64,000 nucleotides of DNA. Source: Perkinsela sp. CCAP 1560/9. Its lineage: Eukaryota; Protista; Euglenozoa: Kinetoplastea. The stretch is taken from the NCBI GenBank assembly GCA_965644495.1, contig CBFFSA010000009.1, positions 496,001-560,000 of the forward strand. The letters run 5' to 3'. The notes below the pieces were generated by a model, which worked only from the letters and a program-made list of their open reading frames with translations, did no database searches and had not been told where the DNA came from. Positions 1-64,000 of the stretch are shown in pieces; the first letter of the stretch is position 1, and each line of letters begins with the position of its first letter. The translations under genes were made by a program, and so were the position numbers.

Positions 1-116
1 GAGCGGGAGGAGAGACCGGGGTAGTGGTTGAGCAGAAGTAGAGTGGTAAGGGTGGTACCCGCGGTGAGGTAGAGGGTGGTGCGGGTGCGACGGGAGAGCC
101 GGGTGAGGAGTTTCAT
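1..116 (-). CDS. 5' end of a hypothetical protein running off the window (MKLLTRLSRRTRTTLYLTAGTTLTTLLLLNHYPGLSSR...), mitochondrial-presequence-like
   Basis: ATG at 116-114 with an open frame to the window edge. It has the same C-rich 5' composition and orientation as the other host genes, and an Arg/Leu/Thr-rich N-terminus. Confidence 0.5.
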   Translation of the reverse strand, partial: MKLLTRLSRRTRTTLYLTAGTTLTTLLLLNHYPGLSSR

Positions 117-897
117 GAAGAAGCCGGGATGGAAGAGGGGGGGGAGGGGCGAAGAGAATGAGGGACTAAAAAAGGGGGAAGGGGGAGAGCGAGAGAGAGC
201 GCAATAAAGAAGGTTTGAGATAGAAGATTACGTAAAGGGGATTTATTGTCACGATTATCATACAAATAATATGTGCGCCTCCCTTCCCTCATCTCCCAGC
301 ACCCCGCTCGGAACACGGTTCCGAGTCCCCATGCGCTGCAGGACCCTACTACGGGACCACGCGGCGTGCCTTCACTATCCGGCGACACCGGTACTTCTGC
401 GCGTAGGAGGCTTCCATATACCGGAAGTCTCCCACACGGCGAGCAAACACGTTGTATGCGTGTTCTAGAGGATGTTCTATGCACCTCCCTTGCTCACCAG
501 CCGTGGCGGATTCTGTGGGACCCCGATGCCTATGATGCATCATGAACCATGACTCCATTTGCCAGCATGCATCCATGGCCCTGACCATGTTGTATCATGA
601 ACCATGGAAGTCATTTGTAGCATGTACGATGGGAATATCATCCGCGTCCCACAAATCCGTATATCTTTCCTGGCGCACTGCGCTTACGAAACATCTCGGG
701 ACATATTATCCCGATGAGGCCGTCTCTTTTCGCTTTCCTGGGGAGGATATCCCGCGCTTTTCCCTGTGTTGCCTCGGAAGGCGAAAAGGTCCAGCAGGGA
801 GCGTTGATTGCGCTTACCCCTGCTCGACCTAATTATCTCTACAGGTACTGCCCTGTATGAACAAGCAATTAGGAATCATTTTTCGTTTTCTATAGAC

Positions 898-960
898 TAG
901 GGGGACCGCGGGTCGCGGGTTCGGTGCGAATTCGGCGCGGGTTCGGTGCGGGTTTGGCAT
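898..960. mobile_element. possible hAT-like transposon end with subterminal GGT(T)CGGTGCG repeats
   Basis: TAGGGG terminus followed by tandem GGGTTCGGTGCG-type motifs; a similar end in opposite orientation lies at 63570-63629. Confidence 0.3.
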
Positions 961-1290
961 CGGATCAGGCCTTCTCAAGCTCAGGTCAACTTGCAGAAAA
1001 CTAACCAAAGGAGAAACAATGAAATTTCGTACGTAGTATAATTGCAGTGTTAGATGGTTCATTACAGTTTTAAGAGCGAAGCGCGGTGGTACTTGTTTTG
1101 TTGGATGTGGCATTGTTTTGTGCGGAAATCGTCTTGTGTGCGTAGTTTTGATTTTCTTTGAAATTCATTGAGATTTAGTTACTTTTAGGATTTTTTTTGA
1201 AAATTGAGGAAATTTCGTTCAATCTGGCCCCATTATGTACATTTCATCCGAAAAATTCGAAAAAATGCCCCGAAAAAAGTCGCAATTAGC

Positions 1291-1453
1291 TTTTTTGACC
1301 CCTACCTGGCTAGGGGGGTAGGGGGTCGCTCGAGTGAAAAGGACCTCGGATTCGGAACGATTGGGTCGAAAAACGGTGTTATACCAAATATTTCCAAAAT
1401 CGGACAAAATACAAGACCTGTAGGGGAGGGGTAAAAGAGGCTGAACACCACTG
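1291..1453. mobile_element. solo end of the CAGTGGTG-TIR MITE family
   Basis: Near-identical to both arms of the element at 58182-58540; ends CACTG followed by TA. Confidence 0.7.
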
Positions 1454-1862
1454 TACATGTATGCGTATGTAGAAAGTGTGCAAATATTAAGTGGGAGGAA
1501 AGTTTTCATTTCTTCTTATTAAGTGGGAGCGGGGTAAATTCGGTAGCTTGGCCACTGTAATAGAGTCAATGCTCTTATAGACTGTAGCACTATAATAGTG
1601 CTATTCCACACAAAATGTTCTGGTTCTAAATGTTTTTCCGTTCTTCTGGTATAAAACTACTATTTTAAAATGTGAGACTGTATGTGCATGAACATACAGT
1701 ATTTCAACGTACATTTTCTACGTGTGTACATTAATAATTTCTCGAAAACATTGGCCTCCCTGCCATTTCCTTCTGCCTCCCTTCTCCACGCCTTCCGACG
1801 CATTCACATTTAAAATCATCGACGACATTCTAAATACCAGGTACTTTAACGCCGTTTTTTTT

Positions 1863-2870
1863 TCAAAATTTAAACACCTGCTCCTGTGTATATCCCACAT
1901 CGCGGAGATGTCCCGTAAGGCCACCCTGGGCCGGGGGAAACACCGACCCGTCCTTTCCCCCGCACACATCCTCCATCATCCCGGGAGGACCGCAGACAAA
2001 GATTTTTACTTTTTCCCCGAGCTGCGGCCCGGGAAGGTACGTTCGAATCTTCTCTGCATCCACACGACCACGCAGCCCTTTCCATTTCCCCTCTTCTTTC
2101 GTCTCTTTTGTCACGGAGAGATGAAGATGGAGATTTTGTGACTTTTCTTCACACTCTCGTAACTCCTTATAGAGCAACATATCCTGCTCCGTGTGACACG
2201 TATAGAGCAGATGAATTTGTGTCGTATCTTTTGGATTTTTCACCACGGCATCTAACAGCTGAAACATTGGAGTAATGCCGGTACCCCCGGCAATCATACC
2301 GATGGTTTCCCACTGATTGGCTTGGTATTCAAATTTCGGAAACGGTCCCTGGACCTCAACGGTGTCTCCGAGCTCCCGTTTAAATAAATAAGAGCTCATT
2401 TGTCCTGTCGGATAGTGTTTGATGACAAGATCAAGATACCCAACGGTTTCTGGGGGACTCACGGGGGTGTAGGGCCGTATCACATATTGTTTCTTCTCGG
2501 TATGATTTGATTCCACGTTATTGAATTCTTTGGGACAACGCAAACAGATACAACTCGCCACTTTAAGCCCACTGCATTTGTCGGGAAAAGGAAACGCTAA
2601 TCGAAATCGTTTCGTGTCGGGACTTTCTTGTTGAATCGAAGCAATGGCGAAGTTTTGGTAAAGTTTTGGATTTAACGCCTGGGTAGGGGATGAAGAGGAA
2701 ACAGGAGCGGGAGAGGGAGGGGGAGAAGAGCCAAAAGCTCGGGTTATGGAGAGACGGTGAGAAAGTGTACGGTACACTAGATTCCAGAAAGGAAATGTAG
2801 TAGCAGCAACACCCAGGAGAAGGGGCGCAGTAAGACGGGAATCAGCAAGTCGTTTCATAAAAAACAGCAT
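1863..2870 (-). CDS. NADH-cytochrome b5 reductase (MCR1-like, N-terminal anchor)
   Basis: RPYTP FAD motif, GQMS, GMIAGGTGITPMFQ NAD motif, VCGPPGM, C-terminal VFKF. Confidence 0.93.
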   Translation of the reverse strand: MLFFMKRLADSRLTAPLLLGVAATTFPFWNLVYRTLSHRLSITRAFGSSPPPSPAPVSSSSPTQALNPKLYQNFAIASIQQESPDTKRFRLAFPFPDKCSGLKVASCICLRCPKEFNNVESNHTEKKQYVIRPYTPVSPPETVGYLDLVIKHYPTGQMSSYLFKRELGDTVEVQGPFPKFEYQANQWETIGMIAGGTGITPMFQLLDAVVKNPKDTTQIHLLYTCHTEQDMLLYKELRECEEKSQNLHLHLSVTKETKEEGKWKGLRGRVDAEKIRTYLPGPQLGEKVKIFVCGPPGMMEDVCGGKDGSVFPPAQGGLTGHLRDVGYTQEQVFKF

Positions 2871-2984
2871 AAGACGTGTAAAGTGTCTGGAGTTCGCAAA
2901 GAGTGAAACGTGTAAAATAAGATGGGGTGAAATTTAAGGTAATTGATGGGGCTCTCGCGAAGGTGTTGATCTACGTAGGAACAC

Positions 2985-3365
2985 TCCAAAATCAAATCCA
3001 AATCATTCCGGATTGCTCCGGACGGTCACTGGCAAGCCAGACCCTTCAGACAGATTTGTCCCGAGGCCGTCCTCTACCAGTTTCCGCTTGCCCACGGCGG
3101 CACCAACATGCTGTTACCAACACGCTGCGTTGACAAATTGTACGTCAACACGGCTTACCCAAGAGGTGTAAGACGGGTAAGGGAGCTGGTTCCCTGAGGG
3201 GAGGGTCCGGGACGGTCCTCCGAGTACTGGGCTTAGTTGGTTGTCAGCCTAGCCTCTTAGAGTGAGGCCTCCATGAATATTGCTATGAGAGGGTTGAACT
3301 TGAAAACTTGTACTCGCCGTCTGAGCACCGTGTATTTCAAACTTTGAATTCTTCCATTCCGCGAC
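2985..3365. repeat. dispersed repeat, probably an internal part of the YR-like element
   Basis: Homologous to 32430-32790 and partly to 44240-44345, where it abuts the SL-tagged YR relic. Confidence 0.7.
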
Positions 3366-3879
3366 CTCAACTTTTAAGCCCCAGCTCCCTTCTGGGGAAA
3401 CGGGGACAAACGTAGGAACACTGAGAAAGGGTAAAAAATAAACTTTCTGATACCTTAGCTTATTTCTTTGTTTCCCTCCAGGGTGACATCTGCCTTTTTA
3501 ATATTGGTTTGTTTGACCTACTTTGCGAAACTACTCTTTCCCTTCACAAAATTTGTTGTTCATGCAGTCTTGCTGCAGAGATACCTGCTAAAGAGATAAT
3601 AAATAATTTTTTTTACCCAATACATGAACAATGAAGGTCCATAGGGGAGGGGGTGCATATTTGAAAACAAGCAACTATATAAATTTTTAAGCCCAAAACT
3701 AGCAATTGTATGTAAAACATGCCGCAAACATGAAACACTAAAAATAATAACAGAGAAGAAAGCAATACAAGCCATTCGCGCAGGTCTTTTTAATAAATAT
3801 AAATTTTTACCCCGCATACGACGGGTCTCTCTTTCGCTTTTGCCTTCCTCGCTAGAAGTGCACCATCGCTACCCAGTTT

Positions 3880-4262
3880 CGCAAGTTTTTTCCCATGTGC
3901 AGCTGCCATGTTCTCTTTCACGGGCACGTTAGCTCTATAATAAATTCCGTGCCGTTGTGGAGTCATACCCACCCATCTGGCTTTAGTTCAGTTCCTGATA
4001 GCCAGGATGTCGGTTTCCGGTACAGGTCAAGGTCGAAATGGGTTTGCGCTGTCGTCGGGCAGCTGGATACAGCATCAGCTAGCGTCACGAGCACCAAATT
4101 GTGGCGATAGGTGTATCATCCTTGTTCCAGGGAGACTCGACAGCCAGCAAGTATGTGGCGGATAGTTTGGACTTCCTCATTGCAAATGGGACACTTCGTG
4201 TTAACATGCGTGTTTAGGCCCCATCTATAAAGTCGGGCACATAGTGTAGGTTTCACTAGCAT
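3880..4262 (-). pseudogene. relic of non-LTR retrotransposon C-terminus (CCHC zinc knuckle + restriction-like endonuclease)
   Basis: Manual translation CPICNEEVQTIRHILAGC...YTYRHNLVL...KPDGWV*...IIELTCP, with stops and a frameshift. Confidence 0.8.
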
Positions 4263-4525
4263 CCTACATGAACATTACCATTTTCCGGAAGAGAGAGAAA
4301 TGAAGGGAAGTCAACGGAACGGTTGCAGTTTACAGTTTTATCCTTTTACACCCGCGTGGAGCACCCGCACGGGTACCTACGCGGAAAGTGCGGAGGTCAC
4401 ATCTTATCGGAGACAAACGGACCGGACTCGAAAACCACAACATACGACCGTACGCTAGAAAATGAAAAAAAAAGGACCGGCTTCACGACGCCTCGTGTCC
4501 AAGGTTCCATCGAAAATAACAATTA

Positions 4526-4842
4526 CTCTCCCCCCCCTCTATTTAATAAGACTCCGATTTTGGGCAAAAGGTCCTAATAAAGGGGGGGACATGTAAAATA
4601 ATACGAAAGAAAAAAATCGGCGCCCCTTCGCGGCGCCTTTTTTATCGTTGTGAAACAAGGTCTTACTCCCTTTTGATACACTTTTGGTTGTTGGGCTAGA
4701 TACGAAAAAAAAATCCGCCGCTTCGCGGCGCATTCGACAATTTTTTGGCACTTTCCCTGAAATCTTTTTTGGCCTTCCAGACAAAATGGCCCTATTAAAG
4801 GGGGGGGGGGTGACACGGAGCCCTATTAACTAGGGGGGATAG
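4526..4842. mobile_element. MITE with degenerate TIRs, TA flanks
   Basis: TA-CTCTCCCCCCCTCTATTTAATAAGACTCC ... GGAGCCCTATTAACTAGGGGGGATAG-TA; internal duplicated GCCGC-TTCG-CGGC hairpin motif. Confidence 0.55.
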
Positions 4843-5004
4843 TAAATAGGGGGGGGGGGTAGAGCGGTCACAATTAATTAGGGAAGTGCAGTACTATAGC
4901 CAGATATCACTTATGAATCTACAATGTTCTAATAATAGCAGAAAAAATCATTCGTGAAGAAAACAACATCTCCATTCAGGTTGAATGACTCAACATCAAC
5001 TTCT

Positions 5005-5826
5005 CTAGGGACTCTCTTTCAGAGTCTTCTCAGAGTCTGAGAGATACCACGCGTCTAATATCTTAAAGTTTAATGACTGGTGGACCTCATCATCAATATC
5101 TGGATTATCGTCTACGGACACGCCCTTTATTGACATAGGGAGATGATCGCAACACACATCGGAGAAGCAATTCCTGCTGCAATTCAGCACTTCCAGAGAC
5201 TGTGGCAAAGCGTGCAGCGCAAGCTGTCCTGAAAATGAATTTTCTTGCAAATGAACGATCTTAATTCCGCTGGGGAAATGAGAAACATCAACGACCCCGG
5301 AGAACCGATTCCTGTCGAGCTTCAAACGCAGCATTCTTGGGGGTAAATGTGCAAGATCTACGTTTCCTTCAAATAAGTTGTCGGCCAGCGTAAGCATTCT
5401 CAACGTTTGCGGCAATTTCGCCAAATTTATATGCCCAGAAAACTTGTTGTTTTCAAGTGACAGGACTAAAAGTCCCAGTGGCAGTTTATCAAGCGCAACC
5501 GGACCATGCAATTTGTCCCCGTTCAACCAACATACCACCGTTGTTCGAGGCAAGTAAGTGAAGTCAAGTGTCCCCCTCAGATCCAGGTCACTAATAGACA
5601 AACGTGAAACGGATTCTCCATCCTCGCACAGGACACCGTACCACAGGCACGCTGAGTTTGAAATATTCCACGTGAAGTGGGGCTTCTCAATATTTTTGAA
5701 AAACTCTGCAAGTTCACATTCCTGTGGCACATTTACTCCTCTTCGAGCCCTTCCCAGGCGTGAATGTTCTCCACTGGCTGGCACGTCGAATGCGTAGTGT
5801 AGCATGCAGAGTTGGTTGTACATCAT
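5005..5826 (-). CDS. leucine-rich repeat protein (LPxxL-type family)
   Basis: CxWxGVxC cap followed by 24-aa LPxxLxxLxLxxNxFxGxVDL repeats. Confidence 0.9.
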   Translation of the reverse strand: MMYNQLCMLHYAFDVPASGEHSRLGRARRGVNVPQECELAEFFKNIEKPHFTWNISNSACLWYGVLCEDGESVSRLSISDLDLRGTLDFTYLPRTTVVCWLNGDKLHGPVALDKLPLGLLVLSLENNKFSGHINLAKLPQTLRMLTLADNLFEGNVDLAHLPPRMLRLKLDRNRFSGVVDVSHFPSGIKIVHLQENSFSGQLALHALPQSLEVLNCSRNCFSDVCCDHLPMSIKGVSVDDNPDIDDEVHQSLNFKILDAWYLSDSEKTLKESP

Positions 5827-6216
5827 AAATATTGTCAGTCTGTATTTCTCTAGTAGAAAACTCTAGATAGTACTATAGCCAGACATCGAATATGAATTTA
5901 CAGAGTTCTGAAAGTAGATTCGCTATACAGAAAACAATTCTGTATTTTTTTCTGTATTACACATGGGAAGAAAATGGTGTTTCCATTAAAGTTGAATGGA
6001 TTCAACGTCAATTTCACTCCCTAGTGCTGTGACAGAGTCCCGTGACAGAGTGCAAATCTCGAGCTTAACTGCCAAGACCACGGTGACACGTCGCAGAGGG
6101 CCTTCTGTTTTATGTACAGGCGTGAAAAAACTCGCTTTAAGACGTTTCTACCGCGCATCATCCCTCTACGATCCTGTTCCAACGTGTTTCTACGTTCCAC
6201 CGCTACCCCCTCTGCC

Positions 6217-9200
6217 TTACCCCTCCTGTTTGTCCAGCCGTGCGGTTAGATCCTTCATGTACACCTCCCATCGCCGACAGTCCCTGTCGCTGGAGTTCTT
6301 CAAAATATCCGACTCGCACTGCTGCAGCCTGCGCAGCAACGCACGACTCCCGACTCGCGTGTGGTACATCATCGCGAGCACGGGAATCACAAACCCAGGA
6401 GAAAGCGTGTTATTCCGGGCGGATGCTGTCGCACGGCTCCGGTGCCCCCCATCCTGCTCCCCGGTGAGCAAAATCGTTTTCATGGCACGAAAAAACAATT
6501 TAATCTCCTCCGGGCTCATGCGCATACGCACCCGCGCAAACACATCCAGGATTTGTGCAATTGTAAGCAGCGAGAACGGGCGGATTGGGGCGGCTTGGCG
6601 TTGTCGAATGCGCCGGGGGGCGCGCTGCTCCGGGTTCGACCCCTCACGTAGGCTCAGGGTCTCGTCCAGGGCTTCCCATTGGCGCAGTACAAACACACAC
6701 CAGCGGTGAACGATTTTCGAGTCCGGACAGTACCGGGTCTGGTTTACCGTAACAAGAAAATCCGTAGCTTGATCCGGGGTGAAGGGGAGTTCTCGAGGGT
6801 AGGGCTTTCCTATGGGGGTCGGCGTGTAGGACGGAGAACCCTTATTCAATTCGGTACGAGATTCCCTATCTGATTGTGCAGATGCCTCATCATTCGATTG
6901 CTGCCCCTCTCCTTCCCACCCCCACTCTTCCGACTGACGACTTGTGTCCCGCCGCTGTGCATCCGCTCCATACGTAAAAAACTCTCCCAATTCATTTGTC
7001 TTTTCTTCTTCCTGCGGGATTTTATTCGGAAACCGCGTAAGCTCCACGGCGCGATCCAGCAGCAGTCGCGAGGCCTCCGCATGCAGCGCACGAATCTTAT
7101 CCCCCCCTCTCCACGTACGACAGCGTTGCATCCCGAACAGACAGTTGGCAATATGCGGGGGCTGGAACTTTTCGCGTAAAGCGCGGTCGTTGTAAATACG
7201 AGATACAAAGGGGAACAACTCCGCAGGGCTCACCAGCAGCAGGCCTGCATTCATTAAACAAAGCGACAGGACCGCAGGGTCGAGACTCGCACACGTCTCG
7301 GGATCACTCAGGCGACGCAGGTTACCGACCACGAGATCCGGGGGGACATTACCCCCCTTGGACTTCGCCCACGCCAGAACTTTCATCACACGACACAGCT
7401 GGGTGCTGTCAAGATCACTTAGCGGAACTTTCCTCATCTTCTCTTCCTTTGTTTTCACCAACTCCGCTTCCCCATGTAAGGCTGTGTTGTTTTCACGGGT
7501 CTTTTGCTCACTTGTTTTGTGTATGCCCTCTCGCGGCTCTTGTTCCTTTGAACAGGAAAATTCCCGTAACAACGCACAAATCCGATCCCGGGGCTGAGAG
7601 GTATGCATGGCAGAGTTTAACACCAGCACGAGGGTCTGTGCGGTCCACGGCTGTGTCTTCGAGGCCTGTACACAGGACTCAAACATCACCCCTGCGTCCC
7701 GAGGGGACATGATCCCCAAAATCGACCCGGAGGAGTACATATGGGCCATATCAAACAGCGTCCCCTCCCGTAGGTGTTCCAGGGAGAGGTGATCCAGAAA
7801 CGCCCGTAACCACGCTCGTGTATTGGGGTAATGCCCCGCACGGTGATAGGCGCGACTCCCCCCTTCCGCGTTCTCCAAACACCCGCCCTGCTCCTGCCTC
7901 CAGGGGAGCCCCAGCAAGTGTCGTCTGCGCTCCAAATAGGCGAAAGCATCCCCGAGTCCTGAGACCATTAGATTAATATAGGTGGGCTGCTTTCGGGATA
8001 ACGACGGGAGCACGCCTTTGTCCACGATCGCGTTAGCTTCCTCGGTAACGACCGCTGAGAGCAATTCTAAAATCCGTACACGAATGAGATCGACTAAATC
8101 GGCATGGACAGCCCCTGCTGCTGTTTTTTCATTCGTACCCGCTTTTGTGTTTGCATTCGTCTTTGCCTTTGCATTAGTCTGCGGATATAATATCGGATCC
8201 TCCCAGCTTTGTTCTTTCACCAACGGCCGGAGTGTGTCTTCGATTTCGCTATACCAATTTAAATGGGGCGCCTTTGCGGCGGCGCTTCGGTAGCTGTCGG
8301 TGCGTCGTAACAACGTACCCATGTCGCACGATAACGGGGCCACGGTGTGATGTTCTAACACTTCCAATAGAGGAAAGATAAAACAGGCCGGGGCACCTTG
8401 GCTTAAGGCCCCGGAGAGAACTTGAATAAGTTCATTGGGGGACCAATCCAGACACATCTTTTGGGGGAGGTAACGCGGGGAGACGGAATTTCGGATTCTT
8501 GGAGAAGATGAAGAAGAAGGAACTGACCTTGAATTTGAATTCTCCTCTTCGGCGAATATCACTTCCCCATTCATTGTCTCCTCCGGAAGAGAAATATCCG
8601 GGGAGGTGTTTAGAAAATCACTCTGGTCATTTTCAACATCACCACCACCACCCGACAAAGAGGACGAATCCCCTCTCCACCCCACCCCCTCCCTCTCCCC
8701 TCTTTCCTCATCTCCCCCACCAGATGAACCTTTGTTCATCTCTGTTCCTGAGCTCCCCACTGTTGTACCCCCACCCTCCTCCAACCCCTTTCTCAACTCC
8801 TGCGTCACCCAATCCAACACCAGTGGGGTTAACCCCACACACGCCGCGGGGGCCCGGGCCCACGATGTGGCACACTCCGCCACCATCGCACGGGTCACCC
8901 AAGGGCTGCCCCCACCCCCACTACCCCCACTCCCACTACCCCCACTCCCACTACCCCCACTCCCACTACCCCCACTCCCACTACCCCCACTCCCACTGCC
9001 ACTCCCACTGCTACGGCTCCCACTCCCATTGCCACGGCTCCCACTCCCACTGCCACTGCCCCTGCCGCCACTGCCACAGCGAGAGGCAATGGCTTGGGCT
9101 AAGGCGGTGAGGGGGGAGGGCCGCAGAGCGCTGCTGGGGGGGTGGGAGGGGCCGAGCCGTAGCAGTGAGGTGAGCACACAGCTGGCTTGGTGGGGGGAGT

Positions 9201-9705
9201 ACTGCGGGGTGAGCTCGGGGAGGAGAGCGTGGACCGTGGCAAGGGTGGACGGGGGGAGATACCCGATACGACGGGAGCTGCGGAGCAGGAGACGGATCTC
9301 CTCGGGGAAGGCGGAGGGGGGGGTGGGGGTGTCGGGGGGGGGCGTGGGGGTTTCGGTTTCGGTTTCGGTACAGGTGGCGTCGGTTTCGGTGGCGGGACGA
9401 AGGAGGTGGGCGGTGGCGAGGAAGAGTTTCTCCAGACGGTCTTGGGCGACGGGGTTGAAACGGGCATCGTTGCCGGAGGCGGCGACGAAGGTGAGGATTT
9501 GGTTGAGGTTGGCCAGGTTGAGATCGCTGGAGAGACGTTTGGCTTGCCAGAGGGCGTTGCGGAGTACGGGTAGGGAGGGTTTCACGCGGAGGGTGGAGAG
9601 GGCGGAGAGAAGGATACAGAGGGTTTCAACTTCAACTTTTTGTTCTAGAATCTCTCCCGAGCGGCGTAGCACGGTACGTAACATTGAATGCCGCAGATTT
9701 TTCAT
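6217..9705 (-). CDS. large alpha-helical-repeat protein, probably mitochondrial RNA-binding (OPR/HPR/RESC-like), with GS-rich linker
   Basis: 1162-aa ORF; Arg/Leu-rich N-terminus; repeated helical motifs (YSPHQASCVLTSLLRLG, FQPPHIANCLFGMQR, LDSTQLCRVMKVLAW). Candidate trans-splice acceptor CCTCTTTTCTACAG about 40 nt upstream. Function is inference. Confidence 0.6.
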   Translation of the reverse strand: MKNLRHSMLRTVLRRSGEILEQKVEVETLCILLSALSTLRVKPSLPVLRNALWQAKRLSSDLNLANLNQILTFVAASGNDARFNPVAQDRLEKLFLATAHLLRPATETDATCTETETETPTPPPDTPTPPSAFPEEIRLLLRSSRRIGYLPPSTLATVHALLPELTPQYSPHQASCVLTSLLRLGPSHPPSSALRPSPLTALAQAIASRCGSGGRGSGSGSGSRGNGSGSRSSGSGSGSGGSGSGGSGSGGSGSGGSGSGGSGGGGSPWVTRAMVAECATSWARAPAACVGLTPLVLDWVTQELRKGLEEGGGTTVGSSGTEMNKGSSGGGDEERGEREGVGWRGDSSSLSGGGGDVENDQSDFLNTSPDISLPEETMNGEVIFAEEENSNSRSVPSSSSSPRIRNSVSPRYLPQKMCLDWSPNELIQVLSGALSQGAPACFIFPLLEVLEHHTVAPLSCDMGTLLRRTDSYRSAAAKAPHLNWYSEIEDTLRPLVKEQSWEDPILYPQTNAKAKTNANTKAGTNEKTAAGAVHADLVDLIRVRILELLSAVVTEEANAIVDKGVLPSLSRKQPTYINLMVSGLGDAFAYLERRRHLLGLPWRQEQGGCLENAEGGSRAYHRAGHYPNTRAWLRAFLDHLSLEHLREGTLFDMAHMYSSGSILGIMSPRDAGVMFESCVQASKTQPWTAQTLVLVLNSAMHTSQPRDRICALLREFSCSKEQEPREGIHKTSEQKTRENNTALHGEAELVKTKEEKMRKVPLSDLDSTQLCRVMKVLAWAKSKGGNVPPDLVVGNLRRLSDPETCASLDPAVLSLCLMNAGLLLVSPAELFPFVSRIYNDRALREKFQPPHIANCLFGMQRCRTWRGGDKIRALHAEASRLLLDRAVELTRFPNKIPQEEEKTNELGEFFTYGADAQRRDTSRQSEEWGWEGEGQQSNDEASAQSDRESRTELNKGSPSYTPTPIGKPYPRELPFTPDQATDFLVTVNQTRYCPDSKIVHRWCVFVLRQWEALDETLSLREGSNPEQRAPRRIRQRQAAPIRPFSLLTIAQILDVFARVRMRMSPEEIKLFFRAMKTILLTGEQDGGHRSRATASARNNTLSPGFVIPVLAMMYHTRVGSRALLRRLQQCESDILKNSSDRDCRRWEVYMKDLTARLDKQEG
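8908..9075. repeat. 15-bp minisatellite (CCACTACCCCCACTC)n encoding (GSGGS)n; G4-prone on the minus strand
   Basis: Tandem repeat visible directly. Confidence 0.9.
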
Positions 9706-9983
9706 TGTAGATGAAAGGTTACAAAAAAACAGGGCGTTGGTGCAGCTGTAGAAAAGAGGTATGGATGACTTCTTTGGACAGAGAGCCTACAAATAAGTAA
9801 ATTCCTTCTCTACTACAATAGAACAACAATAACATTCACGATATACAATAACAAAGTATGATTACACGTTTGAGACACGAGGCATGAACCAAACGTTGGC
9901 CCTGCGTTCATTCCTACTTTCATAAGATCCTCAAAAAGAATGGTCCTGAGAAACGAGCTATTTGCTACAAGATAATAAGGTTC

Positions 9984-10244
9984 TCAAGCGTTTGCCGCTT
10001 CAGCATCTTCTGCGGTGTTGGCCAATTTCTCAGTGTCGGTGTATCGATCCGCTGGATTAAATAATAGCAAAATGTGTGTTTGCTCGGAGTGTGAAAGAAA
10101 CATTCGTCGGCAACACATGCGATGCAAACCCAGCAAGTCCATCGCATCGCCGCTACGGTAGCCCTGTTTCTGGTAACTCATGTAGTCATCCCACTTGTCG
10201 CCAATTACTTTGCCACAAGTGAAGCATCGTATCGGGATGATCAT
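9984..10244 (-). CDS. RPB10: RNA polymerase I/II/III shared subunit RPB10
   Basis: MIIPIRCFTCGKVIGDKW...LGLHRMCCRRMFLSH signature. Confidence 0.97.
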   Translation of the reverse strand: MIIPIRCFTCGKVIGDKWDDYMSYQKQGYRSGDAMDLLGLHRMCCRRMFLSHSEQTHILLLFNPADRYTDTEKLANTAEDAEAANA

Positions 10245-10771
10245 TAAGGGAAATTATGTATTTATAATTAACTATTGTATACATGTAGACTACTTTGTGT
10301 ACTACATGCGCTGTATCTACGCTCGTGTCTGTTCATAAATTTAGTAGTAGTCAGTGGTCTACACCACACCTTGCACAATTTTTACTGCAGCTTTATGCAG
10401 CGAATTAGTGTCAAAAACAAGTTTACGTTGCTTCCATGCTTGAGCACCACTTGAGCGACATCGCCAAATGGAATTGGATTCCGGAGGAATCAAAAGTGTA
10501 TTACAAGGCTTCCAAATTCCCAAAAGGTAGTGTTTCTCAGTACTTGCCTTAAAACTTCACGTTTTAAAAGGTATGCACACCTGAAATTATTTCATATATG
10601 AGCGCCAAACATTAATCAAGGTACCAGAAAGTAAGGTAAAAATTACGGGCAAAAAACGTTATCCTAAATAATGTCGGTGTGCTAGCTGCTTCGTTAAAAA
10701 GCGGTGGTTGTTGGTAAACGGGCTTCGCAAATTGCTTCCCATTAACGACGCCCGCGTATGGCTGAAAATAT

Positions 10772-10858
10772 AGCCGCCGGGAGTCGAACCTGCGACCATC
10801 AGATTATGAACGGCAGGTCCTATGAACTGGACTACCTGGGTTCGAGTCCCGGGACCTA
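10772..10858. pseudogene. two back-to-back tRNA fragments (Met-like 3' half on minus strand; internally deleted Gln-like on plus strand)
   Basis: Minus: TTCATAA-TCTGA-TGGTC-GCAGGTTCGACTCCC. Plus: GGTCCTAT..CTGGGTTCGAGTCCCGG-GACC. Neither forms a full cloverleaf. Confidence 0.45.
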
Positions 10859-11081
10859 CGTTTTTAAGCTCCGTGATTTGTGCCCAAATCGAGGATAGGA
10901 GGGGGGCTGGACCCCCTTTCTCACCCTGCTGGATCCACCCTACCCCGGATACCATAAAGAAGGGAGAGGCAGAGGTTGTAAACAACCCCCGCAATCTCAC
11001 TCTTAATTAATGTTTTCACGGCGTCGTGATTCTTCGCTTTTCAAATTCAATATACAATGGAATTCTTAAAATTAGTTCGCA

Positions 11082-11951
11082 CTACTGATTGTTCACATCA
11101 CTGATTCTAACTTGCGTATCCGTGATCTGCAACGTCTGAAGACCAGCCGGAAGTTCGGACTTTTGCACGTCGCCACGCAAACTCGGATTCTTTGACAAAT
11201 CCAAGGATGCCATATTAGCAGGAAGATGCGTCAAGTCTACGTCCCCAAAAAACGCGTTGCTGGATAAAAGAAGATTCCTTAAACTCAATGGCAGGTGGTC
11301 GAGCTCGAGCGCACACGAAAAATTATTTTGCTCTACGTTAAGATTCTTGATCCTAGAGGGGAGCGACTTTTAATCAAGAGACCCCGTGAAACGATTTCGC
11401 TCGAGAAACAAATGCATCACGTCAGTGGGAAGCGTCGATAAGCACACATTACCTGAGAAAACGTTGTGTCCTAGATAGATGTACTTAATTTTCCGGGGTA
11501 GGGAAGTCAAGTCAACCTCTCCTTTGAATATATTACGACGCAGACTCAAAATGACTAGTTCCCAAGGTAGCTGATCGAAGGGTACCGAACCTGACAAAGC
11601 ATTGTCACTGACCTGCAAGGAATGGAGCATATGAGGAAGATCTTGAAAACTCATTTTTCCCAATAACTTGGAATTACTCCAGGAGATAGCTTCCACTTCA
11701 TTACGTTCATTACAACCCACACCTTCCCACTCACATGCTGGTGTGTCAGTGCACCATGATTTTTCTTCGTGGTGAACTTTTGCAGTGGCTCGTGCGAGTT
11801 GGTATTCTTGAGGTAAATTAGCAAATCTAACTTTTGCGGCGTGGACTTTCCCACTTCGGGTATTCTTTTTTGATGGTGGCTCGTCTTCATTCATTTTTCG
11901 ACGTTTACTGGATGGCTCCGGAATATCCGAGAATGAAGAAAGGGGGAGCAT
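11082..11951 (-). pseudogene. LRR protein gene with one in-frame TAA
   Basis: ORFs 11370-11951 and 11082-11288 are in the same frame, reading FTGSLD*KSLPSRI, with TAA at a consensus Leu position. Confidence 0.8.
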
Positions 11952-12204
11952 GTAAATAATAGAAAAAAACGGGTGTAAATGAACAACGACGGAATGGTGA
12001 CCATATAAAGTACTCCGTTATTTTTATGAGAGGAAGTGGGTGTCTTGTCCAATGTTTTAACAAAGCAAAATAAGAGGTTGAATCCCCATTGATTCTACAC
12101 AATAATTTAGTAGTTCAATACACTGTACTCTATGTGACATCTCGGACGATTGTTACTACACTCCTCTGTGGCGAAGACAGGACCGAAATCTTCACATCTT
12201 TGCA

Positions 12205-13029
12205 TTACAATACTTTGGATCTCACCCACTGCAACGGTTCTAACCACCACTGCGGGTCGCGTTGCAATTCCAGTTGAGATACCTTTCCACTCCCCGTCAT
12301 CAAGCCACCTCCCCACCGCTTCGTATTCTCAAAATCACGAGCCGGTGTACTCTCCAACACCGTACTACTCTCCCTCCCATCTTGCCTCATCCCCGTACTC
12401 TCCGACACCCCTCGCATCCCCCTCTGCCCAACCTCTCCCACGTTGCTCCACCCCCCTTCCTCCGTTTCTCTCCCTCCATAACCTCTCCCCCCACCCCTGT
12501 TCGCCTCACTGCCCCGGGGAGCGTGAGCGCTGCGCTCGGAGCCCTCCCGGGACAAACTCCGCAGCCCCCCCTCCTCGGGGTTCCCCGCATTCACCCACAT
12601 GGCAGGGAAACGACTCGAGTCGCCCCCGCGCTGGGAGAACCCCGCGCTCTCGTGTGTATTTGTCGTTTTCACATCCTTTTGAGGGGTCTGAACCCAAGGA
12701 TTGTTCAAAGGGGTTGGTTCAAAGGGGTTGTTAGGGGGGGGAGGCACCACGTAGGGCTGAACCCCAATGGAGTACCCGGGGATGAGCTCGGTGGCATGGA
12801 GCTCGAGCAGAGCCCGTGCCGCGGTGGGCTCGGGAAGGGTGAGATGGAGGAAATTGGCCCCCATGGTCTCGGGGTACTCCGTGGTGAATGGGGTGGGGAG
12901 GCCGGCGTTGTGGAGAGCGGTGCGTAGGGAGGAGAGCACGCTGTCGCACAGGGCCGGGGGGAAGCCGGAGATGGTGAGGTGGGTTGTGGTGGGGGGGTTG
13001 TGGTGGTGGTGCGGGGAGGGGTGGAACAT
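12205..13029 (-). CDS. Nup53/Nup35-like protein (MPPN-type RRM, C-terminal amphipathic helix)
   Basis: LTISGFPP...GANFLHL...ARALL.LHA..L...YSIGVQP resembles the Nup35 RRM; ends WWLEPLQWVRSKVL. Confidence 0.55.
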   Translation of the reverse strand: MFHPSPHHHHNPPTTTHLTISGFPPALCDSVLSSLRTALHNAGLPTPFTTEYPETMGANFLHLTLPEPTAARALLELHATELIPGYSIGVQPYVVPPPPNNPFEPTPLNNPWVQTPQKDVKTTNTHESAGFSQRGGDSSRFPAMWVNAGNPEEGGLRSLSREGSERSAHAPRGSEANRGGGRGYGGRETEEGGWSNVGEVGQRGMRGVSESTGMRQDGRESSTVLESTPARDFENTKRWGGGLMTGSGKVSQLELQRDPQWWLEPLQWVRSKVL

Positions 13030-13094
13030 GGAGGGCGAAGGGGGTTAAATTTGACGTTGTTGGGATAGGGAGGAGATTAAAGGTGTTTAAAATG

Positions 13095-14383
13095 TTACGA
13101 TTCGTGACAAAAACATTCGCAAGGTATACATGCAATTCGTACATTTGAAACCTTTTGTATTTTTTTCACTTCGAAAACACCACTGATGCGCGCTTCGCGT
13201 TGCAAACTACCTCCGAAAAAAAAGATATTCCACAAGTTTTCGATGGGGTTGAGATCCGGTGACTTTGCGGGCCAGGGGAGCGTTCGCACGTTTTGCTGCT
13301 GAAAAGTACGCCTTGCCAAGTTGTGCGCAGGGCAATTGTCCATAGCAACAACTGCACGGTGCCTGTGTAGGTAGTTCAAAAGACCATTACGCTTGGTCAT
13401 GGAAGCTTCGAAAACAGCCCCGTTCACAGTAACTCTATTTCCCTGCTCATCTCTATTAGGAAAAATGTGCAGATGAAATCCATGCTTTATGCTTACCCCC
13501 TTCCACACCATTATACCATCGCCCCCTACCCACGCTTCCAGCTCACCTAGCTGCTCTTTTACAGGGTCGGACCGTCGGCAAAGGTAGGTGTTTTTGGTAG
13601 CCTTCTTGCAGGTAAACTTTTTCTCATCACACCAAATAATATTATCAAGCTGGTGTTCGCTCCAGCCCGACATGTCCTTACAGAATCGGACTCTAACGTC
13701 TTTATGCTGTTGGGTTAGTCGTGGTTTACGCTGAACTACGCGGAGGATAATATCGGGCTTCAAAGCTCGAGCCAAAGTGCGTCTGGAACACTGAAACCCT
13801 CTGGATAGAAGTTCGCGATCTAGAGCGCACCATGATTCCACACCATAAGGAAGATCCCGTGTACCCTCATCTACTATGCGGAGTGCTTCTCCGATAAACA
13901 GTGATGTCCTAACTGTAAAATTCAGACGTCTGGGAATGCTTTCGACATCACCAGTTTCGCTGTAACGAATGACCCATCGCTTCACAGTGCTCTCCGCTAC
14001 TTCAAAGTGGCGTGCTGTAGCATTGTAGGACCCAGAACGAAAGTAATGGTCTACGAGAAGCATGCGATGCGACGGCCTTACCTTCCCAGGTGGTGAATAA
14101 GCATCTCTCTGGAAGGGAAACCGTGATGTTCGCGATCGTACACGTTTCTGAGGCATTAACGGAGCAAAAAAACTAAAAAAAGCCAAAAAAACTGAAAAAT
14201 TGCATCTTCGGGGAAAAATAAATTCCTTGTTTTTCTGTCATTTATCTCGAATGTCTAAAAACGGGAAACGGATGTTGCCATTACACCCGACTATTTGAGA
14301 GCTCTCGAATGCGCTATTACTTTCCAAAATTGGTCAAGTTTTACGAATTTTAGACCCCCCCACTCTGAAGGCGCCCATCCCTG
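13095..14383 (-). mobile_element. Tc1-like element, DD32E transposase (ORF about 14156-13095), one TIR retained, 3' end truncated
   Basis: HTH (ARHFEVAESTVKRWV), WCDEKKF, MDNCPAH, WPAKSPDLNPIENLW. The TIR ends CCCTG|TA at 14383 and is shared with MITE 30843-31586. Confidence 0.92.
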
Positions 14384-14399
14384 TATGTAAATATCGATA

Positions 14400-15150
14400 C
14401 AACAAAGTGCTACGCATCATCGCGAGAGCAGTTGCCGTCTCTCCCCGTACATCCTGGTCGTCCTTCGATCTTCTGAGTCTCAGGAACCCCCCGGGATGGT
14501 GCCGCCATCATGGTGGGACGATTTTGACACCACTGTGTCCCGATGGTCTGGCCCAACTCAATGACGGAACTGAGTATATCGTTGAGCTTACCGCCCCTTG
14601 GGAGGACAACTTTGCCGAAGATCACTGTCGCGAAACCGAAAAACACCAAAATTTGTTGCATCGGTGGCGGATGACCCACCCAAACACGTATTTTCTATGC
14701 GCGGAGGTGGGCGCGAGAGGTCTTCCGGCTTCTTCTCTTACCGTATATCCCCCAGTAATAGAATCAGTTTTGGACCCAAATGGCCCATCTCTGTTACTTG
14801 CGGGGATATGCTTTTTTTTTGGGGGAAAAGACCTTTTTTGTTCATATGTGCGTTGACTTTCTGCCCAGTCAACCCCGCAACTACGCCATTCGCTCCCGCG
14901 CAACCACCGTCATCCGGCCCAGCGACCCCCACCCGACCAAACACCCCCTCCCCCCTCCAACCACCCTCCCCAGCCAATGCTCTGTTACTGGGGATCAGCC
15001 CAAAAATGGCCAAATCTCTGGTACCGGGGGGTATATGGTAGACAGTTAACCCGCCTTTTTGGGGATGTAAACCGGTTCTCCATGTCGTGCCAATATGCCT
15101 TCGTTCTTTGGCTCATCCGTGAGTCTCCCGAATGGAAAGGGGGCGGATGG
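14400..15150 (+). pseudogene. RLE non-LTR retrotransposon 3' relic interrupted by a MITE
   Basis: PDGLAQ...IVELTAPWE...EVGARG; the frame resumes (SLRQLTRLF...LWLIRE) after removing MITE 14741-15038 and one TA. Confidence 0.8.
14741..15038. mobile_element. MITE (CCGTATACCCCCC TIR, TA TSD; Tc1/pogo-type)
   Basis: TA-CCGTATATCCCCCAGTAA ... GGGGGGTATATGG-TA; homologous to 48254-48527 and 21635-21870. Confidence 0.85.
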
Positions 15151-15475
15151 GCTAGAAACAACGCCCATGCGAGATCGTCGTATGCGATATTGACATACAG
15201 GGTGTACATTACTCTACAGATTTTTCTGCATTGAATAAAATAGATGCATGTTCCGAAACATTTTGTTTTTGCATGTTACATGATTTTCTTGCATGTTACA
15301 TGATTTTTCTTGCATGTTATATGATGTATTATGAAATGGTACGTGCTGATTAAGGAGGTAGTGCCTTTTGCCAATGCATTTTGACATGTTTCTTCCCATA
15401 GAAACGGGCCATGGGACATTCCTGTTCAACGGCTTTGCCCAATGTCTCAATTTGCTTGGTCGTCGCCGCTGGCGC

Positions 15476-16222
15476 CTAAACCTGGACGTGGACCTCAGAC
15501 CCCTTGACGTCAAAGCGAATGTCCTCGACCTTGACATTCATACGAGACGCGATTTGATGGGCATGACTGGTTGAGCACATTTCCAACATCTTGTTGAAAA
15601 GTGCGCTAAAAGGACTGAACCGTCCAGGCGACTGACTTCCTCCACTGGCGTCATTTGCCGATCCTGAAGAAGCGCTCGATCCAGAATTCTTCACTGAAAA
15701 TGGCGAACTCGCCGCGCTCGTATGAAATAAGGAGCTAAATCGAGATGATTTCACGAATGTTTTTTGTGTTCCTGGTGCACCGGGGCGAAGGATATCCGTT
15801 AGACTACTTACTAAAGGCTTTTGTTTGTACGACGCAGAACGTGGCCCTTCTGTATCAGCCAGGTATCTCCAAGCAGATTTTACGGCTTCTTTCGCCATAC
15901 TGAGCTCACGAGGAGCAAACTGAGCCAAGAATCTTGGGGTCTGTATAGAATCTCGAGTTGAACCAATCTTGTTTAAATAACTGCGAAGAGAGGGGTGATT
16001 GCGCAATCCTTGCACAGTCTCCTTGAACATTTGTGGCACTCCTCTCACCCATTGAAAGAAAGCATCAAAGTCACGTACCTGTTCAGTTTTCTGATGTCCA
16101 GTACCAGTATAGAATACTCGAGCTATCATGTATGGGCGACCATAGCCCTGCGTTGAAAGCTTGAAATAACGGCATGGTGACTCGGCAAGAGATTTAGTAC
16201 ATTGCCGGCTCACGTAAATCAT
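15476..16222 (-). CDS. hypothetical protein
   Basis: 248-aa ATG-initiated ORF co-oriented with host genes; no recognised motif. Confidence 0.55.
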   Translation of the reverse strand: MIYVSRQCTKSLAESPCRYFKLSTQGYGRPYMIARVFYTGTGHQKTEQVRDFDAFFQWVRGVPQMFKETVQGLRNHPSLRSYLNKIGSTRDSIQTPRFLAQFAPRELSMAKEAVKSAWRYLADTEGPRSASYKQKPLVSSLTDILRPGAPGTQKTFVKSSRFSSLFHTSAASSPFSVKNSGSSASSGSANDASGGSQSPGRFSPFSALFNKMLEMCSTSHAHQIASRMNVKVEDIRFDVKGSEVHVQV

Positions 16223-16981
16223 TTTCGTCGGGCAGTATTACCCAAAACGCTGAATTCCTCAAATGCTTTTTCGTAAAATTTGTTTTAGTTTTTGCGAGAA
16301 ATTTATATTAATCAATGATTACTCTTCATCTAAATAATATGTCCTAGATAGTGTCTTTACCAAAGGGAGATCTGAACTAAAGGACAAACCCTTTTACCAT
16401 TTGCGATTACACCCCTGCTAATATATTTCTGTAAACGAGACATTTTGTAAATGGGACAAAAACTAGGTAAAACGGTTTCCAAACGGTAGTCTATGGTCAC
16501 CATACGACAAAGCAAGAATCGTGACCAAAGCAAAACAAATGTAATCGTCTAGTAATTTTCTAGTCCTACAACAAATTCAATGAGCTCCGGACAGAAAACG
16601 TTGAATCCTAAAATAGTATTAAGAATATTTAGAATAGGTGTAACTAAGTATATACTACAAACAACAAACAATAAAAGTAAAATAAGTAATCCAGGCCCAA
16701 TCCATTCGCGCGTTCCGGACCGGGTCTTTCGACCCGTTTTTTTTTGGGTGGGCAAAAATGGTAGGCATAAATTAGAGAATTTGTTTTCAATTTGAAAATG
16801 GTAATATGAATAGATTTCTGTTTTAAACGTTTAGGCATATTTACGAAATATAGTAATACGAAAACGAGGTTCTCACTTTCTACGCTATGTTTCGATTTCC
16901 GACTTGCTGCTGCGATGGTGAAAGGCTACAACATACTGTGCTCCCCCCCACTTAATTGTCGTAGCCCCACCCCCCACTTAA

Positions 16982-18250
16982 TTGTCGTTTTTGACGAGAC
17001 TGGGCAGGAGGCGCCGCGAAGTGAATCTAAGAGCACTATTCAAAGTTGCCCGGAGCAAGAAAAACTTTGCGAGGTTCATTGCTGAACATGAAAACGAAGT
17101 ACACGAGGTAGTTCAGCAAGAATGCCTAGCACTGGAGAAGAATTTCAAGCAACGCCCTAAAGGTGCATGGAGTATGATCAAAGGCGTGATTGGTAACGAA
17201 AAAACTACGCTACGAGTCGAAGACCGATCAACGACGGAAAAAGCTGCGCAACATAGAAGAGCATTTCTCAAAAATTTACAGCAAGCCAGATGCGAGTGTG
17301 GAAGGACTTTTCGAAAAAGTGGTGGGTATCAACATATCCGACGAACCTTTTACATTACAAGAACTAGTTGCTGCGCTATCCAAAATGGCTCGAGGAAAAG
17401 CGACTTGGTCAGACGAGATTCCCTAGGAGGTGCTCTGCTATGGCGGAACATGAAGTCCTATGTACGGTCTTGCTGCAACTCGTAAATGAAGTTTATTATT
17501 CCGGGAAAGTGCCGGTGTCTTGGCGTGAAATTCTTCATGTTCCAATACCCAAGAAAGGGGGTCTAACAATACTGAAAAACTGGCGAGCAATCTTCTTAAC
17601 AAATCATATATTGGCTAAATAATTTAAAATACTGCCTAAAGCTGGTAAATAAATTGGTCTTAGAGCGTATTCAACCGAGCACAGAACCAAATTTAAGAGG
17701 CAACCAATTCGGTTTTAGACCCCTGAGCTCTACTGTTGCTGCTCAAGCAATTCTTACGGAAGTCATAGAGAAGGCATTGGGCGGCTCTGAAAATATCTTT
17801 CTAGGCTTTATCGACTTTCAAAGCGCTTTTCCTTCTCACTATTAGGGAAGCCTTGAAAGCATTTTCCGTTCCGCCAGTGCTCACTAGAATAATTTTAGCG
17901 ACCTATGAATCGCCTACAGGATACCTGCGGGAATACAAAGAGTTTCGAAATTTCTTCCGGAGTTCTGCAAGGCGACGTGCTTGCACCTTTTCTTTTTATC
18001 ATGTGCCTTGACAGAATTCTGGATAGAGCTCTGCAAGGCCCAGATTTTGGGTTGACTCTTTTTTCTACTGGAACGAAAAGCCGTAGAAGATCAAAACTTC
18101 GTATTACAGACATTGATTATGCCGATGATGTTGTGTTCTTTGCATCCAGTCGCGAAACACCGCAAAAATATGATGTGGGCTCTTGTAGAGGTGGCAAAAC
18201 ACGCAGGTTTGAAATGTAATGTCGCTCCTTCTAAAACGGCGGTTTGTATT
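16982..18250 (+). pseudogene. decayed non-LTR retrotransposon reverse transcriptase
   Basis: Across frameshifted ORFs: EPFTLQEL, IPKKG..NWRAI, NQFGFRP, FIDFQSAF, GVLQGDVLAPFLF, DIDYADD. Confidence 0.9.
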
Positions 18251-18859
18251 TTTTTTATCCACCCTCAAAAGATAGAGTGGTTTTTTTGAGATATCTTTAG
18301 ATGGGCCCGAACAGCACCCGGAAGACGAGCCCCTAAGGGGAACTTCATACCGCATTTCGGGTCGGGCACCGCTCATCTGCGGCTTGCAACTAGCCCATGA
18401 TAACGGGGCTAGGGTCAGAATTCGGAGAGATACGAGCTCGTTGAAGTTGAGGTTTAGCCCTTTGAAGCTGAGGAGCCGAGTCCACTCGAGGGTATAACAC
18501 CCTAGAAGACTTGGTCCGTTGAAGCTGAGGAGTCCAAACCGTTGAAGCTGAGATTCGAGACTCCTGAATTATGCCAGCAAGCCGTTCGAGCTAATCTCTC
18601 CTTCGGGAGACATGGGGCGTTCGGGACGAACTGGTTCAACACCCAGTTCGCCCCAAATATCGGGAGCTCAGCTCCCCGGGGAAGGATGTCCTTGGAACAG
18701 CGGAATAACGTATGTAGTCGCATTATTGCGATTACGTATGATATCCGAACTCGCAAGAGATCGGATGGTTCAGCGGCCTAGGTACACCTTCCCCCAAGCT
18801 ACCTCGGCCTTCTCCGGGGAGGCTACATCTCAAGTAGGGATAAATGCCTGTGTTTCTAT

Positions 18860-19281
18860 CTATCTATCTCTATTCGCAAAAAAACCGAAAAAATGATAAA
18901 ACGTTCACTTTTTTGGATAATTTTGGGGCGAAAATTACGCAACAATTTCCCATGACGCCACATCAGCTTCAATGGGGGCAACGATGGCACCAGTAGCATT
19001 CAAATTTCGAGATCTGTTATCAAAGAAATTACTGCCCGCACTCCCCGAAGCGCACCCGGCCAGAACCCACCCGTTTAAGCGCACATAATGTTGAGGTGGA
19101 CATCGAGCTGGCTCATAGGGAGACACGACAACCGAATTGTTTTTTACTAGTGATTCAGAATCCTGTTTAAGCACACTTTTCACCAAAGACCAGGTGCGCT
19201 TAAACGGATGGGGGACAGTACTTCAAAACCTCGCACGATACAAATTACTAGACCCCCCACCTTTTTCATGAATCCCCTGTG
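18860..19281 (-). mobile_element. relic left end of the Tc1 family seen at 37046, split by a ~200-bp insertion
   Basis: 18940-19025 and 19228-19281 match the reverse complement of 37046-37190. Confidence 0.6.
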
Positions 19282-19427
19282 TAAGGGGTGACATCGCTCT
19301 GACAACTCGAACAAACTTCACTACAACCTGAAGGGGGTCTGAATGAGTACCACCATTACGACGTACAGTACGTCCACTCTTTCTTATTCTCCTCAACAAT
19401 CCCTCCCCATCCGATGTTTCAGCACCA

Positions 19428-20423
19428 TCAAAACCCCATCCCCCATGCATTCTTCCGCTTCCCAAAACAATGCCCCGGAATCGCACCCTCCCGCTCCGGA
19501 ATCCCACTCCACCACGAATCACTCGCCACCGTACGATTCACCTCACATCGCATCGGGGCCGCTTTCTCCCCCGCCGCACGAACCGGCACCGGCACCGGAT
19601 CCCAATGCCCCGTTTCAAACACCGTCTCCGGAAGTAGCCCCGTGTTCTGCAAACCCCCGCGCCGGTCTTGCGTTGTAGGGTCCGTTGTATTTCTCCCTCC
19701 CCCCTCCACCCACCCACACAGGCACGGCCGGGTGTTCACCCCCCAGTACCTCTCCAACGGTTTCAGCAACTCCCACGCGGGGCGATTCGGTCGGTAGTAG
19801 TGAAACAGTACCGCATCTTTTCGTTCCTTCACCAACCCCCCCAGACTCGACCCCGGGCAGCAATGCCCGTGGGGGGTTTGAAGACACACCGCGTTGCATA
19901 GGAGGGTGAGATCGGGCGACACGAACGCATACAGCTCGAACACGGCGGCAATGCGAGCGGAGAGCCTGCCGTAGTGCATGAGGTAGTCCGTGGTGGGTAG
20001 GGGGGTACCGGTCCAGTGCGGGGGTCCCCACTCGTTGGGGTTAGGCCCCAGTAGGGTTCGAACCTCGGGAAGGAGATACACCATCCCGGGGAGAAGGTGC
20101 TGTATGGTTTTAGGGTTCATAGGGCTATTGTGATTGTTACTATGACTATTATTATTATTGGTATTATTACTATTATCATCATTATTTACATTCCCCTGTG
20201 GCTCCTCGAACTCCGGATGAAAGTCTTGGAGAAGTAACGGCACGGTGACGCGTCGGGCGAGATCGAGGAGCTGGAAGTAACTGCCCGCGGCATGTTGGTG
20301 GATGTCGGGGGATCGCGGGGGGAGACATTTCCAGGGGAGGCGGTGGTGCTCGATTTGGTACGGGTAGCGTGCGGTGGTGCGGAGGGTGCGGTTGAGGAGG
20401 GTGGTGGTGGGGGAGAGTGGCAT
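19428..20423 (-). CDS. hypothetical protein, likely mitochondrial (presequence-like N-terminus, Asn-rich insert)
   Basis: 331-aa ORF starting MPLSPTTTLLNRTLRTTAR; complex globular-looking sequence (FHYYRPNRP); family not recognised. Confidence 0.7.
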   Translation of the reverse strand: MPLSPTTTLLNRTLRTTARYPYQIEHHRLPWKCLPPRSPDIHQHAAGSYFQLLDLARRVTVPLLLQDFHPEFEEPQGNVNNDDNSNNTNNNNSHSNNHNSPMNPKTIQHLLPGMVYLLPEVRTLLGPNPNEWGPPHWTGTPLPTTDYLMHYGRLSARIAAVFELYAFVSPDLTLLCNAVCLQTPHGHCCPGSSLGGLVKERKDAVLFHYYRPNRPAWELLKPLERYWGVNTRPCLCGWVEGGGRNTTDPTTQDRRGGLQNTGLLPETVFETGHWDPVPVPVRAAGEKAAPMRCEVNRTVASDSWWSGIPEREGAIPGHCFGKRKNAWGMGF

Positions 20424-21372
20424 GGGGGAAAGAGGAAAGGATAAGGGGGGGGGTGTTAATTTGAAATGAGTTAGTAAAAGAAATTGTATTTATGCGATGG
20501 AAAAATATTTTTAATGTTTGTAATCTACAAAGGAAAATCGAGAAAAAAAACTCGCAAGTGGGGGTCAGCATTTTTTCAGAAAGAGAAACATGCCTTTCTC
20601 GAAAGTCTGTGACATCTGAATGATCGAAATGCGAGTGTCGAATCGACACCCTCACTCGGCGCATGGCTTGGAAGAGACCGAGTTGCTGCTTCTGAATGAC
20701 GCCATGATCGGGATATTGCAGAAGTATTACTTGCACGGATTGGTTGTTGCATCGACGTCAGCAGCTTTTAAGCGTATCAGAAACGTGCTCACTTTGTGAA
20801 GTGCCAATCGATGAGACTATCCTGCTTGAGGCACTGGTTATGATGGCAAAGGCCAGTGACACGGGACTCATGTTCTCCAAAGATGCCCTGAAATCTGAAC
20901 TTCGTGGCGTTAATGAGTAAGTAATGGACAATTTTTGGCGATGGAACAGTCCGGAGGGCAAGTGGAAACTTGTTATACAAGATTCGCCTGTGGAATCGTT
21001 GGCTAAGGATATGAGTGACTTCCTTGGGTATGAGATGGAGATACTCCTTGGTGGAAAGTATGAACATTCTCCTCACTCCCTAGAAGCCATGGCAGAATGG
21101 TTCGCACTACGTGGCGAAGTTTGCGTGGGGACACGGTGGAAGCAAATAAAAAGCGCCGCAAACGTCAGCGAGACCTGAAGCAAGTCGTTTGGGGAACGCA
21201 AGTGAAGGCAAAAAAAGGTGCTGATGAAATTGCTGCTCTACACCAGCAAGTGCATGTTCTTGAAAGAAAAGTTAAGAAGTTAGAGCATGATCATCAGAGG
21301 ATGTATGAAAAGGTGTGAATTTTTGGGATGCCATGTCATGCTTTGGAGAGTTTGAAGTTCCATGAAGGTATA

Positions 21373-22337
21373 CAGTAAACGTCACTATTCTGAGAGTCGC
21401 TAAAAATGAGAATTGGGCTGTCAACGTACAACTGGCTAAAATGAGAATGCACCTTGGAAAATGAGAATGGAGCTTCGGTCATGGGACAACGGTCAATTCA
21501 ATTTTACACTCAAAGATGAGAATTGAAAAAAAACGCTTTCGTTCCCTCACTGATTATTAATCAGTGATTAACTCACTGCTTCATCTTCGCTTACTGGAGA
21601 GTATGCGAGAGATCAGTGGAAATCACTGGGGATACCGTATACTCCCCCAGTAATGGACCCCCCAGTAGCAGATATTTCGCCATTTTTGGGCCGACACACA
21701 GTAACAAGGATTTGTCTCGGGGCGGGGGGGGGGGGTTGGAGGGGGGGTGTCTGGACGGGATGAGGGTGGTTGTGCAGTAGCGAATCGCGTGGTTTCGGGG
21801 TTGGCTGGACAGCAAATCAACGCACTCATGAACGAAAAAGGCCTTCGCCCACCGATTGGGGTCACAGAGGATCACTTGAGATCATTTTTATCGTTGTCCC
21901 TTCTCTTCTTCCATTCATGAAAGGCATATAAATGTCTGTGAGACCAAAAAAAGAAAAGAAAACACTGATTTAGGTGACTACGAGTAATGAAACTTTGTTT
22001 TTCTGAAAACAAAACGCTAATACACAAAAGGAAAACTGGCGCTGTTTGACTGCGCGGTGTTCTTCTGATAGAGCGGGGACTCCGCAAACCAAGGAGATAG
22101 TTGGAGATCTCTGGGGGTCGTTTTTGTGCACCCAAAGCGGCCTGTTGCTCCGCTGCTAACATTTTTCTTGCAAAACGTTTTCTTTTTTAAAAATGAGAAT
22201 TATGATTTGACCTCATAAAAAAGTGCCTGTCAACGTTCAATAGACCAATTCTGAGAATAGTGACGAAAAACGACAAAAAAGCCGTTTTTTCTGTGTCAAC
22301 GTACAACTGAGTATTCTGAGAATAGTGACGTTTACTG
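21373..22337. mobile_element. MITE with CAGTAAACGTCACTATTCT TIRs, TA TSD, subterminal repeats
   Basis: TA-CAGTAAACGTCACTATTCT ... AGAATAGTGACGTTTACTG-TA; repeated AAATGAGAAT and GTCAACGTACAACTG motifs. Confidence 0.85.
21635..21870. mobile_element. nested partial copy of the CCGTATA MITE
   Basis: Reverse-oriented homologue of 48254-48527. Confidence 0.7.
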
Positions 22338-23397
22338 TACTCAAGATGGATTACGTCCGACATAGAAAGGCAGTTTTCGCAGTCATAAGAAGTGTCCTGT
22401 TTGTAAAGCTACAAACAACGTGTATATAACGTATAGTGAGTATTGTAGCTATTAGAAATACTCATCTTTTTTGGCCTCTTGACCTCTGAATCAGACTGAT
22501 CTATCAGACTGATAGATACAATGTATTTCCAGTGTAATTCACCATTATTGAAAATCAAGTAATCCATTATGTCTTAAAACTGAAATCATTTTGTCATATA
22601 GTGTGTACACAGTGTCCCGTATATATAGTGTGTACACAGTGGTCTCTTACTATGTCGGTATTCAAATTTAACATATTCTGTATATCCTATTGCATATTAT
22701 ATTTTTGGGCCCTATTAAAAACTAACTGTACTAACTTACGAGATCTCTCGAATGCTGCAAAAATGAGAAAAAACGGATAAAAAAAATGGCATTTGCCAGG
22801 CCGGGGGCACACTTCTGTCCATGGCTGTATATACGGTAATATTCAAGTTTTTTGAAAAGGATTTTCTATATACAAGGATTTTCTATATTCTGTATGTTAA
22901 TGTTGAATTACTGTCGCCGGCTTACATATTTCCTGCATATTGAAGACAATTAACTTGACAAAAAAAATAGAAACAACCAAATGTATTAAACATTGTGTCC
23001 AAATGTATTAGACATTGTGTAATCATGCGTGTTAGATTACCGTCTTGTATTCATCACATAAAAAAGAACAAAAAGTTTTCAGAAAAATTACGAAAAATTG
23101 AAAAAGGAGATTTTTTTTCCACTGGCCCACCGGAAGTCTACACCCCCCAAACAATACAATATTTTTAGCAATCGTTTCGTCTATTGTATTTTGAGAGTTT
23201 GGGACCTATACGAGCTTTCTATACCGTCGTTTTCACAAGATACGCCTTCTTGGAGTTGTAGAATGTCTCCTAAAATGACACACCAAAAAAAAGGTATCCA
23301 CCCAAAACCTGGCAAAACCCGACAAAATTTGACAGGTTTCAACCCTCTAAATAGATCATTGGAAATTCTTTCCATGTACCATTATTCCAATTCGTCC

Positions 23398-24030
23398 TTA
23401 AAATTTATAATTAATAAATGAGGGAATTTCAGTTATTGCATAGAGCTTATTTCCTGATAACACAGCGTCTTTTAATGACGCTGGCAGTTTTGAAAGGTCT
23501 ACAGGGCCTTCGAATTCATTACCATATAAGTCTAGCGACACCAGCGTTGCAGGTAAACTAGTCAGATCGAGCGTTCCACAAAATCGGTTGTTGGTAAGAG
23601 ATCTTCTTAACCCAGGAGGTAAGATTGTAAGATCAACGAAGCCGAATAGATCGCAGGAAAGCAGTAAAAATCTGGTGAGTGCTATAGGAAGGTATGCAAT
23701 GGGCAACGTACCTGTGACACCTTCCTGATCCGACATAACAAAGTGATCCGTTGTACGCGGCATATGGCTCCAAGCCAGCGTCCCGAAATATTTATACTCA
23801 GTATCGAAAAGATCGGTCGCTCCTAAATCAATATAGTTCACACGCTTTTCTTCATCGCAGTATACGCTATGCCATTCACAAAGTGTAGTGGTGGGTCTCC
23901 ATGAAGGATGAGGGTTCGAAATGTTGGCTAGGAACCGAGCCATTTCATATTCTTGCGGGAGGAACGTGCCTTTGACTTTGGAAGGACGAGAGATATCTGC
24001 ACCGCTGAAGCTAAAGAGACTCGTTGACAT
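23398..24030 (-). CDS. LRR protein
   Basis: LPQEYEMAR motif, CEW cap, LPxxL repeats. Confidence 0.88.
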   Translation of the reverse strand: MSTSLFSFSGADISRPSKVKGTFLPQEYEMARFLANISNPHPSWRPTTTLCEWHSVYCDEEKRVNYIDLGATDLFDTEYKYFGTLAWSHMPRTTDHFVMSDQEGVTGTLPIAYLPIALTRFLLLSCDLFGFVDLTILPPGLRRSLTNNRFCGTLDLTSLPATLVSLDLYGNEFEGPVDLSKLPASLKDAVLSGNKLYAITEIPSFINYKF

Positions 24031-24725
24031 TCTTATTTAAACAATGGACCAAACGAACGGAATTTTCGGTACAAAGAATTCCGGATTCGTTAGTTAGTGT
24101 TGAAACTATCAATATGCACATAATAGCCACCAAAAATTATAGATATCCTTTATTTCCGGGTTTTTAAAAATATTTCAAAAAAATTGGAAAATGGGCTCCC
24201 GTTTTAAAATATTTAGCCCCAAGCCAAGTAATCTGGGTCTCTATCCGATGAGGGTGTTTTCCTTTCTTCGCCCCACTGTGCCGATGAATAGTGTTGAGGT
24301 AATTTAGATTTGTTCCCATTCTAACATTATTATAATAAAGCAAGTCAAAATATTTTAGTACCTACAGCTTTTACCTACAGGTATACAGATTGTATACCAG
24401 GTATACAGATGTACCTAATGACACTAGATCGTGGCTTGATCGTGCAACTAGATATGTAAATCATGCAACTACTGTTTGTATACATACGATAAACGAAAAT
24501 ATGTAGTGCCTACCTCTACATAAAATCCAGTGTGGACAACGCAGCAAAGCAAGCGAATCCCAGTGTAGAATGAAGAAGATTTAAAAGAAGATGTGTAAGT
24601 GATTGAGCAAATACAAGCCCTAATTGAATAAAATGTGAGCAAGAGTAACATCTAAGCAAGAAATAAACAAAAAACAAGAGTACGCAAGAAAAAGAGCATG
24701 AATAGGGGGAGAGTGTACGATGTTC

Positions 24726-25898
24726 TCACTCAGATACGAAATGTTTGTCTAGATATTCGCGCATGGATAAGCGCGGAACACTTTGTTCGATCCATCGTTT
24801 TGGAAGCTTATGTTTGTGATAGATCACAGCCTCGAATAGATTGTCCCGCAAATCAAGTTTTAAATTCCGCGTATCCTTTCCTATATCATATAAGTCAAGG
24901 TAGCCAGAAAACTGATTTCTGCTCAAGTTCAGAACCTCCAACGAGTCAGGAAGATGTTTCAAATCTAGTACCCCAAAAAACAAATTCTCGCGGACATTGA
25001 GACTTATAAGATCAGGAAGTCTCATCAAGTTTAAGAATCCTGTTAACTTATTCGACTGCAGCGATAACTCCTTTATACTAGCAGGTAGGCTTTCTAAAGT
25101 TATGGTGCCGTTAAAATCGTTGGTATCCAGGCGCAGAAGCTCAATATTTGGAGGTAATGTGCCAAGGGCTAAACTTCCCGAGAGTAAGTTGTTGCGCACA
25201 TTAAGGCGATGCAAATAAGGTGAAATCAATGATAAACTTAAGTCGCCTTCAAACAAGTTACAGCCCAAATCTAGATCGGTAAGTGAACGTGGCAAACTAT
25301 CCAAAAGTAGGTTGCCTTTGAAAGAGTTTCCGTGGAGGTTCAATCCCTCTACACTTTGAGGTAAATTACCAAATTGCAAATTCCCACTGAGTGAGTTACA
25401 TGATAGCTGTAGCAGTTCCATTTTTTCTGGTAGTGATGATAAATCAAGCGGCCCAGTATGTGCATGACGAGACATAGCTAAAAATTCCAACGAGGCTGGA
25501 AACGAAGCTGTTGGAATAGTCCCATGCAAGTTCCTCTTCCGTCCTGAAGGAACGTTAGCTGCAAAATAAGAGAGTCGAACGGGCATGACATGCCAAGTAA
25601 GGTTTCCTTTTAGGACAATGTCGTCAAAGAGAAGAGAAAAAATACGCATGCGTTCATCACAATTCACTCCTTCCCACTGACACACGTGGACGGAGGAATT
25701 ACGCCAATAAGCGGGTCGATAGGTAACGTGCGCTACAAAGCGTCTCATGCGAGTATCATCATCTTCCGTAAGCGCACTTACTTTGCTGCCAAACTTTCTT
25801 CTTTTTAGCGGGGGCTCACATGCCAGAAAGAAAAACACGTTAGCATGGAAGTCAATCACGAATGGCCACAAAAACAAGAGCGACGCCAAATTGGGCAT
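24726..25898 (-). CDS. LRR protein
   Basis: CQWEGVNC cap, about 10 LRRs, KRRK near the N-terminus. Confidence 0.9.
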   Translation of the reverse strand: MPNLASLLFLWPFVIDFHANVFFFLACEPPLKRRKFGSKVSALTEDDDTRMRRFVAHVTYRPAYWRNSSVHVCQWEGVNCDERMRIFSLLFDDIVLKGNLTWHVMPVRLSYFAANVPSGRKRNLHGTIPTASFPASLEFLAMSRHAHTGPLDLSSLPEKMELLQLSCNSLSGNLQFGNLPQSVEGLNLHGNSFKGNLLLDSLPRSLTDLDLGCNLFEGDLSLSLISPYLHRLNVRNNLLSGSLALGTLPPNIELLRLDTNDFNGTITLESLPASIKELSLQSNKLTGFLNLMRLPDLISLNVRENLFFGVLDLKHLPDSLEVLNLSRNQFSGYLDLYDIGKDTRNLKLDLRDNLFEAVIYHKHKLPKRWIEQSVPRLSMREYLDKHFVSE

Positions 25899-26524
25899 AA
25901 AACTGGAGAATTTGTTTTAATTTTGAAAATGATTATAGTTTTGGTTTTAAAATTTTGGGCTTATCCACGAAAAAGAGTATAAATACGAAAACGAGGTTCG
26001 CGCTTTATACGTTGTGTTCCGATTTCCGAATTGTCGTTGCGATGTTGGAAGACTACAACACAGTTTTGTTTCAGCCTACGTTGTAAGTCCTTGTATTTCC
26101 AAAGTTTTAAAAAAAATACAAAATCACACGCGTCATCCAGCAAAATTAAGAAAAGAACGGTTTTCCGTCTCCTCCTGTGACTGATATTCACTGCCCAACA
26201 ATCGCTCATCGTACGGCGCCCAAGACATTCCCAAACCCATACTCATTCCACAAATTACTACCGGACACACCCAATGGTGCTATGCTTATATAAGCCATAT
26301 GCACATACCGCAACCAAAAACACGAACAACAGTTTTTAAACGTGCGACCACGAATCGCACTCGCGTTTTCCTTCTCATGCCCAAGCTCACTCCGCAAAAA
26401 GAAAGTCTGTTGAGTTCTATTTTTTGCTCTATAACCCACCTTTTACACTTTAAAACAGTACTCCACACGTCCGCTTTATATTCTCGTTCGTTTAACCCAT
26501 AGGATTCATCATACCTTTACGTGC

Positions 26525-27700
26525 TTAGTAGGAGTAACCTTTGACAAACAATGACTGCTCCTCACCACAAACATCCTCCTTCGCATCGTACTTCCCCAAC
26601 GTTGCTAGCGAGTTCATCCGTGCGCGGTGCAGTAATCCCTGCCGGGCTTTTTCCACATTCTCCTCCTTCCCCTGCCATAGTCGCAGTGCTGAGCTCTGGA
26701 GCGCACGAGCATAGGAAAAGCGCAGCTGCCAAGGAAGCGGGGAGCTAACCCCCGGAACCTCCTGCAAACCCTCCGCCCCCTTATTCATCTCATTTAAGTA
26801 CCGCGTGGCTTCCTTCTCACTCAACCCGCCGGAGAGGAATACAACCCCGGGGCACGCGGCCGGGAGAGCCCGACGTAAGGCGTACACGGTCGCTTTGGCA
26901 ATTTCAGCGCCCATATCCGTCGTCTCCATGTTCTTCTTTTCCGCACTCTCGACCCCAGGGACGACCATACTGGGTTTTAACAACATCCCCTCCCAGACCA
27001 CACCATACTCCGACAATTTCTCCGCCACCGCACGCCAGATCCGAACACTCGCGGCCGCACACTGCGCTAAACTATGCCCCCCCTCCATCAAAACCTCCGG
27101 TTCCACAATCGGCACCAACCCCACACTTTGCGTTAACTTCGCATACATCGCCAGGGTCGCGGCATTATACTCCACCAAACTTGCCGAGACCTTTCCCTGC
27201 GCATCCAACCGGTACACATTCCGCCATTTCGTAAAACGAGCCCCCAGGGCTTTATACTTCTCCAGTCGAGCCACATACCCCTCCAGCCCCATCGTCATCT
27301 GCTCCCCTTCGGCTCCCGCCGCAAACGGCACAAGCCCGGCATCGGTTTTAATCCCGGGAACAATGCCTTTACCTTCGAGTAACTTCGCAAAGGACTCCCC
27401 AGTGCCACGCGCGCTTTGCCCCAGCGTCTCCTCATGGAGGATCACTCCACTGATGCAGTCTTCCAGCCCCGGAGCCGCGAGCATTAACTCCCGGTACCTT
27501 TGTCGGTTTTCGACAGTGTTCTCGAGACCGATCGGGTCGAATCGCTTCGCACAGGTGCCGGTGCTCTCGTCGGCGGCCAGGATCCCTTTGCCGGGTTGCA
27601 GGAGCTGGGCGACGGTGGTGGTGAGGGCGGTGTAGGTGGTGGGGGGAAGGGGGAGGGGGGGGAGGGTGAGGGAGAGGGACATGGGGAGGGGGTGGGACAT
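26525..27700 (-). CDS. ALD: fructose-bisphosphate aldolase class I, kinetoplastid type
   Basis: GKGILAADESTG, KWRNVY, VPIVEPEV, EGMLLKPSMV, FLSGG, FSYARALQ; closely resembles trypanosomatid aldolase. Confidence 0.97.
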   Translation of the reverse strand: MSHPLPMSLSLTLPPLPLPPTTYTALTTTVAQLLQPGKGILAADESTGTCAKRFDPIGLENTVENRQRYRELMLAAPGLEDCISGVILHEETLGQSARGTGESFAKLLEGKGIVPGIKTDAGLVPFAAGAEGEQMTMGLEGYVARLEKYKALGARFTKWRNVYRLDAQGKVSASLVEYNAATLAMYAKLTQSVGLVPIVEPEVLMEGGHSLAQCAAASVRIWRAVAEKLSEYGVVWEGMLLKPSMVVPGVESAEKKNMETTDMGAEIAKATVYALRRALPAACPGVVFLSGGLSEKEATRYLNEMNKGAEGLQEVPGVSSPLPWQLRFSYARALQSSALRLWQGKEENVEKARQGLLHRARMNSLATLGKYDAKEDVCGEEQSLFVKGYSY

Positions 27701-28767
27701 GGTGGGGATACGAATAGAGAGGGAGAGGATAAGGTTGTTTTTCTTTTTTTATTGTTTTTTTTAAGTTAAAAATTTATTTACAGTTTTTACATTTTCATTT
27801 TTTATCTTAATTTTTTTTCAATTTTTTTTAGGAATCTCATTTTAATTCTAGGTTTGTATTTTTAGTTTTAGAAGGATAAGGTCACTTTAGAAAATAAAAC
27901 ATGTTTTGTACAGCATAAATACGTACAAATGTTGTTTGTAAAATTGGAGTGAGAGGTTCGGGCTACACATGGTTTCAGAATTGTATCCTGGTATCCTCGA
28001 TACGTGGCCTGATGGTCCCTCAAATGGACAGAGCGAGCTTGGCGAGTAATTCCAAACGTTACGTTAGCCCACTCTGTTGAACGTTACTCTTGAGCAGGAT
28101 GTATCCTATAGACACCTCGACGAGTGCTACTGTGCTGATTGTTTTGACAAATACTCTGATGTTTGTCTATTCGGGAAAGGTGGAAGCACCGACCACAGGT
28201 GGCACAGGGTTTCAGAGCATCCGAGCCTTGGGCTCCACGCTTTTGTTCGTCCTCTAAAAAGTCTTGCGGGATTCGGGTATATTCTGTTTTGTCGTGACAA
28301 ACGTTAAGGGGTTTGTCGTCCCGAGACATTGTTTGGAAAGATATGCGTTAGAAAAATGGTTTTGAGGAATTGGAAATATGAATCATCGGTAAACATTGTA
28401 TGAAAACGTTTCTTTATCCCTCTTGTTTATAGTGATGAAAAAATTTCTGCATTGGTATACGCAACAAATGGTGGACCTCAAAAACTAAAACTGTTTTCTT
28501 TCAAAATATTCGCAAAATTCAGCAACTAGTCTACATCATCTTCATTGTGATTCATTGTTCGCAAGAAATATCGCTCTATATACAAATATTCGAACTCCCA
28601 ATTTTCTCGAAACCTAAAAATGTCATTGTAAACGAAATTGCCCCTACATATTACGTATTGTGAAACACGTTTCGTTCCACAAAATATGCATCAACTCATT
28701 TGTTCCATACGAGGTCCTGTGTATATACCAATTCCACATTTCAAAATCGTTTTCTTCATCAACATAT

Positions 28768-29733
28768 TTAGAAGTAGGTGTAACACGGATTCTTCCGCAC
28801 CGCACGCGAGCGAGCTAGGCTACTGGACCCACATAAGCTCCGCTCCAACGCACTCACGGGACGGTGCGCGAGCTTGTACCGGTTATACCCCGAGATCGCC
28901 ACGGTCGCGAGCAGCAGCACCAGTCCCAGACTTATCCCCACGCACAGCACAATGTACTTTGGGGTCCACTTCCCGGCTCGTTTCGCGGAACGCAACTTGA
29001 CGCTTCCGTTTTCCTCCTGCTCTTCCTCCTGTATCATTTCCGAAAGCTGGGCATGGGCCTTCTGCAACTCAGTCATGGGGTCTACAATTTCTTGAGGCAT
29101 TAGAGCATTTTCTTCTTTCTTTTCCCCATCGCTCCCTGCCCACCAGTTTTGAACCCCCGACATCATACGCGAGACATAGCCTTCGGTTTCCTCCACCGTA
29201 TGATCCCGATCAGATGCCGAATTAGAATCAGAAGATGAAAGCTTCATCTCTTCCCCACTCTCCCCTCCGGGAAGAAACGCCTTTGCCTTTGCTTTCACCC
29301 GATGAAACAAACTATGCGGACTTGGGGTCTCCGCATTCTCCAAATCCGCCAGCGCTTGTTCCGCGAGCTCGGATCCCAAATCAGTGGCGAATTGCGTTGC
29401 GGAGTGCTGAATCGCAGAAGTATCAAACGGCGCGGTGTCGTGTAGCGCGTGCGGGAGAACGGAATCCGAATCGCTAAATGTGTTGAGTGCTTTATGGATT
29501 CCTTTCTTATTGCTGTTCTTTTTCTTCTCATGCTCCTCTTCCTCCGCTTCATCCGCAAAGGTTTCGTGGATTTTACGTTTCGCGGCATGATAGAGTCGAC
29601 GTGCGGCACTTTTGGTACGTTGACGACCGGAGGACGGGGAGGGGTTGGGGGGACCGGTGGAGGGGGCGGCAGCCAGGGAGGTTGCGGGGAAGACAAGGAG
29701 GGCTGCGAGGATGCAGAAGGAAGACAGACGCAT
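28768..29733 (-). CDS. type I membrane protein (signal peptide, C-terminal TM helix)
   Basis: MRLSSFCILAALLVFPATSLAA signal peptide; YIVLCVGISLGLVLLLATVAISGY TM helix; start reassigned to ATG 29733. Confidence 0.75.
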   Translation of the reverse strand: MRLSSFCILAALLVFPATSLAAAPSTGPPNPSPSSGRQRTKSAARRLYHAAKRKIHETFADEAEEEEHEKKKNSNKKGIHKALNTFSDSDSVLPHALHDTAPFDTSAIQHSATQFATDLGSELAEQALADLENAETPSPHSLFHRVKAKAKAFLPGGESGEEMKLSSSDSNSASDRDHTVEETEGYVSRMMSGVQNWWAGSDGEKKEENALMPQEIVDPMTELQKAHAQLSEMIQEEEQEENGSVKLRSAKRAGKWTPKYIVLCVGISLGLVLLLATVAISGYNRYKLAHRPVSALERSLCGSSSLARSRAVRKNPCYTYF

Positions 29734-29869
29734 TGGGGGGATAGGGAATAAAAATGCGAAAAAATGAAATTTATAGCGTTTGTTTAGGAATAAATAGCAT
29801 AATGAGGGGTACGAGGAAAAAATCATGTCCGTGTAAAATACGTTTTTCTCGAAGTTGAAAATTTCTCAT

Positions 29870-30400
29870 ACTGTGCTGAAAATGACACTCTCCTGGGGCA
29901 CAACGAGTGAAGCTAAAAGAACACATTTGTAGGAACGAAAGGTTGTGGGGACATCTTGCGACACCTCGGGGAGGCTGAACTTGATCAGGAGCGAAATCTT
30001 GACAACAGGTTTTCGCGAATCCGAGTGGACGAGACGTTCATAGGTAAGCGGAAGTACAAACGAAGAACCGGGGTCATCGTCAACGACAGCGGGGCTGGTG
30101 GTTCGCGACACTCACAGAGTAAGAGGGGCGGAACATGGGTCTACTCATTGGAAGTTGGTGAAGCACCGCGATCTTGAAACCCTTCGTACCTTCATTCTCC
30201 CCCATCTGGTCAGCGCGTGCACTGTTCCTGGAAAGCGATTTCTGGAAAGGTTACGAAACCTCAGCGATTATTACCGCCACTACGCTGTGAATCACATCAA
30301 GGAGTTCGTCAAATCAGAGAAGGTACACATTCCGACACAACTTCGTCCCTAATGAATTTGCTAGACATATTCGGGAAGGATCAGGAACTGACTTTGACCT
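29870..30400 (+). pseudogene. Merlin/IS1595-like transposase relic
   Basis: RIRVDETFIGKRKY, VKHRDLETLRTFI, AVNHIKEFV motifs across frameshifts. Confidence 0.8.
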
Positions 30401-30650
30401 ACACATTTTGACCTACCAGGACGTAACCTGCCAACCTGGCTCAGAGAGCAGGATATATTGCTCGTCCAAAGAATATCTAAAACTTCACAACAGGACAGAG
30501 CTCCTTATCGAACATGGGGAGAAAACGCCGAAAATGCACATCGCAGGAAATCTGAGAAATACAATATGCGACAGGATACAATAGGCGACAGGAAAAACTG
30601 GACGCCTACATACTAGCCTTCGAAGTAGGTGCCCGGGGATTCCAATCATG
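30400..30650 (+). pseudogene. RLE retrotransposon relic
   Basis: FDLPG...ELLIE...AHRRKSEKY...LAFEVGARG by manual translation. Confidence 0.7.
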
Positions 30651-30842
30651 CAAATGGATCACCACCGTCCTCAATGGGGACCATATTTTGGTCAAAAGAT
30701 TCGGGAAAGCACAACACAGGTGGTCATCAGAGGGAGTAAACTCTGTGCTCGCCGAAACGACGCGACATGGTCGGAGGGGGCAACACGTTGACATTATCTT
30801 ACCTAAGGGGAGCAATCTCGTTGAAGTCACACCCCTGACATA

Positions 30843-31586
30843 CAGGGGTGTAAATTTGGATGTGGGGCGGGGTCTAAAGTTTGTAAAACTTGGCCAATTT
30901 TGGAAAATTATAGCGCATTCGAGAGCTCTCGAACTGGGCTCATGAACGTGCATGTACGGCATCTGCGTTAATTAGAATTTCGAGTGCACGTAAAAAAAAT
31001 TAGTTTTTTGGGAGGTAAAATTTTGCATTTTTGACAGTTTTTCTGATTTCTCCCCTGATTAATGCTACAAAGATGGGGTTGTGGGCCATCACCCGAACGC
31101 AAAGACTACGAAAGGGTTTATTCTTCGCCTGGGCACGTAAAAGCAAGCTGGTGCATGGTTCTTGTTGCTGATTACGAAACAACACAATCTATTTCGCGCT
31201 AAAAAATCATGTTCCATAGTGGGCGACTCCAAAAATGGTTGAGCCCCTCGGAATAGTGCAGATTTGATCATTGCGATCGAAGCAGGGTTTCAAGGCCCAT
31301 GAAAATGCCATGAAGAGCTTTCGAAAGGGATGCTGTATTGTGATTGGGATTAATCGACGATAATAGCAATTATTAATTTTTTTTTTCGATATTTGCTATT
31401 GTTTTAGAAAGTTGCAAATAGCTTTTGGGGGCGCTTTGTCTAGGGGGCAATACCCCCTTGTGCATAGTTCGGCCTTGTTACGTTAATGAGCCCTGTTCGG
31501 GAGCTCTCGAATGCGCTATTATTTTCCAAAATTGGTTAATTTTTACAAATTTTAGACCCCCCCCCACATCCAAATTTACACCCCTG
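30843..31586. mobile_element. non-autonomous Tc1-like element, ~100-bp TIRs, TA TSD
   Basis: TA-CAGGGGTGTAAATTTGGATGTGGGG ... CCCCACATCCAAATTTACACCCCTG-TA. Confidence 0.9.
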
Positions 31587-31704
31587 TATGTATCACCTGA
31601 TCGCTTGACGCAACCTGAAAGGGTCGACCAGTCTCAAACTCCGAACATGTCATTCTCTAAGACCGCTTACGTACCAGTGCAGCAGCGCCAAACAATGATA
31701 TCTT

Positions 31705-31961
31705 CTTAGACTTCATCAGCGATCTTACAATAAAAAACTATGAAAGATATAATGCGAGTCCAACACTTGAACACTTTAATTAGGGCGAAGGGGGGACTTA
31801 CGAAGTATTAAGTTTTGGTCATTTTGGTTTGGTAAGGGTGAAGTCAGGCAAAGTTTTGGTCAAAAAAAATAATCTCAAAAAGGTGAAAAAAGTGTTCAAG
31901 TGTTGGGCTCGCATTATATCTTTCATAGTTTTTTATTGTAAGATCGTTGATGAAGTCTAAG
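31705..31961. mobile_element. MITE with ~70-bp TIRs
   Basis: CTTAGACTTCATC...TTGAACACTT and its reverse complement at about 31890-31961. Confidence 0.8.
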
Positions 31962-32362
31962 TACGTGGGAATATAAGCACTACTCCAGCCTACACTACTG
32001 TAATATACTACTGCATTATCCTCTGCATCTCTTTTGTAAAATATAAAAACATTAAAATTTGTGAAAACATTTGAACACTTTTGTTAGTTACTGTTCGTCA
32101 TCCTCGTCCCTACCACGTGAATGCAACAGCGCACACACTTGAAATGCATTGATTGTCCATGGGTAGGGCACTACTCGCACAGCAACTACTACTACCACCA
32201 CATAAAACACATTTTCTCTGCTCGTGAAGGGGTTTCACAAGAATCTCTGGGAACAGACCCTCAAGTCGAAAAATCCGAGAAAAGTATACTGACCTTCGTA
32301 CGGCAATCTATCTCCTGTCTAGCATTCTTGCACAAGACGCTGAAAAAACTTGTATCCCTGTA

Positions 32363-33375
32363 CTGTGACTCCCCCTTTATTATGGACACTTTTTCAGCTT
32401 TTGTCCATAATAAAGGGGGGGGGGTGATCCAATCCAAATTCCGGATTGCTCCGGATGGTCGCTGGCAAGCCAGACCCTTCACAGACAGATTTGGAAGTTC
32501 CGAGGCCGACGTCTTCTACCAGTTTCCGCTTGTCCAAGGCGGCACCAACGTGCTGTTGCCAACACGCTGCGTCGACGAACTGTACGTCAACACGGCTTAC
32601 CCAAGAGACGTAAGCCGGGTAAGGGAGCTGGTTCCCTGAGGGGAGGGTCCGGGACGGTCCTCCGAGTACTGGGCCTAGTCGGTTCTCAGCCCAGCCTCTT
32701 AGAGTGAGGCCGTCAGGAATATTGCGATGATCGGGTTTGAACTCGCCGTCTGAGCACCATGTACTTCAAACTTTGAATTCTTGCCACTCCGCCACCTTGA
32801 GGGTGTGGACCAAAAATTCGTGGTCGATACTAATAAATTACAATACTTTTTGGCGGGGGTGTAACACCAGGGGCAGACGACCTCGCGCCTACCGAGCCGT
32901 TGCCCACCCAATCTTTACATCAGTTGTGTGGAGTCGTTAGAAAAAAATTGATGATTGCGACAGGCGAGCGACCAGTGGTAAGAGTGCGTGCGGTTTTTCG
33001 TCGGAAAGACGAGCCTAACGAGCCCACGCAGAAGGTGGAGGGAAAGATTCGGAAACAAGGGTTGGAGCTGTGGGGGATGTGGTCTGACGAGCCGGATAAG
33101 GAGTTTAACTCCTTATCCATTAAGCTCCTTAACCTAAAGACAAGGATGTTCTATTTCGTTGGAATTTTAGCAAGCAATGGGTTCCACCTGATTTCTGAAA
33201 AAAACAAGAATAAACAGGGCGTGCATTCAATGTTACTGGGCGATACTATATCAATGTTACTGGGCAATACGTACTACTGCATTTAATTACTTTCAAATTC
33301 TCCGCGGCGCCCGGTCGGATTTGTCCATAATAAAGGGGAGGTACCCCCTGTCCATATTAAAGGGGGGGGTCACGG
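32363..33375. mobile_element. MITE with a nested insertion of the dispersed repeat 32430-32790
   Basis: TA-CTGTGACTCCCCCTTTATTATGGACA ... TGTCCATATTAAAGGGGGGGGTCACGG-TA. Confidence 0.7.
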
Positions 33376-33765
33376 TATAATGCAGGGTGTACAGCGTAAG
33401 TGCATATCCTGTATTACATATTCGTTTAACTGCAGTGAGTCTTCTGTGAGTCTTCTCACGAGTGCACAACACTATATTCACAGTCGAGTTGATGTTAAAT
33501 ACTGTCATCAGTTCCCACTTCTTCGGCGTCATGCATCGCCACGCGCGGATGCCATACGTTTTTTCTCGTAATCAAACACTAGCTGTTCACTAAAGAAAGA
33601 ACAAGGTCACGAAGAAAAGAAAATTATTCTATTCGAGTAACTAAAGAGAACTAATAGTAGCTAAGGTCGCAACGTGCTAATAAAAAGTGGCCTATTACCT
33701 TTCATGTCCCTGTATATCCCTATCATACGCACTGTACAGTTTCCGTGAAAGTGCTGATCCTTACA

Positions 33766-34305
33766 TTATATAGCCATACAGCTCTTGATTCTAGGATTCC
33801 TACTAAGACGAAGATAAAAGAGTCCCTTTGGGCGTGATTCGAATAATACCGTTCCAGAAAAATCATTACAATGCAGGTCTAGAACCTGCAACGTCTGGGG
33901 TAGGCAGGAAAAATCGATCTCCCCAGTAAAGCGATTTGAAGACAGCCACAACTGAACCAACGTAGGGGGCAACATGCCCCATTCCACCTCTCCTGTTAAG
34001 TCATTATAACTCACATCAATACAACGCATGTTTCGGGGAATAAATGCCCAGTTGAGAGACCCGGATAATCCGTACTCACGCCATCGAATAGTTCGTACTT
34101 CGTCATTGCGGTACAACACCCCATCACCTCGACCTAACGTATTGCTCCGGGATGATCTCTTTTGTTTCCCAGATGACTTTTCGGACCACGAAAAAACGTG
34201 ACCATCTATTTGCTTAGTAAGCATCTCGAGGTCGTATTCTGGAGGAAGATTGAGTGCACCACGCACCTTTGCAGGCCTGGTAACTACCGTTGGAGCTTCG
34301 TCCAT
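33766..34305 (-). CDS. short LRR protein
   Basis: RPAKVRG..LPPEYDL motif and about 4 LRRs; Cys cap degenerate. Confidence 0.8.
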   Translation of the reverse strand: MDEAPTVVTRPAKVRGALNLPPEYDLEMLTKQIDGHVFSWSEKSSGKQKRSSRSNTLGRGDGVLYRNDEVRTIRWREYGLSGSLNWAFIPRNMRCIDVSYNDLTGEVEWGMLPPTLVQLWLSSNRFTGEIDFSCLPQTLQVLDLHCNDFSGTVLFESRPKGLFYLRLSRNPRIKSCMAI

Positions 34306-34519
34306 AAAAATATTCAGATTGATATTAAAACCCTAAAAGTATAACGTAAATAAACGCATACAGGAGTTCGAGTCCAAAGGTGTGGCGGGGGGTAAAAAAT
34401 TACCTAATTTTGGAAAATGCTAGCGCATTCGAGAGAGTTGAACATTTCCGGCAATTTATGATTCTGTGATTTTAAATTCTGTTCTTTGTGTATTTCTCCC
34501 TCTAATAACTAATTATGAA

Positions 34520-34800
34520 TTATTCGGTTCACAGGATTTATAAATACTTCTTAGAGGGTTGAAACCTATGAAGGGCAAAACCTGGTAAAACGTTGCAAAA
34601 CCCGCGTATTCCTTATTGACGTGGCGAAAAAAGTACTTTGTCAAAAATAGTGAAGAGCATACATGGTCTCCATTGTGCACTGAATGCTGTGAAACTGGGT
34701 GGGAAGCCTGGGAGTGCACCTTACCCTCTTTACAGGTCACGAATACAAAGCAGACCAATGTAGTACATCCTGGGCGGTCCATTGAGTATTCCAAGCAGTG
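34520..34800 (-). pseudogene. Merlin-family 5' relic
   Basis: EYSMDRPGCTTLVCFVFVT matches EYPMDCPGCTTLACLVLVT at 56627, inside the Merlin element. Confidence 0.55.
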
Positions 34801-36528
34801 AAATATAAACCACTCTCTGGGTTAATATTCTTATACCCTCGTATTATCCCTACCAGGAATATTAAGTGTCCCAATGGTGCTTAATATTCCTACCCCCCTC
34901 CTCCCTGACAGCTACCCTGTCTTTGCTTCAGATCCACAAATTTTATCCTGAAATTTTCTTTTTTTGGATGACTTTTTCATCCCAATAGCACGCAAAACGC
35001 ACACACAAACCCTAAACAGAACAAAACTAGCACAAGATCAAAGATCGCGCCGCGAAGGAACAGGAATAAAAAAGGGGTTGATGATGACTGCCGATGAAAA
35101 CGGAATTGCGTATACTGTATGTTTTGTGCATTCACTTCAACTCATGGGGAACATTATGAGCATAGAGGATACGAGTGCTATTCTAGAGCTCGGGAAAACC
35201 TATGAAAAGTGACGAGCCCCTTGTCCAACACGTTGGTGGTTTACTTTGGATCTTGTGGAACGTGCTCTTAGTGATCCTGCATGGGAATCATTTTCCACGA
35301 AGGCAAAAATGTATGTGTGGATCGAAAAGCTGCTAGTGTATCGCGTAGTTACTGTATCGCGTAGTGTATCGCGTAGTTCCCTACTACTAGTAGGGAAACT
35401 TATCGAACGCGATGATTGCACTGTGTCATCGGCGCTTCGAATGTGGATTCGTCTAAGTGATGAAGCACCAAGGCCACTTTGCATGGTCTTGATGGATCGT
35501 CTTATGCCAACATTGAGTCCTGTGCATTTGCTTGTTGCTCTATTATCTCCTCGAGTTAATTGGAGCTGAAAAGGGTATGTCATAAGTCTTAATGAGTGAT
35601 GTAAGAAATTGGCGGCACAGTTCTCCAAAAATCCTGCTCGAGAAGTTTCGCTGGCAAACGTGACTCGCGATTTAAAACTATGGTTGAGCGGACGAGTGCA
35701 ATATTTTAATCTTTCTAACGAAGGTTCTGCAAGTGATAAAGAAAGTGAATTGTCCGTTTTCTGGGAAGATTTATCAGTTAAGGGAAAGTTTGGTCACTTA
35801 TCCATAACAGTATCCATATACTGTGAGCATACATACATGTATACTGTGTCCCCCACTGGGGTGTCCCCCATGTATAGTGCCGCGGTGTACCCCCCGACTT
35901 ACATAGTGTTGTTTTGAAAAAAAACGACGAAAACAGTTGTCCGAAAAAAAAGGACCATTTTTTTACCAAAAAGGTAGAGAATGCAAATATGGGGTAAGGC
36001 ACCAAGGCATTGGTTCGAAACGAAAGCGATACGAAACCTAATAAGATACCAATATCACCAGAATCCGGAAGGCGATTAAAGGCTTCTGCGTGGGCTTCAC
36101 GTAAGAAACTTTTCGAAAAAAGTGAAATTGCTCAGAAAATAGTTCCACAATCTGATCAAGCAACAAAATTAAATAAGATTGATGTAGCTCTGTCATCAAC
36201 TGAACAAACGAGTACTTCGTATAAAGCGGATCGATGGAACGCTGCCCGCCGCCGGGGCTATCTAATTCCATGCGGACTTCTGGATATTTTATGCAACCGA
36301 GTAATCGAGAAGTACAAATCAATACAAACGGGTACAAAAGTCGCATTGTGGAATGTGTGGCAAACACAGACACTTCTTGAGTTTGGGACTGTCCCTGAAA
36401 TCGATCCCATGATGGAATAGTACGCATGTCAGTATTACGAAGTTCACTTCGTACTTGTTCGCGTCTCTTCTAACACCCTTCTAGTCTTTGACAGTTTGAA
36501 GCAACACGCTCCTGGTGCAGTATCTCAC

Positions 36529-36551
36529 GATACAGTTTCTGTACCTTATTG
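36529..36551 (+). ncRNA. 3' 23 nt of spliced-leader (mini-exon)-like sequence
   Basis: GATACAGTTTCTGTACCTTATTG versus the kinetoplastid SL 3' end GATACAGTTTCTGTACTATATTG (recalled T. cruzi type; 21/23). Confidence 0.75.
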
Positions 36552-37043
36552 TTCATCTTTTCTTTCCCCGGCAACGGGCATAGTCTTACTGTTAATATGC
36601 CCGTTGCCGGCCGGCACTAAGGCCGAAACTGTCCCTCTTTCTCGGCGAAGTAGGGGACGCGCTTCCACCCCATCACCCCTCCCCGGCTCACTCCTTGAGT
36701 GAGTTTTCTTCCCTCCCCGGCTTTCTTCCTTTCGCGCCCTTTCCTTCCCGGGGAGCCATGCGCCATGGTGGCCTCCCTTGAGGACCACTGGGCGTGACTC
36801 TGCCTCGTCTTATCACGAGGCAGCGGTCGGTTGCAGTGCGCCCCTCCGGCTGCGTAAAGAGAGGGCGAGTTGCCTGGACCCCCTCTACCGACAGAGTCCG
36901 TGCTAAACCCCCTTGGTGCGACATCCGTCATTACGGATTGTGCCGATGATATCGGCCGTCGCATCAAGGGCTGTATCTCTGCGCCAACGAGCGCATGAAC
37001 ATCAAAGCTCCCTTTGCCACGAGGCAACGGAAACTACACGCCA
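36529..37043 (-). mobile_element. degenerate tyrosine-recombinase (TATE/VIPER-like) element end terminating in SL-exon-like sequence; truncated by a Tc1 insertion
   Basis: Minus-strand RGKG..FDVH...LSLRSRRGALQ..AA...GGH; plus-strand GATACAGTTTCTGTACCTTATTG at 36529-36551; homologous to 43718-44200. Confidence 0.55.
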
Positions 37044-37045
37044 TA

Positions 37046-38317
37046 CAGGGGGGGTCACGAAAAAGGTGGGGGGTCTAAAATTTGTACCGTGCGAGCTTTT
37101 GACCTAATTCCTTCGGCACTCAACAGATCTCGAAATTTTAAGACTACTGGCACCATTGTTGCCGCCCCTGAAGCTGATATGACGTCATGATAAAATTTTA
37201 CTGAACTTTTTACCTGAAAATTCTGCAAAAAATCGGATTTTTATCATTTTTTATCATTTTAGCCCATTAATCTATGAATAAAATACCACTTAACTCTTTC
37301 TAACACATCTTTTATGCCGAAAACACTTCGCCGCCAGAGGCGCACCCTCTCGACGCAACAAATCACTTATGAAACACGTGTAATTTGCGTCCATGAGGTA
37401 CAAAACCAGGGACGTTCGATTACAGACACTGCTGCTCTTATGAAATGCAGTGAAGCAACTGTCTCTCGATAGGTTAAACGCCACCGGGAGACAGGAGGGT
37501 TAGAACGTATAAAATACATACGTAAGAATGCGATTGATAATGAAGAGTTTCGAATAATGTTAGAATCTATTGTAGATGAAGAAAATCAACGTAGTCCCAT
37601 TGGCTGTCCATCTTGGAGGTGGGGTCACCGCCAGATCGATCAAACCAAGTACCCATGCTCTCTTTCCTCTGTGAAAAGATCACTGAAAAGGAGCGGGTAC
37701 ATAAGCAGAAAAATGAGGAAAGTTCCTCATCTCACGCCTCAGCACAAATTCGACCGCCTGGAGTTGGCAAATCGTTTGGAGAGGTTCACCCCTTTTCAAT
37801 ACGCCCGTATTCTGTGGACGAATGAAAAGAATTTTAAATGCGGGTACCACTCACGCAATATTTGGTACATTTGCAAAAGGTCAGATGAACCCCTTGAGGT
37901 ACCAAAAGATGTTGAGAAATATTTCGGAGGAAAGGGAGTTCATATTTGGATGGCGGTGAGCCTTGAATGGGGGGTTCCCAAGGTTCACTGTTTTCATGAG
38001 CTTGCGGAGAATGAGACGGTCACTAATGAAACGTTTCTCTCTGCCATGACAAAACGAAATGGTTTCTACAACTAGTTAAAGCGTAAACCAGCGGCAACAG
38101 TGATCATGGATAACGCTCCGGGCCATAATCACGCTCGCCGCGTCGGCAGAGACATGGGTATCAGCATTCCTGATTGGCCTGCCAAGTCGCCGGATTTAAA
38201 TTTAATTGAAAATTTGTAGTCTTAAAATTTCGAGATCTGTTGAGTGCCGAAGGAATTAGGTCAAAAGCTCGCACGGTACAAATTTTAGACCCCCCACTCT
38301 TTTCGTGACCCCCCCTG
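37046..38317 (+). mobile_element. Tc1-like element with ~100-bp TIRs, TA TSD and a disrupted DD32E transposase
   Basis: TA-CAGGGGGGGTCACGAAAA...AGACTAC and its inverse; WTNEKNF, MDNAPGH, WPAKSPDLNLIENL, with internal stops. Confidence 0.92.
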
Positions 38318-38399
38318 TATACTGTCAGGCTGTAGCGTTGCTCTAGCGCAAGGGCGATATACATGTACGTGCCGGCACGATCTAGTCCTAACACAATTA

Positions 38400-38830
38400 C
38401 GCAAGTTCGTAGCGGAATCCCCTCACGCCTTTACGCATCATTTCGACCTACGCGGAAATGCTCACACACGGAAGAAGCTATGGATGCTGCGCAGAGCCGC
38501 AAAAGACAAAAATATTGCAACATTCTACATCGCCGACGTCAGGTGCATCCTAACTGTTATCTGATCGTGATTGAAATCGGCGCTCGCGGTCTCCCAAACC
38601 CATTCAGCCGGGACCTCTACCACCTTTATAATGGTGATAAATCACTCGCTTTCTCCTGTCTCGAAAATATGATACAAAAAGCAGTGAGAGGAAGTTTTAT
38701 GATTCGGATAAAAAGGGCGTCAAATGCTTGGGAAGAAACAACGTAATTCGGTTCAACAGGATATGGCTTGCACGTGCTTTCCGAAGAAAACCATATCCCT
38801 TAATCTCTACAGGTAATCGCCCTGTATGAA
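38400..38830 (+). pseudogene. RLE retrotransposon 3' relic with putative 3' UTR hairpin
   Basis: SRKRQKY...IEIGARG...GSFMIRIKR...W; followed by TACAGG-N7-CCTGTA. Confidence 0.7.
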
Positions 38831-38923
38831 ATCATATATTGACCACAGGTCACATGTTGATTGCGTGCAACAAGCTACTGGAGACGACTGTGCATTGCAC
38901 ATCGTAAATAACTTATAAATTTT

Positions 38924-39340
38924 ATTGCGGTGGTTGTATAACTACCGCTCTACCCTCGATTATTGCAAAAAAAGTGAATAAAAACAGTGAAAATATAAAG
39001 AGAAACACAGTAATATAATAGAAGAAAAAAATATAAAAGGGGGCTCCGGTGGTCCAAAAAAGAAGAAAAAAATTGAAAAAAAGGACCCCTAGGGGGGGTC
39101 CATGGGGGGGTCACCCCAAAAATTTGGGGTGACCAAAAAAAAAAATTGACCCAAAAAAAAGTAAAAATATTACTTTTCCAAAATCGTGTCCTAAAACGTA
39201 TTTTAAGAGTTTTAGACCTCAGCTACCTTTCTACAACGTTTTTTTCGGCAAATTCGTTTCCTAAGCCTACTGGTCAGGCATCAAAAGCGGCCCAAATTTG
39301 GGTTAAAATTTCGCAATTTTTGCCGAAAAATCGCGCTTTT
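38924..39340. repeat. dispersed AT-rich repeat with G-run block
   Basis: Homologous to 58548-58760; related segments at 23160-23290 and 58960-59090. Confidence 0.7.
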
Positions 39341-39391
39341 TCACGGAGAAAAATAGATTATTGATGATCTTTTGGCGATTTTTTGTTTTTA

Positions 39392-39486
39392 GGCTCTTCG
39401 TTAAACGCGGTGGTAGTTTTCAACGCGAAGCGCGCAGCATGAGTGACTTCTAAGTTTAAAACAACCACCACGTTTAACGAAGAGCC
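39392..39486. mobile_element. 95-bp palindromic MITE (copy 1 of 3)
   Basis: GGCTCTTCGTTAAACGCGGTGGTAGTTTTCAAC...GCC; copies at 59334-59428 and 63094-63188; all flanked by TTTA/TAAA. Confidence 0.85.
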
Positions 39487-39804
39487 TAAAAAAGAAATAT
39501 TAACCTCTTGCCCAGTGATACTCCGGTCATTAGTCGGAAAACTGCAACGGAATCTTGGTATCCATAGGATTGATATGTTATAAACTATTAAACTTTAGAG
39601 CCCGAAGAGTTCGGCTCGAGGGCACGACCGTTCAGCAGAAAAATTATGATAAGGTCTAATTTATATTATTAGATTTATGTTATTAGGTCGCATATCATGA
39701 TAAGGCCCTTCAAATTTGTTTTGTTGATTAACTTATGTAGAAGAGCAATGCATGTTACTTTGAATGCAAGTATCGGTTCGGGCCTACAGTATGTACGTTT
39801 TTTT

Positions 39805-40255
39805 GTCTTGCCCAACGGTACAATGCGTGTGCGGGATCTCTTTCCCAAATAAAGAATTCGTAGTCCACGCTCTGGACTGTAAACGGGTAAAATTTTACCC
39901 GTTTTCCTTTTACTAAAAGGAAGTACACGGGTATCCCGCCATAAATTGGTTAAGGATGGCTTCCGTCACCTCCTACCCCAGTACAAACACAACCCAGATC
40001 TCAACGAACTCCGATTTGATAATAAAAAGGGTGCGGATGTGTGCTTCCAAATCGGGTCCGGCCTTGCCCTGGTGGATGTCACGGTCATTAACCCCCTTGC
40101 ATCGTCTTACGTCTCCGGGGAGGCGGGATCCCCCGGCTTCTCTTTAGGCCTGGAGGAGGGCAAGAAGACTTCAACCCAGGCCACACAAGCAGCGGTGAGA
40201 AATAAGGACTTTTACGCCCTGGCGTTTATAACTTTCGGGGCTCCAGAGAACGATC
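39805..40255 (+). pseudogene. CRE/SLACS-type RLE domain relic
   Basis: HALDC...VSRH.LVK...GADV......LVDVTVINPLASSY...FYALAFITFG. Confidence 0.6.
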
Positions 40256-40665
40256 ACCCCCCCCCCCCCCGTAACATGGATTAGACCATTCTACCCAAAA
40301 CGGATTGGATTTTTTTGTTAGCCTTTTTTACGATTTTCGGTTACTTTTGCAAAATACTTTGCCCCAAATATCACCATTTTGTAAGCAAAAAAATACCTGA
40401 TTAGTAGAAACGGGCTCTAAGTAGCGTAGACACGACATTCAGAACGAGATCTCTCGTTTGCGACAAAAATCAGCGCAAACGGCCTCTTGATATCTATAAA
40501 ATGCGAAGCTAGTCAGTTTTCGTGGTCCCCCCTGTATGGTAGTACAGGACTTGAAGCTCATGTACACGGACTTAAAAAATTAATACTGTAAACTAGTACG
40601 CGGCATTTAAAACTAGTCACATTCGAGGAAATAATTAGGACGCGCAAACTCAGTTGCAACGCACT

Positions 40666-41436
40666 CTACCTACAAAAGCTAAAGCGGCCCGCTTGTTTCA
40701 CCTCATGTTCGCCATCCATACGACACAGTAAATCTGGATTAAAGGACAAATCGACAGTTCTAACAGAAGGCGGCAACTGTGTGATGTCAGCAATACCAGA
40801 AAAACGGTTTCTACACAATCCCAAGTGGCGCAAAGATGCCGGAAGAGCTGTAAGATCAGGTGTTCCGGAGAGACGATTGCGCGCAAGAGAAAGCTTTTGC
40901 AATTGGTGAGGCAGACTTGTCAGGCAAACTTCGCCTGAAAACTCGTTGTCGTACAGCAGAACGGATATCATACCTTGTGGAAGAACAGTTAAGTCGAGTT
41001 CACCGTCAAATTTATTCCATCCAATGCTAAAGATTTTATGACCTGAAGGAAGATCACCTAGGAAGTTGCGTCCTTCCAGTGTATTATCTATGCCGGTAAA
41101 TACCAACACAGTTTCTGGAAGATGCTGCATACGTAGCAAGCCGTATAATTGTAGTTGATCCCAGTGAATCTCTGTAATCAGGCCTTCGTCGTTACACTTT
41201 GCACCTAACCACTCGCAAGAGGGAGTTTTGGTATTCCAGGATTTGGGCAAATTGCCTAACTCTCGGACCAGTCGGGCCAGTTGATATTCTCCCGGTAGGG
41301 TAGCGTGACTTACCTTTCCAGTGCGCACGACTGATCCTTTACACGGACTTCCGGATGTACTTGAATCGACAGGGTTAATTTTACGTCTCTTAGACGAACG
41401 TTCAGCTGGGTCGTGAAGAAATGCCAGAAGAATCAT
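40666..41436 (-). CDS. LRR protein
   Basis: SSKRRK, RTGKV..LPGEYQLAR, CEWLGAKC cap, LRRs. Confidence 0.9.
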   Translation of the reverse strand: MILLAFLHDPAERSSKRRKINPVDSSTSGSPCKGSVVRTGKVSHATLPGEYQLARLVRELGNLPKSWNTKTPSCEWLGAKCNDEGLITEIHWDQLQLYGLLRMQHLPETVLVFTGIDNTLEGRNFLGDLPSGHKIFSIGWNKFDGELDLTVLPQGMISVLLYDNEFSGEVCLTSLPHQLQKLSLARNRLSGTPDLTALPASLRHLGLCRNRFSGIADITQLPPSVRTVDLSFNPDLLCRMDGEHEVKQAGRFSFCR

Positions 41437-41616
41437 AAAGGAAAAAATACGGGAATCATAATGATCAAAATGGTTGTTCTAAAAAAGAAACGAAGTCCTT
41501 CAATGTCATAACAAAAGAACAGGTGTCATGGGTATGCAAAATACAGAAGGAAACAATTTGTTTAAAAAAACGTTTCAACTTATAGTCCAATTCGCACTCG
41601 CTATTTATCCTCCACC

Positions 41617-42543
41617 TTATTCCACTCTGTGCATCACAACACCTTTTCCTCCCCTCGATCCCCGCAAGATCTGCACCGCACTCCAAACCCCCGCAAACCG
41701 AAACGTCAGCAAACCCGCACAAACCACCGCATAGGAAAGCTGCCAAAACCACAGATACGGCACCGCACCCCCCTCCTTCCCCACCTTCATCACCTCCCAC
41801 AGCAACCCCACACAATTCAAATTCGACAACGTCACAAACACCACCTGCAGGGCGGCAAATTTACGCACGGGAAACAAAATCGCGAGGTTATAAAACAACG
41901 AACTCACCTCCACCCCCACGCCCACATAAAACACCCTCTCCTTTAGAAACGGAACCCCCAGACACCACCCACAGGCGTAGCTGGTCATCGCGTGGTGGAC
42001 CAGCAGCGTCCAGTGGTTCCGGTTCCCATAGACCCAGTGATCCTTGAGCATGGCCCCCGCCACGGAACACACCGCATGTAAGTGGTAGAGCGCAGCCACA
42101 GCGCCCATCCCGGGGGAAGAGCCCAGGCTGCTGAGTAATCCTATTGAACTACTACTCCCACCACTACTACTACTACCATTATAATCATAACTACAATGGC
42201 TACTGTTGTATAGATTACATAAATCATACCTACTATTATGATGACTATTGACTAGATGTATATTCATATTATCATACCTACTGTAATAATAATACCCGTA
42301 GGTGAGTGCGGGTAGGATGAGTACCTGCTGGAGCAGGCTGCTGTGGTACGACCACAGGGGGTAGCCGTCGATGAGCCTGCCGGAGCCGGGGAGTCGCTGG
42401 AGCTTGTACCCCAGGGAGGTGTGCAGGAGGGCCCAGGCCAGGGTGAGGAGGGTGGGGTGGGGGCCGGTGAGGGCGTGGAGGAGGGCGAGGGAGAGGAGGG
42501 GGCAGAGGAGGCAGTTGAGGAGGGGGGAGAGGGTGGGGGACAT
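41617..42543 (-). CDS. multi-pass membrane protein, TLC (TRAM/LAG1/CLN8)-like
   Basis: Several TM segments; LVHH and EVSSLFYN motifs. Confidence 0.7.
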   Translation of the reverse strand: MSPTLSPLLNCLLCPLLSLALLHALTGPHPTLLTLAWALLHTSLGYKLQRLPGSGRLIDGYPLWSYHSSLLQQVLILPALTYGYYYYSRYDNMNIHLVNSHHNSRYDLCNLYNSSHCSYDYNGSSSSGGSSSSIGLLSSLGSSPGMGAVAALYHLHAVCSVAGAMLKDHWVYGNRNHWTLLVHHAMTSYACGWCLGVPFLKERVFYVGVGVEVSSLFYNLAILFPVRKFAALQVVFVTLSNLNCVGLLWEVMKVGKEGGAVPYLWFWQLSYAVVCAGLLTFRFAGVWSAVQILRGSRGGKGVVMHRVE

Positions 42544-42880
42544 GGGGGGAGGGGGAAAGATGGTGTGAATGTGGGGATAAGAGGTTGAAAATGGGAAAAA
42601 ATATTTTTTTTCTTTTTTAATTTTTTTTTGTTTTGAAAAAATGTAGTAAAATGGGAAATAGGTTGAAGAGGGTCATGATAGAGGAGAAATTTGGATACAC
42701 AGCTTTGCCTCTGGTTGGTTAGAGGTGTAGAAAAAGAGAGTTGTTTGTGATTTATTTACAAAAGTTCATGATAAAGAGTTAGAATACACAATGGGTGGCA
42801 GCGTGGCAAACACGGTAACGGAGTGTTTTAGGAACGGTTGTGTCAGGAGAAATTCAAAGAAACCGCGAGGAAGATCCATT

Positions 42881-43483
42881 CTATACGATTTCGACCTTTG
42901 CTTGGTGCTTCTCGAATAATCCTTTCAATTTCTCTGCCTCCTCTTTGCCTAATTTCTTCGCCACAATCCCAGACTTTTCAATGGTTTGCTTCGCATCCAT
43001 CAGTCCGAGCTGCGTTACGGAGCGCAGTTCCTTGATAAGCTGTACCTTACTGGTGGGAGGATAGGAAACCAGCTTTACGTCAAAGGAGGTCTGCTCCTTC
43101 TTCGGGGCCTCTTCAGCCGGTTCCGCTTCCTGGGTCGGTTTGGCAGCCGGAGCCGCTGCGGCGGCCGCCATGACCACCGGAGTACCTCCTCCCCCGCCCA
43201 TGGACTGCAAAAGTGCCTTCTCGTAAAACTCTGGAGTATAACCCAATTCAACAAAAATTTGACGTTGCAGGGAAGTGAATTCTTTTAAAGAGAGCTTTGA
43301 GTAAGCCTGTGCAAGCTCGACAATTTTCGGTGACGGGAGTTCCGCGTTCTTCGGGGAGAGTGCCGATGAGGGGGAAGCAGTACAGGTACAGTAGTGTCGG
43401 TGAGGTACACGATAGTCGAAAATGGAAAAAGAAGGGCGATGGAATACGCGTTGCCTCCGATCCAGTTTCCGAAAAGGATACAT
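42881..43483 (-). CDS. mitochondrial ribosomal protein bL12m (L7/L12)
   Basis: Presequence; Ala-rich hinge; EQTSFDVKL...KVQLIKELRSVTQLGLMDAK...KEEAEKLK. Confidence 0.92.
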   Translation of the reverse strand: MYPFRKLDRRQRVFHRPSFSIFDYRVPHRHYCTCTASPSSALSPKNAELPSPKIVELAQAYSKLSLKEFTSLQRQIFVELGYTPEFYEKALLQSMGGGGGTPVVMAAAAAAPAAKPTQEAEPAEEAPKKEQTSFDVKLVSYPPTSKVQLIKELRSVTQLGLMDAKQTIEKSGIVAKKLGKEEAEKLKGLFEKHQAKVEIV

Positions 43484-43717
43484 TTGATGAGCAAAAGTAA
43501 CTTTAATTTAGTTAAACTTTGATTATGAAAGTTTATAAACGTAGGAAAACTACAGTAGAGGATACGACTACTACAGTAACATAAATAAACAAAATTTTGC
43601 CCATGCAAGCTTGGGGAATGCAAGTAATATCAGAACAAAGTATGGCGCGAATTGAGTGAAACAGTTGGTGATCATTTTACGCAGAGAAGTGGGAAGACAT
43701 GAGTGAGATGTCATACA

Positions 43718-44520
43718 GATACAGTTTCTGTACCTTGGTACAGACTTGCTAGCCCTTCTTTTCTTATGCTAGAAACAGGCATACATTTTCTCTTTCATGC
43801 CCGTTTCCCGTTGACGGCTAGTGGGAACTGTCCCTCTTTGTCGTGGAAGTAGGGGACGTATTTTTGACTCTTCATCCGTCCCCAGCTCACTCCTTGAGTG
43901 AGTTTTCTTCCCTTCCCGACCCTCTGTGTCTCGCGCTTTCCGGGGAGCCATGCACGATGATGGCCTCCCCGGAAGAACATTGGGCGTCGTTTTGTCTTGT
44001 CTTACACCGAAGCAGCGGTCGTTTGCAGTGCACCCCTACTGCTGCGTAAAGAGAGACGAGTTGGATCCCTGTACCGACAGAGTCCGTGCTAAACCCTCGT
44101 TAGCGACATTCGCTGTGGACGGATTATGTGCCAACCATATCGGGTGTTGTAGTAAGGATATTGTCTCTGCACAATAACAGGCGCATGATTATCAAGCCAG
44201 GACCCTCACTGACGATCGGGGGTGCGAGATCCGAACGCCTCTACCAGTTTCCGCTTGTTCAAGGAGGCAACGACGTGTTTAACGACCACGCCGGGTACGG
44301 GAGCTGATGCCCTGCGGGAGGTTCCGGGTCGGTCCTCCAGACCTCAGACCTGCTCGGTGGACCTGTGAAACTGGCGCACACGAAACTTGAACTCACAAAA
44401 ATACGCTGCTCCTGTTCTTTGAGCAGGAGCCCGGGGAAGCTTGTATCACACAACCCGCCAGCTAATCTCCTTTTCTCAGGCAGCAAGAGCTCGACGAGCG
44501 GGTGTCGAGAATCAATGGTG
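43718..44520 (-). mobile_element. second copy of the SL-tagged YR-like element relic
   Basis: Starts GATACAGTTTCTGTACCTTG|GTACAGA; ~470 bp homologous to 36529-37020; continues into the 2985/32430 repeat. Confidence 0.55.
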
Positions 44521-44879
44521 CACAGGGCATTACGCGGTAATTACATCATTTTTCAAAACCGTGATTTCCCTGCTTGGAACGCGAATGACGCTGCGGTAGG
44601 TGATGGGGAATAATAGTTGTCGGAAAGCTCGTATTGTGCTCGTCTTATAAAGCATAATTTTCCGACACAACTTAAATCTCTGCACTATAAGTACATGAAC
44701 AATAAACTTCAGATTCGAAGTCGGGTGCCTCCACATGTCTCTGACTTCCCACATTGCTCTGTCCTCAAAAAAAATTGTGATGTACGATGTCACGGGGGTC
44801 TCAAAATAAATTCTGGAACAAATGGCTGAAAAGATGTCCTCTTGATCCTCATCATTCCCTACACTAGTGAACACGAAAG

Positions 44880-44956
44880 GCGGCCACTACCCAAGTGGCT
44901 ATTTTATAACTTGAAATCAGGTGTGTTCTCACGCGCAGGTTCGAACCGCCACCGGA
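44880..44956 (+). pseudogene. decayed tRNA-Ser(UGA)-like sequence
   Basis: ACCCAAGTGG D-arm part, CTTGAAA anticodon loop, long variable arm GTGTGTTCTCACGC, GCAGGTTCGAACC; stems broken. Confidence 0.55.
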
Positions 44957-45197
44957 GGCAAAATCAGACAGAATACTAACGACCCACTCGGCGTAAAGAA
45001 ATCGCATGCCAGATCTCGCAAACACCCACAGTTCCTGAATTGTGACAGGTGTTAATGCTTTCCACTCCGCAATTAAACACTGTACTGTTAAACTTTAATA
45101 GGCTACGGGGGGAAATGAGAAAAAAGCGTCTAGAAAACAATATAGAGGAACATCACACGTCTACATACAGTACGTACAGTACTACATTCGTCATTTA

Positions 45198-46031
45198 TTA
45201 ACACTTACGTGCATTGGGACTCGAATAGTCAGATTTTTTCAAAAAGAACTTTTTTAAATCCAATTGTCGCACGGCTCCAGTGTGTTTGTTAGGTGTTTGG
45301 ACAGGCGGTGTTGGACTTTTGTTCTCCGTAGAATGCACTGAAGGAACTGGAGAAGATAAAATACATGGTGGAGATATCGTAGGCTTTTCGTTCGAACACT
45401 GCGCGACCGATTGAACAGGTTCGCTGTCGTTCAAAGCACGTTTTGTACAATCGGGCGAATTCATATCAGGGTCTTTTACGAGGGATGCAGAAACAATTGC
45501 AGACTCGTTTCCGACGCTGGTATTCAAGTCCGACACCTTGTCCACATTCTTTAACAAAGCCTCCTCCCGAATCTCCATACTCTGATTATCCGCTGAATCT
45601 GTGTATACATAAGATTCTAAAACAACCAACCCATTCTGACCTTTGACAAATTGTTTCGGACTTTTGGTAAGTTTCGATTCTTCTCGATTCATTTTGCTGA
45701 TCGGTGTGTTGCGCTCGTTATCATTTGTACGTTGCGACTTTGCAGTAGACTTCGTCTCAGCACTCAACCCGTCACGAGGCTTCGCTTCCTTCCCCTCATG
45801 AGGTGATTTGAGAGACGGGTGGACACATTGTGTTTTCGAAAGCATCAGTGTGGGTTGGGTCGGTACGTGACTGGCCTTCTCTGTGGCCAAATCTGCTTTC
45901 GATGGTTCAGTAGACGGACCATCATCCTGTCTTGTTAGAACATTAATGTTCTCCCTCTCACTGGAGAGAAACTCATCGCCGGAGTCGTCGTCCGTAATAA
46001 TTCTTTTGACACCTGCTCGAGCTTGTGTCAT
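45198..46031 (-). CDS. disordered protein with C-terminal PIP box, POLD3/Pol32/Cdc27-like
   Basis: QLDLKKFF matches Qxx[LIM]xxFF; KRIITDDDSGDE and KQFVKGQNGLVVLE resemble POLD3 motifs. Confidence 0.55.
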   Translation of the reverse strand: MTQARAGVKRIITDDDSGDEFLSSERENINVLTRQDDGPSTEPSKADLATEKASHVPTQPTLMLSKTQCVHPSLKSPHEGKEAKPRDGLSAETKSTAKSQRTNDNERNTPISKMNREESKLTKSPKQFVKGQNGLVVLESYVYTDSADNQSMEIREEALLKNVDKVSDLNTSVGNESAIVSASLVKDPDMNSPDCTKRALNDSEPVQSVAQCSNEKPTISPPCILSSPVPSVHSTENKSPTPPVQTPNKHTGAVRQLDLKKFFLKKSDYSSPNARKC

Positions 46032-46259
46032 GGTGCGTACTTAAGTTTGCGAAGGTTTTGCCTTGTACTGTAAATTCATGACAAAATAGAGATACAGATA
46101 GACATTAAACGTTTCGTATTAAGGACTAGTTTGTTAACAAACCAATTAAAACATGTAGAATTACGAACGGAATACATGTTTTCTGACATAAGTTTTAATC
46201 AGAACGGTTTTTTAACCAAGGACACATGACTAAATAAAAAATGGTCCCTAACCGCCTTA

Positions 46260-47042
46260 TTACACCAGCAACACGGCATTAATCACACCATCAAGTTCGG
46301 GATTATTCGTAACCTGGGCGTATTTCCCCCAGACCACCTTCCCGCTGGGGGTCACCAAGCCGAGCTCGCTGACATTCACCTCAATCACTGTACCCTTGGT
46401 GATCACCCCGAGGGTAGTGTACACCCGACTTTGGGGATTCTTCTTCACCCCTATGATCGGGAGCGTGAACGTGGTCTTCAGCTCGGGATGCGTCACCTGG
46501 GCCTTCTTCTGTCGCAGCCCCATGGGACGAATAAACCGCTCGTATTTCGGCATCTTTCGCGTGAAGCTCTCCCCCACGAAGGTGACCTTGTTAATCATCC
46601 GTTTCCAGGACTTTTTTCCCCGCTTCCCACTCGTGACGACCTGAAACATCTCGTCCTCCACCATGGACTTCACTTTCGGGATCGGCACCGACCACTTCCC
46701 CGCCTTCTCCTTCCGTTTCTGTTTTAAACTGTTACTGAGCACTTTGCTGCGCTCCGTCTCGGCGCGGTCCATGAGAAACGCAGGCAGCGCCCCCTCCGTG
46801 GTGGGTTTGATCTTTTGGTGGGGCGCGAGTTTCTCTTGGTGGGCTCTCATGCGTTTCCGGATCTCCGCTTTCTCTTTGTAGCGGCGCGAGGAGGCGATCT
46901 TGGCCTTAAACCCCCGCGTGGTTTTGAGTTTCTTCGCCTGTTTGTGGTGACCCCGGGCGAGACGCTTTCGGGAGCGTTCCGGGGCGTCGAGCTGTCGCCC
47001 GTACCGTTTCTGTGCGAGCTCAATGTACTCGTTCTGCGGCAT
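46260..47042 (-). CDS. NSA2: ribosome biogenesis protein NSA2 (260 aa)
   Basis: MPQNEYIE...[14 protein letters not shown]...[12 protein letters not shown]...[19 protein letters not shown]; start set at ATG 47042. Confidence 0.97.
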
Positions 47043-47278
47043 AGGAGCGTTATAGGGGAAGGGAAGAAAAGATAAGAAAGGGGTAGTGCTAGGAAAGGAT
47101 AGGGAAACACTCCGTATTTCGAGGGCTCCCCAATGCGCTATTATTTTATAAAATGGGATAAGTTTTACAAAATTTTCACTACTATGGTATGTGCCTTTTT
47201 CGTGCACGCCCCTGCATAACTATTTGGAGCGTTACGCACAGTAATGCATGGCTCCTTGCAGTATTTGAGGATATTCGA

Positions 47279-48166
47279 TTACCAAGCATCAAGAGGTGTA
47301 GCAATGAGGGAAGGTAACCGTCCTAAATCACATCTCAAAGACTGTGGATGTGGAATGGGTTCCACTGAAGAAATATTATTTCCTTTAAGGTCAATTAAAA
47401 TCAAATATTTCGATGCGGTTCGGAGGTCAACATGCCCAGTAAACGAGTTATTTTTCAGGAAGACGTATTTCAACGTCGATGGAACAGAATTAAGGTTCAA
47501 TTCACCGCTCAGTTTATTATTGTCGATGTCAAGGCGTACGAGCGTAGTTGGTAAGCTCTTAAGAATCAGGCGCCCATAAAACATGTTGTTGGCAAGATAC
47601 AGTTTTTCTAGCGTGGAGGGTAAGGTGGTCAAGTCAAGCTCCCCATAAAGTAAATTTTCTTGAAGATCTAATATGGTTAGACCTTGAGGTAAACAAGATA
47701 GAGACACCGACCCCTCAAACCGATTTTTCGCCACTCCAAAATATATCAGATCCGAAGGAAGCTCATCTAAGTCGATTCCCCCCGTCATGTCGTTGGCATC
47801 TATGATAAACGTTTCGAGTCGCGGTGGCAACTCCAAAACCGGAAGACTGCCGGTAATTTTATTCAGACGTTCCCAGCTAAAATACTTTCCCAGAATCACG
47901 GTCTGTACAGTAACTGGAATATGGCACCAGGATATTGTACCTCGAAGCTCCATAGCGGGCCACTTTATTTCGTCAACTTGACCACTCACCACACACGTTA
48001 CGCCGTGCCACGCACACGCGTGTGTCTCTGTAGTCCATGAGGGATCACGACTCGAAATGTTGCTCACAACACGGGCGAGATCATACTCTTGCGGAAGGGA
48101 AGGACCGCGTACGCGAGCCGGCTTTCGTACAGGGGCACTGTCCGAGGCATGCAGGATGAACCACAT
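47279..48166 (-). CDS. LRR protein
   Basis: LPQEYDLAR, CAWHGVTC cap, LRRs. Confidence 0.9.
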   Translation of the reverse strand: MWFILHASDSAPVRKPARVRGPSLPQEYDLARVVSNISSRDPSWTTETHACAWHGVTCVVSGQVDEIKWPAMELRGTISWCHIPVTVQTVILGKYFSWERLNKITGSLPVLELPPRLETFIIDANDMTGGIDLDELPSDLIYFGVAKNRFEGSVSLSCLPQGLTILDLQENLLYGELDLTTLPSTLEKLYLANNMFYGRLILKSLPTTLVRLDIDNNKLSGELNLNSVPSTLKYVFLKNNSFTGHVDLRTASKYLILIDLKGNNISSVEPIPHPQSLRCDLGRLPSLIATPLDAW

Positions 48167-48253
48167 GATTTAAAGTAGATACGCTCAAAAGGCTTTGAAT
48201 ATTTATCAATACTTATTGCTGATAAATCTTCAAATGATCAGTAAAGTTTATTA

Positions 48254-48527
48254 CCGTATACCCCCCCAGTAATAGAATCGATTTTGAACCCAAATGGCCA
48301 AATCTCTGTTACTGGGGGGGTATGCTTTTTTGGTGGGAAAAGACCTTTTTGTTCATGGGTGCATTGATTTTCTGTCCAGACAACCCCGCAACTACGCCAT
48401 TCGCTCCCGCGCAACCGCCCTCACCCAGCCCAGCGATCCCCACCCGCTCAAACACCCCCTCCCCCTCCAACCACCCTCCGAGCTAAATGTCTGTTACTGG
48501 GGGGGTCTATTACTGGGGGGTATACGG
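48254..48527. mobile_element. MITE (CCGTATACCCCCC TIR, TA TSD)
   Basis: TA-CCGTATACCCCCCCAGTAATAG ... CTATTACTGGGGGGTATACGG-TA. Confidence 0.9.
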
Positions 48528-49215
48528 TAATATTACTCACGACTATCAATACCTACCGGATGGTTCTTCTTTTTTATTTTTCCGAAATGAAACTCTCAAC
48601 GTTTCCGGCGTGCCAAGGAGTCCGGATGGGCATATCTGAGGTATTTTCTTTTCAGTTATTTTGTTTCTAATCAAATTTTTTTTTCTTATTGATTAAGCTT
48701 TACTCATTGTTATCGTTTTATTCGTTCTAACACCAAATATTGCAGTGCTTCGAAAAATGGGACGTTCGATGAAGTGTGTTCCTTGAAATAAGCGTTCACG
48801 TCAAATTCGGAACAGAGAAGCGGTGATTGATGCAAATCCGGTCAAACTTTTGAAGAAGAGAATTGTCCTTCGAACGAATGTACCGTTCGCGTGATTCATG
48901 TTTGCAAGAAATGAAATGCTTTAAAATACTTCTGTTTGCGGTGCAGTTGAAAAGGGGGATTTGAACCCTAAGTAAAACAGCTGTCATTCAATTTTCACGA
49001 AATCGAAATCATGCGAAAGTTTTCCCTCTCATTTCCCACATTTCTGGAAAATTGGGGATTGTGGTGTTGCGAGTTAAAATCGATGTAGAAGCGACACGTA
49101 CCATATGAACGTGGTTGGTGACTCAACACTCTGAAGTTCACGCGAAAACACGCGTGAAGATGTAAATGCACATGCAGATCCTCTGTAACTCCATTTTTAC
49201 AAGGAAAATAAGCTC

Positions 49216-49983
49216 CTACTTTTGCTTCTCCCACGGCGTAAACGAGGTGCCACAGGAGCACGAGGTATCGGCGTTCGGGTTATTCGTAATCACAAACGCC
49301 GAACCTTTGAGCTCACTGTGGAAATCTAACGTGGAGCCCTTCAGCGCGCTCATACACACGCGCCGTATCACGACACCGCCTTCGGGGAAACGTAATAAAA
49401 CATCCTTGTCCGGGGAATACTTCTGTGCTGACTCGAACGTAAACGCGTAGGAGAGTCCTTGACAACCGCCCGGGGTAAGATCTACGCGCAGGGCGGAAAA
49501 GGAGGACTTCGTATTGTTTGTTTCATCCTGGTGCTTATTTATAACGGTAGGCGAAGCGGAAGGTATCGAAGGCTGGTCGTTTTGCAGTTCATCTTTTCGC
49601 TGTTCATCTTGCAGAAGAGGGGATGTAAAATTTCCGCTTGCCGTTGAGTCGCTCAGGGGGGAACTCTCGATTGCCGAAGGTTTCTCCCTTTTTGGGTTTA
49701 TGACTTCATCCCCATCGTTTCGGGTGCGAAGATAATGTTGTATGCGCGATCGTGCGCTACGAGTGAGATAGAGTAGGGGCACAGACAACGGCGATGAGTT
49801 TGGATTGACATATAAAGGCAGCAAGTCTGTTTGTGTGGGATCTACATGTGGAGTTCTGGGGGTCGAGGTGAGGGTCGTCACACTTCTTTGTTTGTTCTCC
49901 TCGTTGGCGAAATTGGGTCGCTGCACAACTGTTTTGTACGGCACGCACAGACGCTTATGGAAGAAACGCAACACACCTTTCAT
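49216..49983 (-). CDS. mitochondrial Fe-S cluster assembly protein IscA/HesB (ISCA2-like)
   Basis: GGCQGLSY, GSTLDF..EL..SAF, NPNA..SCSCGTSF; N-terminal presequence. Confidence 0.9.
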   Translation of the reverse strand: MKGVLRFFHKRLCVPYKTVVQRPNFANEENKQRSVTTLTSTPRTPHVDPTQTDLLPLYVNPNSSPLSVPLLYLTRSARSRIQHYLRTRNDGDEVINPKREKPSAIESSPLSDSTASGNFTSPLLQDEQRKDELQNDQPSIPSASPTVINKHQDETNNTKSSFSALRVDLTPGGCQGLSYAFTFESAQKYSPDKDVLLRFPEGGVVIRRVCMSALKGSTLDFHSELKGSAFVITNNPNADTSCSCGTSFTPWEKQK

Positions 49984-50151
49984 CGTGCTACTTTAAGAAT
50001 TGCTGGATTCCTCACGCTTTGAGCTGACCTTCGCATTGAAAACCATGAGTGAAAACGTATTTTCTGACTGCTTATTTTCTGACCGAACTATATTTTTGTA
50101 ATTCCCTTTTCCTCCCCCCCTAATCCCATCACCCAGCTAGCCTCGTACCCC

Positions 50152-50184
50152 GCGGCGGTACCAGTCTTGTACTGGTACCGCCGC
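50152..50184. repeat. perfect 14-bp GC-rich hairpin
   Basis: GCGGCGGTACCAGT-CTTGT-ACTGGTACCGCCGC. Confidence 0.8.
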
Positions 50185-51480
50185 TTTTGTAATCAATAGT
50201 TTAGTGCTGTAGAAAAGCCGTAGATCTAAGATCTACATAATTGGCGTACGTTACACAATGGGGGGTTCTCGGACTCGCTGACTTTTAAAGCGATTTTTTT
50301 TAATTTAGGGTTTGATGAAAAAGAAAGGACGAAATACTGTGCCCCCCCACCACTTGTTTGTTTTTTTCGACGAAGCCTAGGAGATCCGGCACCGTGACCC
50401 GACAACACCCCTCAACCCTGTCTCATCTTGCCAACGATCATTCTGCCCCACAACCCTCTTCATGTCATCCCCGTCGCCCTGACGATACCCACCCTGCCCC
50501 ATGAGTCGGTGCTCTATCAAATTGTATCAATACGACAGTCAAAACTATCACGACATCAACATTCGAAAAAAATCTAGCACCTGACCACTCAACAGAAACT
50601 AACTGTGTCAGTCTGATGAGTCGGCAGAAAAGCTAAGTCAAAGGTATTCTGTAAACTTTCATACCGTTTCTCGAATAAAAAAGAAAGGCGCAGAATTTTT
50701 TCAAAAGATTGTTAACAATGGTAGTCCAGAAAACCCCCGAGAGATCCATCAACTGCGAGTGTCAACTTGCAATAGCGAAAGTTGACCGAGATCTAATCGA
50801 ACAGCACTCAATAATCGAACAGACTCACTAATCAAACAGACAACTTATCGAACAGCACAGTGTTATTTCAAAGGAAATAATAGTGTTTGACGAAACGTGA
50901 GGTGTGCAATAACAAACGAAATGGAAACCATAACAATATTCTTGGCCGGCCTGTATGATATGAAAAATCAGAGAGCTGTTGAGTAGAAGTCTTGAGCACT
51001 GATGAAACACTTTTCATTCTAGGACAAGGCTAATTTCCGCGCCAGCTATCATGCAGCATAACAATTTTTGCATGCCTGTACTACCTCAAAAGCACACTGC
51101 GCTTGCCTCTGGGCGCAAATCAAAATTGAGAAAGTAGGGCCGGGACCTCCTCGTGGTCTTCCGTGGTACTGCCACCTTACTGATGGTCCTAACGCTGAAC
51201 TAAGAACATTTGTAAACAGACACATATTTTGAAGCATACATGTATTGTTTTCCCACACTTAATTGTCACAGACTTACCCCCACGCTATTTGTCTTTTTTC
51301 AAAAAGGAGGTGACGAATAAGTCGGAGGGCACAGTATTAGATAACTCTGAAAATGATACTCTTAGAATGTCTTTTGCAAAAAAAAGGTGTCTTTTTGCAC
51401 AAAAACACAGATTTTGCTTGGCCTTTTCTCTAATTGTTTTCCCACTGCACCGCATTTTCTGCAGCTCTAAAATTTCTGTC

Positions 51481-52291
51481 TCAATCAAATTCCTGTGGTA
51501 TGCCGATGAATATTTCGAGTATGCGACGCGCAATATTTCCATTGGGAAAGAATCGAATGTTAATCACTCCTGCAAAGGGGTCAACAGTGCTGAGCCAAAG
51601 AGCTCCTTCACCCTGCAATCCAATGTTACTTCCCAGTGTCAAAAGACTTAGACTTTGGGGCAGACCTGCAAACACAATTGTTCCCGTGAGAGAGTTATTT
51701 TCTAGGGAAAGCTCTTCAAGGTGCAACGGTAAGTATCGTAAGTCAGGAGTGCCTGTAAACGCATTGTGCGACAGATCCAAAGCTGTAAGTTGAGGCGGTA
51801 GCGCTGCGAGAGATATCGATCCAGAGAAGCAATTACGAGAAAGCCAGAGTGTAGCCATGTTCCTGGGCAGTGCATCCAAATCGCAATTACCAACGAACTC
51901 ATTGCTCGTAAGACCCAAATATTCCATAAAGGGTGGAAGAATCGACCATGGCACTACACCAGACATTTTTTTTGCTGTTAATCGTAAAGGCATACAAGGA
52001 TTTTGGTAAGTACTGCCATTGTAAATCGCCGCCTAGACATTCGTTATACTCCAAATGTCCCCAAACAATGCTGGTTACATTACCGGTAGAGGTACATCTG
52101 ACCCCCTTCCATTCACATCCTGGGGTAATTTCGGTCCATGTCGCATGCTTTGTTCCCGTAACCTTTTGTATCAGACGTGCAAGAGTGTATTCGATCGGGA
52201 GATTCGTTGAGGAAACCTTGCCCACGCGCGGTGCATCGCTTGCAAGAAGACTGAATGGAGGAATAGGCATGGATAAAGTTAAAATATGCAT
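51481..52291 (-). pseudogene. LRR gene with a frameshift in an A8 run
   Basis: The N-terminal ORF (RVGKV..LPIEYTLAR, CEWKGVRC) and the C-terminal LRR ORF switch frame at T8 51966-51973; could be a sequencing error. Confidence 0.75.
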
Positions 52292-52464
52292 CGAGGATAA
52301 CACGGACAAAAACTTTTGTGTGTCGTAGAGTACAAATTTTAATTTTCACTTGAAGTACTTATACAGGTTTGTTTGGTGCCAAATCTAACGTGAAACACAT
52401 TATTAAAAAAGAAAATTGTCAAAGCAAACTTCATTAAAGGTACCCACCAGGATGCGTTTATTCA

Positions 52465-53169
52465 CTAGAACTCGTCCTCTTCCTCCTCATCCTCATCTTC
52501 CTCGTCCACGCCATCCACATCCTCACTCCCCGTTTCCGTGCTCTGTAATTTCCTCGCGTCATGCACGGCCTTCATCTCACGCTCCCTCTCCACGTGTTTC
52601 GGTATCCGCGGGTTGTTACACAAATCCAACGTTCGGTTACAGGTAAACGTCAAGAACGCCTCAAACGACTCCAGGGGGTCGTTCGTGTCCTCCCTCATTA
52701 AATCCGTCAGCTCCGCCTCGAATTCATCAAAATCTTCTTTACACAAACTCTCACAGACGGTTTTGGAGACCGCCCGGAGCGCCGCACGGTCCTCCGGGTT
52801 ATAAAACACCGCAGGCGGCAGGGAGTGATCTGTGGAGAAGACGCGCAAATTGCGCTGCGGGTCATACCGCAGGGCGCACTCATCGCCCATCTCCACACAG
52901 ATGTTCTCCATGATTTCAACCCCCTGGAGCTCGGAGCCGTAGTATTTTTTCCGTTTGATTTTGTTGCTTTTGTTGAGACGCCCGCTGGTTTGAAAGGTCG
53001 CGTCTTTTGTTTTCTCCAAGTGGGTCTGGAGCTCATCCCAGATTTTACGCGCGACGGTCTCGCAGATGGAACACTTGAGGTGGCGGTACTCGTGGAGCGG
53101 GTCAGCGGAGACGGGGGAGAGGGAGAGGGAGGTGAGGAGGAGAGGGAGGAGGAGGGAGGAGAGGGACAT
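52465..53169 (-). CDS. Canopy/saposin-like (DUF3456-type) ER protein
   Basis: Signal peptide, KCSIC, SEL...IMENIC, later Cys pairs, acidic tail ending EDEF (KDEL-like). Confidence 0.75.
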   Translation of the reverse strand: MSLSSLLLPLLLTSLSLSPVSADPLHEYRHLKCSICETVARKIWDELQTHLEKTKDATFQTSGRLNKSNKIKRKKYYGSELQGVEIMENICVEMGDECALRYDPQRNLRVFSTDHSLPPAVFYNPEDRAALRAVSKTVCESLCKEDFDEFEAELTDLMREDTNDPLESFEAFLTFTCNRTLDLCNNPRIPKHVEREREMKAVHDARKLQSTETGSEDVDGVDEEDEDEEEEDEF

Positions 53170-53941
53170 GGAAATACAGGGGTCTGAAATAGCGTAGAAT
53201 GACCTTAAAAGAGAATTTTCATAAACAAAATTACGAAAGAAGTACCTTAAAGTAATAAAAATTTGTAAAAGAAAAATTCTAAAATATTGGATAAAATTTG
53301 TTGGTCTGCATTAAATCTATCAAACCGTTTAAAGTTTAAACCACGATATGAAAGAGATATTTGATAGGTGTAGGGCTACCATGGTGGAAGGAAACAATGT
53401 GGTAGAGTGTAGAGAGATAAGCTCGAAACGGCAAAGAAGAGGAAAGGAAAAGATAATCAGAAAGGATGTACAGGGTTAGAAAATGTCAGGTGTTGTGTAA
53501 AAAGTCATGCTGTATAAAATGTTTAGGAAATGTCCGCTACAAAAAAAAGAGGAAGGAAATGATTTATAAAGTGAAGGATGTACAAATGTACAATGTACAA
53601 ATATACAATTCTAAATCACTTTTGGATGGAACATGATAAGCAAGCAAGAAATAAAAAACGAAGTGAATCAATAAATGGGGTAGAACAAAGATGCATCGCT
53701 CAAGTAGAGTAAAGAGATTGTCGTGTAATTTCTGAAGTAGGGCAGGTGCATTCGCCTTTGTGAAGTTAGTTTCGTTACATAGAGACATAATTTTTGGCAG
53801 TACTAGTTTCGAAGTTTTTCTCGTGCTCAAAAACGTGTCTGGGTGGTATACATTTTTGGATGTTTGGGGGGTACATACATTTTTTTTTCGCGAATGTTTT
53901 TACTAATAAAGATCAGCCCAGCGTGAACTCATTACAGCACA

Positions 53942-55894
53942 TTATGACGTTGGTTCTTGCTCCTGTGAGTCGTCGCTCGTTCCACCTGCTACATAGACTG
54001 TCACAGAGGAAAATATCTCAGAGCCTTTCTTGAGCATCTTATGAAAAGAAAGTCCCGCCTTATTGTCAGCAGGTATAAAGCAAAGGACTTCGTCCCCGTA
54101 CGCTACATTTTTATATTTCCCATTTACTGACTCAACCTCTTTCTGTACCACAGGTTCCTCTATATTTTGGTTCATTTTTTCACTAGTGCTTGCAATTTCT
54201 GTATCTTGGTCTACAGCTCTTCTGCTGACGACCTGCTTCGGCACCTGTTGGTGTTCATCGCTCTTCTCTCCTATTTCTTGAGATTCTTGAGAATTGGGCA
54301 TTTCATTATCATGCAGACTTTTATTCAGAGCTTGTCCGGTCGGATCATGGAAGGATGCGCGAATAATTCGTTCTCCTGCTTTTTTGTCTCCCGAATCGAC
54401 AGATTTTCTGTCATATGCTGAAGAACGCCTATGTTTTTCTTCCGTCTTCGTCACCATACACAAAGCTTCATCACCGTACAGGAAGTCGCTGTCATCTTTC
54501 CCTGTTGATCTAGATGGCTTTTTTGGTCTTAAATTCTCCTCGATGGGTTCGAGCAACTGCGTCGCCGTTTTTTCCGCAATACGTTTTGATGAATTCTGGC
54601 GTCGGTTTTCAATGGAATGCGGCCACACAGGCTCTGAACGATACTTCCAAATTTCATATGAGCACTCCAGTGCTGAAGCGGACATTGCGCAAAGTGCCTC
54701 TTCGAAATTTGACGGAATCAGTCGTTTCAAGTGAGCGCAGGCTTCACTGGCAATTCCACGAGCACCGATTTCAAAGCAAAAAAGTTCACAATGTTTTCCC
54801 GTTTTCTTCTCTAAAAGCTTGCAAGCGGTTTGATATTTCAGGTGTTTGCTTGCGTGCATAAGCGGCAGTCGCAGTTCCCATGGACACGTAGCCTCCAGAA
54901 TCGCCCGCGACCCGTCCTTGAATACAACATATCCGTCGGGGCGTAACCCGTTACACACACGTTTCAGCTCTGCGGGGATATATCCGTAATTCGGAAGATC
55001 CAACCAAAGAGTATTCAAACAGGAACTCTCACGTATTTGTTTGCCCAATAAACTTAGTACGGAGTTGTGTCGGTATGTGTATCGATCTTGATTCAGGGCT
55101 ACTTTGCAGCGATTTAATATGTGCCGTAAGGTAGCAGGTTCTTTGAGGCATAGTTCACATTGGGGGTAACGAGGCCCTGTCTTTTCAAGATGGATCCTCG
55201 ACGTATCCCCGATTTGGGTAACTTCCTGTCCTATCTTTTGGTTTGATTTTGTATCCAACCTGCTGTTTGGAGCATCAGATATTATTTTGCTGGAGGCAGC
55301 GCGCAACTTTTTAACTGTCTTTTCAGCATCTAAGTGAATTTTCTCTTGAGAATGCACTACAGGAGATAACGCTTCATTGGCCCACTCTGCAACATTAAAC
55401 GGTACACGATCAAGCGCTTTTCTGAAAGCTTTAACCGACATATGGTTTTCATCAATCGGTTGAGTATCCCACACCTCCTTAGGGTACCACGAGTAGTACG
55501 CAGCAAGTTTTTGGACTTGTTTGTTTTTTGAAAGATTTTCCGTAGTTTTTTCAGGGGAACATTTTTGCTTAGCGGTTGCTGAATTAGGAGCGTCTTCCAT
55601 TGAAGGTATTGCTTTGAGTTCTTTAAGTTTGATACCATCTTTGTTGGTAAGAAATGCCGGATTCTTCGGTGTCACGTCTTGCTTGTTTATATAATCAATC
55701 GTATTTATCACGCGAGAGTTCTCAGTAAGATGTTTTTCCAGTTGAATGCGATGATTCACAGCTCTGATTTCCGACTCCACGGTGTCTTTACACTCTGGTG
55801 AGGAAGAAAATAAGTACGTGCTATATTCCTTTGACGATGCAAGGATGATTCGCACTGAGGATAGGAAACATAGACGAGGTGTTGCGCGCTGCAT
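53942..55894 (-). CDS. protein with CCHC zinc knuckle and restriction-like (PD-(D/E)xK) endonuclease of non-LTR type, no RT
   Basis: Intact 650-aa ORF: CELC..ATLRHILNRC, RYTYRHNSVL, RPDG, ILEATCPWE, KHLKY, FEIGARG. Confidence 0.85.
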   Translation of the reverse strand: MQRATPRLCFLSSVRIILASSKEYSTYLFSSSPECKDTVESEIRAVNHRIQLEKHLTENSRVINTIDYINKQDVTPKNPAFLTNKDGIKLKELKAIPSMEDAPNSATAKQKCSPEKTTENLSKNKQVQKLAAYYSWYPKEVWDTQPIDENHMSVKAFRKALDRVPFNVAEWANEALSPVVHSQEKIHLDAEKTVKKLRAASSKIISDAPNSRLDTKSNQKIGQEVTQIGDTSRIHLEKTGPRYPQCELCLKEPATLRHILNRCKVALNQDRYTYRHNSVLSLLGKQIRESSCLNTLWLDLPNYGYIPAELKRVCNGLRPDGYVVFKDGSRAILEATCPWELRLPLMHASKHLKYQTACKLLEKKTGKHCELFCFEIGARGIASEACAHLKRLIPSNFEEALCAMSASALECSYEIWKYRSEPVWPHSIENRRQNSSKRIAEKTATQLLEPIEENLRPKKPSRSTGKDDSDFLYGDEALCMVTKTEEKHRRSSAYDRKSVDSGDKKAGERIIRASFHDPTGQALNKSLHDNEMPNSQESQEIGEKSDEHQQVPKQVVSRRAVDQDTEIASTSEKMNQNIEEPVVQKEVESVNGKYKNVAYGDEVLCFIPADNKAGLSFHKMLKKGSEIFSSVTVYVAGGTSDDSQEQEPTS

Positions 55895-56492
55895 ATATAA
55901 AAAGAGCTTTCAGTAGGGGGTCAAAATAGTCGGTTTCAGAGGAGTAGGATAGAAATTGTTTCCAGCACGACCTTCCACCGAGGCCCCTAAAACGATTTAT
56001 AGATAGTTTATAGTGTTTCAAGAAAATTTATAGTACTATAAACCTCGTTTATAGTACTATAGACACTATATAGTACTATAAAAACTACTAGTATATGGTG
56101 TTTATCCGTGTTCCATGCCCAGGAAGGCACGAGGTAGACAGATCGGTCAGTGGACCCAGAGGAATTTCGCGGGGTAGGAGAGAGCCGATGGAGGTGTAGA
56201 GGCTTAGAGGGCAGGATTAGATGTCACGTGTATGTGTGTTTTATGTATGAAAAAAGGCGTCTGGGCTGGAACATATCTGACATTAAAGTAGGTCTACTTC
56301 CCCATCGACTTCAACAAAGTGTGAAAAAATGATTTTAGCTTGACCACGACGCTTGTTGGGCATAATGATGAGAAAAATAGTGAGAAATCTTTTAAGGAAA
56401 CGGGAGTGAAAAAAGAAATTGCGTCGATTCGTCATTTCAAGCAATACTTTCAGAAAAAACCTTACTAAGAAAAATACTAAAAAAATAGTTTT

Positions 56493-58169
56493 GGGTAACC
56501 GGCACGATAAATGTAGGTTAAAAATTTATTTTTTTCTCATGATTTTTTTTGTCAAAAAAAACCTTTTGTTGACTTTATAAAACTTTTCTGTTTACACTTA
56601 AGACATTTCAACTTATTTTTCAATGCTTGGAGTACCCAATGGACTGTCCGGGATGTACTACGTTGGCCTGCTTGGTATTGGTGACCTCGATAATGCAGAT
56701 AATTGAGGAGAACTTATTCCGCTGGCTGCGAAGTCATTGTTTTGGGGAAAATACTCCGTGTATTAGGTGTGGAGAGCGGCCTCGCAAAAGACAATGCTTC
56801 AAGAAGCTTTCGGACGGGACAGATTGTCGTAAGAAAATCCCCGAATTTGGACCGTTGTTTCCTGAGAAATGTCGAATAGTGACTAAATTTCGTGTTTAGC
56901 TATTACTGGCACAGGGTAACCTGACTGAAAGCGTTGCGATTCAGACTCTTCGATGTGAACGGCAAGTGCGTGCCGATCTTCAAGGAATTGAAAAGGTGTT
57001 GAGTTTGCTACCTTCACCTACAACAACGATGAAATATCTCATGGTGGATGAGACTTACATCGGTAAGCGGTTGCATAACCGCGGAGAACGTACCAGAAAG
57101 GAAAGATTTTGGTTAATGACAGCCACAGATGTTAATCCAAGTACCGGGAAGTCGATGCAGATCTACTGGGAAGCTACAACAACACGTACGAAAGTTAATT
57201 TGCACGCCTTCGTTCAAAAAGTGATCGAAGGAACAAATTCTACCGTAATTACAGATGACGGCGATCATACCGTGGTATTGGTGCCTTCTGCCGGCATTTC
57301 ACTATTTGTCATGCTGATGAGTTCGTCCACTCTCCTGGCATGAGTGTGCATACGAACAATGCAGAATCGTCTCACTCAGCCGTTAAGGGTTATTGTAGGC
57401 GATTTTTTCACAAGCGGGGAACAACCATGGAGCAATGCGAATCGCGGGCAAGATTTATTAGTGAAGTTTCCTTTAAAATCCCTTTACGAAACCGTTTCCA
57501 AAAATTAATGAAAACCTTGATTCGTAATTCAAGTACTGTGCCCCCCCCCCCCATTTATAATAGCCGCGCTTTTGCCCAAACGAACCTATAAAGGGGGGGG
57601 GGGCGATTGAAGATTAAGAGTTGGCACAGAAATTGCCCAACATTTGGGAGCGAGGAACCAGGAACTATGCCAGGAAAAAATAGACTAGTGCGAGTGAGTC
57701 TGTTGACGAATCAGAGATACCTACGACAAGATTGGGTAAGGCCGTTGCTGAACACATTCGCTTGATTCGTAGGTATGGGGTAGTCGAAGATGGTGACCAC
57801 AAGTATCAGGTTTAAGGTGAAACTGATCGTTATTACACTGTGCACATTGGTCTACAAGGCTGCCAGTGTACTTGTCCAGACGGTCGCCGAGGTAATCGGT
57901 GTAAGCACCAATATTTTGTGCTAATGCGGGAGCTACAGTGGATGAAACTCACCCAGTACTGGAAAAGTGTCAATTTTCTCCAGGTGACTTGGTAAAGTTA
58001 GGATAATTAGGATTTATGTGTATGTACGAATAGAGAGGAAAGAGTCAGAATAAGTCTGTAAAGCTATAAATATGTCTTCAAATGTCTTAAAAACGTTTTC
58101 CAGATTTTTGTTGGGCCAATTTTGTTTTTCTTTTCTGTTTTCAACCTACATTTATCGTGCCGGTGAACC
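56493..58169 (+). mobile_element. Merlin (IS1595-like) DNA transposon with ~29-bp TIRs and 8-bp TSD; transposase frameshifted
   Basis: TIR GG(GTA/TTC)ACCGGCACGATAAATGTAGGTT; ATAGTTTT at 56485-56492 and 58170-58177; VDETYIGKR, ITDD, VHTNNAES. Confidence 0.92.
57780..57935 (+). pseudogene. SWIM zinc-finger relic inside Merlin
   Basis: YTVHIG..GCQCTCPDGRRGNRCKHQYFVL (CxCx8CxH). Confidence 0.7.
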
Positions 58170-58181
58170 ATAGTTTTTATG

Positions 58182-58540
58182 CAGTGGTGATCAGCATCTT
58201 TTACCCCTCCCCCTTACAGGTCTTGTATTTTGTCCGATTTTGGAAATATTTGGTATACCACCGTTTTTCGACCCAATCCTTCCGAATCCGAGGCCCTTTT
58301 CACTCGAGCGACCCCCTACCCCCCCTATCCAGGTAGGGGTCAAAAAAGCTAATTACAACAAAAATCGACTTTTTTGCGGTTTTTCCCCAGTTTACGTATG
58401 ATACAGGTGCCCACGAGTGAAAAGGACCTCGGATTCGGAACGATTGGGTCGAAAAACAGTCCCATCCAAAATATTTCCAAAATCGAACAAAATGCAAGAC
58501 CTGTAGGTGGGGGGGGGGTAAAAGAGGCTGAACACTACTG
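58182..58540. mobile_element. MITE with ~125-bp TIRs (CAGTGGTG termini)
   Basis: Inverted arms 58182-58306 and 58414-58540, followed by TA. Confidence 0.8.
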
Positions 58541-58547
58541 TAAGTAT

Positions 58548-59330
58548 ATTGCGGTGGTTGTAAAACTACCGCTCTACACTCGATTATTGAAAAAAAAGTG
58601 AACAAAAACAGTGAAAATATAAAGAGGAACACAGTAATATAATAGAAGAAAAAAATATAAAAGGGGGCTCCGGTGGTCCAAAACTGAAAAAAAAAATTGA
58701 AAAAAATGGGGGGTCCATGGGGGGGGGTCCAGGGGGGGGGGTCCAGGGGGGGGGCATGGTCGAGCAAATTTTTTCGAAAAAATTAGTTTTCGAAAGAAAA
58801 ACGCAGAAAGGGTAGCCGGGGTCTTGGCGCGCATTTTCCACCCCCCTACCCGGGGGTGACCCCTCCGCGTATCCGCAGGACGGGTCCGCCAAGCTCGGAT
58901 TTTTTTTTGAAAAAAATTTCAACTTGGCGAAAAAAATGGCAAAAAAAATATTTTTCCAAAATCGTTTCCCCTATTGTATTTTGATAGTTTGGGACCTACA
59001 CTAGCTTTCTCCGCAGTTGTTTTCGCAAGGTATCACTTCTTCTAACGGTGGTGCGCACCTCAAAATGACCCATTTTTGACTAAAAAAGATGAAAAAGGAT
59101 TTTTCGGACCTAAAGGGGCATTTTTGTGTCGAAAGAATGGTATGGTTGGAGTCGCATTCTCTACCCAATACGTTCGGTAGGCTTCCATTCATGCCTACGA
59201 GTGATTTCCCACGCGCAAATGTCGGATTTAGTGCTCTGAGAGCAAAAATACCTGAAAATCACCCCATTTTTACCCGAAATTCGGCTATTTTTGCCTATAA
59301 TCTTTCCGTTTTCCAGGCTAAATTTTCTTT
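58548..59330. repeat. composite dispersed repeats including a G4-prone tract (58708-58755)
   Basis: Matches 38924-39110, 23160-23290 and 62836-63050. Confidence 0.7.
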
Positions 59331-59333
59331 TTA

Positions 59334-59428
59334 GGCTCTTCGTTAAACGCGGCGGTAGTTTTCAACTCGAAGCGCGCAGATTGAGTGACTTCTAAGTTGA
59401 AAACAACCACCGCGTTTAAAGAAGAGCC
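59334..59428. mobile_element. 95-bp palindromic MITE (copy 2)
   Basis: Homologous to 39392-39486. Confidence 0.85.
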
Positions 59429-59735
59429 TAAAAAGAATTTCATTGCTTTTAAGTCACGTTGAACAGTGCGTTTTGTGACATGTACCCCCTTTTTACTCAT
59501 TATCACTCCTTCGTTAACACGCTTGTTACCGGTCCCAAGCCCGGCACCGCCATATTCGGCGGAGTTTGAGGGTGAAGTTTTCAATATATCTATAGCACGA
59601 TTATAAACTAAATATAATTGAACTACTTGTTTCTAGTATCCAGTAGAACTACTACATTTAGCTCCATTTACCTAAACAATCTTACACGCCTGAAAATCTC
59701 ACGCATCAATTCGCTTGGTCCCGTCCTGGCAGTAC

Positions 59736-60100
59736 TTCATCCTCTATAACGAGGCCCATGGGCTCCGCACCCTTCGGGGTACCACCGCCCCAGCATTCGT
59801 GCTGGGAGGCCCATGGGCTCCGTGTTCTTCTTCGGGACACACTTGCCGTTGCATTATATATTCATCCTCTGTAACGAGGGTCATGGGCTCCGTACCCTTC
59901 GGGGTACCACCGCCCCAGCATTCGTGCTGGGAGGCCCATGGGCTCCGTGTCCTTCGGGACACACTTGCCGTTGCATTTATATATTCATCCTCTGTAACGA
60001 GGGTCATGGGCTCCGTACCCTTCGGGGTACCACCGCCCCAGCATTCGTGCTGGGAGGCCCATGGGCTCCGTGTCCTTCGGGACACACTTGCCGTTGCATT
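59736..60100. repeat. tandem array of three ~123-bp units, each with multiple TTCG-capped hairpins
   Basis: Units start at 59736, 59861 and 59984; hairpins GTACCC-TTCG-GGGTAC, CCCAGCA-TTCG-TGCTGGG, GTGTCC-TTCG-GGACAC. Confidence 0.95.
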
Positions 60101-60256
60101 TGCGCTATACACCCTCCTCTCCGGCATGTTTTTTTGACAATAAAGTGAAAACAGAATAAAAACAGAAGGGAGAGGGTGGGAAGTTGTGACGTGCCATGGC
60201 ATGCCTGGCACCTAGGGCTTGGTCCCGGTAACATGGTGCTTACGAAGGAGTGATAA

Positions 60257-60347
60257 TATCATGTTCAGGGGAACAGCAACTCCCCATTATCTCGGCGTAG
60301 TAAACACGCCTTGGCTTGCCTGGCACTACGATTGCCGAAAAAAAAAA
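60257..60347 (+). repeat. ~90-bp A-tailed structured element, identical to the inverted copy at 61875-61964
   Basis: Exact reverse-complement match by eye. Confidence 0.9.
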
Positions 60348-60409
60348 CCTTAGTTCCTTAATCCTCACTTGAGGCATGGTAACGGGAGTCCTCCCCCCTA
60401 AGAAGATTT

Positions 60410-61440
60410 GAAGTTGAAAAATATGGAGTGTTCGGGGGAGAGAAAACAAGGGGGGGGACTATTGTTGGTGCGTTATAGATCCCCTCATATGCAAGTATCG
60501 AAGCACACCGGACGTCTCGGGTTGACGTTCGAAATACGAATATGAAGTTGAAAAATATAGAGTGTTTGGGGGAGAGAAAACAAGGAGGGGGAGTATTGTT
60601 GGTGCACTATACCCCCATACGGAAGTATCGAGGCACACACCGGACGTCTCGGGTTGACGCTCGGAATACGGCTTTTCAGGATATCTCGCCTAGTAGGAAT
60701 ATTGAATCAGAAATTCAGACCGACGATAGTGAACGCGTTAGTGCTTATTCGGTGGAGAGAAAAAAAGAAAACTAGAAAAACAAAGCAAACGGTTGCTTTG
60801 CTTGATGCATTTATACCCGATTTCTTTGTTAACGAAGATTCATCATAAATACTGAAGGAACAACTTGGATTCTTTACATCAACACACCTAAAACATGGTT
60901 TACCATGGGGTATCAAATGTTGCACGGCATTGAAAAGTACCCAAAAATTTATTGAATGGATAAATTGTCCCCCTTTTTACGGGAAAACAAGGAAACTATC
61001 CTCCGGGGTTTGGTTACAACATTTATTAGAACTCGTGGAATGCGGGGTGCTACGTGTGGCACACGACTCTCGATCATGACCACGCTTATATTTACGTTAC
61101 TTTGAGGCATCAAAAGGGGAGGAATTGTCAAGAAGTATTGCGGATGGAACACCACTAAATGAGATGTGCAATCGCCCTCCTTGCTTGAATTTTCCAGCTA
61201 TCGCTGAAATTATCCATGTATAGAATAGAGAATTCCCCCAACGTAAACTTTTTATCCGCTGATATGCGACACTGGTTTCACCAGAGTGAAATACCATCAG
61301 AATCGGGGCGTACATCAGTTAGGAGATCGATGTGTAATGAGATCACGGAAATGGATGAACAGATAGAGAAACGTGAACATTCTTTTCGAATTTTCCATAT
61401 TAAATCTAAAGAAAACCCAGCGGACGGGTTGACTTGAGAA
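60410..61440 (+). pseudogene. heavily decayed DIRS/VIPER-type RT-RNase H, with a 134-bp tandem duplication at 60410-60670
   Basis: HIKSKENPADGLT (DIRS RNase H end); remnants resembling D(A)xxxF, LPMG and DAS motifs. Confidence 0.5.
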
Positions 61441-61874
61441 GAGCATAATTATGACATAAAAGAAGCACTCCTGAACTCAGCTCTAAGAGCTGGCGATGTA
61501 CATGTAGACCCTATGTAAGAATTATAGAAAGCGTAACTGGATGAAACAAACACACGAATCTAGAGTAATTAGTAAAATTTATGAGTGGATAGCATGAGGA
61601 ATGGCAAAGAAAGTAAATCCACTCCAAAAGAAAAAACGTTAACCAAAGGTTTACGCCAACCCTTTGTTCTATTGCACTCAAAGTTTTCTACTCCATTATG
61701 CAGTAAAATCTCCTTCGTATTTCTTCTTCCGAAAATTTTCTACAAATGCACCCTGGTCTCACACCCCAGCCTTCTCGACGCATGAGTAAAACCATGCTGC
61801 CGGGGAGATCACTCGGTTGTGGGAGCGGGCCCCTTAAGTGGGAAGCGACTGGGCTGCGAAATGAACCGAAAATA

Positions 61875-61964
61875 TTTTTTTTTCGGCAATCGTAGTGCCA
61901 GGCAAGCCAAGGCGTGTTTACTACGCCGAGATAATGGGGAGTTGCTGTTCCCCTGAACATGATA
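61875..61964 (-). repeat. inverted copy of 60257-60347
   Basis: Exact reverse-complement match by eye. Confidence 0.9.
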
Positions 61965-63093
61965 CCATGGACAGGGCATAGCAACTCCCTCAATCTCCCC
62001 GCAATGCATCTAGCGCTGCTTTCGGCACTCCAGCAAGGTCTTTTGGTGAAATAATGGTTACTATTTTTTTTCTGCGACGTAAAATATTTTTTTTCGGTGT
62101 AAATATTTTGGTTTTATTGGTTTCTTATGCTTTCAGATATTGCCTCACATATTTTACAGAAATATTAAATTATCGTGCAAGTTGCTTCTTTGGGACACCG
62201 TCCTCGAACCTCAGGCGCAATAATGTCTTACCTATAGGGGTCATCCCCCCTTTGGGGGACGGTACTTGGATTTTACCATGAAAGTTTAGAAAAAAAATAT
62301 TTCTGAAACTGATTTTTTTACAAGTTTTAAATGAAGCTAAAAACCCCGGGAACGTGCAGATCTCAAAATTGTGGACGACAAAGTGGTGCTGCAACCCCCA
62401 TGGGTCCCCGCACGCAAAAAATAAAGGGGGGTGCTTTATTCGTGTCGAGGGGTTTATAGGGGTGGGGTCATACCTTTCGAATGGGACAAAAGAACTACAA
62501 GTGTAGCGCCCAAGGAACAGAGCGCGCAAGTTATCAGGCACACATAAAAATGTATCTGTAGGATCAGTGAACGGAAAGGAAATTAATAAAGGAAGATAAT
62601 TGAAAAAAAGGTATAGTAGAGCCTTAGAAAGCAAAATGGAGAATTAAGGGACGGTTAATTACGGGACACTTTGTCCTGATGGGGGTGTCCCTTAATTAAC
62701 CCGTCCCGTAATAAAGCCACGCACTGTAAAAAGAACAATATTAGATATTGTTGTACACAAGAATCAGTCCTGTTTTTTGTGTTTTGGAGATCAAGATCGT
62801 ATCAGAAGACCGTCGTACACATAGAATCATCATTTTTCGGACCCAAAGAGGCCTTTTTGTGTCGAAAGAATGGTGTGCTTGGAGTCGTATTCTTTACCCA
62901 ATATGTTAGGTAGGCTTTGCTTCACCCCTACTAGTGATTTCCCACATCCAAATGTCGGATTTAGTGCTCTGAGAGCAAAAAAACCCGAAAATGTCCCTAT
63001 TTTTACCTGAAAATCGGCTATTTTTGGCTACAATCTTTCCGTTTTCTTCAGCTTTCCCGGCCAATCTTTCCGTTTTCTTCAGCTTTCCTTTTA

Positions 63094-63188
63094 GGCTCTT
63101 CGCTAAACACGGTGGCAGTTTTCAACGCGAAGCGCGCGGCATGAATGACTTCTAAGTTGAAAACAACTACCGCGTTTAACGAAGAGAC
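63094..63188. mobile_element. 95-bp palindromic MITE (copy 3)
   Basis: Homologous to 39392-39486. Confidence 0.85.
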
Positions 63189-63712
63189 TAAAAAACTTAT
63201 TACTAATAAGACTGGACAAATTTAGCTCGACTTTCTGTATTACAATCCGAGCGTCAAGGCATTGAAAAATTTCAACGAAACAGTACGATTCCAGTGCAAA
63301 TCATTGACAAAAAAAATAAAGGTAGATAATGGTAGGGAAAAATAAATATACTTACTTTAAAGTACCTATAATATAGTTTTATAGTTATTCGGACCCCTGC
63401 TAATTTTTTTAAGATACTTTTCGACTGCATTTCATCAAAATTTCATTTTACTAAAAGTAACTGGAACGTGTACATCTCAAAATTCTGAAAATGATAAGAG
63501 GGTGTATAAAATTGCTAAACTCCTGAATATCTAGGAGTGATCTTTTTCGGGGCACTGCATTTTTAATTTGAGCCGCACCCGACCGCACCCGGACGCGCCC
63601 GACCGCACCGAACCCGATTCACCCCTCTAATAGAAGATGTAGTACTGTACGAAAATCCATGTTTCGCCTGATGTGCGTCTCCGAACGCACCCCATACTTA
63701 ATCAAAAAAACC

Positions 63713-64000
63713 CTACATCCACATCACATTACGCCTCAAAATACCATTGCATGTTTTGATCTCAGTATCAGTGAAATCGTAAGTTCTATGAGAATTCATG
63801 CCAAAGTTGCTGGGCAAAACATAGGAACCTCTAAGCTTTGAATTTCCGCTGAGGTATAAATCTTTTAAAGAATTTGGCAGCGAATCAAAATCGACCCATC
63901 CCTCGAATTGATTATTGGACAACGAAACGGATTTCAGCAAAGGCAAACTCTTAAAGCACGGATTCCCACTGAACCGGTTATTCTGTAAAGATAGACATAC
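63713..64000 (-). CDS. 3' part of an LRR protein running off the window
   Basis: LPLLKSVSLSNNQFEGWVDFDSLPNSLKDLYLSGN. Confidence 0.85.
   Translation of the reverse strand, partial: VCLSLQNNRFSGNPCFKSLPLLKSVSLSNNQFEGWVDFDSLPNSLKDLYLSGNSKLRGSYVLPSNFGMNSHRTYDFTDTEIKTCNGILRRNVMWM

Follow-up and report, generated by a model that had tools for sequence, protein, structure and literature searches.

A tandem hairpin array forms the leader of a non-coding mobile element in Perkinsela

The tandem array at positions 59736-60101 of the window, by which we mean the whole stretch of 64,000 nucleotides of the Perkinsela sp. CCAP 1560/9 assembly that was analysed, is the family-specific hairpin leader of a non-coding and recently mobile element copy. 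With some reserve, we favour the reading in which a non-autonomous element, headed by a twister ribozyme and arranging its ends by a DIRS-type logic, has the array as its tandem-repeat leader, and in which the array serves as a cis-acting structured leader. The recurring order of a predicted twister, a hairpin array, and an inverted copy of the joined element ends (hereafter the junction copy) is the interesting part of the present results. If this reading is true, this retroelement type uses a twister to define the 5' end of its RNA and has three conserved cis-parts, of which the array is one; the twister ribozyme would then have a clear biological job in a eukaryote, and a natural system would become available for studying how ribozyme, structured spacer, and antisense arm follow one another in time.

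A preliminary description of this DNA, made from its letters, had proposed an undescribed structured RNA element. Regarded as a gene, this proposal was not supported: a comparison of 10-kb pieces around the genomic loci showed that the 123-bp unit of the array occurs solely inside a dispersed element and never outside it. For annotation, this means that the striking hairpin arrays found here mark a transposon leader and not RNA genes.

The element, its insertion site, and its twister ribozyme

Three other copies (L032, L033, and L036) were ~95% identical to the element, with homology extending from 59497 to 61992-61996. In contigs of three public runs carrying the same organism label (X1-X3), 59495 was joined directly to 61989, with four letters fitting both sides, and CTCA is present at 59496-59499 and again at 61989-61992. 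The absence of the element from these contigs, together with CTCA at both ends, indicates that the 2,493 bp represent one insertion and that an unoccupied site exists. The parts of the element are as follows.

59496-61992, + strand: whole mobile element, a non-coding copy of 2,493 bp plus the shared CTCA (copy homology, unoccupied-site contigs)
59496-59542, + strand: left terminus (A), containing the 5' strand of twister P1 and the cleavage site (copy comparison, inverted copy)
59510-59576, + strand: predicted type-P1 twister ribozyme with a P5 stem (Rfam RF03160, 22.3 bits, E 0.16)
59577-59735, + strand: AT-rich spacer between ribozyme and array, ending in CTTGGTCCCGTCCTGGCA (sequence)
59736-60101, + strand: leader array of three 123-bp hairpin clusters (Tandem Repeats Finder, folding, shuffles)
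59892-59907, + strand: hairpin GTACCC-TTCG-GGGTAC of unit 2 (folding, shuffle test)
59914-59931, + strand: hairpin CCCAGCA-TTCG-TGCTGGG of unit 2 (folding, shuffle test)
59947-59962, + strand: hairpin GTGTCC-TTCG-GGACAC of unit 2 (folding, unit comparison)
60215-60257, + strand: inverted copy of the left terminus (A'), the left half of the internal complementary region (self-comparison)
60257-60346, + strand: inverted copy of the right terminus (B'), the right half of the internal complementary region (self-comparison)
60347-61874, + strand: element body with no recognisable coding capacity (ORF and Pfam searches)
61875-61992, + strand: right terminus (B), ending in ...AACTCCCTCA (copy comparison)

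Every copy starts with (N)CA followed at the boundary by TTATCACTCCTTCG, i.e. by TTATCAC, and every copy ends in CCCTCA. The dinucleotide CA is the sole sequence common to both ends across all copies, extended to CTCA in the window, so that no ordinary target duplication is present. Inverted likeness between the termini is confined to ~14 nt, GTAAACACGC. The internal stretch of the other copies, when read on the opposite strand, is ...AACTCCCTCA followed immediately by TTATCACTCCTTCGTAA, and thus has the right end joined to the left end. B' covers the full 118 nt in these copies; that of the window is 90 nt long and 100% complementary to 61875-61964, and the 28 nt that would adjoin the junction are missing from it. 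The full form of the junction was seen in runs X1 and X2, with a joint between 60256 and 61992 on opposite strands. The first 17 nt of A' are exactly complementary to the part of the element that would be severed by the ribozyme plus AA; since this complementarity covers the bases upstream of the twister cut and two more, it would fit a restoration of what the ribozyme removes.

The body of the element contains no ORF longer than 101 aa, and ten ORF pieces (60346-61875) gave no meaningful Pfam match, which indicates that the window copy is a non-coding derivative. A reverse transcriptase-RNase H relic that had been supposed to adjoin the array found no Pfam support in the same ten pieces. Non-coding derivatives retain the twister, both termini, the junction copy, and at least one unit of the array. 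In the body, 133-135 bp are duplicated in tandem at 60406-60670 (60406-60538 and 60540-60670), as is also the case in L032 and L036. The last ~45 nt of the spacer at 59577-59735 are retained in old single-unit relics on contig 4. A CTTGG(T/C)...CCTGGCA motif occurs three times in the region of the leader and junction copy (59714-59732, 60206-60232, and 60310-60327), the first of which is also kept in the contig 4 relics.

The predicted twister begins 13 nt inside the left boundary of the element, ~160 nt upstream of the array. Genome-wide, 45 matches to RF03160 were obtained at E<=0.5, whereas only one of the 14 control genomes had any match. None of them reached the Rfam gathering threshold of 67.2 bits (22.3 bits in the window, 39.1 bits for the best in the genome), and the extra P5 stem and short P1 lower these scores. 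An alignment of the window copy with nine other twisters of the same genome (n=10) contained 27 invariant columns, including GC, the CAAGC core, and GAGGG; the core TCCCAAGC and GAGGG were kept, and P1, P2, P4, and P5 covaried. The nucleotides expected to be conserved in a twister (UAA at the cleavage site, GC, UCCCAAGC, and GAGGG) were found, apart from one substitution at the cleavage site of the window copy. In the helices of this alignment, 94% of cells were paired and 13 of the 24 pairs were changed on both sides; none of 500 shuffles performed as well, and slid controls reached 48% at most. Judging from this conservation and covariation, the twister motifs of this genome are genuine.

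Two conserved positions are substituted in the window copy, one adjoining the cleavage site (U for A beside the cleavage U) and one in P2, and this copy may have lost cleavage; the twister of the sister copy L032 has the canonical TAAACAC...GTGT. The preliminary description had considered a ribozyme, and one is indeed predicted in the element; however, it is a twister located 160 nt upstream of the array and is not part of the repeat unit. The right terminus has an inverted partial look-alike of the 5' part of the twister, GTAAACACGCC...CCTGGCAC (60296-60327 and 61894-61925), which may have been left by a former inverted terminal repeat or by a second ribozyme.

Regarding the DNA to the left of the element, the element-free contigs of the public runs are unlike the window to the left of 59437 as well, with upstream letters that occur nowhere in the 64-kb window, which indicates that the strain in the runs is structurally different from the assembly at this position. 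A near-perfect palindromic repeat of 113 bp, with 43-nt arms of 93% complementarity, is located at 59325-59437 and also at 63085-63194 and in L031, L037, and L038. It looks like a MITE-like foldback element, and in the public runs its word depth exceeds that of the neighbouring sequence by a factor of ~100. It is also the source of weak Rfam matches to microRNA precursors at 59322-59442 (MIR2593, 35 bits).

Structure and genomic copies of the hairpin array

Tandem Repeats Finder (TRF) reported a period of 123 bp and 3.0 copies at 59736-60101 with 96% matches and a score of 670, bearing out the array of three units of ~123 bp that had been described earlier. This is by far the strongest array of the 64-kb window, in which only two arrays reach TRF scores like those of the arrays at twister loci. 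Each unit contains three perfect hairpins capped by TTCG, with the stems GTACCC/GGGTAC, CCCAGCA/TGCTGGG, and GTGTCC/GGACAC, and a further stem, CCTC-TGTAAC-GAGG; all four of these had been pointed out before, and all were confirmed in the units. At least three perfect hairpins were present in just 12 of 5000 dinucleotide shuffles of the unit. The predicted fold energy of one unit was -56 kcal/mol on the + strand (z -4.3) and -53.9 kcal/mol on the - strand (z -3.7).

The unit is composed of two duplicated sub-modules that have in common a 16-nt lead, GAGGnnCATGGGCTCC. Their 6-bp stems differ at exactly two positions per arm, both of which are compensated (A-T to G-C and C-G to T-A), and the chance of two such compensated pairs is ~3e-5; the earlier observation of compensatory stems that keep TTCG was therefore correct. 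A GT/CC difference between the sub-modules had also been described, and this holds in units 2 and 3 of the window, to which the GT variant of the 16-mer is confined, but not elsewhere, as all other units genome-wide have CC. The outer two pairs of the first hairpin are present solely in the GT variant. In most other copies, the third hairpin has GGGCAC in place of GGACAC, which produces a U.G wobble on the + strand only.

The 123-bp unit recurs at no fewer than eight other loci of the 21-Mb Perkinsela genome, in arrays of 1 to 12 or more units, among which are variant units of 119 bp and partial ones. Three old single-unit relics on contig 4 retain 77-78% identity and have lost the hairpin pairings. 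Wherever the left end of the element survives, the unit occupies the same position. The range in unit number indicates that the dose of the array is not fixed, and we propose that it shifts freely through slippage or unequal exchange. A pattern scan of metagenomes for relatives beyond this genome found none; all 42 matches were single chance matches in GC-rich bacterial coding DNA, none of which had complementary stems.

The compensation between stems is one between paralogous hairpins inside a single unit and was not seen between units of different genomic copies. Among 17 units from nine loci, no covariation was detected (86.5% of cells paired vs 87.3% in shuffles), and changes that keep a wobble pair were about as frequent as those that break a pair; covariation within five other arrays did not exceed that of shuffles. 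Dead transposon copies diverge mostly by neutral decay once inserted, and the lack of covariation among them is therefore neutral on function in the active lineage. The selection on structure that the preliminary description had suggested is favoured by the compensation between paralogous hairpins and the recurrence of hairpin arrays in other families, but not by the copies of the window family, which did not covary. Retention of the array by non-coding derivatives, the UUCG reading of TTCG in the ribozyme sense, and the better folding of the sense strand in other arrays also speak for it, and the modest fold z-scores of those arrays speak against it. Taken together, the evidence for selection on the hairpins is mixed, and any function that they may have is one that we infer from the sequence.

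Related families in the same genome

Of the 45 twister matches, the best 12 were fetched. A tandem array was present on the ribozyme strand in all 12 and started 2-346 nt downstream of the twister. The units at these loci were 22, 25, 28, 63, 78, and 83 nt in length. Counting the array of the window, the arrays at twister loci represent about seven families, and no fewer than five of their unit sequences are unrelated to one another. The 78-nt unit consists of two 39-nt halves with the hairpins GTCC-TTCG-GGAC and GTTC-TTCG-GAAC, which differ by one compensated pair, and its family is related to that of the window in the twister and in a segment comprising a hairpin plus tail. In both families that have TTCG, it reads UUCG in the ribozyme sense. 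In the arrays of other families, the sense strand folds better because the stems use G.U pairs (for example, -17 kcal/mol for the antisense strand vs -47 kcal/mol), with z-scores of -0.8 to -3. Some elements of the 78-nt family (L047:4433-5076, L048, and L050) have a second array further down the leader, before the inverted left terminus, with an 83-nt unit that contains three hairpins and a long-range stem.

The left terminus recurs in inverted form after the array in nine of the 12 loci, in addition to the window. A B'/B pair directly follows this inverted left terminus in three families; L046 and L048 have the layout of the window element. The order of twister, array, and inverted copy of the joined ends is common to seven families that differ in sequence. 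In most families, homology between copies begins 13-21 nt before the twister, which places the ribozyme at the head of the element. A tyrosine-recombinase match (PF00589) lies 3-4.2 kb downstream of seven other twisters, on the same strand, with ~0.3 expected by chance. Among the matches listed, RVT_1 and RT_RNaseH were located beside other recombinase genes and not beside the seven twister-linked ones.

At one locus (L051), an ORF for a Tc1/mariner-type transposase at 1125-1940 on the - strand (contig 10 near 52,300-53,100; DDE_3 1.5e-15, HTH_Tnp_Tc3_2 4.8e-8) lies ~0.5 kb downstream of a twister and a 25-nt array, on the same strand as these.

Possible roles of the array and relationships with known systems

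In the mechanism that we envisage for the preferred role of a cis-acting structured leader, the RNA of the element would be read through from upstream, and the twister would sever the upstream RNA together with the first ~20 nt of the element. The internal junction copy would later template the return of the lost bases, in a manner similar to the internal complementary region of DIRS-1. In the C(UUCG)G sense, the array would fold into consecutive self-contained hairpins, which would separate the ribozyme from its antisense partner A' in the RNA. It may act as an inert, locally folding spacer, such that the ribozyme can fold and cut while A' is still to be made. Also or instead, it may be a repeated handle for element proteins that are supplied in trans. 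Folding of the L032 leader was predicted to join A to A' by 41 pairs and to leave ~80% of the pairs of the array local; once the downstream antisense arm is present, it pairs with the left terminus and with much of the twister. We suggest, tentatively and as a more specific possibility, that the twister, the hairpin array, and the inverted junction copy constitute a functional leader module of an undescribed kinetoplastid clade of recombinase retroelements, in which the array is selected as fast-folding hairpins that delay the antisense arm and insulate the ribozyme from it, such that the cut comes first and the fold then locks, with the array perhaps also serving as a packaging handle and the junction copy restoring the removed bases.

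The main rival accepts the same leader context and regards the array as functionless, namely, as a minisatellite that arose by template slippage or unequal exchange, with hairpins as by-products of, for example, palindrome-correcting template switches. We consider this explanation possible, if doubtful. Unit numbers that vary from 1 to 12 or more, partial units, the absence of covariation among copies and within arrays, the pairings lost from the contig 4 relics, and the modest fold z-scores of the other arrays are all consistent with it. However, an array was found at the same place in all 12 of the best twister loci, across about seven families and at least five unrelated units, and was retained by non-coding derivatives. 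The two compensated pairs of the window unit (P ~3e-5) and the one in the 78-nt family would, moreover, need a process that preserves hairpins, and the orientation of TTCG is always that of the ribozyme sense.

A smaller rival, which we consider improbable, places the role of the array at the level of DNA: its palindromes would bind the recombinase or another protein of the element, or CGAAG mini-hairpins would compact the minus-strand cDNA so that its 3' end folds back on the junction copy. Single-stranded cDNA intermediates occur in DIRS-1 (PMC7192593), and the array is situated between two sequences that must meet on the cDNA. With their perfect Watson-Crick palindromes, the hairpins of the window family fold equally well on either strand (z -4.5 and -5.0), whereas in other families the reliance of the stems on G.U pairs makes the antisense strand fold much worse, at the -17 vs -47 kcal/mol given above. 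Typical recombinase core sites are also unlike stems of 6-7 bp with 4-nt spacers.

Two further explanations, together with that of a coding repeat, were rejected. In the first of these, which we regard as very improbable, A and A' delimit a DNA transposon of the cut-and-paste type, or a MITE, and the array represents its subterminal repeats. The twister and array are indeed enclosed by an inverted repeat formed by A (59496-59542) and A' (60215-60257), and the transposase ORF at L051 lies downstream of one twister-array locus; however, the unoccupied site lacks the entire 2,493 bp (59496-61988) and not the A-A' interval, homology between copies continues to 61992, the ends are not inverted repeats of each other and have only CA in common with no ordinary target duplication, no copy consisting of the A-A' interval by itself was encountered, and A' abuts an inverted right end that a model of terminal inverted repeats leaves unexplained. 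The least credible explanation is a free-standing structured RNA gene or a new multimeric self-cleaving ribozyme of a retrozyme- or satellite-like kind, which the preliminary description had listed among its options: the very stable hairpins, the three UUCG loops per unit, and the tandem arrangement invite it, but an Rfam scan of the array and 3 kb around it (E<=10, both strands) matched no family on the array, the unit is confined to this element in a variable number that includes 119-bp and partial forms, the single ribozyme of the system lies outside the repeat, and the metagenome scan revealed no relatives. The coding repeat had been considered because 123 = 3 x 41 and three frames are open, but the 119-bp and partial units break the frame.

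Returning to the preferred reading of a cis-acting leader in an element with DIRS-type ends, the suggestion in the preliminary description of a cis-element belonging to an adjacent DIRS/VIPER-like relic came closest among its options, in that the array is internal to a mobile element with a DIRS-type junction copy, although the reverse transcriptase-RNase H relic itself lacked Pfam support. DIRS1-like elements carry, near their 3' end, an internal complementary region, the halves of which are complementary to the termini (PMC3266345), and in DIRS-1 this region is essential for retrotransposition and the proteins act in trans (PMC7192593). The present element similarly has two abutting internal halves, one complementary to its left terminus and the other to its right, with a short junction where they meet; 2-4 nt of this junction are also found in the target, there is no ordinary target duplication, and tyrosine-recombinase matches are located downstream of related heads. 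Plausibly, and by analogy with DIRS1-like elements, the non-coding copies were moved in trans. In contrast to DIRS1-like elements, the present element has its junction copy just after the leader, 5' of a 1.5-kb body, instead of near the 3' end; it has no clear long inverted terminal repeats, its 5' end would be set by a twister, its leader contains a hairpin array, and the window copy is gene-less.

Ribozymes in retrotransposons were limited to HDV-like ribozymes (R2 and L1Tc) and hammerheads (Penelope-like elements and retrozymes) in a 2019 review (PMC6765202). As in R2, L1Tc, and other retroelements with a 5' ribozyme, a ribozyme at the start of the present element would free its RNA from a read-through transcript, which fits the polycistronic transcription of kinetoplastids. 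The differences are that the class is here twister, which is in no retrotransposon of that review (PMC6765202), that the cut would lie inside the element such that its first bases are lost and need restoring, and that the element is of a recombinase-based type and not a LINE or PLE. Unlike a retrozyme or a ribozyme-bearing satellite, it has no ribozyme per unit, and the twister is single and outside the array.

Mouse L1 monomers form tandem arrays in the 5' region of a retrotransposon and act as promoters. The arrays of the present families resemble them in being family-specific 5' tandem units of variable number that differ between subfamilies while their position is kept, and differ from them in being downstream of the processed 5' end predicted for the RNA and in being built of stable hairpins. 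The VIPER/TATE elements are recombinase-based retroelements of the same host group with short non-autonomous derivatives (SIRE); they have split direct repeats (A1 ... B1 A2 B2), with no ribozyme or leader array reported (PMC6681497), whereas the internal copies of the ends are inverted here. Full-text searches found no literature linking twister ribozymes to DIRS/tyrosine-recombinase elements, such retrotransposons, or kinetoplastids.

The retroelement load of this genome is very heavy for 21 Mb, with more than 150 RVT_1 matches over 95 bits, many of which lie in open frames of 1000-2800 aa, and with 53 Phage_integrase and 144 RT_RNaseH matches genome-wide. Pairs of a recombinase followed by a reverse transcriptase on one strand are common, as in contig 4 (495450/493933) and contig 9 (758536/757016).
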